Shown here: one piece after another, positions 1 to 51,584 of the stretch
How positions within the stretch are numbered: position 1 is the first letter of the stretch
Layout: each line of letters opens with the position of its first letter
Made by a program: the position numbers and the translations under genes
Assembly (NCBI GenBank): GCA_038225095.1
Contig: JBBREZ010000001.1
Location: forward strand, 1-51,584
Direction of reading: 5' to 3'
Source: Caldilineales bacterium
Lineage (GTDB): Bacteria > Chloroflexota > Anaerolineae > Caldilineales > Caldilineaceae
Length of the DNA: 51,584 bases
The notes under the pieces: model-generated
The model's input: only the letters and a program-made list of their open reading frames with translations
What the model was told of the DNA's origin: nothing
Databases searched by the model: none

Positions 1-1
1 C

Positions 2-306
2 GATCTGCTCAAGTGGGATGCGGCGCTGACCAATAGGCAAATTTTGTCTCAGGCCAGGCAGGATCACTTTGGTCGCCACTGCTGCTAAACAACGGCTTGC
101 CTGTGCCGTATGAACATGACTGGTCAGCCAAAACATTTCGGGGGCGCCGGCTAATTGAATTTGGCGGTGGGGCACCAGGCTTTACGACTTGTATGGCACG
201 CTTCGTGGATGATCGCCTAACCGTCATCATCCTTACCAACCAGGACTCGAAACCGTGGGACATGTGTCAGGCTGTGGCCGGGTTGGTGGAGCCTGCGTTG
301 GCGTAA
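2..306 (+). pseudogene. Serine hydrolase / beta-lactamase-family protein, C-terminal part (5' end outside the window), apparently frameshifted
   Basis: Frame 2 reads DLLKWDAALTNRQILSQA... and then hits a stop at about position 86. Frame 1, from about position 55, continues GSLWSPLLLNNGLPVPYEHDWSAKTFRGRRLIEFGGGAPGFTTCMARFVDDRLTVIILTNQD to TAA 304-306. Joined, the two pieces give the usual C-terminal layout of class-C-like serine hydrolases. The frame switch near 50-60 implies a 1-nt indel or a sequencing error. Confidence 0.5.
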
Positions 307-360
307 TACGTTGCTTGTTCGCCAACCGTATCCAAAATTTTCACATCCAAACGAACGTAA

Positions 361-566
361 AAGGAGAAACCATCAAGAGTTAGAAAGCAACTGTATGTCA
401 GCGGTTAGCCGCACTCAATCGTGAAGACCTCGACACCCTGCGCAACCTGCTCACTGGCGCGAGCTATGAAAAAACACTTGAAATGATCCAATCGACGCGT
501 AACACGTTTCCGGATCATCAGCTTGAACCGCCAGGATTGAATGCGCTCTGGATTGCTATTTTTTAG
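361..566 (+). pseudogene. Possible decayed SnoaL-like (ester cyclase / NTF2-fold) gene remnant
   Basis: A strong SD (aaggag, 361-366) is not followed by a usable start codon. One frame gives QELESN. The next frame gives ..RLAALNREDLDTLRNLLTGASYEKTLEMIQSTRNTFPDHQLEP.. up to TAG 564-566. This resembles the N-terminal half of SnoaL-like proteins (..aln.gDldal..ll......i...r..FPD). The open frame is broken by at least one frameshift. Confidence 0.3.
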
Positions 567-739
567 AAAATAGCGCATGATGCAATACTGGTCTTTACGC
601 CAAGCAGGGATATTGTCATATCTCTATCATCCAAGATCATGTTCGTCGTCGCGTTCTGGGCTACAAGTTTGACCATGGCGCTACCGTCGCAGGTATTGCT
701 CAATTCCTCTATTTTTAGATAAAAGGAAAAAGGAGGACT

Positions 740-3700
740 ATGGTAAGCCCATCGCTTCAAAGGGTAGTGGCTTGGCCTATCAAGCCCGCATTATCTACGT
801 TTTTCTTGCTTCTACTCTGGCTATGCTTTCCCCAATCTGCCCAAGCCAGCACAATCGTCAACTCGTCGATCCCCACCCACACCACGTGGAGCAAGGCGGG
901 TAGCCCCTACCAGATCACGCGTACCGACTTTGCCGTGGAACAGGGCGTGACACTCACCGTCGAGGCTGGCGTCGAGGTGATCGCCGCCGCCAGCGGCAAT
1001 ATCCTGGTTCGCGGCCATCTTGTCGCGCAGGGCAGTGCGCTAGAACCAATTCTTTTTACCAGTGTCAGCAAGACGCCTGGGGCATGGGCTGGCATCAGCG
1101 TAGAGTACGCCAACCAGCAGCCTGGTTCCGCCACGCTCGATTATGTGATTGTTGAGTATGGCGGCGGAACCGTGTTGTCCAATACTGGCAATATTGCAGT
1201 CCACCGCGGGCTGCTCACCCTCCATCATGGCATCATTCGCCATGGTGGTTCAAATGGCATCAGTGGTTTTGTGGAAGCGCCCGTGACGATTGCTGACACC
1301 AGTTTTGTCGGCAATGGCGCAGCGGCTGTGCAATTTTATTCGCTGGTAAGAAGTGACCCGCGCCTGAGCAATCTGAGCGCCAGCGGCAACGGCAAAGACG
1401 CGGTCGTCTATGCCAGTACCGAATTTGATGGGCAGCAAACATGGGAAGATATGGGTTTACCTTATGTCGTTCAGGCCGGGCTGGTGGTCAACCCAACTGG
1501 AAAATTAACCATCGCACCCGGGGTAACGGTACAGGTGGACACTGGATTCTATGTGAATGGTACGCTAATCGCCGTGGGTACGCTTGCTGCGCCCATCACT
1601 ATTAGCGGGTTAAAGCAGGAGCCGGGCAGTTGGTGGGGCATCAATGTAACTAGTAACACTAACGCGCTCGCATCGGCACGCTTTGACTATACCACAATTG
1701 AATATGGTGGCCGCGCGCTAGATGGTGCTGGCAACCTTACAATCGCCTCTGCCACCGTTACAGTCACCAACAGCATGATCCGCTATGGCGGCAGTCATGG
1801 CATCGTTGACCACGGTGGTACACCGGGCGCAGGCCATTCGCTGCGTGTGGATCACACATCGATCCTCAGCAACATGGGGGCGGCCCTGCTCGGCGACGAC
1901 GAGTCGGCCAATCCTGGATTGAGCGACCTGACAATCAACGGCAATGGCACAAATGCGATTGTCCAGCGGGGTGGGTTGCGTGGTGTGCATGTTTGGGAGA
2001 ACGTCGGTGTGCCCTATGTGGTTGAGAATGCTTCGGGCATTAATAGTGGCGGCAGCCTGACTATTGAACCTGGGGTAGAGGTGCGCTTTGCGCAAGATGC
2101 CGGATTCAACGCGGCTGGCAATCTTTTTGCGGTGGGAACGCCAACTCAGCCGATTACTTTCACAGGCACGCAAGCGCAACCTGGCTGGTGGCAAGGGATT
2201 GATAACGCCCATTTTCAACAATCATCAATGAGCGTCGTGGACCTCGGCTACTGCGACATTGGCTATGCTGGCGATGCCAATCTGGAAAGAGCCCAAGTGG
2301 AGATTTCGTCGAGCACAGTCTTTATCCAAAATTGCCGGATTCACGATAGCGCAAGCGCGGCGATTCATGTGCGTGGCAATGTCCAACCGCTGATCGCCTA
2401 CAACCGGATAGAGAACAATGCGGTTGGACTAAAACACTTTCAGGTGGGCTCGAACACGGTCAATGTCGATGCGCGCAACAATTGGTGGGGCGACGCCAGC
2501 GGCCCCACTCATGCCAGCAATCCAACCGGCAAGGGCAACCCAATAAGTGACTTCGTACTCTTCGCGCCCTGGCTCACCAGCCCGGTTGTGGCGGGCGAAG
2601 CCCAGACGTTAGTCGTGCGCCTGGCTGGACCGGGGCGCTTTGTGCCCGGGTCGACCGAGGAATATGAGGTCCTCTACGCCAACTTGACCAACCAACCGAT
2701 CGAAAATGCCGTCATGCGCGTGGCGTTGCCTAATTTTGGCGATTATCTGGACAGCACTGGTAGTGGCATCTTCTGGCCCCAGCGCCAGCAGCTTTTCTGG
2801 AAGCTAGGTACGCTGGCGCGCGGCGCGCGCGGTGTGCTCTCCTTTCGCGTGCGTTTTAATTGGGGCGTGGCACTCGGGTCAAAATCGACCGCTGTAGCGC
2901 AACTCGGCGGCACCAATCTCAGCCCAGCCGCCTTTGATATCGCCGCCTATCTAGCCTTTACGCCGCAAACGTTGCTCTCGGCCACCGAACTGTCTACAGC
3001 GCAAGTGCAGGCTGAACGCGATGCCTACCCGGAACTGAATCAGTTGCTCACCACGGCGCTTGGCAAGGGGTATCGATTCGCGCACGCGACCCTGCGCAAT
3101 TACAGCGGTGATGTCACACTGACGCGCCTGGTGCTGGTGCGCCTTCAGCCGCAGTTTTCCGCCTATTTTGTTTGGCGGCAGAATGCAACCACTGTCGCCA
3201 TGCAGGTGGATGGTTCATCGGTTACAGTGGAACACAATGGGCTGGCTTTGCAATACGACCGCCAAAGTGGAAGCTGGAATGAGATCGTCGCCGTCAAGGC
3301 AGCTGGCATCAGTTATGCGGAGTGCATGCGCCAGTGCATTGCCGAAAAACTGCCTGGCGAACTGATTGAACAAGTGATCAAAGTGGTGGGCGTTACCAAG
3401 AAAGCGATCGGCTGTGTCCAAGCGATCGCTGGCAACGACGAGGCCGTGTTGGAATGTGCCAAAGTGTTGGAGAAGGCGATTCCCGGTGTGGATATCGGCA
3501 TTGAACTGGGGCTGTGTAATGCGGATTGTCAGCAGTGCAATGGCGACTGTGATGATCCCCGTTGTCACTGTTGCAAAGAAGACAAAACGTTCTGCGACAG
3601 CAATGATTGGCTTTATGGACCCTTTGGCATTGGCGTGAAAAAGATCCTACGCTGTTCAATCGCAACCGGACGTTATCTCGCCGCCGAAGTCTACGATGTC

Positions 3701-4903
3701 TGTGCCATCTGTGAAAAGTGTGTGCAGATGCCGGGCGGACCATCCTGCCAACCAAAAAATTCAGCCACGGGGTTGCAAATTAGCGCCTCAACCGCCTGGT
3801 CAGCGTTGGCGGCAGGCGACAGCGACCTGACCTGTGACGAGTGCCGCAGTGCCAAAGACCCCAACGAGAAATTCGGCCCCAAGGGTGATCTGCTGCCCGG
3901 TCAGCTTGTCACCTACACCATCACCTACGAGAATGAAGGGACGGGTGATGCTTTCGATGTCTTTATCGTCGATCCGTTGAGCGAATACTTCGATTTGAAC
4001 ACGCTGAACATCGCTGGCAACGCGACCTTTGCTAGCGCCAACCGCACCATCTACTGGTTGGTGGGTGACTTGAAGCCCAAAGGTCAACTCGGTTCCAGCG
4101 GTGTAGTCTCCTTCACTGTGCGCTTGAAGCCAGGGTTACCCAGCAATACAGTCGTCAGCAACCAGGCGGTCGTACACTTCCCCAGCGTGCCCGAAGAGAC
4201 GCCAACCAACAAGGTGATCAACATTGTCCAACCGCTGGTGGCGACGCCGCAACAGCTAACCACCACAGCCGGTCAGCCAGTGGCAATTACACTCCACGGG
4301 CAAGATGTAAGTGGGACACCGTTGAGCTATGCCATCGTCGAGGCGCCTCTCTACGGACAATTCAGTGGAACGCCGCCTGCGCTCATCTACACGCCGCAAA
4401 GCAATTTCAGTGGCCTCGACCGCATCGCCTTCACCGTCAGCAATGGTACATCCACGAGCCGAACCACCGATGTGACCATCCTTGTGCAACCCTCGGCTGC
4501 CGACAAGACACCACCCACCGTGCTTTGGACTGCGCCAGCCCACAACCAAACGTTGACTTTGCTTGATACGACGCCGATCCCCGGTGGAGGGGGACCCTAC
4601 TATGCACCATTGATTCAGGTGCAGTTCTCCGAGCCGCTGGACGCCGCCACGATCACGACTGATACCATACGAATCACCAGTGCCGATGGGCACTTGATAG
4701 CCGCGAGGGTGCAATTTGACGGCGCGCTCGACCAAGCGTATCTTGTGTTGCGTGAGCCGTTACATACAGGCGCAAGCTATACCATCGTTGTGGCGCCTGC
4801 CATCAAAGATGCCAGCGGCAATCTACTCGCTGCCGAAAATCGCTCAACCTTCCAAGTGGGTAGCGTGAATCGGCCGCTCTTCCTGCCGTTCATTTGGCGC
4901 TGA
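740..4903 (+). CDS. Giant secreted multidomain protein (1387 aa): signal peptide, right-handed beta-helix (PbH1-like) repeats, Cys-rich module, DUF11-type repeat domain, Ig-like/cadherin-like domains
   Basis: SD aaaggagga lies 5 nt upstream of the ATG. The N-terminus (LLLLLWLCFPQSAQAS) looks like a signal peptide. There are repeated G-x-I-x-[VI]/N-x-[GA] beta-helix-like units. DPNEKFGPKG..VTYTITYENEGTGDAFDVFIVDPL is typical of DUF11 'conserved repeat domain'. The C-terminal ...DKTPPTVLWTAP...IRITSADG... is Ig-like (SbsA-type). Confidence 0.85.
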   Translation: MVSPSLQRVVAWPIKPALSTFFLLLLWLCFPQSAQASTIVNSSIPTHTTWSKAGSPYQITRTDFAVEQGVTLTVEAGVEVIAAASGNILVRGHLVAQGSALEPILFTSVSKTPGAWAGISVEYANQQPGSATLDYVIVEYGGGTVLSNTGNIAVHRGLLTLHHGIIRHGGSNGISGFVEAPVTIADTSFVGNGAAAVQFYSLVRSDPRLSNLSASGNGKDAVVYASTEFDGQQTWEDMGLPYVVQAGLVVNPTGKLTIAPGVTVQVDTGFYVNGTLIAVGTLAAPITISGLKQEPGSWWGINVTSNTNALASARFDYTTIEYGGRALDGAGNLTIASATVTVTNSMIRYGGSHGIVDHGGTPGAGHSLRVDHTSILSNMGAALLGDDESANPGLSDLTINGNGTNAIVQRGGLRGVHVWENVGVPYVVENASGINSGGSLTIEPGVEVRFAQDAGFNAAGNLFAVGTPTQPITFTGTQAQPGWWQGIDNAHFQQSSMSVVDLGYCDIGYAGDANLERAQVEISSSTVFIQNCRIHDSASAAIHVRGNVQPLIAYNRIENNAVGLKHFQVGSNTVNVDARNNWWGDASGPTHASNPTGKGNPISDFVLFAPWLTSPVVAGEAQTLVVRLAGPGRFVPGSTEEYEVLYANLTNQPIENAVMRVALPNFGDYLDSTGSGIFWPQRQQLFWKLGTLARGARGVLSFRVRFNWGVALGSKSTAVAQLGGTNLSPAAFDIAAYLAFTPQTLLSATELSTAQVQAERDAYPELNQLLTTALGKGYRFAHATLRNYSGDVTLTRLVLVRLQPQFSAYFVWRQNATTVAMQVDGSSVTVEHNGLALQYDRQSGSWNEIVAVKAAGISYAECMRQCIAEKLPGELIEQVIKVVGVTKKAIGCVQAIAGNDEAVLECAKVLEKAIPGVDIGIELGLCNADCQQCNGDCDDPRCHCCKEDKTFCDSNDWLYGPFGIGVKKILRCSIATGRYLAAEVYDVCAICEKCVQMPGGPSCQPKNSATGLQISASTAWSALAAGDSDLTCDECRSAKDPNEKFGPKGDLLPGQLVTYTITYENEGTGDAFDVFIVDPLSEYFDLNTLNIAGNATFASANRTIYWLVGDLKPKGQLGSSGVVSFTVRLKPGLPSNTVVSNQAVVHFPSVPEETPTNKVINIVQPLVATPQQLTTTAGQPVAITLHGQDVSGTPLSYAIVEAPLYGQFSGTPPALIYTPQSNFSGLDRIAFTVSNGTSTSRTTDVTILVQPSAADKTPPTVLWTAPAHNQTLTLLDTTPIPGGGGPYYAPLIQVQFSEPLDAATITTDTIRITSADGHLIAARVQFDGALDQAYLVLREPLHTGASYTIVVAPAIKDASGNLLAAENRSTFQVGSVNRPLFLPFIWR

Positions 4904-4934
4904 CTTTACCAGGGAAGATCACAGATTGCCTTGT

Positions 4935-4963
4935 CCCCTTATCCTTGCGGGTAAGGGGTTTAT
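4935..4963 (+). terminator. Intrinsic terminator of the giant secreted-protein gene
   Basis: A 10-bp stem ccccttatcc / gggtaagggg (one G-U pair) closes a ttgc loop and is followed by tttat. It lies 32 nt after the stop codon. Confidence 0.7.
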
Positions 4964-5093
4964 AGATAAAACACTTAATCCTGCCACTATCTAGGTCTCT
5001 CGACTCCACTTCACTGCGTTTGAGATGACAAGAAAGAAAGCGGCAAGTTAGCGTGTTATGTCTATAAGCCAAGAATCACAGATGTGGAGCAAA

Positions 5094-5150
5094 CTATCCC
5101 ACATATCTTACACAATTTTGTGGGATAGCTGTGGGATAGCTGTGGGATAA
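5094..5150. repeat. Three tandem copies of the 11-mer gtgggatagct, plus one inverted copy upstream
   Basis: The tandem copies are at 5120-5130, 5131-5141 and 5142-5150 (the last is truncated). ctatcccaca at 5094-5103 is the reverse complement of tgtgggatag at 5119-5128. Confidence 0.9.
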
Positions 5151-5151
5151 A

Positions 5152-5181
5152 GCAACCCGCCAGACAGATCTGGCGGGTTGC
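5152..5181 (-). terminator. Intrinsic terminator downstream of the HMG-CoA synthase gene (possibly bidirectional)
   Basis: A perfect 13-bp stem gcaacccgccaga / tctggcgggttgc closes a 4-nt loop. On the minus strand it is followed by tttatcc. It lies 12 nt after the minus-strand stop at 5193-5195. Confidence 0.75.
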
Positions 5182-5192
5182 TCATCTGACTT

Positions 5193-6245
5193 TTAATGGT
5201 CGGCTAATTTTTTCCGCATCCGCACATATTGCGCATAATCCACCAGTACACGCCGCCGGATGTAATCTCGGGTTGATGGCGCACGCTTTTGTGTATCTGT
5301 GATTTTATCGGTCACCAGCAGATCAAACGCATCCGAACCGGCACCACTACCATAGCTGACGACCAAAATCCGTTGACCCGGCTCGGCAATATCCAACACC
5401 GCCGAAAGCCCAATCATCGCCGAACCGGCATAAGTGTTACCAATCTCCGGCACCAGTAGCCCCGTCTTCCACTGTTCTGGCGTGAAGCCTAAATCGGCCA
5501 GCGCTCGAGTGGGGAACTTAGGGTTCGGCTGATGAAAAATGACGTGCGCGTAATCAGCCGGGGTTGTTTTCATTGCGGCCATCATCTGTTCCGCCGCTGG
5601 AATCACGTGCCCAAAGTAGCCAGGATCGCCGCTGAAACGTTCGGCGTGGCTCGGATAATGGGTGCCCGGTCGCCGCCAGAAATCGGTGGTATCCGAGACA
5701 TAACTCAACGAACGCTGGATTATCGCCAACGCCTGTTCCGCCGGGCCAATCAGGTAAGCCGCGCCGCCGGCGCCGGCTGTATACTCGAGCGCGTCACCAG
5801 GGCGGCCCTGCGCCGTGTCCATGCCGATGCTAAGCACATAATCGGCCATGTCGCTGCCCACAAAACCAATGCCCGCCTGCATCGCTTCAGTGCCGGCTTT
5901 GCAGGCAAATTGCCAGTCTGCCGCCAACACGCCGGGCGTCGCGCCAATCGCCTCGGCCACAATCGTGCCCGTGGGCTTGACCGCATAGGGATGGCTCTCG
6001 CTGCCCACCCATACAGCGCGGATTGCTTGTGGATCAATGTTGGCGCGCGCCAGCGCGTTGCGCGCCGCCTCGATGCTCATGGTCGCGGTATCTTCGTCCA
6101 GCCCCGGTACCGCCTTTTCGCGCACCGGGCTTTTGCTATTACTATCGGTCCAAACTCGGCTAATCTCGCTGCCCGGCAAACGATAGCGCGGCACATAGGC
6201 GCCGTAACCGACGATGCCGACAGGGCGTAATGGTTGTCTTAACAT
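5193..6245 (-). CDS. Hydroxymethylglutaryl-CoA synthase, archaeal-type (thiolase fold, about 350 aa)
   Basis: [23 protein letters not shown]...[16 protein letters not shown]...ACKAGTEAM...HQPNPKFP...GNTYAGS... match the short archaeal-type HMGS layout. I chose the ATG at 6245 (SD aagga 5 nt upstream) rather than the ORF-track start at 6323, which runs into a repeat. Confidence 0.85.
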
Positions 6246-6276
6246 AATATTCCTTGAATTAAAATCAAAAAGAATA

Positions 6277-6480
6277 AGTAATAGGTAATAAGTAATAGGT
6301 AATTGTGAACGTTCGGGATACATCCTCGCCTCATGTAAGACCGGGAATCATGCAACTACCATTACAAATTACTTGTTACTTAGTCACGTTACGCAGTCTG
6401 CCAGAGGTAGGGCCACGATATATCGTGGCTGTACGGACGAGCGTCTGCGTAACATGAGTTACCTATTACTTATTACTTAT
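6277..6480. repeat. Nested palindromic element between the HMG-CoA reductase and synthase genes
   Basis: The outer arms are aagtaataggtaataagtaataggtaat (6277-6305) and its complement acctattacttattacttatt (6450-6472). They enclose a 64-nt element (6389-6452) that has ttacgcag...ctgcgtaa termini and an inner hairpin ccacgatatatcgtgg. Confidence 0.85.
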
Positions 6481-7822
6481 TTTCTAGCAGTTGCATCGCC
6501 CGTTCCACACGAATCTGCCCCTCACTCACCAACTGTGCCGCAACGCGATCAACGTCTATCCCCTGCACACCCGCGGCAATTGCCACTTGTCGCGCATGCA
6601 GCGCCATATGCCCGCGCTGAATCCCGTCTGTCGTTAAAGCGCGTAGGGCAGCAAGATTCTGCGCCAACCCGACCGCGGCCATCACTTCACTTAGTTCACG
6701 CGCGCTCCGTATGCCCAGAATCTTCAACGCTATCTGCGCCATTGGGTGCGCACGCGTGGCGCCGCCGACAATACCGACAGCAAGGGGCAGTTCGAGACGA
6801 CCGTAGAGAAATGCGGAGTGCGGAGTGCAGAGTGCGGAGTAGGAATTGTCTCTATCTCCCTGTCTCCCTGTCTCCCTGTCCCCTCTTGTCTCCCATACTG
6901 TCAGCGCCCGATACTGCCCATCGCGTGCCGCATAAGCATGCGCGCCAGCCTCAATGGCACGCCAATCATTACCGGTGGCGAGCGCGACTGCATCGATGCC
7001 ATTGAGGATGCCTTTATTATGGGTAGCGGCCCGATAAGGGTCAGCCACGGCAAAGGCATTGGCATGGGCAATATTTTCAATTACTTCCACCCCATCATGA
7101 TCGCCGCTGACAAAGCTCTGCGCCGGGATGGTCACTTCGGCCCAGGCGCGCCGGTGATCGGTCAGGTTACTGAGAATGCGTAATAAGGCGCGGCCACCGC
7201 TTAGCCGTTCCAGCACAGGTGCAATCGTCTCAGCCGCCGTGTTGATGGCATTGGCGCCCATCGCATCGCGCGTATCAAAGAGCAGATGCACAATCAGCAT
7301 AGGCACGGTGGGTGTCTGCGGAAGTTGCCGCACTTCAATATCAACCGGACCACCGCCCTGTTTAGCAATCGTGGGGCTAGTATTGGCCAACGCGAGCAAG
7401 GTGGCTTTCTCGGCCAGAATCGCCGCAGTTGCCTGAGCGGGATCCAACACATCTAGCAATTGAATTTGCGCGATCATTACCGGTGCTGTGCTGCCCGTGA
7501 TAAACCCACCGCCCGCGCGTGCTAACTTGGCCGCAAAACTCACTGCGGCGACGATCGACGGTTCTTCAACCACCATTGGCACGAGATAATCACGCTGGTT
7601 GATTAAAAAGTTTACGCCAATCCCCAGCGGCAGACTGTAACGTCCCACCGCATTTTCAATCATCTTATCGGCCTGTGCGGTGGACAAATTGTCGTCTAAA
7701 ACCGCTATCTCAGCGGGGGTTAGCTTCGCCCAAGCCGCGACCAAGGCAACGCGTTCGGCCACGCTTTTTTGATAAAAACCGCTCAGGCGCGAAGAACGCA
7801 GTTCTGTGCCAGGCTCGTTCAT
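6473..7822 (-). CDS. mvaA: HMG-CoA reductase, class II (NAD(P)H-dependent, bacterial type), carrying an extra internal segment
   Basis: SRLSGFYQKSV..ERV, VEEPS[IV]VAA, DAMGAN, ATGNDWRA, GIVGGAT..HP, LAALRAL..DGIQRGHMALHAR are class II HMGR hallmarks. The ATG at 7822 has SD gaggg 6 nt upstream; a GTG at 7825 is an alternative start. Confidence 0.9.
   Translation of the reverse strand: MNEPGTELRSSRLSGFYQKSVAERVALVAAWAKLTPAEIAVLDDNLSTAQADKMIENAVGRYSLPLGIGVNFLINQRDYLVPMVVEEPSIVAAVSFAAKLARAGGGFITGSTAPVMIAQIQLLDVLDPAQATAAILAEKATLLALANTSPTIAKQGGGPVDIEVRQLPQTPTVPMLIVHLLFDTRDAMGANAINTAAETIAPVLERLSGGRALLRILSNLTDHRRAWAEVTIPAQSFVSGDHDGVEVIENIAHANAFAVADPYRAATHNKGILNGIDAVALATGNDWRAIEAGAHAYAARDGQYRALTVWETRGDRETGRQGDRDNSYSALCTPHSAFLYGRLELPLAVGIVGGATRAHPMAQIALKILGIRSARELSEVMAAVGLAQNLAALRALTTDGIQRGHMALHARQVAIAAGVQGIDVDRVAAQLVSEGQIRVERAMQLLENK
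6812..6894. repeat. 'Word' repeat block lying inside the HMG-CoA reductase coding sequence, in frame
   Basis: tgcggagtgcggagtgcagagtgcggagt (gcggagt heptamers), then an 8-nt spacer, then tctctatctccctgtctccctgtctccctgtcccctcttgtctccc (gtctccct octamers). The same words form intergenic palindromes at 47830-47900, 46850-46885 and 49169-49222. Confidence 0.85.
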
Positions 7823-7968
7823 CACAATCCCTCTACGAATTCCCAGTAGTTACAATTTGGGCAGAGTTGTAAACCGTCTCTGCTTTAGTAAAGGTAGCAT
7901 AAGGAAACTGTCAGGATCTATCAGAGTTAAAAATGGAAGAATTTGAGAGGAAGTCTTGTGGCAATAGA

Positions 7969-9405
7969 TTAGCCAGTGAAGGCGACCAGGGCACGGTTAA
8001 TCGGCATATTGAGCAGTTGCGGCGCAACGGCTAAACTGATGGAAAGCAGCAGTACGACAATCGCAAAACCGGCGCTCATCGACTGTTCGCGCCGCAAGTA
8101 ACGATTGGTCAGGGGGCCAAAAAGCAGACGCGCCAGACGAATATAGCCAAAAATGGCACCACCAGAAGCCAACAAAACCAAAGCGGCTTGCCGCCAGTCA
8201 GTCTCGGCAATCATTTGGATGGCGGCCCAGTGGCCAGTAAATCCGGCGCTCAATGGGAAACCAACCAGCCCCAAACCGCCGAGCAAAAAGGCAGCACTGT
8301 TCCACGGCAGCCGGTTGCCTGCGCCGCGCCATTTCTCCACCGTAAAGCCACCAGCATGGTCCAACAACGCCGCAAGACCAGTAGCAGTTGTCAGCATGCT
8401 GATGGTGCGTAGACCAAAGAGAAAGAGCACAAGCGGCCAATTGCGGGTGCCGGGCGTCGCTAAAATCAAAATAATCAGGCCCCAATCATGCAGCGCCGAA
8501 TAGCCCCACAAACGACCAGGGTGAAGTGCGCCTGCCGCCGCAAGTCCGCCCCAAATTGCAGTCGCCAGCCCAGCCCAAGTCAACCATTCATCGAGCCGGG
8601 TGCCTAGCTCAACAAAAGGATAGAGGTTAATCACGCGGAAATACAAATGTAGCAAGGCCAGTTGGTAAAGCAACGTGACTAGCGCACCCGCAATTGGCGG
8701 CGCACTATGAGCGGTGGCCGGTTGTGCACTGTGGAGCGGCACGGGTGCGAGCAATAAGATGAGGCCCAAGGCCAACAAGCGGCCCGCCGCTTGTTGCGCC
8801 ACAACATCTTGTGGATTCAATGGAATTTGATCAATATACCAAGCGGCAATTAGAAAAAGTGGAAAGGCTAACACCGGTGGAATTAGTGTACGTAAGGGTC
8901 CTGTTGGGTGGGACAATCGTCCAGCCTGGAGGATAAAAACGCCCATGCAGCTAACACCGAGCAAGCAGAGCGGACCCAGCAAGGGTGGCGCTAATGGCCC
9001 AGCTGTCATCAGCGCCAAAACCACATAGCCGGCCAATAATACGAACATCAAAGGCACAAAACTGTGGCCCTGGCTTACCACTTGGGCCAACAAAAAGGCA
9101 CCCGCGGTGAGCAGGAGGCTGGTCACGAGGATAGGCACGGCGCTGGCCTGGACTTGCAGGGTGAAACCCAGGCGCAACAGTGGCGCATTGATGTCAACCA
9201 GCGGGCCCACAAAAAGAAATCTGCTCGTCGGAACGGTTAGATCCAAGTTCCAAAGCCAGAATCCCAATCCGCCCGTTAAGAGCACGGCGAGCGGTATAGT
9301 GATCCATTCCATCCGGCGTAACACATAGGTGATAGCTGCGGCCGCTAACAGCATGCCGATTAAAAGCAGAGGTAAATTCAGCAACGATGCATCGTCAGCG
9401 CTCAC
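7969..9405 (-). CDS. Polytopic membrane protein, divergent NuoN/MrpD-like (proton-conducting antiporter-like family)
   Basis: 478 aa, roughly 14 hydrophobic segments. The degenerate motif PVPLHSAQPATAHSAPPIAGALV sits where the family has P.H.WLPdA.eaPtPvSA. The GTG start overlaps the upstream TGA stop (GTGA at 9402-9405). Confidence 0.55.
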   Translation of the reverse strand: MSADDASLLNLPLLLIGMLLAAAAITYVLRRMEWITIPLAVLLTGGLGFWLWNLDLTVPTSRFLFVGPLVDINAPLLRLGFTLQVQASAVPILVTSLLLTAGAFLLAQVVSQGHSFVPLMFVLLAGYVVLALMTAGPLAPPLLGPLCLLGVSCMGVFILQAGRLSHPTGPLRTLIPPVLAFPLFLIAAWYIDQIPLNPQDVVAQQAAGRLLALGLILLLAPVPLHSAQPATAHSAPPIAGALVTLLYQLALLHLYFRVINLYPFVELGTRLDEWLTWAGLATAIWGGLAAAGALHPGRLWGYSALHDWGLIILILATPGTRNWPLVLFLFGLRTISMLTTATGLAALLDHAGGFTVEKWRGAGNRLPWNSAAFLLGGLGLVGFPLSAGFTGHWAAIQMIAETDWRQAALVLLASGGAIFGYIRLARLLFGPLTNRYLRREQSMSAGFAIVVLLLSISLAVAPQLLNMPINRALVAFTG

Positions 9406-10190
9406 GGTGGTCCTCCCACGGCAAATGGGTATTCAGTAGTGCGTTCCGCCGGTAGAGCTTTATGGGCCTGCCCATTGACCGCTACGCCGTTATTGCCATT
9501 CACACCATGATTCGCAAAAGTTGGCGCAACCACAAGATCTGTGGGGAAGGTCAAATCAGTAACGACCGGCTGTTCTTCGAGCAATGGCGTTTGCGCCGTC
9601 AAGATCAGATAACTGCACGCCAATGCCATGACAATTTGCAGAATATCGATTGGCAAAAAGAGCATAGCGGCGGGCAGCAAAATCTGGATGATCGCCTGGA
9701 CAGGAATACACCAAAGCAACCAGGCCACGCCGGTAAAAAAGGGTGTATCGCTTAAGCTCAACAAAATCAGCGTGCACAAGCCCAACCAGATACAGAGTTG
9801 AACAATCTGCGGTGAAATCAAGGGTAGAGTCAATTTCAAATGAAACACGCGCCAACTGACCAACAGCAAAAGCACGGTCATGCAGCGCAACAGCCAGGAG
9901 CCAGACCAGCGCAGACTCGAAGTTGCGCGTACTTGCTGGGCCGAAAGCGCCAATAGCAAAAGACAGAGCGCCATGACCAAGATTTGGACAGCCGCCCAAT
10001 CTTGCGCCACACCGTGCACATGAACAATCATCACCGCAACGCCAATTTGCACCAGTAGCACACTGACGAGCGCTTGCCGCCAATGCCAAAACAGGATGAT
10101 CGAAACGGCAAGCGCGCCAATCGTCAACAAACCGAGGCCACTCGCAAAAAAATTTAATCTTAGTAAAAACCAGTCAAGTAAAGCTTCCAT
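9402..10190 (-). CDS. Hypothetical polytopic membrane protein (262 aa)
   Basis: There is a continuous ORF between two antiporter-like genes on the same strand. It has about 7 hydrophobic helices. SD gagg precedes the ATG. I recognise no family. Confidence 0.6.
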   Translation of the reverse strand: MEALLDWFLLRLNFFASGLGLLTIGALAVSIILFWHWRQALVSVLLVQIGVAVMIVHVHGVAQDWAAVQILVMALCLLLLALSAQQVRATSSLRWSGSWLLRCMTVLLLLVSWRVFHLKLTLPLISPQIVQLCIWLGLCTLILLSLSDTPFFTGVAWLLWCIPVQAIIQILLPAAMLFLPIDILQIVMALACSYLILTAQTPLLEEQPVVTDLTFPTDLVVAPTFANHGVNGNNGVAVNGQAHKALPAERTTEYPFAVGGPP

Positions 10191-10209
10191 GAACCTCGAT
10201 CGGCTCAGC

Positions 10210-12048
10210 CTACTGCATGAGCAAATATCCCATCAGCAAAATCACAATTAACCAGCCCATATAACCAGCGCCTTCGATGACGCGCAGAGCATTCCACCAT
10301 ACTTCACTGGCGCGATTGGCAGCCCACCAACCAAAAGAAAAGAGCCAGTCCAGGCGGACCACACGATTGATCCGGCTTGGCCAGTCGCCTAGTAAGCCCC
10401 AGGTGCGCGGGCGCAACCAAACCAGCCCAATCCCGGCCAATAACGGCAAGGCCAGCGTAATCCACACCGGCAGATTGGCAACCACAATTGGCGGATTGCC
10501 TAGCGTCGGGGGGATTGCGCCGTCTAGACCGACCAGACTAGCCACCATCCGGGGTAAAAAACCAGCCACAGCCAGCGGCAACCCAATCGCAACGCTGGCG
10601 ACAAAGAGTCGAATCATGGCGTTGAGATGAAATTGGGGTAGCGCCTGCTCTTCGCCATCTTCTAACCGGCGCAGCAGCGAAGCAATTTGCAACGTTTGAG
10701 CGACTACATACATGGTAAAGAGCAAAAGCGACAAAATAAAAGCCAACGCACCGGGCGTCAAATATGATGCCAACATCGACTGGCGCTGAAATTCGATCAT
10801 AAAAGGAGGATCGAGCAAGGCCGGGGCATCGCGCACCAGCAAGCGCGCCAAAGCAGGTTGACTCAAAAAACCGGGTGTAAAAGGCACGCCAGCCAGGGTC
10901 AAAGCCCCCACACTGACCGGAATCTGCCAGCCCCACCCCTGCCAAACCTGCTCGCCGACCAGCCACAAACCGCCACCAAGCGCAAACGCCGTGGTGGGCC
11001 AAATCATGGCGCTGGGGCCATTACTGTAGGCTAGGGCACCAGTCAACGCGGCCAGACCGGCCGAGGTGATCAACACCAACGTCGCATGATCCGGTTCATC
11101 GCGCGCGGTCCAAGCAGCGGTGGCGCTGCCTAGTAAGGCGATCAATAAGATGCCGAGCACGCCAAAGCGTAACGAGATGTACTCAGAACCCAAGCTAAAC
11201 GTCCAACCCAACAGCCAAAGCCCGGAAAGACACGGCACAAGATGTTCGAGCAACCGTTCTGAAATCGAAATCCGCTCTTGTTGATTGGAGAGCAACCAAA
11301 GGTGAAACGGATAGATGCCAGCCCGAATCGCTGCCGCAATCGCCATCAAATAGATCGTCTCATACGGCAACTTGCCGCCAATAAACGCTTGGCCTGGACC
11401 ACCAGGCCCCGCGGGCAATAAGCCAATCAACAATAACATTGCCCCAACCAAGCTAAACCCGCGCGCGTAATTATCTTCAAGCACGCGCGCAACCGGCGTA
11501 TTTACTTTCACTATGGCATAGGGAGTTGGCGCATAGGGAGTTAGTTCGGGGCGGGTTGCAGTACGCACCAAGGCGAAAATGTCTACGATCACCCAGGTCA
11601 AGATCGCCGTCAGTAAGTTACCGCTGCCCACAAACAGGAGTGAGGCGGCAATGATCGCCAGATTATTCGCCAGCGCGCCATGAATTCTGCGCCCCTGACT
11701 AATTTCCTCGTTGTTTAACGCCAGCAGAATCCCCAGCCCACCCAACAGCAAGATCAAGCCAGAGATATACCAGTTCCAGCCGTCGCCCACCCAATATAAA
11801 TTAGTCCAATACAGATTGGTGGCGCTATGCAGCAGCGGTTGCCAGGGATAACTATAAACCGGCACTTGGGTTTGCGCGCGTAAATTCAGAAAAAACAGAA
11901 AAGCAATGCCGACAAAGAAGAGTGCTAATCCGGCTAATAAGTCAGACCGGCGCACCCAACGACCACAGATCATCTGTACAATTGCCCCCAGCAATAGCAC
12001 AAACGCAGGACCGATAGGTGATTGGAGGAGTTCAAGGAATGTATACAC
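10210..12048 (-). CDS. Polytopic membrane protein, divergent NuoL/M/N (MrpA/D)-like
   Basis: 612 aa and highly hydrophobic. The motif AAIRAGIYPFHLWL resembles the G..PfH.WLP signature of complex-I antiporter-like subunits, but the following residues diverge. GTG start at 12048. Confidence 0.55.
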   Translation of the reverse strand: MYTFLELLQSPIGPAFVLLLGAIVQMICGRWVRRSDLLAGLALFFVGIAFLFFLNLRAQTQVPVYSYPWQPLLHSATNLYWTNLYWVGDGWNWYISGLILLLGGLGILLALNNEEISQGRRIHGALANNLAIIAASLLFVGSGNLLTAILTWVIVDIFALVRTATRPELTPYAPTPYAIVKVNTPVARVLEDNYARGFSLVGAMLLLIGLLPAGPGGPGQAFIGGKLPYETIYLMAIAAAIRAGIYPFHLWLLSNQQERISISERLLEHLVPCLSGLWLLGWTFSLGSEYISLRFGVLGILLIALLGSATAAWTARDEPDHATLVLITSAGLAALTGALAYSNGPSAMIWPTTAFALGGGLWLVGEQVWQGWGWQIPVSVGALTLAGVPFTPGFLSQPALARLLVRDAPALLDPPFMIEFQRQSMLASYLTPGALAFILSLLLFTMYVVAQTLQIASLLRRLEDGEEQALPQFHLNAMIRLFVASVAIGLPLAVAGFLPRMVASLVGLDGAIPPTLGNPPIVVANLPVWITLALPLLAGIGLVWLRPRTWGLLGDWPSRINRVVRLDWLFSFGWWAANRASEVWWNALRVIEGAGYMGWLIVILLMGYLLMQ

Positions 12049-12057
12049 GATTGCCAG

Positions 12058-12086
12058 ATTTTAGCACAGCCTGGATAAGTGGACAA
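12058..12086 (-). promoter_or_regulatory. Candidate sigma-70-type promoter giving a leaderless or near-leaderless mRNA for the membrane-protein operon
   Basis: The minus strand reads TTGTCC - 17 nt - TGcTAAAAT. The -10 element ends 9 nt before the GTG start at 12048. No SD is present. Confidence 0.35.
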
Positions 12087-12164
12087 AAGCGGCGCGCTTA
12101 CACATCGTTCAGATCAAGCCTATAGCTGATGTTATACTGACGAGCCTAAAAAAATAACACTTGT

Positions 12165-12201
12165 GAGTAGAGATTGGCGATTACCTCGTCAATCTCTACT
12201 C
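12165..12201. repeat. Hairpin with 12-bp arms gagtagagattg / caatctctactc
   Basis: Perfect inverted repeat with a 13-nt loop. The right arm is followed by an extra tctactc word. Confidence 0.85.
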
Positions 12202-12365
12202 TCTACTCGCATAAAAAATGTTCGTTTATGATGATCATGCATAATAGAGCGCGCATAATAGGTCAAGTTGGTCAGCATTTACACCCTTGCGAAATCCACC
12301 GTTGCGAAAATGCACAGCGTAATTGTTGCATTAGCGTAGGCAAAACGTTGTCGAAAATGGATAGC

Positions 12366-12431
12366 GAGTGCATTGCACGGGTGACAAACTTCTACCGCTA
12401 CGAATATCACCCTAACCCGTGCGTTGCACTC
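12366..12431. repeat. Long imperfect hairpin (16-position arms, 34-nt loop)
   Basis: gagtgcattgcacggg pairs with cccgtgcgttgcactc (one mismatch, one G-U). It lies in a comparatively AT-rich 535-bp intergenic region. Confidence 0.7.
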
Positions 12432-12460
12432 ACCTCCAAGCTAATATTAGACATTATTTG

Positions 12461-12539
12461 GAATAAGCATTTACCACAGGTAGACAGGTATACAAGAAAG
12501 CAGGTAGACAGGTGATGTCTACCTGTCTACCTGTCTATC
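12461..12539. repeat. Dispersed repeat built on aggtagac/gtctacct words; a second copy lies inverted at 49169-49240
   Basis: The 17-mer gaataagcatttaccac (12461-12477) is the exact reverse complement of 49224-49240. The 19-mer acaggtgatgtctacctgt (12508-12526) is identical to 49191-49209. Confidence 0.9.
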
Positions 12540-12583
12540 ATCTTTGTTAATCCAGATCATGTAAAGTATATTGCTAAAGCCAA

Positions 12584-15139
12584 CTATGACCACTGAAGCG
12601 TAATCTCAAGCGCTGGGGGCTGATTCGCCAGTGTCCCGTTGGGATCTTGCAGGACGATCCGTACGACCTGACCAGCCGGACGAAATAGATTCAAGGGTCG
12701 TTCACCGTGACGCAGCAAATCTAGCAGGCGAATTTTTGCGCGCGGTGCGGCCAGGTCACTGACAAAGAGCAGAATGTTCACGTCGCGATCGGTTAGCTTG
12801 CTTGGATCGGTGCCGTCTGTAATCCGCCCTTGGATGCCCGTCAGCGTGCTTTCGTCAGGAAAATTTTTCCTATCCTTGTCCGCTTTGGCTAGCGCAGAAT
12901 CAAACAATTCGGCCTCTAAACCAGAGAATTGCGGCACACCGCTGAAAACAATTATGTGACCACCTGGCGCACTCGCAGGGGATGCCGATGTTGCGGATCG
13001 GGGCTGGCCTATGATCCCAGAGGATGCCATTTTTGCGGTTACGGTCCCCAAAAAATTGGCGGCAACACTGGGCAGGCTCGCTGGCAGCGGCATGCTTTGC
13101 GGTGCAGGTGCGCGTGCAGCCAACATCGGTCCGCTACGCGTGGCGAAGTCACTGGACCAGCCGGATGGCAACGCATTGGCTACCAACACCGTGCCGGCGA
13201 CCGGTTCACCGGCTTCTTTGCGAACGGCGATAAAACTCGTCTCGGACGAGGCTAGATGATAGTTTAATGCCTCTTGCACCAGCAGGGCCCGCAACGCTTC
13301 GGATGCGTCGGCTTGGGTATTTTCGGCATACACTTTGGCTGGCTTAGCCCCCGACCCCGCCAATACGCTTTGCAGATCATAGCCCAGGCGGGCCAGTTGA
13401 TCAGTTAAGGCTTGCCCACTATAACCGGCGTTGATCAGATATTCCAATCCGTTTACGCGGCGGGCGCCGAAGAGCGCTTTTAAAGCGGGCAAGTCAGGCA
13501 GTTCACTCAGATTCACCGCAACGGCTGCGATGCCGACGCCATCTGCGCCCTGTAAACGAAAACTCAGTTCTGGGTTAGCCCCCTGCGCCGCACGGCCCAC
13601 CACCCAAAGCGCACGGCCACTGGGCAAATCGCCGATGTCAATCAAGCGGCTATCCGGCTCGGGCGCAGCCAACACGGCCCGGCCACTGGTCTCCACCTGC
13701 GGGCGATTGACCCGCAGACGCAAATCGGCCAACACCGGTTCTGCCCAGTCGGCCAGCACTTCGTCGAGCGCGGTGGTGATGTCTTCCTGGTCTGGTGCGC
13801 TGGTGAGAAAACGCGCTACACCGCCGCCGCGTTCGGCCAATTCCTGCGCCAGAAAGGCATTCGGCGCGGCATCAATACATAACACACTGATCCGGCGCCG
13901 CTGGGTTTGCATGGCTGCTTGATCAGCCAGCCGTAAAATGCGCGCCGCATCGCTGACCGCGGCATCGGTGATAATGAGCAGGTGGCGCGCGCATTCGCCC
14001 GCCGATTTCGGCAAATTTAGCGCCTGTTCCAGGGCAACGCCCAGCTCGGTGCCGCCGCTATCCGTATGCTGCTTAAGCCATTGCACGGCTTGATCGACAA
14101 CCGCTGGCGTGGCAGGCTGGGCGTGTTCGGCAAACCACTGAGTTGTGTTGTGAAAGAGCGCTAAGGCAAAGCTATCGCGTTCGCTCAAATCGGAGAGAAA
14201 GCGTTCCACCGCCCAATCAGCCGCCGCCCATTTGGGGCCCGTCATTGAGCCGGAATGGTCCACCAACAAGATCACTTCGCGCGCAATGCCCGTCCCGTCA
14301 CGGTGTACGGTGGGCGGCGCAACCTGGGCCAAGAAATAAGCTAAATTCTCGGCGCGATCCGCATGGCAAAAGACTTTGAGCACCGGTTGCGTTGCCGTTT
14401 GCACGGGTGTCCAAGCCAACACACAATCGCGATCGGGTACGACTTCACCAGCCTGCAAACGCACCCGCACCTGCTCGGCAGTGTTGGAGATAGCCAGGGC
14501 ATGCGTCGGGCTACTCACCTTTTCGATCCCGTTCAGGGTGACATCTAAGGCAAAACGATGGCCGGGGTCGCGCAAAAGCGCCAATGGCTGACCCTGCGCC
14601 GCACGGGAATTCACTTCATCCGAACGGACATAGCGCGGTGGCGTCGTCAGTGGAATACGAATGGCCCACCCCGCACCTTCCGCACGCGCCAATTGAACAA
14701 ACGCCGTCTCGACCACGATTTCCTGATCCGGTTGCAGACCGGCGATTTGTAACGTAAACACGTCGGGTGATTCACGCGTGGCCAGGGCGGCCTGGCGACC
14801 CGCTTGCTTGGCCTCGGCATAATTCTTTTCCGCAGCAGCGCGCGCCTGCAACTCTGCCACAATTTCCACCGTGCCAAAGCGCACCAACACGCCACTGACC
14901 GCAGCATCGCCAGGCAAGGGAAAACGGTAGACGGCTTCTAAAACGCGGTCACAAGCGGTGTGAGTATAGCCAAACACCTGGCGCAAACGTAAATCGGCCA
15001 ACGGCCCCACAATTGTGCCAGACAGTTCTGTCCGTTTTAACGGCACAAATTGTGGCGGCGCTTTGCCATCGGTGCCCACAATTTCCAACACGCCAATCCC
15101 ATCCGTGCGTGAATTTTCGTAAATTTGCGGGTTGAACAT
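12584..15139 (-). CDS. VIT domain + von Willebrand factor type A (vWA) domain protein, 851 aa, no signal peptide
   Basis: The N-terminal region ...VPLKRTELSGTIVGPLADLRLRQVF...AVYRFPLPGDAAVSG fits a VIT domain. VILLVDHSGSMTG is the vWA MIDAS DxSxS motif. I do not recognise the C-terminal ~250 aa. Confidence 0.85.
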   Translation of the reverse strand: MFNPQIYENSRTDGIGVLEIVGTDGKAPPQFVPLKRTELSGTIVGPLADLRLRQVFGYTHTACDRVLEAVYRFPLPGDAAVSGVLVRFGTVEIVAELQARAAAEKNYAEAKQAGRQAALATRESPDVFTLQIAGLQPDQEIVVETAFVQLARAEGAGWAIRIPLTTPPRYVRSDEVNSRAAQGQPLALLRDPGHRFALDVTLNGIEKVSSPTHALAISNTAEQVRVRLQAGEVVPDRDCVLAWTPVQTATQPVLKVFCHADRAENLAYFLAQVAPPTVHRDGTGIAREVILLVDHSGSMTGPKWAAADWAVERFLSDLSERDSFALALFHNTTQWFAEHAQPATPAVVDQAVQWLKQHTDSGGTELGVALEQALNLPKSAGECARHLLIITDAAVSDAARILRLADQAAMQTQRRRISVLCIDAAPNAFLAQELAERGGGVARFLTSAPDQEDITTALDEVLADWAEPVLADLRLRVNRPQVETSGRAVLAAPEPDSRLIDIGDLPSGRALWVVGRAAQGANPELSFRLQGADGVGIAAVAVNLSELPDLPALKALFGARRVNGLEYLINAGYSGQALTDQLARLGYDLQSVLAGSGAKPAKVYAENTQADASEALRALLVQEALNYHLASSETSFIAVRKEAGEPVAGTVLVANALPSGWSSDFATRSGPMLAARAPAPQSMPLPASLPSVAANFLGTVTAKMASSGIIGQPRSATSASPASAPGGHIIVFSGVPQFSGLEAELFDSALAKADKDRKNFPDESTLTGIQGRITDGTDPSKLTDRDVNILLFVSDLAAPRAKIRLLDLLRHGERPLNLFRPAGQVVRIVLQDPNGTLANQPPALEITLQWS

Positions 15140-15213
15140 GCGAGGTTCCTCCTAGAAGGCAAATAAGAAAAAGGGCTAGTCGAGCTGTACTCACTCACGT
15201 TACGCAGGGTGTC

Positions 15214-15280
15214 GTAGGCTGGGTTCGCCGCGCCACCGGTGCGTGTAACCGCTCATCATGCTGCGGCGAACCCAGCCTAC
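15214..15280. repeat. REP-like hairpin with GTAGG...CCTAC termini
   Basis: Perfect 18-bp arms gtaggctgggttcgccgc / gcggcgaacccagcctac with a 31-nt loop. It is preceded by ctcacgttacgcag, the same head seen at 6384-6396. Confidence 0.9.
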
Positions 15281-15307
15281 ACGCGGATTGTGTACCATGA
15301 CCTGTAC

Positions 15308-15613
15308 TCAATCGCCCACCTGGGTGACTGCTTCCTGGGCGCGTTTTTCCAATAACAGGCGCTTTAGTTCTTCATGGGAAGTTGTGGTCGCCTTGCCACT
15401 GTCGATATCGGCTAAAACGCGCTTGGCTTCCGCCAACAATTCAAACTGACGTAGCCGTCGCTGTTGTTCGTTCCACTCTTCAGCTGACACTAATACAGCT
15501 GCCACCTGGCTATTTTGCAAGAGTAGGACTGGCCCTTCGGTCTGCACTTTGGCTAAAACCTCACGGTAATGGGTTCTGAAATTCGATACTGACTCTGCTC
15601 GGACCAAATTCAT
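15308..15613 (-). CDS. Phd/YefM-family antitoxin-like protein (102 aa), with no adjacent toxin gene
   Basis: MNLVRAESVSNFRTHYREVLAKVQTEGPVLLLQNSQVAAVLVSAEEWNEQQRRL fits the Phd/YefM N-terminal fold pattern. The ATG at 15613 has SD aagggga. The ORF-track start at 15679 is less likely. Confidence 0.75.
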   Translation of the reverse strand: MNLVRAESVSNFRTHYREVLAKVQTEGPVLLLQNSQVAAVLVSAEEWNEQQRRLRQFELLAEAKRVLADIDSGKATTTSHEELKRLLLEKRAQEAVTQVGD

Positions 15614-15639
15614 CGTATATCCCCTTAAAAGTTTGCAAC

Positions 15640-15658
15640 TTGTACAATTTATTGTACA
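15640..15658. promoter_or_regulatory. Candidate operator: two TGTACA palindromes (ttgtacaatttattgtaca) upstream of the Phd-like gene
   Basis: Two copies of TTGTACA are spaced 5 nt apart, 27-45 nt upstream of the start codon. TA antitoxins commonly autoregulate through such repeats. Confidence 0.4.
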
Positions 15659-15842
15659 TCTTATAGTCCAACCATTCATCTGTCAAATCGACTGATAGGC
15701 TTGACAAACGTGCTAGAAACGCGCTCCTTTGCGATTAATCATACTCGCCCGTCCCCAGCACATTACAGTTTGGACAGCGTGTGATAAAATAGCTACTCTA
15801 TACGCTGGCATAACAAAATGCCAAGCAATAGGATTACTTTTC

Positions 15843-16682
15843 ATGACTGAAAAACGTACTTTAGGGGAACGCCTCGCCAATCGATTTTTTGCGCTGCCGG
15901 CTGTGGCTCAGTTGTGGGCGAAACGTGCGGCCCAGCGAACAGATGGGATGGTTGAACTTGCTAGCGACATTCCATTTGCGCCGCTCCGTAAGCCGTTGGC
16001 GCAATGTCGCGTGGCGTTGCTGACCACGGCGGGGATTCATCTGCGCAACCAGCCGCCTTATAATATGGAAAATCCCGATGGCGATCCGACCTACCGGGAA
16101 ATTCCGACCAATATAGATAGCGCCCAGATCACGATCACGCACAAATATTATGACCATACCGACGCTGACGCCGATTTGAATGTGGTCTTTCCGCTGCTAC
16201 ATTTCCGTGATCTGGTCAACAAGCATGTGATTGGCAGCTTAGCGCCTCGGCATTTTGGTTTTATGGGCCACATTGATCACGCGTTGATCAATGTGCTGAA
16301 CAGCCGGACCGCCCCCGAAGTGGCGGCGAAATTGCGTGCGGATCAGGTCGATTGCGCCTTTCTTACGCCCGCTTGAGGCCAGTGTAATCGGTCCGTGGGA
16401 CTGATCGCACGCAGGCTTGAGGCGGCCGGCATACCAACGGTGATCATTTCGCTGGCTAAAGCTTTAACGGCGAGTGTAGGTGTACCCCGCGCAGTTTTTG
16501 TCCGCTGGCCGCTTGGTCATCCATTGGGTGAACGGCATCAATTCGCCCAGCAACGCACGGTGATCTTCGCAGCTCTCCGGTTGTTGCTAGACGCTAAGAC
16601 GCCTGGCATCATTGCCGAGCCAGGCTATCGCTGGAAACGCGAAACGTATACCGAGCCAGATTGGACGCAATTGAAGACTTGA
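15843..16682 (+). CDS. GrdB-like (glycine/sarcosine/betaine/proline reductase 'selenoprotein B' family) protein with in-frame UGA at 16374-16376; candidate selenoprotein (~279 aa)
   Basis: ORF-track entries 15729..16376 and 16395..16682 are in the same frame and are separated only by a TGA and 6 sense codons. Read-through gives ..QVDCAFLTPA-U-GQCNRSVGLIARRLEAAGIPTVIISLAKA.. . The N-terminal half (ITITHKYYDHTDADADLNVVFPLLHFRDLVNKHVIGSLAP) also fits the GRDB family. The likely start is the ATG at 15843 (MTEKRTLGERL..). Confidence 0.7.
16382..16410 (+). promoter_or_regulatory. Candidate bacterial SECIS hairpin
   Basis: gtgtaatcggtcc-gtg-ggactgatcgcac forms 12 pairs (two G-U) plus one internal mismatch. 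It starts 6 nt after the UGA, and its G/U-containing apical loop lies about 20 nt from the UGA. Confidence 0.5.
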
Positions 16683-16786
16683 GGGCAGTCCTTCTTTGGT
16701 GGGACGCAGATTTAAAGCAAAGTAAAGGGCAAATCTGCTGCCTTTTGCTCAAATTCAGCATTGCTGGACAGAAAGACAATCAATTA

Positions 16787-17143
16787 ATGAGACGAACAGA
16801 ACGACCGCTTGAAAAACCACCGCTTCTGTGGACAGGTGTATTGTTCGCATTGGCAGCTAACCTATTATTGGTTACAGTGGCAGATAGCGGTGCAGAACAA
16901 TGGCAACTTGGTGGCAGGTTTGAAATGCTCGCCGTGATGATCGGCGCGCTGTTGGCGGGTAGTTTTACCGCGTTTTACGTGCGGCAACGGGGCGGCATCC
17001 ATGCGTTCATCGGCGGCATGATCAGCATACCAATCCTAGGCTTGTTCATCCTCGCCGGCGTGTGGCAGATCGCCATTTTCGCCGGCGCGTTTTGTACACT
17101 AGGCGGGGCGCTGACCGAGTTATGGCTGCGCAGAAGGCAATGA
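16787..17143 (+). CDS. Small integral membrane protein (118 aa, 4 predicted helices)
   Basis: MRRTERPLEKPPLLWTGVLFALAANLLLVTV... and a Gly-rich hydrophobic C-terminal half. I chose the ATG at 16787 because the ORF-track start at 16661 overlaps the upstream gene. Confidence 0.6.
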   Translation: MRRTERPLEKPPLLWTGVLFALAANLLLVTVADSGAEQWQLGGRFEMLAVMIGALLAGSFTAFYVRQRGGIHAFIGGMISIPILGLFILAGVWQIAIFAGAFCTLGGALTELWLRRRQ

Positions 17144-17164
17144 GCGAAACGCCAGAACAATTAT

Positions 17165-17315
17165 CCCACCCCCACCCCTCCCGTTCGGCTGAGCGTTCGA
17201 CCGAGCTCACGCCGAGGTCTCACGTCGAAGCCTAGGAAGGGAGGGAGCTGTTACAGGACAGAACAAGTCACTTCGGCTATCCCTGATCGATTCTATCCCT
17301 TCCTAGGGGGGCGGG
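17165..17315. repeat. Composite intergenic repeat with a 12-bp inverted repeat cctaggaaggga / tcccttcctagg
   Basis: The arms are at 17231-17242 and 17296-17307. They are preceded by cccacccctccc...ggctgagcgttcgaccgagctcacgccgagg, a C/G-word segment similar in style to 49008-49111. Confidence 0.75.
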
Positions 17316-17532
17316 AGTCCAATGGGTGCGAGTGGGGTTAATGTGCCATCCTTACTCTGCAAAATCGGGCGTAACTTCCATGCCCGCGCTTTTGGGCAGG
17401 GGCCACCTATCCCTTTGCTTAGTAGATAGAAGCCGTAACGTATGCTATATTAATGAGCAGCGACGGGCGGCGACCCCAGTCGCTTTTGCGCATTAGCTGT
17501 CGTCCGGCCGTAGTTTAACTGGAGTATCATTC

Positions 17533-19512
17533 ATGTTTCATCATAGTTGGTGGAGTTATATTGCTTACGATAGCTCCAAAGGCAAACCACAGTTTACGTG
17601 GCACATGGCGCGCCGCATCTTTACTTATGGCCGTCCTCATTGGAAATCAATTGGCATTGTCTTGCTCACCATTATCGCTATCTCGCTGCTGGGCTTGATC
17701 CCGCCGTTGCTTTATCGAGATTTGATCGATAATGTGCTGCCACATCGTAATTTCAGTCGCCTCAATTGGGTAGCGCTGGGCATGGTCGGCATCCCTGTGC
17801 TCAGCGGGTTTATCAGCATCATCCAACGCTATTACAGCGCCAGAGCGGGGGAAGGTCTGATCTTTGATTTGCGGCAGCAGATGTACGAACATTTACAACG
17901 CATGTCGCTACGTTTTTTCACGCATACTAAATCTGGCGAGATCGTCTCGCGTTTTAATAATGATGTGGTGGGGGCGCAGAATGCTGTTACGGGGACTATT
18001 CCCAACCTGGTCACCAATCTGGTCACGCTCATTTCTACGCTAATTGTCATGATCTCGATTGAATGGCGGTTGGCCGTTTTGGCGGTGATCGTGCTGCCCT
18101 TCTTTCTGCTGCCGGCCCGGCGCGTGGCCCTCACATTGCGTACGATCCGGCGGACGGCGATGGAGCAGAACGCCGAAATGAGCAATATTATCAGTGAGAC
18201 GCTGACGATTAACGGGGCGCTTTTGGTCAAGACATTTGGGCGCTGGCGGCGCGAGTTAGGTCGTTTTGGCGCGTCCAATGGCGCCGTGCGCGACAGTGGC
18301 ATCCAACGCGCGCAGGTGGGTCAATGGTTTTTTATGGGCATGGAAATTGCGGGTACGATTGGCACCGCCTTGATCTATTGGGTGGGCGGTCAACTGGTCT
18401 TACGCGGCGACATCAGCACCGGTACGATTGTCGCCTTCGCGGCCTATCTCTTCCGGCTCTACGGCCCCATTTCGGCGCTCACCAATGTACACATTGATTT
18501 TGCGACTTCGTTGGTTAGCTTTGAGCGGGTCTTTGAATACCTGGATAAAGTGGTCGAAATTCAAGACCGACCCGCAGCAAAACAGTTGAACACGGTGGCT
18601 GGCGCGGTACGCTTTGAACATGTTTGGTTTACCTATGGCGGGAGAGAGTTTGCCAATCCCAACGGCGACCAAGCGCTTGGGACAACGAACAGTATTACGC
18701 ACAATGGCGCGACCGACCAGCAGGCAAACCTAGCCGAGCCCGGTGTAACCCCGCAAGCAGCCCTTCGCGATGTCTCCTTCACGATTGAGCCCGGCCAGTT
18801 GGTGGCGTTGGTTGGCCCAAGCGGTGCGGGTAAAACAACGATTACCTACATGCTGCCGCGCCTATACGACCCGACGGAAGGGCGCATTACCTTGGACGGC
18901 CACGATCTGCGCGACGTCACGATGGAATCGCTTGCCCAACAAATTGGCATGGTGACGCAGGAAAGTTATCTCTTCCACGATACGATCTTGGCGAATTTAC
19001 TGTACGCCAAATTGGATGCGACCCAGGCCGAAGTGGAAGCTGCCTGTCGTGCAGCCAATATTCACAATATGATTGCAAGTCTACCCGAAGGCTATCACAC
19101 GTTAGTGGGTGAACGCGGCTACCGGTTAAGTGGTGGGGAAAAACAACGACTAGCCATTGCACGGGTCATTCTCAAAAATCCGCGCGTGCTCGTGCTAGAC
19201 GAAGCCACATCACACCTGGATTCACAGAGCGAAGCCCTGATCCAGGCGGCCTTAGAGCCATTGTTTAAGGAGCGCACCAGCCTTGTTATCGCCCATCGGC
19301 TTTCGACAATTTTGGCTGCCGACAAGATTTTGGTGCTTGACCACGGCCAATTGGTAGAACAAGGCACCCATCCAGAATTGCTCGCCAAAGGTGGGCTGTA
19401 TGCGCATCTGTATGAGACGCAGTTTAATCCAGGCGCTGAACCGCCAATGGTTAACAGTGAGCCACTGGATGAGCGTTCGCTGACCACTGTTCACTCAATG
19501 TCATTAAGTTAA
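17533..19512 (+). CDS. ABC exporter, fused permease + ATPase (MsbA/ABCB-like)
   Basis: Six TM helices at the N-terminus, Walker A GPSGAGKTT, signature LSGGEKQR, Walker B LVLDEATS, H-loop AHRL. SD ggag lies 8 nt upstream of the ATG. Confidence 0.9.
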   Translation: MFHHSWWSYIAYDSSKGKPQFTWHMARRIFTYGRPHWKSIGIVLLTIIAISLLGLIPPLLYRDLIDNVLPHRNFSRLNWVALGMVGIPVLSGFISIIQRYYSARAGEGLIFDLRQQMYEHLQRMSLRFFTHTKSGEIVSRFNNDVVGAQNAVTGTIPNLVTNLVTLISTLIVMISIEWRLAVLAVIVLPFFLLPARRVALTLRTIRRTAMEQNAEMSNIISETLTINGALLVKTFGRWRRELGRFGASNGAVRDSGIQRAQVGQWFFMGMEIAGTIGTALIYWVGGQLVLRGDISTGTIVAFAAYLFRLYGPISALTNVHIDFATSLVSFERVFEYLDKVVEIQDRPAAKQLNTVAGAVRFEHVWFTYGGREFANPNGDQALGTTNSITHNGATDQQANLAEPGVTPQAALRDVSFTIEPGQLVALVGPSGAGKTTITYMLPRLYDPTEGRITLDGHDLRDVTMESLAQQIGMVTQESYLFHDTILANLLYAKLDATQAEVEAACRAANIHNMIASLPEGYHTLVGERGYRLSGGEKQRLAIARVILKNPRVLVLDEATSHLDSQSEALIQAALEPLFKERTSLVIAHRLSTILAADKILVLDHGQLVEQGTHPELLAKGGLYAHLYETQFNPGAEPPMVNSEPLDERSLTTVHSMSLS

Positions 19513-19570
19513 GATTAGGAGATGGAGAGATTAGGACCGAGCAATCTCCTAATCTCTCCATCTCCTAATC
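19513..19570. repeat. Perfect hairpin with 24-bp arms made of ggagatta-type words, immediately after the ABC exporter stop (terminator-like)
   Basis: gattaggagatggagagattagga (19513-19536) and tcctaatctctccatctcctaatc (19547-19570) are exact complements with a 10-nt loop. More words follow, then gtttta. Confidence 0.9.
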
Positions 19571-19607
19571 TCTCATCTCCTAATCTCTGTTTTATAATTA
19601 ACTGATG

Positions 19608-19671
19608 TGACGCAGACGCTCGTCCGTACAGCCACGAACTAGCGTGGCCCTACCACTGGTGGACTGCGTAA
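19608..19671. repeat. Second copy (inverted orientation) of the 64-nt element seen at 6389-6452
   Basis: tgacgcagacgctcgtccgtacagccacga-actag-cgtggccctacc..ctgcgtaa matches the reverse complement of 6389-6452 over most of its length. Both copies are flanked by gtcaYgttacgcag / ctgcgtaacatgac-type inverted termini. Confidence 0.85.
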
Positions 19672-19716
19672 CATGACTAATTAACTTAATGACATTGACC
19701 GCTCACTGACCCCTGT

Positions 19717-20133
19717 TCACTTTTTGCCCACTTCCACCGCGCCACCCTGCACATGCCACTGCGTGATGCCGCCATCAAGGCTGCGGGCGGTGTAGCCATT
19801 TTCGAGCAGATAATGGGCCACGCCATACGAGCGGCTGCCGTGGGCGCAAAAGACGACAAGCGGCGTCGCTTTGGAAAGTTCGGCCAAACGCGCTGGGATC
19901 TCGTTCATCGGAATATGCAGCGCGCCAGGAATTCTCACCTGGTTCCACTCATATACTTCACGGACATCAAGCAGCAAAGGTGGCTGGTCGCCCGTTAATT
20001 CGGCTTGAAGTGTGCTCACTGCTACGGTAGGCACAACCGGCTCTGCTAGCTCCGGCTCAGGCGGTGGTGCGGGACGGAGCGGCGCTGGCACTGGTTTTGA
20101 AAATAAGGTTTTCAATGATTTAAACAGATTCAT
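19717..20133 (-). CDS. Rhodanese-domain protein (single domain, Pro-rich N-terminal extension)
   Basis: LLLDVREVYEWNQVRIPGALHIP...VVFCAHGSRSYGVAHYL..GY..ARSLDGGI..W contains the active-site loop C-x-x-G-x-R. Confidence 0.85.
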   Translation of the reverse strand: MNLFKSLKTLFSKPVPAPLRPAPPPEPELAEPVVPTVAVSTLQAELTGDQPPLLLDVREVYEWNQVRIPGALHIPMNEIPARLAELSKATPLVVFCAHGSRSYGVAHYLLENGYTARSLDGGITQWHVQGGAVEVGKK

Positions 20134-20464
20134 AACAGATTATTTTTTCCTTTAGCGCACGGCTACCGAGTTGCATACGCACCAAATTGGCCAACTTTTG
20201 TTAATTTTGCCTGGTCGATCCTTGGTAATTTCAAACGTTAACAATCTACTAGCCCAAAAGTATACCAGAGCACTAGGCAAAGCGATGATTGTTCTGGTAT
20301 ACTTCTGTATAAAAATAATTTCCGGCAATCAAAAATCGATAAGCCAATAATTCACAGCACAGCTTTGGTGCGCATTAGCAAACAGAATGGTTGAGTACGC
20401 GAATAAGCGAATTTTATCCACATGAATTCGCTTACTTTGTGTACTATTTTCAGAGGAGGTTGGC

Positions 20465-22285
<1,821 letters not shown>

Positions 22286-22359
22286 GCCGTATGGATGAGC
22301 TATCCCCAGGTAAGTGAGCTTGTAGTCTAGTAACAGGCCAGATTCACTATAAATGAAAA

Positions 22360-22422
22360 GGGAGAGAATTCTAGACAGTGTTGGCTTAGATGACACTGTC
22401 TAGAATTTGCTCCCTTTCTTTG
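22360..22422. terminator. Long hairpin between convergent ftsH and histidine kinase genes (bidirectional terminator candidate)
   Basis: gggagagaattctagacagtg pairs with cactgtctagaatttgctccc (14 perfect inner bp) and is followed by tttctttg on the plus strand. Confidence 0.7.
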
Positions 22423-22446
22423 TAGTTCATGTGCGCTTTTGCGCTA

Positions 22447-25400
22447 TTAATTGGTCTCGATCACTTTTGCTTTCACCTTTAGATGTTCTGCCAGGCGCTG
22501 CATGACGGCTTCCATCGTATAGGGTTTCTGCAAAAAGGTTATGGTCGGTTGATTCAGGACATGGTCGTCAATTGCATATTCGCTGTAGCCGGAGCTCAGG
22601 ATGACATGGATGTGCGGGTCGATCCGCTTCAATTCACGTAAAGCGTCCAGGCCATTCATCACTGGCATATGTACGTCCAGCAAAACAATCGAAATCTCAG
22701 GCTGGTGCTGTTTGAAAAGTTCGATCCCTTCTAATCCATTCGTCGCCTTTAAGATGTAGAGTCCGGCCATTTCTAGGATTTCCCCAAACGAATCGCGCAC
22801 AGACTCCTCATCATCGATCAGCAATACCGTTCCTTCCAACTTTTCGATAATAATATCTGCATTAGCGCTAACAATGCTCTGCGCCATCGCGGTTGCGGGC
22901 AAGAACACTCTAAATGTGCTGCCAACGTTAAGCTGACTTTCGACCTGTAGGCCGCCCTTGTGCGCGCGAATAATCCCCAACGTGGCCGACAGACCCAACC
23001 CGCGGCCCTGGCCCTTAGTGCTGAAAAAAGGATCAAAGATACGGTCGATCACTTTTCTGTCCATACCGGCGCCGTTGTCACTGACGGCCAGGCAAACATA
23101 ATCTCCCGGTGCGAGTTGGTCTACCCCAATATAGTGACCGTTAGCATTTACGCTGTCCGTCAGCATCCGCATCTGTGATTGAACCATCACCTGCCCAGAC
23201 GTATCACCAACGGCTTCGGCAGCGTTCATAATCAGATTCATAACCACTTGTTGAATTTGACCAATATCGGCTTCGATCGGTGGTAAATCTGAACTCAAAT
23301 CAAAAACAAGTTGCACCTGTTTGGGCACAACCGTTTCCAGCAAGCTCACATTGTCACGAATTAAATCGTTGATATCAACGCGTGACACCTGAAAATTGCC
23401 TTTGCCCGCATAGGCCAACAATTGTCGGGTTAAATCGGCGGCACGCGTGGCCGAGGTGATCGCCTTTTCTATATGCCGGTAGGCTGGATTTTCGCTGGGC
23501 AACTTAGCCTTGGCCAACGAAATCTGACCCAACATACCAGCCAAGAAATTATTAAAATCGTGAGCAATACCACCGGCCAAAACGCCCAGGCTTTCTAATT
23601 TCTGTGAACCGCGTAATGCTTCTTCAGCGTCTTTGCGCTCGGTAATATCACGCACAACGGCGGTGACTTCGCCGGTTTCTAATAACACAAGCGAGATTTC
23701 TTGCTGAAATGGACGACCATTCTGACGCCGGCCAGTGGTTTCGCCGCGCCATTTTCCCATGCGTACTAATTCTGGGATCAAAGTTTGTTTGAATTGTTGA
23801 ATTTCAGCCTTTTGATATAAAGCACGCCATTTTTTGCCAAGTAGTGCTTGCGGGTGTGGATAGCCATAGAGGCCGGCAAAAGCATCATTCACATAAATAA
23901 ATGCACCCCGATGGTCGAGCATAGCAATGCCGTCGAGCGATGATTCCATCGCGGTCAGATGACGGCGAATGGTCGCTTCAGCTTGTTTGCGCTCGGCCAG
24001 TTCCGCTTGGGCGCGGTGGTTAGATTGCTGCAAATTTTCAAACAAGATCGCATTTTGAATAAAGATTGCGGCCGTGTTAGCCAGCAAAGTTAAGAATTCC
24101 AGATCAATTGGCAAAAAGCGCCGTAATATTTTACTGCGCACCTGCAATACACCCACAATTTCGCCGCGCGCCGCCATAGGTACATATGCCACGGCTTTGT
24201 TACCTACATTCCGCGTCAATTTACTTTCAGCGGGATCGTCACTGACATTAAGGGTAAGCGCCGATGGGCGGGCAAGTGCAGACCGATGCTGGAAGTTCAG
24301 ATCGCTTAGGGCGCCGCCCCATGTGGACAGTTGGGTGACATCGACCGGCTGGTCATCCTGAATGGCATAGACGATTTTTAGGTCGTTTTCTTCTGCATCG
24401 TAAAGTTCAATAAACAAATCGGAGATTTCCGGCAAAACGGCACGCGTGGTCTGACCAATTTGTCCATAGATCTTGGCTAGATCAAGCGTTTCAGCAATAA
24501 ATTGGCCTAGATGATTAATCTCGGCCAATTGTTCGGCGCGGTTGCGGGTTTCGGCATGCAGTTGGATCCGCTGTAAGGCATTGGCCACCATACTGCCGAT
24601 GGCCGCTAAAATTTGCAGGTCGGGCGGCATGATCGGCTGTTGGCTGCCTAACCATAAGGCGCCAATCTGCAATTCGCTCCCTTCTAATAAAACGCAGGCA
24701 ATCGCGCTCACCTGATTCAAGTGAGCAGCAAAGGGAAAATCCAGGTCTTTGTCAATCGCGTTGTTCACATAGACGGTGCTGTTGCCGGTTATCAATTTTT
24801 CCCAGGCCGGAAATTTGGTCAATCTCCCCCCCACCCAGGCCTGCCAGACGCCATGCGAAAATTCGACGATCTGTTGATTGTTGCTCCCCGTGAAGCGAGA
24901 AAGCGCAGAGGCGCTGCCACCCAAAAGTTCAATCGTTTTATCCAAGATGATGGGCACGATCTCGTTGTAGGTAGCTGCTTTGCGCATGGCGCTCGCCATG
25001 GCCAGAACGGCAACTTGCTCGCGTTCATGGGCACGCCGTTCACTAATTTCATGCTGCAAACTACGGGTGGTTTCGGCTTGCACCGCTTCGTTCTGATGCA
25101 GCCGTGTGATCGCTTGACGCAGGCTATCCATGGCCAGATAGCTTATACTAGCGGCAATTGTCAAACCGCCGCCATACGCCGCCAACCGGAAATAGTCACT
25201 CGGGGTGGCATGAAGCACGGGCAAAAGCTGGTTATGTTGGGTATATTGCAAAATGATCCCAACCACAATCGCAAAACCAGCATTGATAAAAGCAGCACGC
25301 CGTCCTAGCAGGATGCCAGCGTGCAACACGGCAAGATATAATAATCCATAACCAATACTATGAATGCCATTATCGAGATAAACGGCCTCGTAGATAAAAA

Positions 25401-25755
25401 TAAATAAGACAGCACAGTTCAACACTTGATTCGCCAAACGAACCAGCCCACGCCGCACCAAAATAAAAGCGACCACTAATAAGAAGCCGAGCCACACGCA
25501 TACCTTAAACAATAAAGGCGATAAGGGGGAGGCAGCGTCGAAAAATGTGACGATACAAAGCAACAGGATGACCGTAAAACTAACTGGAATCATCACATGT
25601 GACAAGCGCGCTAGACGCGTTTTTTCTGAATCGGCAAAGACTGGCGGACTCATTTGGCGTCTGCTCCACGCCGACAGCCTGGCCGCTTGCTTAGACTGAG
25701 ACAAAGCTTTCGCTCGGCTAATTAAGCCTTCAATTTTCGTCACTCTGTTCTCCAA
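22447..25755 (-). CDS. Hybrid sensor histidine kinase: multi-TM N-terminus, GAF-like regions, PAS, HisKA, HATPase_c, C-terminal receiver domain
   Basis: The H-box is GGIAHDFNNFL. N/G boxes are MNLIMNAAEA, DNGAGMD and GRGLGLS. The receiver region has LLIDDEES...VLLDVHMP...SGY. The start is uncertain: TTG 25755, GTG 25743 (SD ggag 6 nt upstream) or ATG 25653. Confidence 0.9.
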   Translation of the reverse strand: MENRVTKIEGLISRAKALSQSKQAARLSAWSRRQMSPPVFADSEKTRLARLSHVMIPVSFTVILLLCIVTFFDAASPLSPLLFKVCVWLGFLLVVAFILVRRGLVRLANQVLNCAVLFIFIYEAVYLDNGIHSIGYGLLYLAVLHAGILLGRRAAFINAGFAIVVGIILQYTQHNQLLPVLHATPSDYFRLAAYGGGLTIAASISYLAMDSLRQAITRLHQNEAVQAETTRSLQHEISERRAHEREQVAVLAMASAMRKAATYNEIVPIILDKTIELLGGSASALSRFTGSNNQQIVEFSHGVWQAWVGGRLTKFPAWEKLITGNSTVYVNNAIDKDLDFPFAAHLNQVSAIACVLLEGSELQIGALWLGSQQPIMPPDLQILAAIGSMVANALQRIQLHAETRNRAEQLAEINHLGQFIAETLDLAKIYGQIGQTTRAVLPEISDLFIELYDAEENDLKIVYAIQDDQPVDVTQLSTWGGALSDLNFQHRSALARPSALTLNVSDDPAESKLTRNVGNKAVAYVPMAARGEIVGVLQVRSKILRRFLPIDLEFLTLLANTAAIFIQNAILFENLQQSNHRAQAELAERKQAEATIRRHLTAMESSLDGIAMLDHRGAFIYVNDAFAGLYGYPHPQALLGKKWRALYQKAEIQQFKQTLIPELVRMGKWRGETTGRRQNGRPFQQEISLVLLETGEVTAVVRDITERKDAEEALRGSQKLESLGVLAGGIAHDFNNFLAGMLGQISLAKAKLPSENPAYRHIEKAITSATRAADLTRQLLAYAGKGNFQVSRVDINDLIRDNVSLLETVVPKQVQLVFDLSSDLPPIEADIGQIQQVVMNLIMNAAEAVGDTSGQVMVQSQMRMLTDSVNANGHYIGVDQLAPGDYVCLAVSDNGAGMDRKVIDRIFDPFFSTKGQGRGLGLSATLGIIRAHKGGLQVESQLNVGSTFRVFLPATAMAQSIVSANADIIIEKLEGTVLLIDDEESVRDSFGEILEMAGLYILKATNGLEGIELFKQHQPEISIVLLDVHMPVMNGLDALRELKRIDPHIHVILSSGYSEYAIDDHVLNQPTITFLQKPYTMEAVMQRLAEHLKVKAKVIETN

Positions 25756-28090
25756 CTTCTTGATCTTTGTTTTTCAACAAGACTTCACGTCCTTGCCCGC
25801 CGCCTAAATCTGGGCCCACAATGCCCTTGGCTTCTAATGCATCCATCAAACCGGCTGCTTTAGGGTAACCAACGCGCAATTTGCGTTGTAGCATGCTCGT
25901 GCTACACGATTTCATCGCGCGGACAACATCAATCGCGTCTTGCAGCAACTCATCCTCGTCGTCCAGTTGATCGAGCAAGCCAGTCCACGGTGCCACTGCC
26001 GGCAACTCTACGCCAGTCGCATTTGTTTTCCAAAACTGCGCCACTCGGCTGATTTCGTCATCGCCGACAAAACAGCCCTGGACGCGAAAGAGTTTGGCGG
26101 CATCCGAGCGCATCATTAACATATCACCCTGGCCAAGCAAGCGTTCGGCGCCAGGCGTATCCAGAATCACGCGGCTATCCGTCTGGCTGGTGACAGAAAA
26201 GGCGATGCGGGTGGGAAAGTTCGCTTTGATCAAACCGGTAACCACGTCAACACTAGGCCGCTGGGTCGCCAGGATCAGATGAATGCCCGTCGCACGCGCC
26301 ATTTGCGCCAGACGACAAATTTGGCGTTCAATGTCCTCAGCCGCCGTCATCATCAAATCGGCTAATTCATCAATAATCAGGACAATATAGGGTAAGTGCT
26401 CAAGTTGATTGTCACCTTTGCGTTGCTGGGTTACCAAGCCGTTATAGGTGTCAATATTGCGCACGCCAAGCTGTTGGAAAAGTCGATAACGGTCGTCCAT
26501 CTGAAGCAATAGCCAAGTCAATGCCCCCATCACTTGATCGACTTGTGTAATGACTTTGCCCAGCAAATGGGGAATGCCATTATAACCAGGCAATTCGACC
26601 ATTTTGGGATCAACCATCACAAACCGCAACGTTTCTGGCCCATGTTGCATCAGCAAACCGGTGATAATCGTATTAATACAAGCCGATTTGCCCGAACCAG
26701 TGGCACCCGCGATCAGAATATGGGGCGCACGCGTCAAGTCCATGACCACCGGTTCACCCGACGTGTTCCGGCCCAAGGGCAACGTTAGTTTGCCGCCCTC
26801 TTTCACCATCGCACTACTTTCCAGGATACCCCGCAGCGTAACTCTAATTTTGATCAGATTGGGCACTTCGATGCCCACATAGGGGCGGCCAGGCACAGGC
26901 GCTTCGATGCGGACCGAAGGGGCGGCCAGGGCCAGGGCTAAATCGTCGGCCAAATTGGCAATCCGGCTGACACGCACCTTACGCCGTTGACCACCCCGTT
27001 CCAGATAGAGCGGCTCTACACCAAACTGGGTGACAGTCGGGCCGCTTTCCACATGCACAACCTTCACGGGTACATTAAAATCTTCCAGCGTCGTCTCGAT
27101 TAACTGTTGAAGCGCCCGGACATCGGTCTGTTTGATCACGCCGGTATCGACCAGCAACAAATCCAGCGCCGGCAGCGCGTTGTTCGTGCGCGTGACTTTA
27201 GGCGTGGGCGCCATTGTTTTCGGCGCTTTGGCTGCTTTGGACTTCGCTTCACTGGCAGATTTTTGTTCAACCGGTGCTGGCTGTTCGCTAGTTGCTTGGG
27301 CAACCACCGCTGCAGTCGCTGTCGTTCGCTTACGGGGCGCTTTTTCGGCAGCCACCGGCTTAGTGCTGGATAGTTCAAGCTCGCTGGCGATAGTCATGGC
27401 TCTAGCACCCTGGTGGGCAGGCACAAAATTACCAGCTTTGGGGAAAACAATCTTTTTCTGGTCGCCCTCTCCACTGCGCCCTCGATCCAGTGGCAGCCAA
27501 GCACGGGGCTGGGTGAAGCGGAACGGAGTGAACCTGTAGGCTAATGGCGGGATAAAGCGGGTCAGATAGATCACAACGTAGATCAGCGGTGTATACAGCA
27601 GCAGGAAGCGGAGCGCAAACAAGCCAATCAAGCCAATGATGGCCAGCGCTGGCCATTGGCCTAACGTAGCGACCAAAAGGGTGCCGAAAGACCAACCCAC
27701 CAATCCACCGTTGGCACCGTCGATCGGTGTGCGCCAAGTGACGGCGTCGTTATACCAAGCGAACGTTCCCGCTTGCAGGCTCAACAGAAATAACTCAGCA
27801 CCGACAATGGCCTCTATGCGCCAATAACCGGCACGGGGGCCCAACATCAGCACCCCACCCACGGTTAAAAAGGTTAACACGACCAATGGAGCAGTCCAGC
27901 CCACCATGCCCACGATCCAAGGTAAATTTTCCAGGCCACCCGTACGCGTGCCAGCTAGGCTGAAGAAAAAAATTCCGCCGACCATAAAAACCAGGAAACC
28001 GATAAACTCAACGTTAAAGTTTTCCTGGGCTTCTTGGAGTAGACTCCGTAAATTTGTCGGTTGCGAATTTTGTGGTTCTGCCATAATCAT
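25730..28090 (-). CDS. ftsK: DNA translocase FtsK/SpoIIIE
   Basis: N-terminal TM helices and a low-complexity linker. The motor domain has GATGSGKS Walker A and LIIDELADLMM Walker B. There is a C-terminal winged-helix gamma-like domain (STSMLQRKLRVGYPKAAGLMDALE). Confidence 0.95.
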   Translation of the reverse strand: MIMAEPQNSQPTNLRSLLQEAQENFNVEFIGFLVFMVGGIFFFSLAGTRTGGLENLPWIVGMVGWTAPLVVLTFLTVGGVLMLGPRAGYWRIEAIVGAELFLLSLQAGTFAWYNDAVTWRTPIDGANGGLVGWSFGTLLVATLGQWPALAIIGLIGLFALRFLLLYTPLIYVVIYLTRFIPPLAYRFTPFRFTQPRAWLPLDRGRSGEGDQKKIVFPKAGNFVPAHQGARAMTIASELELSSTKPVAAEKAPRKRTTATAAVVAQATSEQPAPVEQKSASEAKSKAAKAPKTMAPTPKVTRTNNALPALDLLLVDTGVIKQTDVRALQQLIETTLEDFNVPVKVVHVESGPTVTQFGVEPLYLERGGQRRKVRVSRIANLADDLALALAAPSVRIEAPVPGRPYVGIEVPNLIKIRVTLRGILESSAMVKEGGKLTLPLGRNTSGEPVVMDLTRAPHILIAGATGSGKSACINTIITGLLMQHGPETLRFVMVDPKMVELPGYNGIPHLLGKVITQVDQVMGALTWLLLQMDDRYRLFQQLGVRNIDTYNGLVTQQRKGDNQLEHLPYIVLIIDELADLMMTAAEDIERQICRLAQMARATGIHLILATQRPSVDVVTGLIKANFPTRIAFSVTSQTDSRVILDTPGAERLLGQGDMLMMRSDAAKLFRVQGCFVGDDEISRVAQFWKTNATGVELPAVAPWTGLLDQLDDEDELLQDAIDVVRAMKSCSTSMLQRKLRVGYPKAAGLMDALEAKGIVGPDLGGGQGREVLLKNKDQEVGEQSDEN

Positions 28091-28117
28091 GCATCACTGG
28101 TGAGTGGAGAGTGGTGC

Positions 28118-30157
28118 TTATTTTACCACTTCATTGATTGTAGCGGACGACATTATTTTTTCGGATCCATTGACTTTTTCTAACCCGTTAACTTTTTCCG
28201 ATGTATGACTATCAACGCGTTTGTCTTGTTCCATTTCGCTCAAAACGCGTGCCAATTGACCAATCGCCACTCGCTGTTTGCGATAAAGATCGCTCTCGCT
28301 CATGGCAAGCCGGTCGGCAATTTCGCGCACTTTGCGGCCCTGGATAAAACGCATGGCCAAAATATTATAGAGCAACCATTCCGGCGCGCTCAGGTTTTGT
28401 TTGCCATCCGGCTTCAAGCGTTCAATCGCTGTCCCCAGCACCAGCCGCAAAGCCTTGGTGGGGTCATCATTGGCCTGGTCTAGCGTATGGGCCACAATTT
28501 GCAGGCGCGTGAGCGGACTGTCGGTCAGTTTCGGCCCGCCCCAATAATGGCTCAAGGCATCCTTAACCCAGCTTTCAAATTCTGGGCTATGGATCGGGCT
28601 AGGATCAAAAAGAGCGGTGGCCGGCTGGGTGTCACTCTCGTTGGCGGTATACGGCACAATGCCACGCCATTGTTGCACCTGTTCCATGGAAGGAATAATC
28701 CGCCGCAACGTTACAAAAACCCCTTGCTGCAATTTTCGATCCGCGAGCACGCCAGTGATGCGCTCCAACATGCGATCCAGCACACCGATTTCATCTAGAC
28801 TTAACAAGGGCGTTTCCGTACGCGCCTTGACGCCAAGCACGCCCAGAATGCGCGGGTTGTCGCCATCGTTCACTAATTCGAGCAGCGGCCAGATCCAAAA
28901 ACCAGCGTGCGAAAGTGGCCCCAATGGCTGGGTTCGCTTGAGCGCACGGCTTAAGGTATCAGCCCAATCAGGCACAGCCATCACTTGTTCACGGGTCTGA
29001 TCGGCGCCAACCACGGCTTCCAACATGAGCTCTGGCCCAACGACGCCCGCCACAAAGCCAGAAGGCACCCGCAGTAATTCACACAGGGCAGTGAGGTTAT
29101 TTTCTAGAAACTGGCGCAAATCGGTCGTCGTTAACAGGCGGCGGTCCAACTCACGCAGCCAGGCCACCTCGTCGCGATCTTGCCGATAGACCAGGCGATC
29201 GGTCAATGTTTTCGAGACACTCAGAAAAAGTTGGCTCACCACGATCACGCCAGTGATAATGCTGAACAACACAAGGTCCGTGGGCAAGCCCATAATGCGC
29301 TCGATTGTAGGCACCGTTTGCACGGCCAGAATCACAAAGATCGCTACGACGGGCCCCCGCATGAAGAAACGGAGTAAACGGTAGCGCACCACGCGGTCTG
29401 GTGTGTAAACACCAAAGTAAGCAACCGTGTAACTCATCAAAACCAGCAAGGTCGCCACGCCCAAATTGCCAATCAAGGATAACAAAAAAACCGCAACGCT
29501 CGAATGCGCGGTCGTTATCACACGGCTAAGCCCAATCAGATAGGGGAAAACACCAACCCCCGGCGCCATAAAACCGAGCAGTAAATAAGTCATCCGTTGG
29601 CGGCTATTATCCGTCAAGCAACGCTGGCGCGCCTTATTAATATTGCCTAAAGCGAGCAAGAGGACGACAGCAAAATAAATCGCAAACAGCCAAAAATAAG
29701 GTCCAGCCTTCAAATAGCTGATGGGCGGATCAAAACGAATGCCATTGACGACCTGCCCACCTAAGACGGCATCCACTGCGCTCGCCACCCCCAACACCAC
29801 AACGATGTTGGCCACCCAACGCCGCCGACGGATTCGATAATTGGTGGTTTGCAGCACGCTAAGCGCAAAATTATACGAAGCAGCAGGCAGGAAGGCAATG
29901 CCTAGCCATTGAAAACGCAACCAACGTTCTGCCGACCCAACGGTGCTCACCCGTTCTAAGGCGACATCACTGGCATAGGTGATCATCACACAGGCCAGCA
30001 ACAAAGCAAAACGCCGTGCCACCGGGTTGCGAAAATTATACGTGAAGGTATAAGCCATTAATGAAAAGGCAAGAATCGTCACCACGGATGACATCATCAC
30101 ATTGGAGAATGCCAAAAGGTGACTCAGGCTGAACGTAGATTCCAGCATAGGTATCAA
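28118..30157 (-). CDS. Membrane-anchored putative transcription regulator: ~8-TM N-terminal sensor-like domain, central region, C-terminal sigma-70 region-4/LuxR-like HTH
   Basis: The first ~300 aa are polytopic. The C-terminus WLLYNILAMRFIQGRKVREIADRLAMSESDLYRKQRVAIGQLARVL matches a sigma70_r4-type helix-turn-helix. The TTG start at 30157 overlaps the upstream stop; the ATG at 30148 is an alternative. Confidence 0.65.
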   Translation of the reverse strand: MIPMLESTFSLSHLLAFSNVMMSSVVTILAFSLMAYTFTYNFRNPVARRFALLLACVMITYASDVALERVSTVGSAERWLRFQWLGIAFLPAASYNFALSVLQTTNYRIRRRRWVANIVVVLGVASAVDAVLGGQVVNGIRFDPPISYLKAGPYFWLFAIYFAVVLLLALGNINKARQRCLTDNSRQRMTYLLLGFMAPGVGVFPYLIGLSRVITTAHSSVAVFLLSLIGNLGVATLLVLMSYTVAYFGVYTPDRVVRYRLLRFFMRGPVVAIFVILAVQTVPTIERIMGLPTDLVLFSIITGVIVVSQLFLSVSKTLTDRLVYRQDRDEVAWLRELDRRLLTTTDLRQFLENNLTALCELLRVPSGFVAGVVGPELMLEAVVGADQTREQVMAVPDWADTLSRALKRTQPLGPLSHAGFWIWPLLELVNDGDNPRILGVLGVKARTETPLLSLDEIGVLDRMLERITGVLADRKLQQGVFVTLRRIIPSMEQVQQWRGIVPYTANESDTQPATALFDPSPIHSPEFESWVKDALSHYWGGPKLTDSPLTRLQIVAHTLDQANDDPTKALRLVLGTAIERLKPDGKQNLSAPEWLLYNILAMRFIQGRKVREIADRLAMSESDLYRKQRVAIGQLARVLSEMEQDKRVDSHTSEKVNGLEKVNGSEKIMSSATINEVVK

Positions 30158-30963
30158 CTAACCCATTCAAGTTCTTCTTCGACCACAACCCACATGTTGC
30201 GGCGTTTATGGAAACGCAAGCGAAAACCACCCCCCACCATCGGCGAGCGACGAATATGGATTTGTAATTCAGCGTCCTGCACCGTGCGAAATTCTATCGG
30301 ATCCATTTCGATCACAGGCCCTTCCGACAGCGGCGCTGGTTCATCGGGCATCAGCCAAAGCGCATCGCCTTCAAAGCCCAGCCGGCCTTCAACTTCAGCC
30401 GGATGACACCGAATGCGCAATTGCGCCGGTTTACCATCCAGGCCAGGGTCCAAGTGGCGCAGTAAACCTAATTTATGCACCAAAGCCGTGCGGCGGATGC
30501 GCAAAGTATCCGGTTCCTGGGCGTCAGAACTCCGATAATAACGGGCCAGGGCATACGTCGGGCCAAAGGCGTTCTGTTGGCTTAGTAAGCGCAGCAACTC
30601 TTCGCGCACGCCATTCCACCGATAGCGCCACTCCTTCGTACGGATTTGATCGCCATATTCCAACAATTCCAACGTTGCCTCAGAGCCCAGTCGGCTGATA
30701 ATCGCCACGGGCGGCAGACGAGTCGGGTCTTGCTTGAGCTGCGCCAACAAGAGGGCGGGGGTCGTTTCTACTTCATCTGGCTGCAGAAACGAACGGCGCG
30801 TACTCAGGCTAAAAAAGATCCCAATCCCGATCGCCCCGGTGAGTAAGCTAACCAGTGTCCACGCGACCGGGTCCATCGATGCCAAGATTCGCGCAAACGA
30901 GGGAAACTGATTCAAATCCAACCGCGCTAAAAAACGTTGGAGAAATTGCAAAGGCTCCTGCAT
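30154..30963 (-). CDS. Hypothetical protein with one TM helix (269 aa), translationally coupled to the membrane-anchored regulator
   Basis: Clean ORF with a single hydrophobic helix (WTLVSLLTGAIGIGIFFSL). Its stop overlaps the next gene's start. I recognise no family. Confidence 0.6.
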   Translation of the reverse strand: MQEPLQFLQRFLARLDLNQFPSFARILASMDPVAWTLVSLLTGAIGIGIFFSLSTRRSFLQPDEVETTPALLLAQLKQDPTRLPPVAIISRLGSEATLELLEYGDQIRTKEWRYRWNGVREELLRLLSQQNAFGPTYALARYYRSSDAQEPDTLRIRRTALVHKLGLLRHLDPGLDGKPAQLRIRCHPAEVEGRLGFEGDALWLMPDEPAPLSEGPVIEMDPIEFRTVQDAELQIHIRRSPMVGGGFRLRFHKRRNMWVVVEEELEWVS

Positions 30964-31090
30964 AGTCCGAATTTGTCACCGTCCCCCCGCGGGAAGCTCA
31001 TCGGCTTTAGCCATGAGAGGGATAGCGGCTGATGCAGTAGCATCAGGACATCGTCGTAAGCGTTTTGACACAATTAGAACCCTCCCAAAA

Positions 31091-31099
31091 TGGTATAAT
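31091..31099 (+). promoter_or_regulatory. Extended -10 promoter-like element TGGTATAAT (orientation and function uncertain)
   Basis: It matches TGnTATAAT. A TTGACA at 31065-31070 is 23 nt away, which is non-canonical spacing. On the opposite strand TATTAT could serve the 30963 operon. Confidence 0.3.
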
Positions 31100-31373
31100 A
31101 GAGCTAAGTTTCGCCGGGTGAACAGCACTTAAACGTCTCGTATTGTTCGCACGTCTGTGGTGTGACGCACCTTTAGTCAGTAGACTCAACCAGCCACCAG
31201 GCATACCGGCGGATAACCTGGACTCGATGGCTAATGTCTCGGCAAGCGTAAACGGTTGTGGTTTAAGGCACGCTTGAGCCAGGGACAAGCCAACGCCTAA
31301 AGTCGTTGGTAACTGACCGTTTCATTGTGATTCAACCTATCAAGCCATTTTACCACAACTTAGCTAATTAGGA

Positions 31374-31446
31374 CTAGGGATAAGGGACACGGGATTAGGT
31401 TGCTGAACATCCTTAATCCCATATCCCTTATCCCTACTGTCCCTAG
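31374..31446. repeat. Imperfect palindrome built on gggataaggga/gggattagg words
   Basis: ctagggataagggacacgggattagg (31374-31399) against ccttaatcccatatcccttatccctactgtccctag (31411-31446). Confidence 0.8.
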
Positions 31447-31452
31447 CCTCAG

Positions 31453-31502
31453 CCCTTGCTTGTGCAAGACAACCAGTCCCCTTGCTTGTGCAAGACAACC
31501 AG
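31453..31502 (+). repeat. Perfect tandem duplication of a 25-mer (cccttgcttgtgcaagacaaccagt x2)
   Basis: Copy 1 is 31453-31477 and copy 2 is 31478-31502, and they are identical. Each contains the CTTG-TG-CAAG mini-palindrome. Confidence 0.95.
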
Positions 31503-31514
31503 TCACAGTATAAT
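31486..31514 (+). promoter_or_regulatory. Candidate promoter of the fasciclin lipoprotein gene
   Basis: TTGTGC (31486-31491) - 17 nt - TATAAT (31509-31514). SD aaggagggg and the ATG at 31574 lie downstream. The -35 element sits inside copy 2 of the 25-mer. Confidence 0.5.
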
Positions 31515-31573
31515 CCTCTCACTACCTTTCAGTGTCTGGCATTCGCTAGGCCACTCCCCAAGGAGGGGACTTT

Positions 31574-32545
31574 ATGCGACGGATAATTTTCTTGCCAATT
31601 TTGCTTGTTTTATCACTGGTGCTAGCCGCCTGTCCACCTGGACCAGCCCCTACCGCTGCGCCCATTGTACCAACACCGGTAGCAACAAAAGCGTCCATCC
31701 CTACCCCGACGCCCCATCCGATGGACATCGTAGACACCCTCGCCGCAACAGGTAATTTTGCTACGCTGGCGACCGCAATCCAAGTGACTGATTTGAGCGC
31801 AAAATTAAAAAGCACAGGTCCATTCACCGTCTTTGCCCCCACCGATCAGGCTTTTGCCGCGCTCCCCCCCGGTCTCTTTAACGATAAGGACCACCTCTGG
31901 GAAGTCCTGCTCTATCACATCGCCGCGACCCGTGTCACAAGTGACAGTTTGAGCAGTGGCGCCACCATAAAAACCTTGCTCGGTGACGATTTGAAGGTCA
32001 GCAAACAAGGCAAAATGATTAAAGTTAACGATGCAACCTTGATCGCTACGCCGATCCAGGCCACCAACGGTCTGATCTATGCGCTCGATAAAGTTTTGTT
32101 GCCGCCAGCGAAGGCGTCTGCGGCTACCGCCAAAGCCACGATCAGCGACATTTTGACCACCGACGCCCGCTTCAGTACGCTGGTCGATGCCCTAAAAGCG
32201 ACCGGTGTCTATACCGAATTGCAAGGTACGGGTCCATTCACGATCTTTGCGCCGGCGCAACAGGCATTCTCCAACTTACCAAGCCCACTCATTGGCAGTT
32301 TATTCAGGGGCCCCCAGGTCTGGACGCGGGTGCTTCATTATCACATCATTTCCGGCAAAAAATTATTGGCGGCCGATATGACCAACCAGCGCGTTGAACA
32401 AACGGAAGAAGGGTCAACCTTAGTATTTTCAAAGCAGGGCGATACGCTCCTCGTTGGTGAGGCCAAAATTACCGAGACCGATATTCAGGCCGCCAATGGG
32501 GTGATTCATGTGATCGACAAAGTGTTGGTCCCGCCGTTGGATTAA
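31574..32545 (+). CDS. Fasciclin (FAS1) domain lipoprotein, two FAS1 domains
   Basis: Lipobox LVLAAC. Twice-repeated FAS1 signatures (TVFAPTDQAFAALP...TNGLIYALDKVLLPP and TIFAPAQQAFSNLP...ANGVIHVIDKVLVPP). Confidence 0.9.
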   Translation: MRRIIFLPILLVLSLVLAACPPGPAPTAAPIVPTPVATKASIPTPTPHPMDIVDTLAATGNFATLATAIQVTDLSAKLKSTGPFTVFAPTDQAFAALPPGLFNDKDHLWEVLLYHIAATRVTSDSLSSGATIKTLLGDDLKVSKQGKMIKVNDATLIATPIQATNGLIYALDKVLLPPAKASAATAKATISDILTTDARFSTLVDALKATGVYTELQGTGPFTIFAPAQQAFSNLPSPLIGSLFRGPQVWTRVLHYHIISGKKLLAADMTNQRVEQTEEGSTLVFSKQGDTLLVGEAKITETDIQAANGVIHVIDKVLVPPLD

Positions 32546-32548
32546 TCA

Positions 32549-32616
32549 GTAGGGGCGAGGCATGACCACCTTCAATTGGGAAGCCTCTTGATCTGCTGGT
32601 CATGCCTCGCCCCTAC
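32549..32616. repeat. REP-like hairpin with GTAGG...CCTAC termini (terminator position)
   Basis: Perfect 20-bp arms gtaggggcgaggcatgacca / tggtcatgcctcgcccctac with a 28-nt loop, starting 4 nt after the fasciclin stop codon. Confidence 0.9.
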
Positions 32617-32674
32617 AAACACGAAATATCAACTTAACCCTCTATCAATTGAATCAGAAAGTTATTTCCATTCT

Positions 32675-33508
32675 ATGGCTGTCGCTTCACTACACTTTAC
32701 CGAACTTGCCCCCGGCATTGCTGTCGGGGCTCCTGTACCACCGGCGTGGCGCGCGCTGATTAAGCACCCGCTCCTCATTATTGTCGGCGTGACGGGCGTG
32801 GGCAAAAGTACAACGCTGGAAAAATTAGCCAAAACTGGGCTAGACTATACGTTACTGCCCAATCGGCGTGTGCTGACCGACCAGTTGCTCATTGCCTATA
32901 TGCAGGCGTTGGACCAGCAACCGATCCAACCCGTGACCGACCGCAAGTTACGTTTCGACTATACACGCCGCTTTCGAGAACAATTTGCGGGGGGCATGAG
33001 CCATGCGCTTACCCACCTCTGGATTGATCCAACCCAATCGCGCGCCCATCTGCTCTTTGACGGGCTACGCGGCGTCGACGAGGTGATGCACGCGATCCAG
33101 GCGCTGCCCCAGGCGCGCTTTGTCGTGTTACATGCGCCCGATGTGGTGCGGGTGCAACGCTTATTGGGGCGTAATGATACCTTCGATCAGATGGCCGTTA
33201 CACCTGCGGCCAACGCATCAGCCAACGAGCTTGCCAGTTTCGCGGCCTTGGGTATTCCTGAAGCCGCCACTTTGTTCACCAGCGAAGAAGAACAAAAGTT
33301 GTTAACTTTGCTGCAAGCTGGTGGGGTCAGCGCCGATGATTTGCGTGCTAAACTGCAAATCGTGGTCGAAGAACGCCGCAACTATGATCCAACCGCCGCC
33401 ATCGCCGTTTTGCAGGCCAATGCGCCCGAACGCACACTCGTGATCGATACCACCCAGAACACGCCTTCGCAAGTTACACGGGCGCTGGTTACTTTTATGG
33501 CGAAGTAG
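32675..33508 (+). CDS. Hypothetical P-loop NTPase (277 aa)
   Basis: Walker A GVTGVGKST near the N-terminus; the rest is unrecognised. I chose the ATG at 32675 because the ORF-track start at 32576 lies inside the REP hairpin. No clear SD. Confidence 0.55.
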   Translation: MAVASLHFTELAPGIAVGAPVPPAWRALIKHPLLIIVGVTGVGKSTTLEKLAKTGLDYTLLPNRRVLTDQLLIAYMQALDQQPIQPVTDRKLRFDYTRRFREQFAGGMSHALTHLWIDPTQSRAHLLFDGLRGVDEVMHAIQALPQARFVVLHAPDVVRVQRLLGRNDTFDQMAVTPAANASANELASFAALGIPEAATLFTSEEEQKLLTLLQAGGVSADDLRAKLQIVVEERRNYDPTAAIAVLQANAPERTLVIDTTQNTPSQVTRALVTFMAK

Positions 33509-33677
33509 CAGGGCAACATACATGTTTTGGTATTGCTTAAAGACGGGCACGCAATCGGCGGCGAAGGACGTTGGCGGGTTTAGCCATTCCTGGATGCGCC
33601 GCCAACCGCATGCCCCTACTGATTAATTTACTTACACTGTACTGACGTTTAAAACTCAAGCAAACGCGATCAATCCT

Positions 33678-34769
33678 ATGTTATTAACGCCGCTTACCAT
33701 CGAGCATATTTCCACCACCATCTTTCGATTGCCGATGTTTGGTGCGTTGCGCTGGGGCAAAAGTAGTACGTTGGCCGAAGCGCGCCATGTGTTAGTGCAG
33801 GTAACGCTCAGTGACGGCAGCGTCGGGGTGGCCGAAGCGCCGCCCCGCCCTACCATCTATGGGGAAACAGTTTACAGCATTACCAGCATTATCGAACATG
33901 AATTAGCACCGCGCGTGGTCGGCATTCCGCTAGAAAAGGTTCAATCTCGGCTACACGAAATCAAGTATAATTACGCCGCCAAAGGCGCGCTGGATATGGC
34001 CTTACAGGATGCCTTAGCCCATCACGCAGGCATTGCATTGGCCGAACATTTGGGCGCACAGACGCAACGGCTGCAGGTCAGTTACATCTTGGGCATCGGT
34101 GATCGCGATACCGTGTTGGCCGAAGCGCAACGGGTTTTTGATCAAGGCGTGCGTGTGTTAAAGGTCAAAGTCGGGCGCGAATGGGGCGAAGATGTGGCCC
34201 AGATTCGCGATTTGCAGTGCATGTTTGGCGGTGCAATGGCGCTGTACGCCGACGCCAATGAATGTTTGGCAACGGACGAGGCAGCGCGCAAGCTCGCTTA
34301 TCTACACGAAATGGGCTTGCTTTATTGTGAAGAAGCCCTGCCTGTGGAATTGATCCGTGAACGCGCGGCCTTGCGCAAGCAGCAGGTGATGCCTTTGATC
34401 GCCGATGACAGTTGCTTCACAGTGCGCGATCTGCAACGCGAGCTCGCGTTGGATACGTTTGATATTCTCAACATCAAGACTGCACGCACCGGTTATACGG
34501 AATCGCAAAGTATGTACCAGTTAGCACGCCAGCATGGGAAAGGCGTGATGATCGGTTCGCAGGCAAGCGCCGGTCTGGGCACGGTACGGGCTGCGCTTTT
34601 TGCCGCCCTGCCCGGCATCGAATACCCTTCCGAACTCAGCTTTTTTCTCAAGCTGAAAGAGGACATTATTGATCGACCGATTCCGATTGTGGACGGCTAT
34701 ATTGAGCTCGCCACTGTGCGCAATGTCCGCGTCGATCCAGACTTGTTGCGCGCAGCGACGGTTAAATAA
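33678..34769 (+). CDS. Enolase-superfamily enzyme (mandelate racemase / muconate lactonizing enzyme family; dipeptide-epimerase-like)
   Basis: KVKVGR.., metal ligands in LYADANE / EEALP / IADDS, and LNIKTARTG (catalytic Lys region), all in the usual spacing for MR/MLE members. Confidence 0.8.
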   Translation: MLLTPLTIEHISTTIFRLPMFGALRWGKSSTLAEARHVLVQVTLSDGSVGVAEAPPRPTIYGETVYSITSIIEHELAPRVVGIPLEKVQSRLHEIKYNYAAKGALDMALQDALAHHAGIALAEHLGAQTQRLQVSYILGIGDRDTVLAEAQRVFDQGVRVLKVKVGREWGEDVAQIRDLQCMFGGAMALYADANECLATDEAARKLAYLHEMGLLYCEEALPVELIRERAALRKQQVMPLIADDSCFTVRDLQRELALDTFDILNIKTARTGYTESQSMYQLARQHGKGVMIGSQASAGLGTVRAALFAALPGIEYPSELSFFLKLKEDIIDRPIPIVDGYIELATVRNVRVDPDLLRAATVK

Positions 34770-34855
34770 GTGGTAAAGGGTAAGTGGTAACTTATGAACG
34801 TGCGGATGGGCTGACCGTTATAACTTACGATTCCCCTACAGACACATTACATGTC

Positions 34856-34878
34856 GTAGGCACCCAGGGGGTGCCTAC
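34856..34878. repeat. Short REP-like hairpin gtaggcaccc-agg-gggtgcctac
   Basis: 10-bp perfect arms with GTAGG...CCTAC termini. It sits in a repeat-rich 287-bp intergenic region that also holds ggagc/gcacgcct nested inverted repeats at about 34944-35000. Confidence 0.85.
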
Positions 34879-35056
34879 AGTATGCGCCTATTATCTGTTT
34901 TGTCTATTATAACAGCGCCAGGTTGTTAATCGGTAGACCACAGCGGAGCCGGCACGCCTACGCGCCGGACCATGCGCACGAGGCGTGCTTGCTCCGCCCT
35001 TGCGCGGAACCTTGCTTGCGCTGTCATACTATTAATTACGCTTAAAGGAATGAATT

Positions 35057-36088
35057 ATGCAAGCCCCCCTTCCGATAGCTGGCCCGCTCACGCTGGGTGA
35101 TCTCTTAGACCGCGCCTTTCGCATCTACCGGGCGCGCTTTGGCCTCTTCATCATCACCGGGGCAATCTTTTTGGTGCCATTGGGCATTCTCTCGGGTCTG
35201 CTTTCGGGCAATTTCATGACCAACTATCTCACCTTCTTCACGCAAATGATGCAGAATCCGCAGACGCCGCCGGATGAGAATATGCTCAAGTTGTTGCAGT
35301 ACAACAACGGATCGCTCTATCTCACCTATTTGCTACTGCCCTTGAGCCTGGTAATCAGCGCGCTGGTAAATCTGGCGCTAACCTATCAATGTATTGCCGT
35401 GTTGCACAACGAGGAATTGTCACTGGGGGCCAGTCTGCGCATAGCCTTGAGCCGTTGCTGGGCCTATCTACGCATGATAATTGTTAAATGGCTGGCGATT
35501 GTCTTTGCGATGGGCGTTGCCTTGCTCCCCCTGGTCTGTATTTTCGTTGCCGTTGCCTTTGCTGCGTCTGGCATTTTTTCACCATCAACCGGCAGGTCTG
35601 ATGGGCGCGCGACGGCCGAAATTTTTGGTATGATTGCCTTAGTATGCTGCGGCTACCTCGCCCTAATCTTGTTGATGCTAGCGCCCCTTGCCTATTTGGG
35701 TGGGCGGTGGGTGGTGGCGGCGCCCGGATTGGTCGAGCAACGGTGGGGGCCAGTCGAGGCGCTACGCAATAGTTGGGCATTGACAAAAGGCCAGACGCGT
35801 CGTTGCATCTTATATGTGGTATTGATGTATGTGCTCTATTTTGTGATCTACGGCATGATCAATGGGCTGGCCTATGCCGTGTTGGCCATTACCTGGGCGA
35901 AGGTGCCAAACGCTGGCATGATTATCTTTAGCGCAGTCAACGCCATCTTGCCCGTGCTCTGGCAGCCGCTCGCCACCGCCGCCATCGTTATGCTCTACTA
36001 CGATTTGCGCGTCCGCCAGGAAGGCTATGATCTAGATTTGCGCGTGCAACAGTTGGAAGCCGAACTGCAACCGTCTTCAACGCACTAG
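35057..36088 (+). CDS. Polytopic membrane protein (343 aa), first gene of the MoxR-associated cluster
   Basis: About 7 hydrophobic segments. SD aagga precedes the ATG. It is co-directional and tightly spaced with the following three genes. Confidence 0.65.
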   Translation: MQAPLPIAGPLTLGDLLDRAFRIYRARFGLFIITGAIFLVPLGILSGLLSGNFMTNYLTFFTQMMQNPQTPPDENMLKLLQYNNGSLYLTYLLLPLSLVISALVNLALTYQCIAVLHNEELSLGASLRIALSRCWAYLRMIIVKWLAIVFAMGVALLPLVCIFVAVAFAASGIFSPSTGRSDGRATAEIFGMIALVCCGYLALILLMLAPLAYLGGRWVVAAPGLVEQRWGPVEALRNSWALTKGQTRRCILYVVLMYVLYFVIYGMINGLAYAVLAITWAKVPNAGMIIFSAVNAILPVLWQPLATAAIVMLYYDLRVRQEGYDLDLRVQQLEAELQPSSTH

Positions 36089-36102
36089 GCATAAACAGGG
36101 AA

Positions 36103-37104
36103 ATGAAACTAGTAATACGAAGCTGTAGGCAGACTGTTCTCCTCTATCTGGTGATCGTTGTCCTTTTGATCTGGCAACCAATGCTGGTGCGGGCGCAAAC
36201 GCAGCCGCCAATTATTTCGCTTGAAGCATACAAAGCCCGCTTGGCAAATACATTGCAGGCGCTCGAACAGATGGCAAGTGCACCAGCCAATCAGCGCACA
36301 GAAAATTTGACGAGTGTACAGAAAGATCTGGCCGCCATTCAAAAAGTACGTTTACCTTCTGGCCAACTCGTCACGCTGCAACCTTTGCTCGGCGCGGTGG
36401 CTGATAAACTGCCCACACAGGAAATCGCGCTAGCCCGCGTTCAGCTTGTCTTAGATCAATTGAACGCAGCCGCCGATGACAACACAGCAGCGCGCTTGGC
36501 CTTGCTCCAAGCCGTGCTGGCGCAACCAGAATTCAACACACCAGTGAGTTTATGGGATCGCTTTTGGCGTTGGCTGCGCTCGTTCTTGCCCGAACTGGAT
36601 ACCAATCCTGTCAGCCAGGGAACAGGGACAGTCATGCGCCTGCTCGTATGGGCAATCGCCGGGATTGGCGGTATTTTGCTAATTTTCCTGCTCAGCTATT
36701 GGTTACAAAGTTTGCTGGGCAATTTTGTAACTGACTTTGAGGCGCGCCGCCGCTCGGCCAAGGGCATGGAGTTACCATTGACCGCCAGCGATGCCCGCCG
36801 TCAAGCCAGCGCGTTAGCCCAAATTGGCAACTATCGCGACGCGGTGCGCCAACTCTATCTCGCCGCCTTGCTCTCCTTAGAAGAACGGCATCTGCTCACC
36901 TATGACCGCAGCCTGACCAACCGCGAGGTGCTGGCGCAGTTACGTGAGCACCCCAGCGTGCAAAATCATCTGCAACCCGTCGTCGCAACGTTTGATAATG
37001 TTTGGTATGGCATCCAGGAACCAGATCAGGCCACGTTTACTGATTACGAACGCGAGATCGATCAAATTGAGCGATTAGGGCAAACGCCAACCGATAAAAG
37101 ATAA
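36103..37104 (+). CDS. DUF4129-like protein (signal/TM, central TM, C-terminal helical domain)
   Basis: The C-terminal ...YDRSLTNREVLAQLREHP....VVATFDNVWYG... resembles the DUF4129 signature. The position upstream of DUF4350 and MoxR is the usual one for that family. Confidence 0.55.
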   Translation: MKLVIRSCRQTVLLYLVIVVLLIWQPMLVRAQTQPPIISLEAYKARLANTLQALEQMASAPANQRTENLTSVQKDLAAIQKVRLPSGQLVTLQPLLGAVADKLPTQEIALARVQLVLDQLNAAADDNTAARLALLQAVLAQPEFNTPVSLWDRFWRWLRSFLPELDTNPVSQGTGTVMRLLVWAIAGIGGILLIFLLSYWLQSLLGNFVTDFEARRRSAKGMELPLTASDARRQASALAQIGNYRDAVRQLYLAALLSLEERHLLTYDRSLTNREVLAQLREHPSVQNHLQPVVATFDNVWYGIQEPDQATFTDYEREIDQIERLGQTPTDKR

Positions 37105-38285
37105 TGGCTCGTTCATTCACAACGCGTAATTTACAACTGCTGCTCAGTCTAGCGCTGCTCTTAGTGCTCGTACTATTGGCTGCCCTCTTTAGCAGACCAA
37201 ACACCATGCGTGTCTACGATTTGGACGCCAACGGCACAGACGGACTGCGCGCCTTGCGTCTGTGGCTGGAAAAAATGGACTATACGGTCGAGCGTACGGG
37301 CAATCGCACGTTTGCCTTGCCCGCCGATGTGCGTCTACTTTTTGTCTATCCGAACCTAGAACCGTTCAGCGCCGAAGAAGCGACGCTGCTCCACGATTGG
37401 GTGGCCAACGGCCATACGCTCGTGCTGATTGGGCCGACAGCAGACGAAGTCGCACTCGCTGCAACGTTTGGCGTTGCCAGCAAAGCGAACGCTCAATTCT
37501 TACAAGCCACCGTCCAACAACAGCCGCTATTGCCCGCCAGTGATCCCACCTTTCGCCAAGTCAACCCCAATTTTTCAGTGCTAGATTTGGCAAAGGCGCC
37601 AGATGCAGTCACTGTGCTGGCGACTGAAAACCAAAAACCCTTGGTTGCCGTTCGGCGATTGAAGCGCGGCGTCATCTGGTATCTGAGCGAAGATTTTGCG
37701 CTGACGAATGAACAATTGCACGACAAAAATGTGGCCGCGCTGTTGCCAGCCTTGTTGCGCACCGCAGTGGCGCCTGGCAAAATCCTGTTCGACACCTATC
37801 ATCTCTACGGCCCAGATTTGAGTGGAAATTCAGCGAAAAAGATTACTAGCTTGCAAGAGTGGCTGGTTGGCTCGCCCTTTGGCTGGGCTACGCTGTTTGC
37901 ACTCGGCGTCATTTTACTATATCTGCTCCTACAGGGTCAACGGCTGGGACCCGCGCTGCCTGCACCACAAGCGACCCGCCGACGTGAAGCAGCCGAATAT
38001 GTGCAAGCAATGGCCGCCTTATATCGGCGTGCGCAACAACTTGAGGCGGTGGCGCAACATCACAAACGCCGCCTCAAGTTGGGCTTGGGCCGTCCCTTAC
38101 ACATCAGCATCGAGCTGTCCGACGCTGAGTTTATCCAACGGCTCCAAGCCACTGACCAAAATCTGCGCGATGATGAAGTGCAAACAATTCAGCAATTGCT
38201 GCACAACCTTGACAACCAAACCAACGAAGGCGTACTAGTGCACATGGCGGCGAAGATCGATGAAGTTTTAGCGACGAAAAAGTGA
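37104..38285 (+). CDS. DUF4350-like protein
   Basis: N-terminal TM helix, ...LLFVYPNLEPFSAEEATLLHDWVANGHTLVLIGP... (glutamine-amidotransferase-like fold motif of DUF4350), and a second TM helix near residue 260. Its start overlaps the upstream stop (TAATG). Confidence 0.55.
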   Translation: MARSFTTRNLQLLLSLALLLVLVLLAALFSRPNTMRVYDLDANGTDGLRALRLWLEKMDYTVERTGNRTFALPADVRLLFVYPNLEPFSAEEATLLHDWVANGHTLVLIGPTADEVALAATFGVASKANAQFLQATVQQQPLLPASDPTFRQVNPNFSVLDLAKAPDAVTVLATENQKPLVAVRRLKRGVIWYLSEDFALTNEQLHDKNVAALLPALLRTAVAPGKILFDTYHLYGPDLSGNSAKKITSLQEWLVGSPFGWATLFALGVILLYLLLQGQRLGPALPAPQATRRREAAEYVQAMAALYRRAQQLEAVAQHHKRRLKLGLGRPLHISIELSDAEFIQRLQATDQNLRDDEVQTIQQLLHNLDNQTNEGVLVHMAAKIDEVLATKK

Positions 38286-38488
38286 TAAGGAATGACGATT
38301 AAATAAGTTGTCCATTTCGGAGATTAAAGCGTAGAGATTAGAGATGACAAGGCAACCATCGCCAATCTCCAAGTTATTGAATCGCTACACCTTATTGATG
38401 AGTCACCGTCCTTACTCACTTATCACTCGTCACTTGTTACGTCCTACTATCACGCCAATTCCTACCCATCAACAACCGAGGCAAATTC

Positions 38489-39436
<948 letters not shown>

Positions 39437-39568
39437 AGAATAATCACAGACATACCTGCGCAGACATGTGCATCCACTGTAATTCTTTGCGACTATGGGC
39501 GGTAGTGGTAAACTGATTTTGTATTTGTAGGAGGCTGAATTTTGGATCAATTATCGCTGGAGAAATAG

Positions 39569-39799
<231 letters not shown>

Positions 39800-39807
39800 G
39801 TAACGGC

Positions 39808-40056
39808 ATGAAGTTCAAAGTTGATGAGAATTTGCCCGTGGAAGTGGCTGAGCTGTTGCGGCAGGCTGGGTATGACGCAGCAACCGTATTCGATGAAAAG
39901 CTTGCTGGTGAAACTGACCGCACGATCGCGGCAGTTTGTCGATTAGAGCAGCGCGCCATCGTTACACTGGATGTTGAGATAAGTGGGCGTCTCAACATCG
40001 TTGTTCGGCAACATAAAGATCGACGGCTCTTCGTTCACCTGATCCGGGTCGCATAG
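39808..40056 (+). pseudogene. DUF5615 (PIN-like, Mut7-C-type) toxin-like gene, 3'-truncated
   Basis: MKFKVDENLPVEVAELLRQAGYDAATVFDEKLAGETDRTIAAVCRLEQRAIVTLD matches DUF5615 up to about residue 55 (position ~39972). The expected D-F... continuation is replaced by an unrelated reading across the antisense phosphatase fragment. Confidence 0.6.
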
Positions 40057-40245
40057 GTCGAGAATGGTACGTACACCATAGTCAAGCAGCGCCTGCTGGC
40101 CTTCAGTGGTCAGTCGCGCCGGAATATCAGAGCGAATAATTGCTCGCCAGCGAGTCACACCACCGTCAACGGTAAGCAGCCCACCCAAATCGCGTACATT
40201 GTAACTAGCAGGCCAGTTGAGGGTACGGGTTGAGTTGCTTGTCAT
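39943..40245 (-). pseudogene. Tyrosine-protein phosphatase (Y_phosphatase3-like), N-terminal fragment only
   Basis: YNVRDLGGLLTVDGGVTRWRAIIRSDIPARLTTEGQQALLDYGVRTILDLCDPDQVNEEP matches the first ~80 aa of this ~250-aa family. The catalytic C-x5-R region is absent. Confidence 0.6.
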
Positions 40246-40321
40246 TCGTTACTTGTTGTACGAAAATTTTACTTTATCCGAGGCAATCCAGTTACACAGA
40301 CTATCTGACTCTCTACTATAC

Positions 40322-40609
40322 TTAAGTACCCATACGCGTAGAGATCTTTTCGGCAATCACGCCTTCTAGTTCCTCATCGGTCACCCACTCGTCGGGCTGT
40401 ATCTCTTCTTCGATCCACTTTGCTTCTAGCCTAAGTTTTAGATTACGCAATTCGAGTGCTATCGCATCCTACCGTTCAATAGAGACCAAAACGGCGCGTG
40501 GCTTGCTGCGTTGGGCGAGAATCACAGGCGCTTTATCTACCATAGCCAGCACTTGTGTCTGGTTCATGTGCATGTCTCTGATTAGGACAATCTGTTGCAT
40601 TGTTTGCAT
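40322..40609 (-). pseudogene. Phd/YefM-family antitoxin gene interrupted by one in-frame TAG (codon 47, 40469-40471)
   Basis: The strong SD aaggag is 5 nt upstream of the ATG at 40609. The reading is MQTMQQIVLIRDMHMNQTQVLAMVDKAPVILAQRSKPRAVLVSIER*DAIALELRNLKLRLEAKWIEEEIQPDEWVTDEELEGVIAEKISTRMGT. The frame stays open to TAA 40322-40324. The intact paralogue at 15308-15613 has W at the equivalent position (VSAEEWNE). Confidence 0.65.
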
Positions 40610-40796
40610 AGAAACTCCTTTAGTTGGCAATCAAAAGTATAATACTTGCCAAGTATAGACAATTGTACATGTAGCCGCAAGTTCAAAATTGTCAATGCAC
40701 CTGAAAAAATGCAAAGATCGCACAACCGATGGTACACTTACATATTGTAAAAATTTGCGCGCAAAAACCATTTAAATTTTCAAAAGGCATTTTATA

Positions 40797-41897
<1,101 letters not shown>

Positions 41898-41927
41898 GTA
41901 GGCATAGTCATTAACCATCAACGTTTA

Positions 41928-42110
41928 CACCATTACATTGCAGCATGCCTACTATCCAGTCCTGATGACGACATCTTTTTGTTATGTGCGGCCGTAGCAA
42001 ACGCAGTTTATGTTGTAACGAACGACAAGCATCTATTAGCACTCAAAACTTATCGTGGGATCGTCATCGGCACCATTGGGGAATTTTTCACGTACGGGCT
42101 TAACAGTTAA
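41928..42110 (+). pseudogene. PIN-domain toxin, C-terminal remnant (~50-60 codons)
   Basis: ..SSPDDDIFLLCAAVANAVYVVTNDKHLLALKTYRGIVIGTIGEFF.. matches the C-terminal third of TIGR00305-type PIN proteins (DpDDd.fL.cA.a..adyiVT.Dk.LL.L..y.gi.I.tp.eF). There is no N-terminal catalytic part, no start codon, and it begins right after the ychF stop. Confidence 0.6.
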
Positions 42111-42121
42111 TGCGTATTAGA

Positions 42122-42237
42122 GACGGTCTGAAAAGACTTCGTAGGTGCGGTTTGTAACCGCACAATCAGGGGGTGACCGAGAACGTGCGGTTACAAACCG
42201 CACCTACGAAGTCCTTGATCCACCCTTTTCAGACCGT
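42122..42237. repeat. REP-like hairpin (GTAGG...CCTAC, 23-bp perfect arms) nested within a longer imperfect palindrome
   Basis: The inner arms gtaggtgcggtttgtaaccgcac (42141-42163) and gtgcggttacaaaccgcacctac (42185-42207) are exact complements. The outer acggtctgaaaag..gacttc pairs with gaagtc..cttttcagaccgt. Confidence 0.9.
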
Positions 42238-42261
42238 TTCTTAGAGAATGGCGCAATTTAT

Positions 42262-43278
42262 ATGAACAGTAATCTTACGCTTATCCTCCCCGATGCACCC
42301 GCAATTCCAACGCTAATCTTTCGCCACTTCCACGATGCCACTGATCATGCTGGCATGGCGGCGGTGCACGAAAATTCGCACACCTGGGATCAGGTTGACC
42401 CGCGCTCGGCGCGTGAGGGTGTCCCGACAGCGGCAGATTTGGCGGCCACTTTTCCCGAAGCTGAGATGCTGGATAACGCGGATCTGTTGATCGTTGCCAT
42501 CGACCAAGAAATTATTGGCTATAACCACGTGCGGTGGCGCTGGACAGAAGTTACGGGGGTCCGGGTCTATTTGCATCTTGGTTATCTGCTGCCCGCCTGG
42601 CGCGGCAAAGGGATTGGCCAGGCGATGTTGGGTTGGGCGCAACAGCGCATTCGCGAGCTTGCCGCCAGCGAGCAAATTGATAGCCGCGCCACCTTTGCCA
42701 CCAATGTTTCGAGCACGGAAGTAGAAGCGGACGCACTCATGCGCCAGGCGGGCTATGACGCAGTGCGCCGGCTCAGCGACATGGTGCTCGAACCCAGGCT
42801 ACCAATTTCAACACGCCCATTGCCGGCGAGCATCAACCTGCGCTCGGTTGAACCCGACCAGTATCCGGCCATCTATCAAGCCTGGAAAGATGCATTTCGC
42901 GCCAACTGGACAAGCCGACCCGAAAGTGAAGCAGACTACCAAGATTTTTTAGCCGACAACGTAAAGGGCGACAACTTCGATCCCAGCCTCTGGCAGATTG
43001 CCTGGGCAGATGATCAAGTCGTCGGGTTAGTCTTCGCGCGGATTGGCGGGGAGGTTGGCGTGTTTCCTGAAGTGGCCGTCCGCCAAGCTTGGCAACGGCG
43101 TGGGATCGCGCGGACGTTAATGCTCGGCGCGCTGGCTGAATTACAGCAACGGGGCATTCGTCATATACGCCTGTTCACCGACGCCGATGACGGGCACGGC
43201 GCGCGTAGTCTCTACGAAAGTCTGGGTTTTCGCGAGGTCAAGCAGCACATCTTCTATCGAAAACCGCTCACGCCGTAA
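42262..43278 (+). CDS. Two-domain GNAT N-acetyltransferase (mycothiol-synthase-like architecture)
   Basis: There are two acetyl-CoA motif-A regions (LLPAWRGKGIGQAML and VRQAWQRRGIARTLM). I chose the ATG at 42262 because the ORF-track start at 42145 lies inside the REP palindrome. Confidence 0.75.
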   Translation: MNSNLTLILPDAPAIPTLIFRHFHDATDHAGMAAVHENSHTWDQVDPRSAREGVPTAADLAATFPEAEMLDNADLLIVAIDQEIIGYNHVRWRWTEVTGVRVYLHLGYLLPAWRGKGIGQAMLGWAQQRIRELAASEQIDSRATFATNVSSTEVEADALMRQAGYDAVRRLSDMVLEPRLPISTRPLPASINLRSVEPDQYPAIYQAWKDAFRANWTSRPESEADYQDFLADNVKGDNFDPSLWQIAWADDQVVGLVFARIGGEVGVFPEVAVRQAWQRRGIARTLMLGALAELQQRGIRHIRLFTDADDGHGARSLYESLGFREVKQHIFYRKPLTP

Positions 43279-43279
43279 T

Positions 43280-43741
43280 ATGCCCAAAATTACCACCCGT
43301 CCGGTCACTGAAGCCAATTGGCGCACTGCGATTGCGCTTGATATACATCCAGAACAGCGCGACTTTACGCCAACCGTAGCAATTTCGTTAGCCAAAGCCT
43401 ATATCCAACCCGATGGCGCGGTCTATGATCCGGTTGCAATCTATGCTGGCCCTAAAATGATCGGCTTTTATAGCTTCATTTATATCCCCGGCAATTTGCA
43501 ATTCGCCTACTTCGGTGGTTTTTTAATCGATAAAGCCGAACAAGGGCGTGGCTATGGGCGAGCGGCGCTAGAGCATTTTTTACACTCGGTCAAACGCCGT
43601 CAACCAGACTGCAACGAAGTTTTACTAACTGTTCACTCGCGCAATCAGGTGGCCCAAAAACTTTATCAAAGCTGCGGTTTTGCCAAGACGGGCGATGTGA
43701 TTGATGGGGAAGCAGTGATGCGGTTGGTCTTGAAGAAGTGA
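43280..43741 (+). CDS. GNAT family N-acetyltransferase (153 aa)
   Basis: IDKAEQGRGYGRAAL...NQVAQKLYQSCGF is the GNAT motif A/B. The ATG lies 1 nt after the upstream TAA. Confidence 0.8.
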   Translation: MPKITTRPVTEANWRTAIALDIHPEQRDFTPTVAISLAKAYIQPDGAVYDPVAIYAGPKMIGFYSFIYIPGNLQFAYFGGFLIDKAEQGRGYGRAALEHFLHSVKRRQPDCNEVLLTVHSRNQVAQKLYQSCGFAKTGDVIDGEAVMRLVLKK

Positions 43742-43918
43742 GCCAAGCGCTGGGCAACACACCCATTGATATGGCCTACACGCTGCGGAGCGTCTAGACT
43801 GCGTTACGACGGAGACCGTCGTAACGAGCAGCCCTCCCTTATTCGTCACCACCCATTTCCTCGAACTATTTCCCAACATTCATCTAAACCTATCGTCGAT
43901 TGGTAAGAAAAACGACAA

Positions 43919-43947
43919 TTGACAGATATAACATCTTGGTATACAAT
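43919..43947 (+). promoter_or_regulatory. Sigma-70-type promoter of the sugar ABC importer operon
   Basis: TTGACA (43919-43924) - 17 nt - TACAAT (43942-43947). The leader to GTG 44180 is about 225 nt. Confidence 0.6.
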
Positions 43948-44179
43948 ATACAGTATCACACTCGGCTCCCCACCTACCGAGACAGTGCTTCCCAATTTTA
44001 AGTTGGCGGCCTAGAATGCCCGTAGGTTCGGTTAGTGTCAAAGCCAATCAATTTGAGTTTGTACGCTGGGGTTTACCTGGCTTAGCACGCTATCCGTCAT
44101 AGATCAGGCACCGCCATCGGCGCATCTTGTGCCGGTGATCATTGTCATTTCACGACGAAGATCAAAGGAGGACAGTTAC

Positions 44180-45526
44180 GTGTCTACCCCAAACTTACGC
44201 GGTGATCATGCATCCGCACCACTAAGCCGTCGCGCATTTTTGCGCTTATCGAGCACCATTGTTGGCACAACGGCGCTAGCAGCTTGTGTCGCGCCAGGCG
44301 CCCAAGCCCCATCTGGTGCACCGGCTGCCCAAAAGGCAGCGCTTACTTTTCTCAGTGGTGGCTGGTTCGTGCCAGAACTAGTCCAAGCATTTGATGCCTT
44401 TAGCAAAAAATGGGCCACGGAGAACAATGTCGATTTCACCATTGATCTGGTCACGAAAGGCATGGGTGAAAAGTTGGCCGCCGCCATTGAGGCGAAACAG
44501 GGCGCCAACCTGGCTCAGATCGACTATGCACCGGTTGCGATCAAGGCGGCGGTGGCGGATGTTTCCGACATTGCCAAAGATTTGATCGCTGAACAGGGTG
44601 AGTATTACGCACCTGCCAAATATCAGTGCACCAACGAAGGCAAATGGTTTGCGCTGCCCTTTGGTCAACATCCACGCATGGTCAATTATCGCGAGGATTG
44701 GTACAAGGAAGTTGGCTATGACAAATTTCCTGATACTTGGGACGAAGTACTGGTGGCGGGCCGCAAATTGAAAGCGAACGGCCATCCCTACGGTTGGACG
44801 ATGTCGGAGCAGTCACCCGCCGACGGCGTCGCGGCTTGTTTGACGATCTTGTGGTCGTTTGGTGGCAAAGAATGGAATGATGACGGTTCGGTGGCGCTAG
44901 ATTCTAAAGCGACGCTGGCGGCGCTAGATTTTGCCATTCAACTTTACAAAGATACTTGCGACCCGGCGGTGACTTCCTATCAGGAGGCGTCCAATAACCA
45001 GGCCTTCCTGGCCGGGCAGATCTCCATGACCTACAATGTGAATAGTATTTATATCCCTGCCTTGAAAAACGCGCCTGACGTGGCGAAAAACATGAATCAC
45101 GCCGGTCCACCGAAAGGCCCTGGTGGTCGCTATGGCTATACGGGCGTTGCCGATATGATCTTGCTGAATTACACCCAGGGGGCCGACCTCGACGCGGCCA
45201 GAAAATTCATGCGTGATTTCTTTAGCGTTAAAACCTATGGTGACTTTTTGAAACTTGGCCAGGGTTATCTGATCCCAGCCAATGCCGCTTATAACGATAA
45301 ACCGATCTGGCCGGAAGATCCGAAATTGCAAGCGGTGAAGACGGTGGGAGCGGTGGGTCGCCTGAATGGATATTCTTTACCCTTCCCCAATGCGGTAGCC
45401 GCAGCCATGCAGACGCAAGTGGTCATTCCAAAGATGTTCTCGGTTGCCTGCACTGGTGGTAATGCCAACGCTGCGCTCGACGCCGCATTAAAAGAGATCA
45501 AGGACATCCAAGCCCAGGCGGCGTAG
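44180..45526 (+). CDS. ABC transporter substrate-binding lipoprotein (family 1, carbohydrate type) with a Tat-like signal
   Basis: The GTG at 44180 is 7 nt after aaaggagga. SRRAFLRLSSTIVGTTALAAC is a twin-arginine signal plus lipobox. The overall length and composition fit CUT1 solute-binding proteins. Confidence 0.85.
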   Translation: MSTPNLRGDHASAPLSRRAFLRLSSTIVGTTALAACVAPGAQAPSGAPAAQKAALTFLSGGWFVPELVQAFDAFSKKWATENNVDFTIDLVTKGMGEKLAAAIEAKQGANLAQIDYAPVAIKAAVADVSDIAKDLIAEQGEYYAPAKYQCTNEGKWFALPFGQHPRMVNYREDWYKEVGYDKFPDTWDEVLVAGRKLKANGHPYGWTMSEQSPADGVAACLTILWSFGGKEWNDDGSVALDSKATLAALDFAIQLYKDTCDPAVTSYQEASNNQAFLAGQISMTYNVNSIYIPALKNAPDVAKNMNHAGPPKGPGGRYGYTGVADMILLNYTQGADLDAARKFMRDFFSVKTYGDFLKLGQGYLIPANAAYNDKPIWPEDPKLQAVKTVGAVGRLNGYSLPFPNAVAAAMQTQVVIPKMFSVACTGGNANAALDAALKEIKDIQAQAA

Positions 45527-45573
45527 ACAGTCGCTTGACGGGCTGATTACTCAATGTCGTTAAGCGTAAAACA

Positions 45574-45778
45574 GGAGATTAGAGATTAGGAGATTAAGGC
45601 CATTTCAATGAAATAAGTATCCAGTGTTTGCCGAACAAAATCATTCGTAGGTGCGTGCTTTTAGCCGCACGGTCTGCGTATACCCCAATTTTGCGGCTAA
45701 AAGCACGCACCTACAGGATACTTTATTCTTTGATTGCGCCTAAGAGATAAAGAACGATCAATCTCCTAATCTCTAATC
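45574..45778. repeat. ~205-bp composite nested palindrome between the binding-protein and permease genes
   Basis: The outer arms ggagattagagattaggagatt / aatctcctaatctctaatc are of word type. The middle arms are gaaataagtatcc / ggatactttattc. The inner REP-like hairpin has perfect 23-bp arms gtaggtgcgtgcttttagccgca (45647-45669) / tgcggctaaaagcacgcacctac (45692-45714). Confidence 0.9.
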
Positions 45779-45824
45779 GCTCAATCTCTCCTACTTAACT
45801 TACCCAGCCCGTGTAACGGAGGCA

Positions 45825-46760
45825 GTGGTGGCGAAAAGTTCAGCACAGATCAGGCCAGCCGTCGTCGGGCGACCTATGGTTTACAAGCGAAATTGGTGGG
45901 ACCAGGAAGCAGCGCTCGGCTATTTGTTGATCAGTCCAGCCTTTATCTTTCTCGTCGTTCTGTTGGCCTATCCTTTTGTGATGGCGGTTTATCTCAGCCT
46001 CTCGCGCAAAAGTTTGGGGGCAGACGCGGTCTTTGTCGGGTTCGGTAATTTTGCCAAGTTGGCGGCTTCGGCGCGTTTTTGGCTTACTGTAAAAAACTCC
46101 CTAGTGTATACGACCGGTTCCCTGCTGCTCAAGTTTACCGGTGGCTTGGCGTTGGCCCAACTGCTGAATCGGGCATTCTTCGGCAAACGCATTGTAACCG
46201 CTCTGATTCTGCTGCCATGGATCATTCCCAAGGTCTTCAGCACCTTGGCCTGGTGGTGGATGTTGGACCCGGCGAATAGTATTATCAATGTTCTGTTGAA
46301 GCGCTGGGGGTTGATTACGAATAATCTGCCGTTTTTGGTTGATGCTACTTGGGCGATGATGTCGTTGATCTTTTTGAATATCTGGCGTGGCGTGCCTTTT
46401 TTTGCGATTACCTTTCTAGCCGCAATCCAGACCGTGTCCGAAGAGCTGCTGGAGGCCGCCAAGATGGATGGTGCGGACGCCTGGCAACGCTTTTGGCGCA
46501 TCACCTTTCCGTTGATTGTGCCCGTCGTGATTATTGTCGTGTTGATTTCAACGATCAGCACGCTGTCGGACTTTGAATTGCCCTATTTGTTAACGCAGGG
46601 CGGGCCACGCGACGCAACTTTAGTCTTTGGCCTGTTGAGCTACAATTATGCCTTGAACATTGGTCAACTGGGCATGGGCGCAGCCGTTTCGCTGGCGATG
46701 TTACCCTTGCTGGCAGTGCTCGTGATCTTTTCGTTAATTGAACTACGCCGCCAGCATTAG
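45825..46760 (+). CDS. ABC sugar transporter permease (MalF/UgpA-like)
   Basis: Six TM helices. EAA-type loop EELLEAAKMDGADAWQRFWRITFPL. The start is GTG 45825 or GTG 45828 (SD ggagg). Confidence 0.9.
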   Translation: MVAKSSAQIRPAVVGRPMVYKRNWWDQEAALGYLLISPAFIFLVVLLAYPFVMAVYLSLSRKSLGADAVFVGFGNFAKLAASARFWLTVKNSLVYTTGSLLLKFTGGLALAQLLNRAFFGKRIVTALILLPWIIPKVFSTLAWWWMLDPANSIINVLLKRWGLITNNLPFLVDATWAMMSLIFLNIWRGVPFFAITFLAAIQTVSEELLEAAKMDGADAWQRFWRITFPLIVPVVIIVVLISTISTLSDFELPYLLTQGGPRDATLVFGLLSYNYALNIGQLGMGAAVSLAMLPLLAVLVIFSLIELRRQH

Positions 46761-46786
46761 CTTGGCCTGGGCTAGTAAAGATTAAA

Positions 46787-46885
46787 TCTACCTATTTAGG
46801 CGTAGCGCTGCACAGGTAGATAGGTAGACGCCCATCAGTAGATGGGACGTAAACAGGGAGACAGGGCGTACTCTCTATCTACACA
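46787..46885. repeat. Word-type repeats (tctacctat/ataggtaga; cccatc/gatggg; gggagacaggg) between the two permease genes
   Basis: Inverted pair 46787-46795 / 46820-46828. A second small hairpin lies at about 46830-46848. The gtctccct-family word lies at 46853-46866. Confidence 0.75.
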
Positions 46886-46972
46886 AGGGCTGAACAGTTG
46901 CGATTAAATTTATATGGCCGCTATGTGTAGTTATTAGACTTATCACCATTCGCAGAGCAACCGTGAGGTTCT

Positions 46973-47824
46973 ATGAAACAACGAACATGGCAGCGTTATT
47001 TAAGTCGCTTACTGTTGCCCTATTTGCCGCTGGCGTTGATCCTGTTCATTTTACTCTTTCCTTTCTATTGGATGGTCTTAACCTCTTTCAAGTCGATGAA
47101 AGAAATTTTTGACTACACGCATAGTCCGCTCTGGTTGCATACGCCGATTCTGGATAATTACCTGTTTTTGTTTCAAACCGCGACGTTCGGGCGTTGGTCG
47201 GCGAACAGTATTTTCACCGCGGTGGTTACAACGGCGTTTTCACTAATCGTCTCGATTGCCGCCGGCTATGCGATTGCCCGCTTACGTTTTCGCGGGGCCA
47301 CGCTCGCTGGCATCATCATTTTTATTACCTATCTGGTGCCCAAGACCCTGTTATTCATTCCGCTGGCCCAGTTTTTGCGGCAGATTCATCTGCTAGGCGA
47401 CTTGTCGGCGTTGATGCTCGTCTACCCAACCTTTCTGATTCCGTTTTGCGCCTGGCTATTGACCGGTTATTTTCGCACCGTGCCGATTGAGCCAGAAGAA
47501 TGCGCCATGATCGACGGCTGTAGCCGCTTGGGTGCAGCGATCCGGATCACGTTGCCGATGGCCGCACCAGGTGTGCTGACCGCCGGGATCTTTGCGTTTA
47601 CCCTGTCTTGGAACGAGTTGCTCTATGCCTTGGTCTTTGTCAGCGGCGAGGCCAACAAGACATTGCCGGTCGGTTTAATCAACAGCCTGGCCCAACGTGA
47701 TTTCTTCAATTGGGGGCCGCTGATGGCCGGGGCAACCCTGGGTTCGATCCCAGTGACGTTGGTTTATTTATTCTTCATGGATCTCTATGTGGGCGGTCTG
47801 ACCACAGGGGCCGTGAAGGGATGA
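46973..47824 (+). CDS. ABC sugar transporter permease (MalG/UgpE-like)
   Basis: Six TM helices. EAA loop EPEECAMIDGCSRLGAAIRITLPM. Confidence 0.9.
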   Translation: MKQRTWQRYLSRLLLPYLPLALILFILLFPFYWMVLTSFKSMKEIFDYTHSPLWLHTPILDNYLFLFQTATFGRWSANSIFTAVVTTAFSLIVSIAAGYAIARLRFRGATLAGIIIFITYLVPKTLLFIPLAQFLRQIHLLGDLSALMLVYPTFLIPFCAWLLTGYFRTVPIEPEECAMIDGCSRLGAAIRITLPMAAPGVLTAGIFAFTLSWNELLYALVFVSGEANKTLPVGLINSLAQRDFFNWGPLMAGATLGSIPVTLVYLFFMDLYVGGLTTGAVKG

Positions 47825-47829
47825 AACAA

Positions 47830-47900
47830 GTGCGGAATGCGGAGTGCGGAGTGCGGAATGAACCAACACTCTGCATTCCGTATTCTTCACTCCGCATTCA
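47830..47900. repeat. Imperfect palindrome built on gcggagt/gcggaat heptamers
   Basis: gtgcggaatgcggagtgcggagtgcggaatg (47830-47860) against cattccgtattcttcactccgcattc (47875-47900). The same words occur inside mvaA at 6812-6840. Confidence 0.85.
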
Positions 47901-47920
47901 TAAAGTACGGAGATTGTTGC

Positions 47921-48985
47921 ATGCAGGATTGGTATCATCTAGAAAAAGCGCGGGTTGTGCGGTTGAATGCCGTTTTGAACCCGAACCAATATGAAGCGGC
48001 GCTATTTCACCAATATCATCTCAACCCCGTCCATGTGGAAGCAGCGACGCCGGCAGAGTTGATTGCAGTATTAGAAGATTGCGACGCGCTTTTTGCTGTC
48101 TCGGTGAAGTTACCGACGCCCGTGATTGAGAGCCTGAAGCACTGTAAGGTCATCTCACGCCTGGGCACGGGCACCGATAAGATCGACGTAGCCACCGCGA
48201 CAAGCCGCGGGATTGTCGTGACGAATGTACCGTATTTCTGCGTGGAGGAACAAGCGGATCATGCGATGGCGTTGTTGCTGGCGCTGGAGCGCAAGTTGCC
48301 GCAAATGGATGCAGCCACGCGCGCCGGGGAATGGAACCGTGCGCGCTACCAATCCCATCCGAATCGTCGGCTTTCCGTGCTCACGCTGGGCCTGATCGGG
48401 TTTGGCAATTCAGCGCGCGAAACAGCGCGGCGCGCCATAGCCTTTGGAATGCGCGTGCTGGCCACGCGGCGTAACATGAGCGCATCCCACGCCGAGGCGG
48501 ATGCGTTGGGTGTCGAGATGGTGGATTTGGACACTGTGTTGCGCGAATCTGACTACGTGTCACTGCATTTGCCATTGGAGAAGGAAACCTTCCACTTATT
48601 AGACGAGGCAGCACTGCGCAAAATGAAACCCTCGGCCTATCTGATCAACACGGCGCGCGGCGCGATTGTGGATGAAATGGCGTTGGTCGACTTGTTGCGC
48701 GCCAACGTGATTGCAGGGGCAGGGCTCGATACTTTCGAGCACATTGATGTTTTTATCCCCGATGGGCCACCACCGCCGCACCCGCTGTTGCAGCTTGACA
48801 ACGTGATTCTGACGCCGCATGTGGCCGCGATGTCGATTCAGGCGGCGCAGGATGTCGCGCGCGGGGGTGTCGAAAACATGGTTTCTATTCTCAGCGGTCA
48901 TTGGCCGATTTCAGAAAATATTGTTAACCGCGGGGTCAAACCCTGGTTCCCCTTACACGAATATGATCCGACGCTGTTGAAATAG
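47921..48985 (+). CDS. D-isomer-specific 2-hydroxyacid dehydrogenase family protein
   Basis: NAD-binding GLIGFGNSARETARRA, INTARG, and catalytic ...TPHVAA... . I chose the ATG at 47921 because the ORF-track start at 47837 lies inside the repeat. Confidence 0.85.
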   Translation: MQDWYHLEKARVVRLNAVLNPNQYEAALFHQYHLNPVHVEAATPAELIAVLEDCDALFAVSVKLPTPVIESLKHCKVISRLGTGTDKIDVATATSRGIVVTNVPYFCVEEQADHAMALLLALERKLPQMDAATRAGEWNRARYQSHPNRRLSVLTLGLIGFGNSARETARRAIAFGMRVLATRRNMSASHAEADALGVEMVDLDTVLRESDYVSLHLPLEKETFHLLDEAALRKMKPSAYLINTARGAIVDEMALVDLLRANVIAGAGLDTFEHIDVFIPDGPPPPHPLLQLDNVILTPHVAAMSIQAAQDVARGGVENMVSILSGHWPISENIVNRGVKPWFPLHEYDPTLLK

Positions 48986-48995
48986 CTATACCAAA

Positions 48996-49124
48996 ATCAG
49001 AATGAAAGCGGACCCCCTCCTAACCCTCTCCTTACGAGGGGAGGAACTGTTGCTTCGTCTACCCCTGATCAGTCCCCTCCCTTACCAGGGGAGGGCTAGG
49101 GTGGGGTCCGCTTTTCGTTCTGAC
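48996..49124. repeat. Nested palindrome (outer aaagcggacccc / ggggtccgcttt, two inner hairpins), terminator-like
   Basis: gcggacccc (49008-49016) pairs with ggggtccgc (49103-49111) and is followed by ttttcg. The inner hairpins are cctctcc-ttacga-ggggagg and tcccctccc-ttacca-ggggaggg. Confidence 0.85.
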
Positions 49125-49168
49125 ATCAGTATACTTGTAGATTAGACATTAGTCGGATTAACAAAGAT

Positions 49169-49240
49169 GGGAGACAGGGGAAACAGGTATACAGGTGATG
49201 TCTACCTGTTTCCTTGTCTCCCAGTGGTAAATGCTTATTC
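49169..49240. repeat. Inverted copy of the dispersed element seen at 12461-12539
   Basis: The palindrome is gggagacagg...ccttgtctccc around caggtatacaggtgatgtctacctg. The 17-mer at 49224-49240 and the 19-mer at 49191-49209 are shared with the 12.5-kb locus. Confidence 0.9.
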
Positions 49241-49302
49241 GGAATCATGTCTATTGTAAATAATACTACTAGCCCCACTCATGGGCAGAAGGAAACGGTA
49301 CG

Positions 49303-50118
49303 ATGGAAATTACAGCACAACAAAAACAATTTTTCGAGACGTTTGGCTATCTGGTGTAGCCAGGGTTGCTTAAAGATGATATTAGCTGGATCACGGAAGA
49401 ATTTGAAGCGGTTTTCCACGACCGCGGCATCGTGCATGACGGCATGCAACGCTCGTGTATCGTGCCCTTTATTGACCAACGTGAACGTTTCTGCAAGCTA
49501 CTGGATCAGCCTAAAGTTGTCAATTTGATGACCAGTTTGATCGGTGACAATTTCAATTATCTGGGCGGCGACGGCAATTTCTACACCGGCGATACGCGCT
49601 GGCACAGCGACGGTTTCCATACGATTGGCAAATATTTGAAGGTAGCGTTCTATTTGGACCCCGTCACGCGTGACAGCGGCGCGCTGCGCGTGATCCCCGG
49701 TTCGCATCGCATCGATCTGCGCGATAACTGGGATGCGCGCAAGGCGCGCGAGTCTATGGCACTGTGGGGCATTGAACAAAATCAGGTGCCAGCCATCGCA
49801 CTCGAATCGCAACCCGGCGATGTGGTTGCTTTCAACCATAATTTGATGCACGCCGCATTTGGGGGCAATCAATGGCGCCGGATGTTTACGATCAACGCCT
49901 GTGCGCATGGCGAAACGGCGGAAGAACTCCAAGAATTGGAGAACTTTATCGCCGGCGGCGCCCGCTTCTGGGTTGACCATGCGCATTCGGAGATTATGCG
50001 CAATACCGCGTCGCCCCAGCGTATGCGCTTTCTCCAACAGGTGATCGAGCACGAGGGTCATCTACCGGCGTTGGCGGCGAAGGCGCGGGCAGAGATGGCA
50101 GAACCGGCGCGCGGCTAG
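49303..50118 (+). pseudogene. Phytanoyl-CoA dioxygenase (PhyH) family Fe(II)/2-oxoglutarate oxygenase with an in-frame TAG at codon 19 (49357-49359)
   Basis: From the ATG at 49303 the reading is MEITAQQKQFFETFGYLV*PGLLKDDISWITEEFEAVF.... The paralogue at 50911 reads ..LNFFKTFGYLSFPGMMADRL.. across the same region. HSDG...H and RVIPGSH motifs are present downstream. The ORF track starts only at TTG 49366. Confidence 0.65.
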
Positions 50119-50173
50119 CGCATTATTGTGAGTAATTCGCCCCGATGAAACCCAGCATGGGGATAGGATAGTG

Positions 50174-50869
50174 ATGAATTCATTAGCTTTGACCCCAGTT
50201 TTACAACGGACGCTCAGCGACGAAGCGGCGGATCGGCTACGTTCAGCCATTCGTAACGGTGTTTTGCGCCCCGGCGTACGGTTGGTGGAGCGCGAGTTGG
50301 CCGAACGCCTTGGCATGAGCCGCATCCCGATTCGCGAGGCGATCCAGCGGCTGGCTGAAGAAGGGTTGGTGCGTAAAACAACGCATCGGGGCACCTTTGT
50401 CTACGCGCCGACGCCCGCCGAGATCGAAGAAATATCATCATTGCGGGTGGTGCTTGAGTGTTTTGTTGTTGAGCGCGTCATCAAGCATTGGCAACCTGAA
50501 CATGCAGACCGCTTACGCCAGATCGTCAATGCCATGCGCCAGGCCGCGACGCAAAATGACATCCAACAAGTCTACGAGCATGACTATTTATTCCACAGCG
50601 CCATGTGGGAAATCGCCGATCATAGCCTGCTGCTCGAAGTTGTTTCTAGTTTACGTTCGCGCATTAACCGTTTTTTGCATGAAGCGAATAGCGTATTGAC
50701 CACTTCGCAGCTCGACATGCACATCAATTCGCACGACGACTTAATTGAAGTGTTGAAAAGTGGCGATGCGCTACGGGCCAAGGAAGTATTCACCGCCCAT
50801 GTATTGGGGGCCAAAGAGCGCATTTTGTTATATTGCGCGCTGCCCGCTTCGTCCAAACCAGTGCGCTGA
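50174..50869 (+). CDS. GntR-family transcriptional regulator (FadR/FCD subfamily)
   Basis: N-terminal wHTH ...LRPGVRLVERELAERLGMSRIPIREAIQRLAEEGLV, then an all-helical FCD-like C-terminal domain. The ATG at 50174 has agga 5 nt upstream; the GTG at 50171 is also possible. Confidence 0.85.
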   Translation: MNSLALTPVLQRTLSDEAADRLRSAIRNGVLRPGVRLVERELAERLGMSRIPIREAIQRLAEEGLVRKTTHRGTFVYAPTPAEIEEISSLRVVLECFVVERVIKHWQPEHADRLRQIVNAMRQAATQNDIQQVYEHDYLFHSAMWEIADHSLLLEVVSSLRSRINRFLHEANSVLTTSQLDMHINSHDDLIEVLKSGDALRAKEVFTAHVLGAKERILLYCALPASSKPVR

Positions 50870-50910
50870 CGCGACCAAACAAGACAGCCATAAATTCAAA
50901 GGAGAAAATA

Positions 50911-51456
50911 ATGCCTAACTCAATCTATCAATTGACGGATGCCCAGCTTAATTTTTTTAAGACCTTTGGTTATCTCAGCTTTCCCGGCATGATGGCGGAT
51001 CGGCTCGCTGAAATCAATCATGAATTCGAGGCCATCTGGGCAGCGCAGGGTGGCGGCCATTATGGTAAAGAGCATGATGGCACCGCCCGTTCTTGCATCG
51101 CCGGTTTTGTCGATCAAAGTGCTACCCTTTCAACCCTTTTGGATGACCCGCGCATTATGGGGATTGCCACGAGTCTGTTGGGCGAAGATTTCAATTATAT
51201 GGGCAGCGATGGCAATTATTATGTGGGCGACACCGGTTGGCATTCCGACGGCTGGCGCAAAGAACTTTTGAACATCAAAATCGCCTTTTACCTCGATCCT
51301 TTGACGCGTGACACCGGGGCCTTGCGTGTCATTCCCGGCAGCCATCTGATCGGTGATCGTTATGCCGATGGGTTGCAGGCCCAGATTCGGCAAAGCCCGG
51401 CGCTTTGGAACATGAAAGGGCCGGAATTGCCAGCGGTTGCGTTAGAGACTGTTTAA
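50911..51456 (+). pseudogene. PhyH-family dioxygenase paralogue, 3'-truncated by an IS element
   Basis: SD aaaggag precedes the ATG at 50911. The gene is collinear with the 49303 paralogue up to ..PAVALET (the paralogue continues ..AIALESQPGDVVAFNHNLMH..). It then reads V-stop, and transposase-coding sequence follows on the opposite strand. Confidence 0.7.
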
Positions 51457-51584
51457 AAAGGTCAGGCCGGTGCCAATCGACGAAGCATAAGTCGAATCAT
51501 GGCAATGTGAATAAACGCTTCACTCGAAATAGGAAGGCGTTCGTAATCTTTTGATAAACGCCTTTGATGATTGAGCCAAGCGAA
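51450..51584 (-). mobile_element. IS5/IS4-superfamily insertion sequence, terminal part (rest is beyond the window)
   Basis: The element begins where PhyH homology stops (~51450). It contains the 3' end of a DDE transposase gene on the minus strand. Confidence 0.7.
51462..51584 (-). CDS. IS5-family DDE transposase, C-terminal 40 codons (partial)
   Basis: The minus-strand translation [40 protein letters not shown]-stop is the highly conserved C-terminal tail of IS5-family transposases (..ErtFaWL...[10 protein letters not shown]...seA.i.[11 protein letters not shown]). Confidence 0.8.

What the first reader, a model, noticed from the sequence alone, without database searches (positions are those of the whole stretch)
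6812..6894. Intergenic-type 'word' repeat inserted in frame inside the HMG-CoA reductase gene
Positions 6812-6894 consist of four gcggagt-type heptamers, an 8-nt spacer, and several gtctccct-type octamers. The same words build the arms of intergenic palindromes at 47830-47900, 46853-46866 and 49169-49222. Here they lie inside mvaA and are translated on the minus strand as ..WE-TRGDRETGRQGDRDNSYSALCTPHSAF-LYGRLELPLAVG... As I recall class II reductases such as the Pseudomonas mevalonii enzyme, only about 8 residues separate the conserved W-E and the G-x-L-E-x-P motif. Here there are about 29. That means ~20 extra codons with no stop and no frameshift. Unlike the intergenic copies, the two word blocks are not complementary to each other. 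A repeat or mobile element has therefore apparently colonised an essential isoprenoid-pathway gene and is tolerated as a surface loop. Alternatively the gene is impaired, or the segment is excised in some way.
Basis: partly seen in the sequence, partly recalled or inferred. Interest (0 to 1): 0.65.

Follow-up and report, generated by a model that had tools for sequence, protein, structure and literature searches.

The report
Repeat words translated inside HMGR gene
Two short runs of 7- and 8-letter repeat "words", of the kind that fills this bacterium's intergenic spacers, sit in frame inside a working HMG-CoA reductase gene and are read as a floppy loop; related bacteria carry different words in the same loop, so it is a tolerated passenger at a permissive hot spot, not a broken gene.

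Summary
Window 6812-6894 holds (TGCGGAG)x4.1, a 7-nt spacer and about five GTCTCCCT-type octamers. Both words recur elsewhere in the window far beyond chance. The block lies in frame in a class II HMG-CoA reductase (6473-7825, minus strand) of a Caldilineaceae bacterium.

It lengthens the stretch between W-E and G-x-L-E-x-P from 8 residues in the Pseudomonas mevalonii enzyme to 29. AlphaFold places it as a disordered turn of a beta-hairpin. The gene is intact and under strong purifying selection (dN/dS 0.04-0.09). The insert is present unchanged in contigs of three independent metagenome runs.

The main new result is that this loop is a clade-wide hot spot. It has a fixed 9 residues in outgroups and 14-39 residues in the window's clade. 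There it carries different 7/8-nt word arrays in different lineages, some of them complete hairpins.

The same behaviour appears in Mfd of related Caldilineaceae genomes. It also appears in IleRS, ValRS, kinases and ATPases on unrelated metagenome contigs that carry the identical (GCGGAGT)n array.

This is best filed as a new member of the dispersed heptanucleotide-repeat class. It behaves like the in-frame palindromic elements of Rickettsia. How the words spread between loci remains unknown.

The parts
6473..7825 (-). Class II (NAD-type) HMG-CoA reductase CDS, 450 codons, host of the insert
   Evidence: ORF list. TIGR00532 scores 379.8 bits against a cutoff of 259.95. PDB 6dio and 1qax match at E about 1e-125. 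The AF2 model matches the PmHMGR fold with TMt 0.80-0.89. dN/dS is 0.035-0.09.
6803..6892 (-). Loop codons E311-Y340 (ETRGDRETGRQGDRDNSYSALCTPHSAFLY), between the W310 codon (6893-6895) and G341
   Evidence: Translation. The PDB alignment gap falls here. AF2 gives pLDDT below 50 for residues 316-334, flanked by strands 308-313 and 338-346.
6812..6840 (-). Heptamer array, (ACTCCGC)x4 on the coding strand, read as YSALCTPHSA
   Evidence: TRF period 7, 4.1 copies. The word recurs at 47832-47859. Word depth is 666-908 here against about 5 in the flanks in four metagenomes.
6841..6847 (-). 7-nt spacer (AGGAATT on the + strand) between the two arrays
6848..6894 (-). Octamer array, (AGGGAGAC)-type x about 5 on the coding strand, read as (W)ETRGDRETGRQGDRD. 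The host codons TGG-GAG-AC form its first unit. It contains the G-quadruplex-type motif GGGGACAGGGAGACAGGGAGACAGGG.
   Evidence: TRF period 8, 4.8 copies. The word recurs at 46856, 49169 and 49212. Motif found.
47830..47899 (.). Intergenic hairpin built from the same heptamer word (GCGGAAT GCGGAGT GCGGAGT GCGGAAT / complement), between an ABC permease gene and a 2-hydroxyacid dehydrogenase gene
   Evidence: pair I8, 85% complementary; -42.2 kcal/mol, z -9.3
49169..49222 (.). Intergenic hairpin whose outer arm units are the octamer word (GGGAGACAGG ... CTTGTCTCCC)
   Evidence: (-37.7 kcal/mol, z -6.0)
46853..46866 (.). Solo 14-nt copy of the octamer word (ACAGGGAGACAGGG) in an intergenic spacer
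6459..6481 (.). (TTACTTA)x3 array covering the last two sense codons (N, K) and the stop codon of the reductase. It pairs with (AATAAGT)x4 at 6273-6303 across a 155-nt segment.
   Evidence: pair I9, 96% complementary

Best explanation
The block is a translated passenger. Two short tandem arrays, (AGGGAGAC)x~5 followed by (ACTCCGC)x4 on the coding strand, occupy the turn of a beta-hairpin between W310 and L339. The host is a functional class II HMG-CoA reductase of a Caldilineaceae bacterium.

The arrays belong to a dispersed class of 7-8-nt 'word' repeats, that is, heptanucleotide or STRR-like repeats. In this genome they fill intergenic spacers, alone or as inverted pairs that form hairpins.

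Proposed sequence of events:
(a) An array or hairpin is copied into, or seeded at, many places. This step is inferred and the enzyme is unknown.
(b) Inside genes, only copies survive that keep the frame, use words without stop codons, and fall in structurally permissive loops or linkers. This selective filter creates 'hot spots' such as this loop. The loop has 9 residues in outgroups and 14-39 in this clade, with different words in different lineages.
(c) Once in place, the array is kept regular by replication slippage or gene conversion. A change in one unit spreads to all units, so orthologous arrays differ by whole-word changes in register.
(d) The peptide is a disordered hydrophilic loop with no required role.

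What is shown: the anatomy, in-frame translation as inferred from frame conservation, placement in the loop, purifying selection on the enzyme, the hot spot, word sharing within genomes, and the same behaviour in other proteins. What is inferred: how the words spread, and slippage as the homogenising process.
For: Anatomy and recurrence. Real DNA in three runs. Loop placement: PDB gap; AF2 pLDDT below 50 at residues 316-334, between two strands; fold match.

Function retained: dN/dS is 0.035-0.09 outside the loop. The motif residues that align with the P. mevalonii catalytic motifs (VEEPS, HNKG, GNDW, RGHM) are invariant.

Hot spot: among 120 homologues the loop is hypervariable. In 85 loci, 23 outgroups have exactly 9 residues, a sponge-associated clade has 12, and the window's clade has 14-39. 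The loop DNA holds arrays of different words. WIN, L081 and L082 have ACTCCGC; L084 has AAATCCA; L085 has AAATCGA; L024 has CGCAACA; L035 has ATCCAAT. L002, L004 and L016 hold full hairpins, with fold z-scores of -5.5 (L004) and -6.6 (L016).

Turnover: dS between WIN and its nearest relatives is 1.15-1.8, yet the WIN heptamer array has 1 mismatch in 28 nt. Each unit is read in a different frame, so protein-level selection cannot maintain periodicity in the DNA.

Same genome, same words: pairs of arrays at least 300 nt apart share a word in 4 of 27 cases within loci, against 28 of 1021 between loci (Fisher p = 0.0077). L024 uses CGCAACA both in the reductase loop and in the Mfd linker 2.5 kb away.

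Filter on words: of the window's words, only the two found in the gene are stop-free in all three frames of both strands.

Generality: Mfd of L006, L011, L014 and L024 carries in-frame arrays. The exact (GCGGAGT)x3 array lies in frame inside Pfam-confirmed Pkinase, peptidase U32, AMP-binding, PutA, ValRS, IleRS, P-type ATPase, MutL and ABC-F proteins on metagenome contigs. In a verrucomicrobial IleRS, one loop of constant length carries five different words among 85-92% identical orthologues. One of these arrays keeps an old-word unit at its edge.
Against: No act of insertion was caught. No near-identical strain lacking the block was found, and contigs cannot show rare variants. There are no terminal inverted repeats, target-site duplications or conserved flanks around 125 arrays. 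No transposase-like gene lies in the 51 kb.

The first octamer unit overlaps the host codons W-E-T (TGGGAGAC). A local origin of that array therefore cannot be excluded.

Composition-matched control heptamers are as frequent as GCGGAGT in viral contigs: 16 and 17 loci against 14. The wide occurrence of this word may thus reflect a general abundance of heptamer arrays, not spread of one element.

There are no RNA or protein data, so translation is inferred from frame conservation. Solvent exposure of the loop rests on a model of moderate confidence (mean pLDDT 77).
Confidence: 0.72

Rival explanations
1. Purely local birth. The arrays arose in place from host codons by duplication and slippage in a mutation-tolerant loop. 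No sequence was transferred from or to other loci. The resemblance to intergenic words reflects a genome-wide mutational bias.
For: The octamer array starts exactly at the host W-E-T codons TGGGAGAC. Words change in register at orthologous positions, with old-word units surviving at the edges. This is typical of in-place concerted evolution. No transposition hallmarks were found. Arbitrary control heptamer arrays are equally common in viral contigs.
Against: Identical 11-14-nt word strings recur at 2-3 other loci within 51 kb, against about 0.4 expected. Word sharing within a genome is about 6-fold enriched. Complete two-armed hairpins sit in the same loop in L002, L004 and L016, and simple slippage does not make inverted repeats.
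Confidence: 0.17
2. The insert is functional. One option is that the loop peptide has a role in regulation, interaction or solubility. The other is that the mRNA element modulates translation through a G-quadruplex or through GGAG/CUCC Shine-Dalgarno-like and anti-Shine-Dalgarno-like words.
For: The coding strand carries the canonical motif GGGGACAGGGAGACAGGGAGACAGGG. An expanded loop has persisted throughout the clade. A published heptamer family shows a four-unit preference that its authors link to quadruplex formation (PMC4692102).
Against: The loop sequence, length and words are not conserved even among 80-85% identical orthologues. Some relatives have 14-16 residues and outgroups have 9. 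AF2 predicts disorder. GCGGAGT arrays show the same peak at 4-5 units although the word has no GGG tracts.
Confidence: 0.06
3. Phase-variation switch. Gain or loss of one 7- or 8-nt unit shifts the frame and turns the reductase off and on.
For: The unit lengths are not multiples of three. Heptanucleotide contingency loci exist in other bacteria (for example Haemophilus, PMC8262952).
Against: Contigs from three runs are identical across the block. There are only 4-5 units. All 85 loci and 120 homologues have intact frames. The reductase gene lies next to the HMG-CoA synthase gene.
Confidence: 0.03
4. Artefact or decay. The block is an assembly chimera at a repeat, or the gene is a pseudogene.
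For: The heptamer k-mers are extremely abundant in the source metagenomes, at depth 666-908. Such abundance can mislead assemblers.
Against: Independent contigs in three runs span the block and both flanks with 0 differences. The reading frame and protein family continue on both sides. dN/dS is about 0.05.
Confidence: 0.02

Closest known systems
[quoted passage not shown] 2000, Science 290:347, as summarised in PMC10969869)
   Same: A repeated element that is otherwise dispersed in the genome is found in frame inside unrelated housekeeping genes. It is translated and is compatible with the fold and function of the host protein.
   Different: RPEs are about 100-150 bp and form sequence-defined families restricted to Rickettsia. 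Here the units are arrays of about 28-47 nt made of 7-8-nt words. The words differ between lineages, and one loop is reused repeatedly. The window's copy is not palindromic (z -1.6).
Dispersed heptanucleotide repeats: GGGAATC in Xanthomonas and GGGGA(C/T)T in Nostoc (Rehm et al. 2015, PMC4692102); STRR of heterocystous cyanobacteria (Mazel et al. 1990, from memory)
   Same: Both have 7-nt units in short tandem arrays scattered over the genome and mostly intergenic. A minority lie inside genes: 7-11% in Xanthomonas and about a third in Nostoc. The published families prefer four units; the GCGGAGT arrays peak at 4-5 units. L016 carries the Nostoc word GGGGA(C/T)T itself in the reductase loop.
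   Different: The phylum (Chloroflexota) and the words differ. Octamer words occur alongside heptamers. GCGGAGT has no G3 tracts, so the four-unit preference here cannot be explained by classical quadruplex formation. Hot-spot reuse and in-register word change have not been described, to my knowledge.
STRR inside the RNase P RNA gene of heterocyst-forming cyanobacteria (Vioque 1997, Nucleic Acids Res 25:3471; title seen in the reference list of PMC2858038)
   Same: Heptamer arrays are tolerated inside an essential gene.
   Different: The host there is a structural RNA, not a protein-coding frame. I could not read that paper.
REP / REPIN elements mobilised by RAYT transposases (PMC3116915), and MITEs
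   Same: Both are short, highly repeated, hairpin-forming intergenic DNA with non-autonomous spread.
   Different: REPs are unique-sequence palindromes, not tandem words. MITEs have terminal inverted repeats and target duplications. Neither feature was found around 125 arrays, and no RAYT-like gene lies in the window. The window does hold separate GTAG-type palindromes.
Small dispersed repeats (SDR) of Nostoc punctiforme (Elhai et al. 2008, Genome Res 18:1484; cited in PMC3116915 and PMC5861425; not held in the library)
   Same: Very small repeated elements. From my memory of the paper they are associated with tandem heptamer repeats and hairpins and are proposed to be mobile without known machinery.
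   Different: SDRs are 21-27-nt unique sequences that insert into such contexts. I could not check the details.

Membership tests
Class II HMG-CoA reductase (host gene) | Family model above the curated cutoff, and the class II fold | tested here: met
   TIGR00532 scores 379.8 bits against a cutoff of 259.95. PF00368 is precomputed for this protein. Foldseek TMt is 0.80-0.89 to PmHMGR and the Delftia enzyme.
Class II HMG-CoA reductase (host gene) | Catalytic Glu, Lys, Asp and His (E83, K267, D283, H381 of P. mevalonii; numbering from memory) | tested here: met
   The motifs VEEPS, THNKG, GNDWRA and QRGHMALH align with 1qax. E86/E87, K270, D286 and H405 are invariant in 40 sequences.
Dispersed heptanucleotide (STRR-like) repeats | Tandem units of 7 nt, a few copies per site | tested here: met
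   Period 7 with 4.1 copies at 6812-6840. The neighbouring array has period 8, so it is a variant.
Dispersed heptanucleotide (STRR-like) repeats | The same word at many unlinked sites, mostly intergenic | tested here: met
   There is a second site at 47832-47859. Pairs of arrays sharing a word are enriched within loci. At least 120 metagenome contigs hold the exact 21-mer. A whole-genome count is not possible from 51 kb.
Dispersed heptanucleotide (STRR-like) repeats | Preferred array length of about four units (Rehm 2015) | tested here: met
   In 125 arrays the unit counts are 3:7, 4:54, 5:43, 6:10 and more than 6:11. The sample required three perfect units.
Rickettsia palindromic elements | In-frame, stop-free insertion in a conserved gene at a site compatible with the fold | tested here: met
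Rickettsia palindromic elements | Palindromic element of about 100-150 bp that belongs to an RPE sequence family | tested here: not met
   The block is 83 nt of two non-complementary arrays (z -1.6). Its word structure is unrelated to unique-sequence elements. It works like an RPE but is not a member.
MITE | Terminal inverted repeats and target-site duplication | tested here: not met
   No conserved flanks or duplications were found around 125 arrays. Of 133 arrays, 113 have no inverted partner within 150 nt.
REP/REPIN-RAYT system | REP doublets plus a cognate RAYT (Y1 transposase) gene in the genome | not testable with these tools
   No such gene was found among 30 window ORFs scanned with Pfam. 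The rest of the genome is not available.
Phase-variable contingency locus | Unit-number polymorphism within populations that switches the frame | tested here: inconclusive
   Contigs of three runs are identical, but contigs drop rare variants.

The most novel reading that the evidence does not exclude
Short 7-8-nt word arrays may be a self-propagating kind of DNA with no transposon hallmarks. In this reading they are written or copied to a set length of about four units by an unrecognised, widely distributed process. That process acts in Chloroflexota, Verrucomicrobiota and Cyanobacteria alike. It revisits existing arrays, so that orthologous sites swap whole words in register. Housekeeping proteins then record this activity in their permissive loops.
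Probability: 0.15. Interest if true: 0.8.

Novelty: new member of a known kind. Interest (0 to 1): 0.5.

Why it matters
Three points.

1. Heptanucleotide-type word repeats, known mainly from cyanobacteria and xanthomonads, also pervade Caldilineaceae. There they enter conserved enzymes as translated loops. Length differences of tens of residues between 80-90% identical orthologues can therefore be repeat passengers rather than functional domains. This is relevant to annotation, to alignment-based phylogeny and to structure prediction.

2. Orthologous hot loops offer a natural time series for a question that, to my knowledge, is still open: how such arrays arise, keep their regularity and change words. 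Examples are HMG-CoA reductase and Mfd in Caldilineaceae, and IleRS in a verrucomicrobial lineage.

3. The peak at 4-5 units in a word without G3 tracts argues against the quadruplex explanation of that preference.

For the enzyme itself the finding is benign. Nothing suggests altered chemistry.

Tried and rejected
- RNA evidence. The look-up of sequencing runs returned only DNA (metagenome) runs. Retention in mRNA could not be checked.
- Presence/absence polymorphism. Contigs of X1-X3 all carry the block, and X4 had no contig across it.
- Excision or intein/intron ideas. These were rejected because the segment is only 63 extra nt, has no such features, and is always frame-preserving across lineages.
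- A special 'cosmopolitan word' idea. This was weakened by a control. Two permuted heptamers of the same composition were as frequent as GCGGAGT in viral contigs: 16 and 17 loci against 14.
- Transposon hallmarks. None were found.
- Candidate mobilising enzymes in the window. None were found among 30 ORFs.
- The 1387-aa ORF at 740-4903. I suspected it was Mfd, but its translation does not look like Mfd: it reads as a large secreted-type protein with an N-terminal hydrophobic segment (no family search was run on it). It shows no arrays.
- Literature. No paper holds the word strings or their peptides. Elhai 2008 and Vioque 1997 are not held. A search for Caldilineaceae repeats returned nothing relevant among the 8 papers listed.
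- Position of the loop relative to the active site or dimer interface. This could not be measured because model coordinates are not exposed.
Full report
1. WHAT IS IN THE SEQUENCE

Window 6812-6894 reads (T)GCGGAGT GCGGAGT GCAGAGT GCGGAGT, then AGGAATT, then GTCTCTAT CTCCCTGT CTCCCTGT CTCCCTGT CCCCTCTT GTCTCCC. Tandem Repeats Finder calls both arrays: period 7 with 4.1 copies, and period 8 with 4.8 copies.

Both words recur elsewhere in the window well beyond chance. There are 6 matches against 0.40 expected for the heptamer pair, and 5 against 0.43 expected for GGGAGACAGGG. The other copies are:
- a strong intergenic hairpin at 47835-47899 (z -9.3);
- a hairpin at 49169-49222 (z -6.0);
- a solo 14-mer at 46853-46866.

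The two blocks inside the gene are not significantly complementary to each other (z -1.6).

2. THE HOST GENE

ORF 6473-7825(-) is a class II HMG-CoA reductase. It scores 379.8 bits against TIGR00532, and PDB entries 6dio and 1qax match at E about 1e-125. An archaeal-type HMG-CoA synthase lies next to it. The closest homologues are from Caldilineaceae and other Chloroflexota MAGs, the best at 84% identity.

The solved enzymes have a gap of 18-21 residues exactly where the block lies. P. mevalonii has WE-KDNNGHLV-G; the window has WE-TRGDRETGRQGDRDNSYSALCTPHSAFLY-G.

AlphaFold2, run with a 40-sequence alignment, gives the class II fold with TMt 0.80-0.89 to PmHMGR. It puts residues 316-334 at pLDDT below 50, between strands 308-313 and 338-346. 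This is an extended turn of a beta-hairpin in the large domain, not the C-terminal flap.

The block is real DNA. Contigs from three independent runs span it with no difference. Outside the loop, dN/dS against seven relatives is 0.035-0.09, and the catalytic motifs are invariant. The gene is therefore intact and under selection.

3. THE LOOP IS A HOT SPOT

In 120 homologues the segment between L-T-x-W and G-R-L-E-L-P is hypervariable in length and sequence. Many versions have the 7-8-residue periodicity of translated word arrays.

In 85 loci placed on a tree built with the loop masked:
- 23 outgroups (Anaerolineae, Promineifilaceae and others) have exactly 9 residues;
- a sponge-associated Caldilineaceae clade has 12;
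- the window's clade has 14-39 residues of unrelated sequence.

At the DNA level the loops hold arrays of different words:
- ACTCCGC in WIN, L081 and L082;
- AAATCCA in L084 and AAATCGA in L085;
- CGCAACA in L024 and ATCCAAT in L035;
- GATCCCA-type in L009 and L017;
- complete two-armed hairpins in L002, L004 (z -5.5) and L016 (-71 kcal/mol, z -6.6).

The window's nearest relatives share its two-array layout: octamers right after the Trp codon, a spacer, then heptamers abutting L-Y-G. L001 keeps only decayed remnants.

Synonymous divergence among these genes is saturated or nearly so (dS 1.15-3.1). Yet the window's heptamer array has one mismatch in 28 nt. Successive units are read in different frames, so selection on the protein cannot preserve periodicity in the DNA. 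A DNA-level process must therefore keep renewing the arrays. Slippage, conversion or replacement are the candidates.

4. IT IS NOT SPECIAL TO THIS GENE

In 753 kb of related loci, 23 of 39 strict arrays lie inside long stop-free frames. Besides the reductase loops, these include the Mfd/TRCF genes of L006, L011, L014 and L024. In L006, L014 and L024 an array sits in the linker between the helicase and TRCF domains, again with different words. L024 uses the same word, CGCAACA, in both genes 2.5 kb apart.

Arrays at least 300 nt apart in one locus share a word 4 times in 27. Between loci the figure is 28 in 1021 (p = 0.0077).

Of the words in the window, only the two found inside the gene are free of stop codons in all frames of both strands. 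This fits a selective filter.

Ten cases were checked with Pfam. All lie in frame inside bona fide proteins: Ser/Thr kinase, peptidase U32, acyl-CoA synthetase-type enzyme, PutA, ValRS, IleRS, two P-type ATPases, MutL and an ABC-F protein.

The IleRS belongs to a Verrucomicrobiales-like lineage. Among its 85-92% identical orthologues, one loop of constant length (11 residues) reads in five ways:
- SALRTPHSALD;
- SAIRNPQSALD;
- SEIGNRKSEIA;
- ELKTQNSKLP;
- STLNSQPSTDS.

These correspond to five heptamer words that differ by whole-word changes in register. The second still ends in an old-word unit. That is the signature of concerted evolution in place, and it parallels the reductase loop.

Array length peaks at 4-5 units: 97 of 125 arrays.

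5. CAUTIONS

- A control weakens any claim that GCGGAGT is a special, travelling word. Two permuted heptamers of the same composition are as frequent in viral contigs: 16 and 17 loci against 14.
- The very high k-mer depth of the heptamer block in four metagenomes (666-908 against about 5) shows abundance. It does not show which genomes hold the copies.
- No insertion event, target duplication, conserved flank or mobilising gene was seen.
- The first octamer unit overlaps host codons. A local origin for that array is therefore possible.
- There are no RNA or protein data.

6. COMPARISON WITH WHAT IS KNOWN

In behaviour this is closest to the Rickettsia palindromic elements, which are repeats translated in frame inside housekeeping genes (PMC10969869). 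It is not a member of that family, since its size, sequence and structure all differ.

In kind it belongs with the dispersed heptanucleotide repeats. Those described for Xanthomonas and Nostoc have a four-unit preference and a minority of copies inside genes (PMC4692102). The cyanobacterial STRR are of the same kind, and they are known even inside the RNase P RNA gene (Vioque 1997, cited in PMC2858038). L016 carries the Nostoc word GGGGA(C/T)T itself.

I found no description of such repeats in Caldilineaceae, of hot-loop reuse, or of in-register word change. The library is incomplete, however.

7. VERDICT

It is one stage of a long-lived, clade-wide hot spot and not a single recent colonisation, and mobility is unproven. 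I file it as a new member of a known kind, of moderate interest. The mechanism of word spread and length control is the open and potentially interesting part.

Noticed in passing
window 6273-6481: The spacer between the HMG-CoA synthase and reductase genes is a nested palindromic element. Word arms (AATAAGT)x4 at 6273-6303 and (TTACTTA)x3 at 6459-6481 are 96% complementary and flank 155 nt that contain a further palindrome (6384-6457). The right arm supplies the last two codons and the stop codon of the reductase. The left arm inflates the synthase ORF with a spurious N-terminal extension (..ITYYLLLI..).
   Followed up: partly
window 6848-6885, minus (coding) strand: The octamer array gives a canonical G-quadruplex-type motif, GGGGACAGGGAGACAGGGAGACAGGG, on the mRNA-sense strand. 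The two arrays also present repeated GGAG (Shine-Dalgarno-like) and CUCC (anti-Shine-Dalgarno-like) tetramers. These account for the weak pairing seen in the fold.
   Followed up: no
window 45570-49230: The spacers around an ABC-transporter operon and the gene that follows it each hold word hairpins or word copies. The genes are a solute-binding protein, two permeases and a 2-hydroxyacid dehydrogenase. At 45577-45595 and 45760-45778, perfect word arms flank 164 nt with an inner perfect palindrome (45647-45714).
   Followed up: partly
window 42132-42216, 45647-45714, 32549-32616, 15214-15280: A second, different repeat class is present. These are near-perfect unique-sequence palindromes whose arms begin GTAGG and end CCTAC. 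They resemble the 'GTAG-tagged' REP superfamily (title of PMC3733652). No RAYT-like gene was seen in the window.
   Followed up: no
L016:4900-5010 (Litorilinea aerophila MAG): The reductase loop holds a complete hairpin of -71 kcal/mol, built from GGGGA(C/T)T and its complement. This is the same heptamer word family reported as highly enriched in Nostoc (PMC4692102). It lies in frame in the middle of the gene.
   Followed up: partly
L138 and proteins P0121-P0240 (Verrucomicrobiales-like IleRS): Orthologues 85-92% identical range from 825 to 999 residues; several of the shortest may be partial. They have several insertion hot spots. Besides heptamer-word peptides, some hold peptides typical of translated GC-rich hairpins (for example SEGRVPRVPESEANLGTRGTRPSD and VGQASRL...). 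The ValRS on L108 has a similar GQASRLPQ...RRDACPT insert.
   Followed up: partly
window 6795-6840 in runs X1-X4: The assembler word depth of the GCGGAGT array is 666-908, against about 5 for the flanking gene, in soil, sediment and aquatic metagenomes. The octamer block reaches only 3.5-23. Many contigs with unrelated flanks end at 6808 or 6840.
   Followed up: partly
L004 (contig JAWKOU010000001.1): One Caldilineaceae MAG that carries a full in-frame hairpin in the reductase loop is represented by a single contig of 14.3 Mb. This is unusually large for the group.
   Followed up: no
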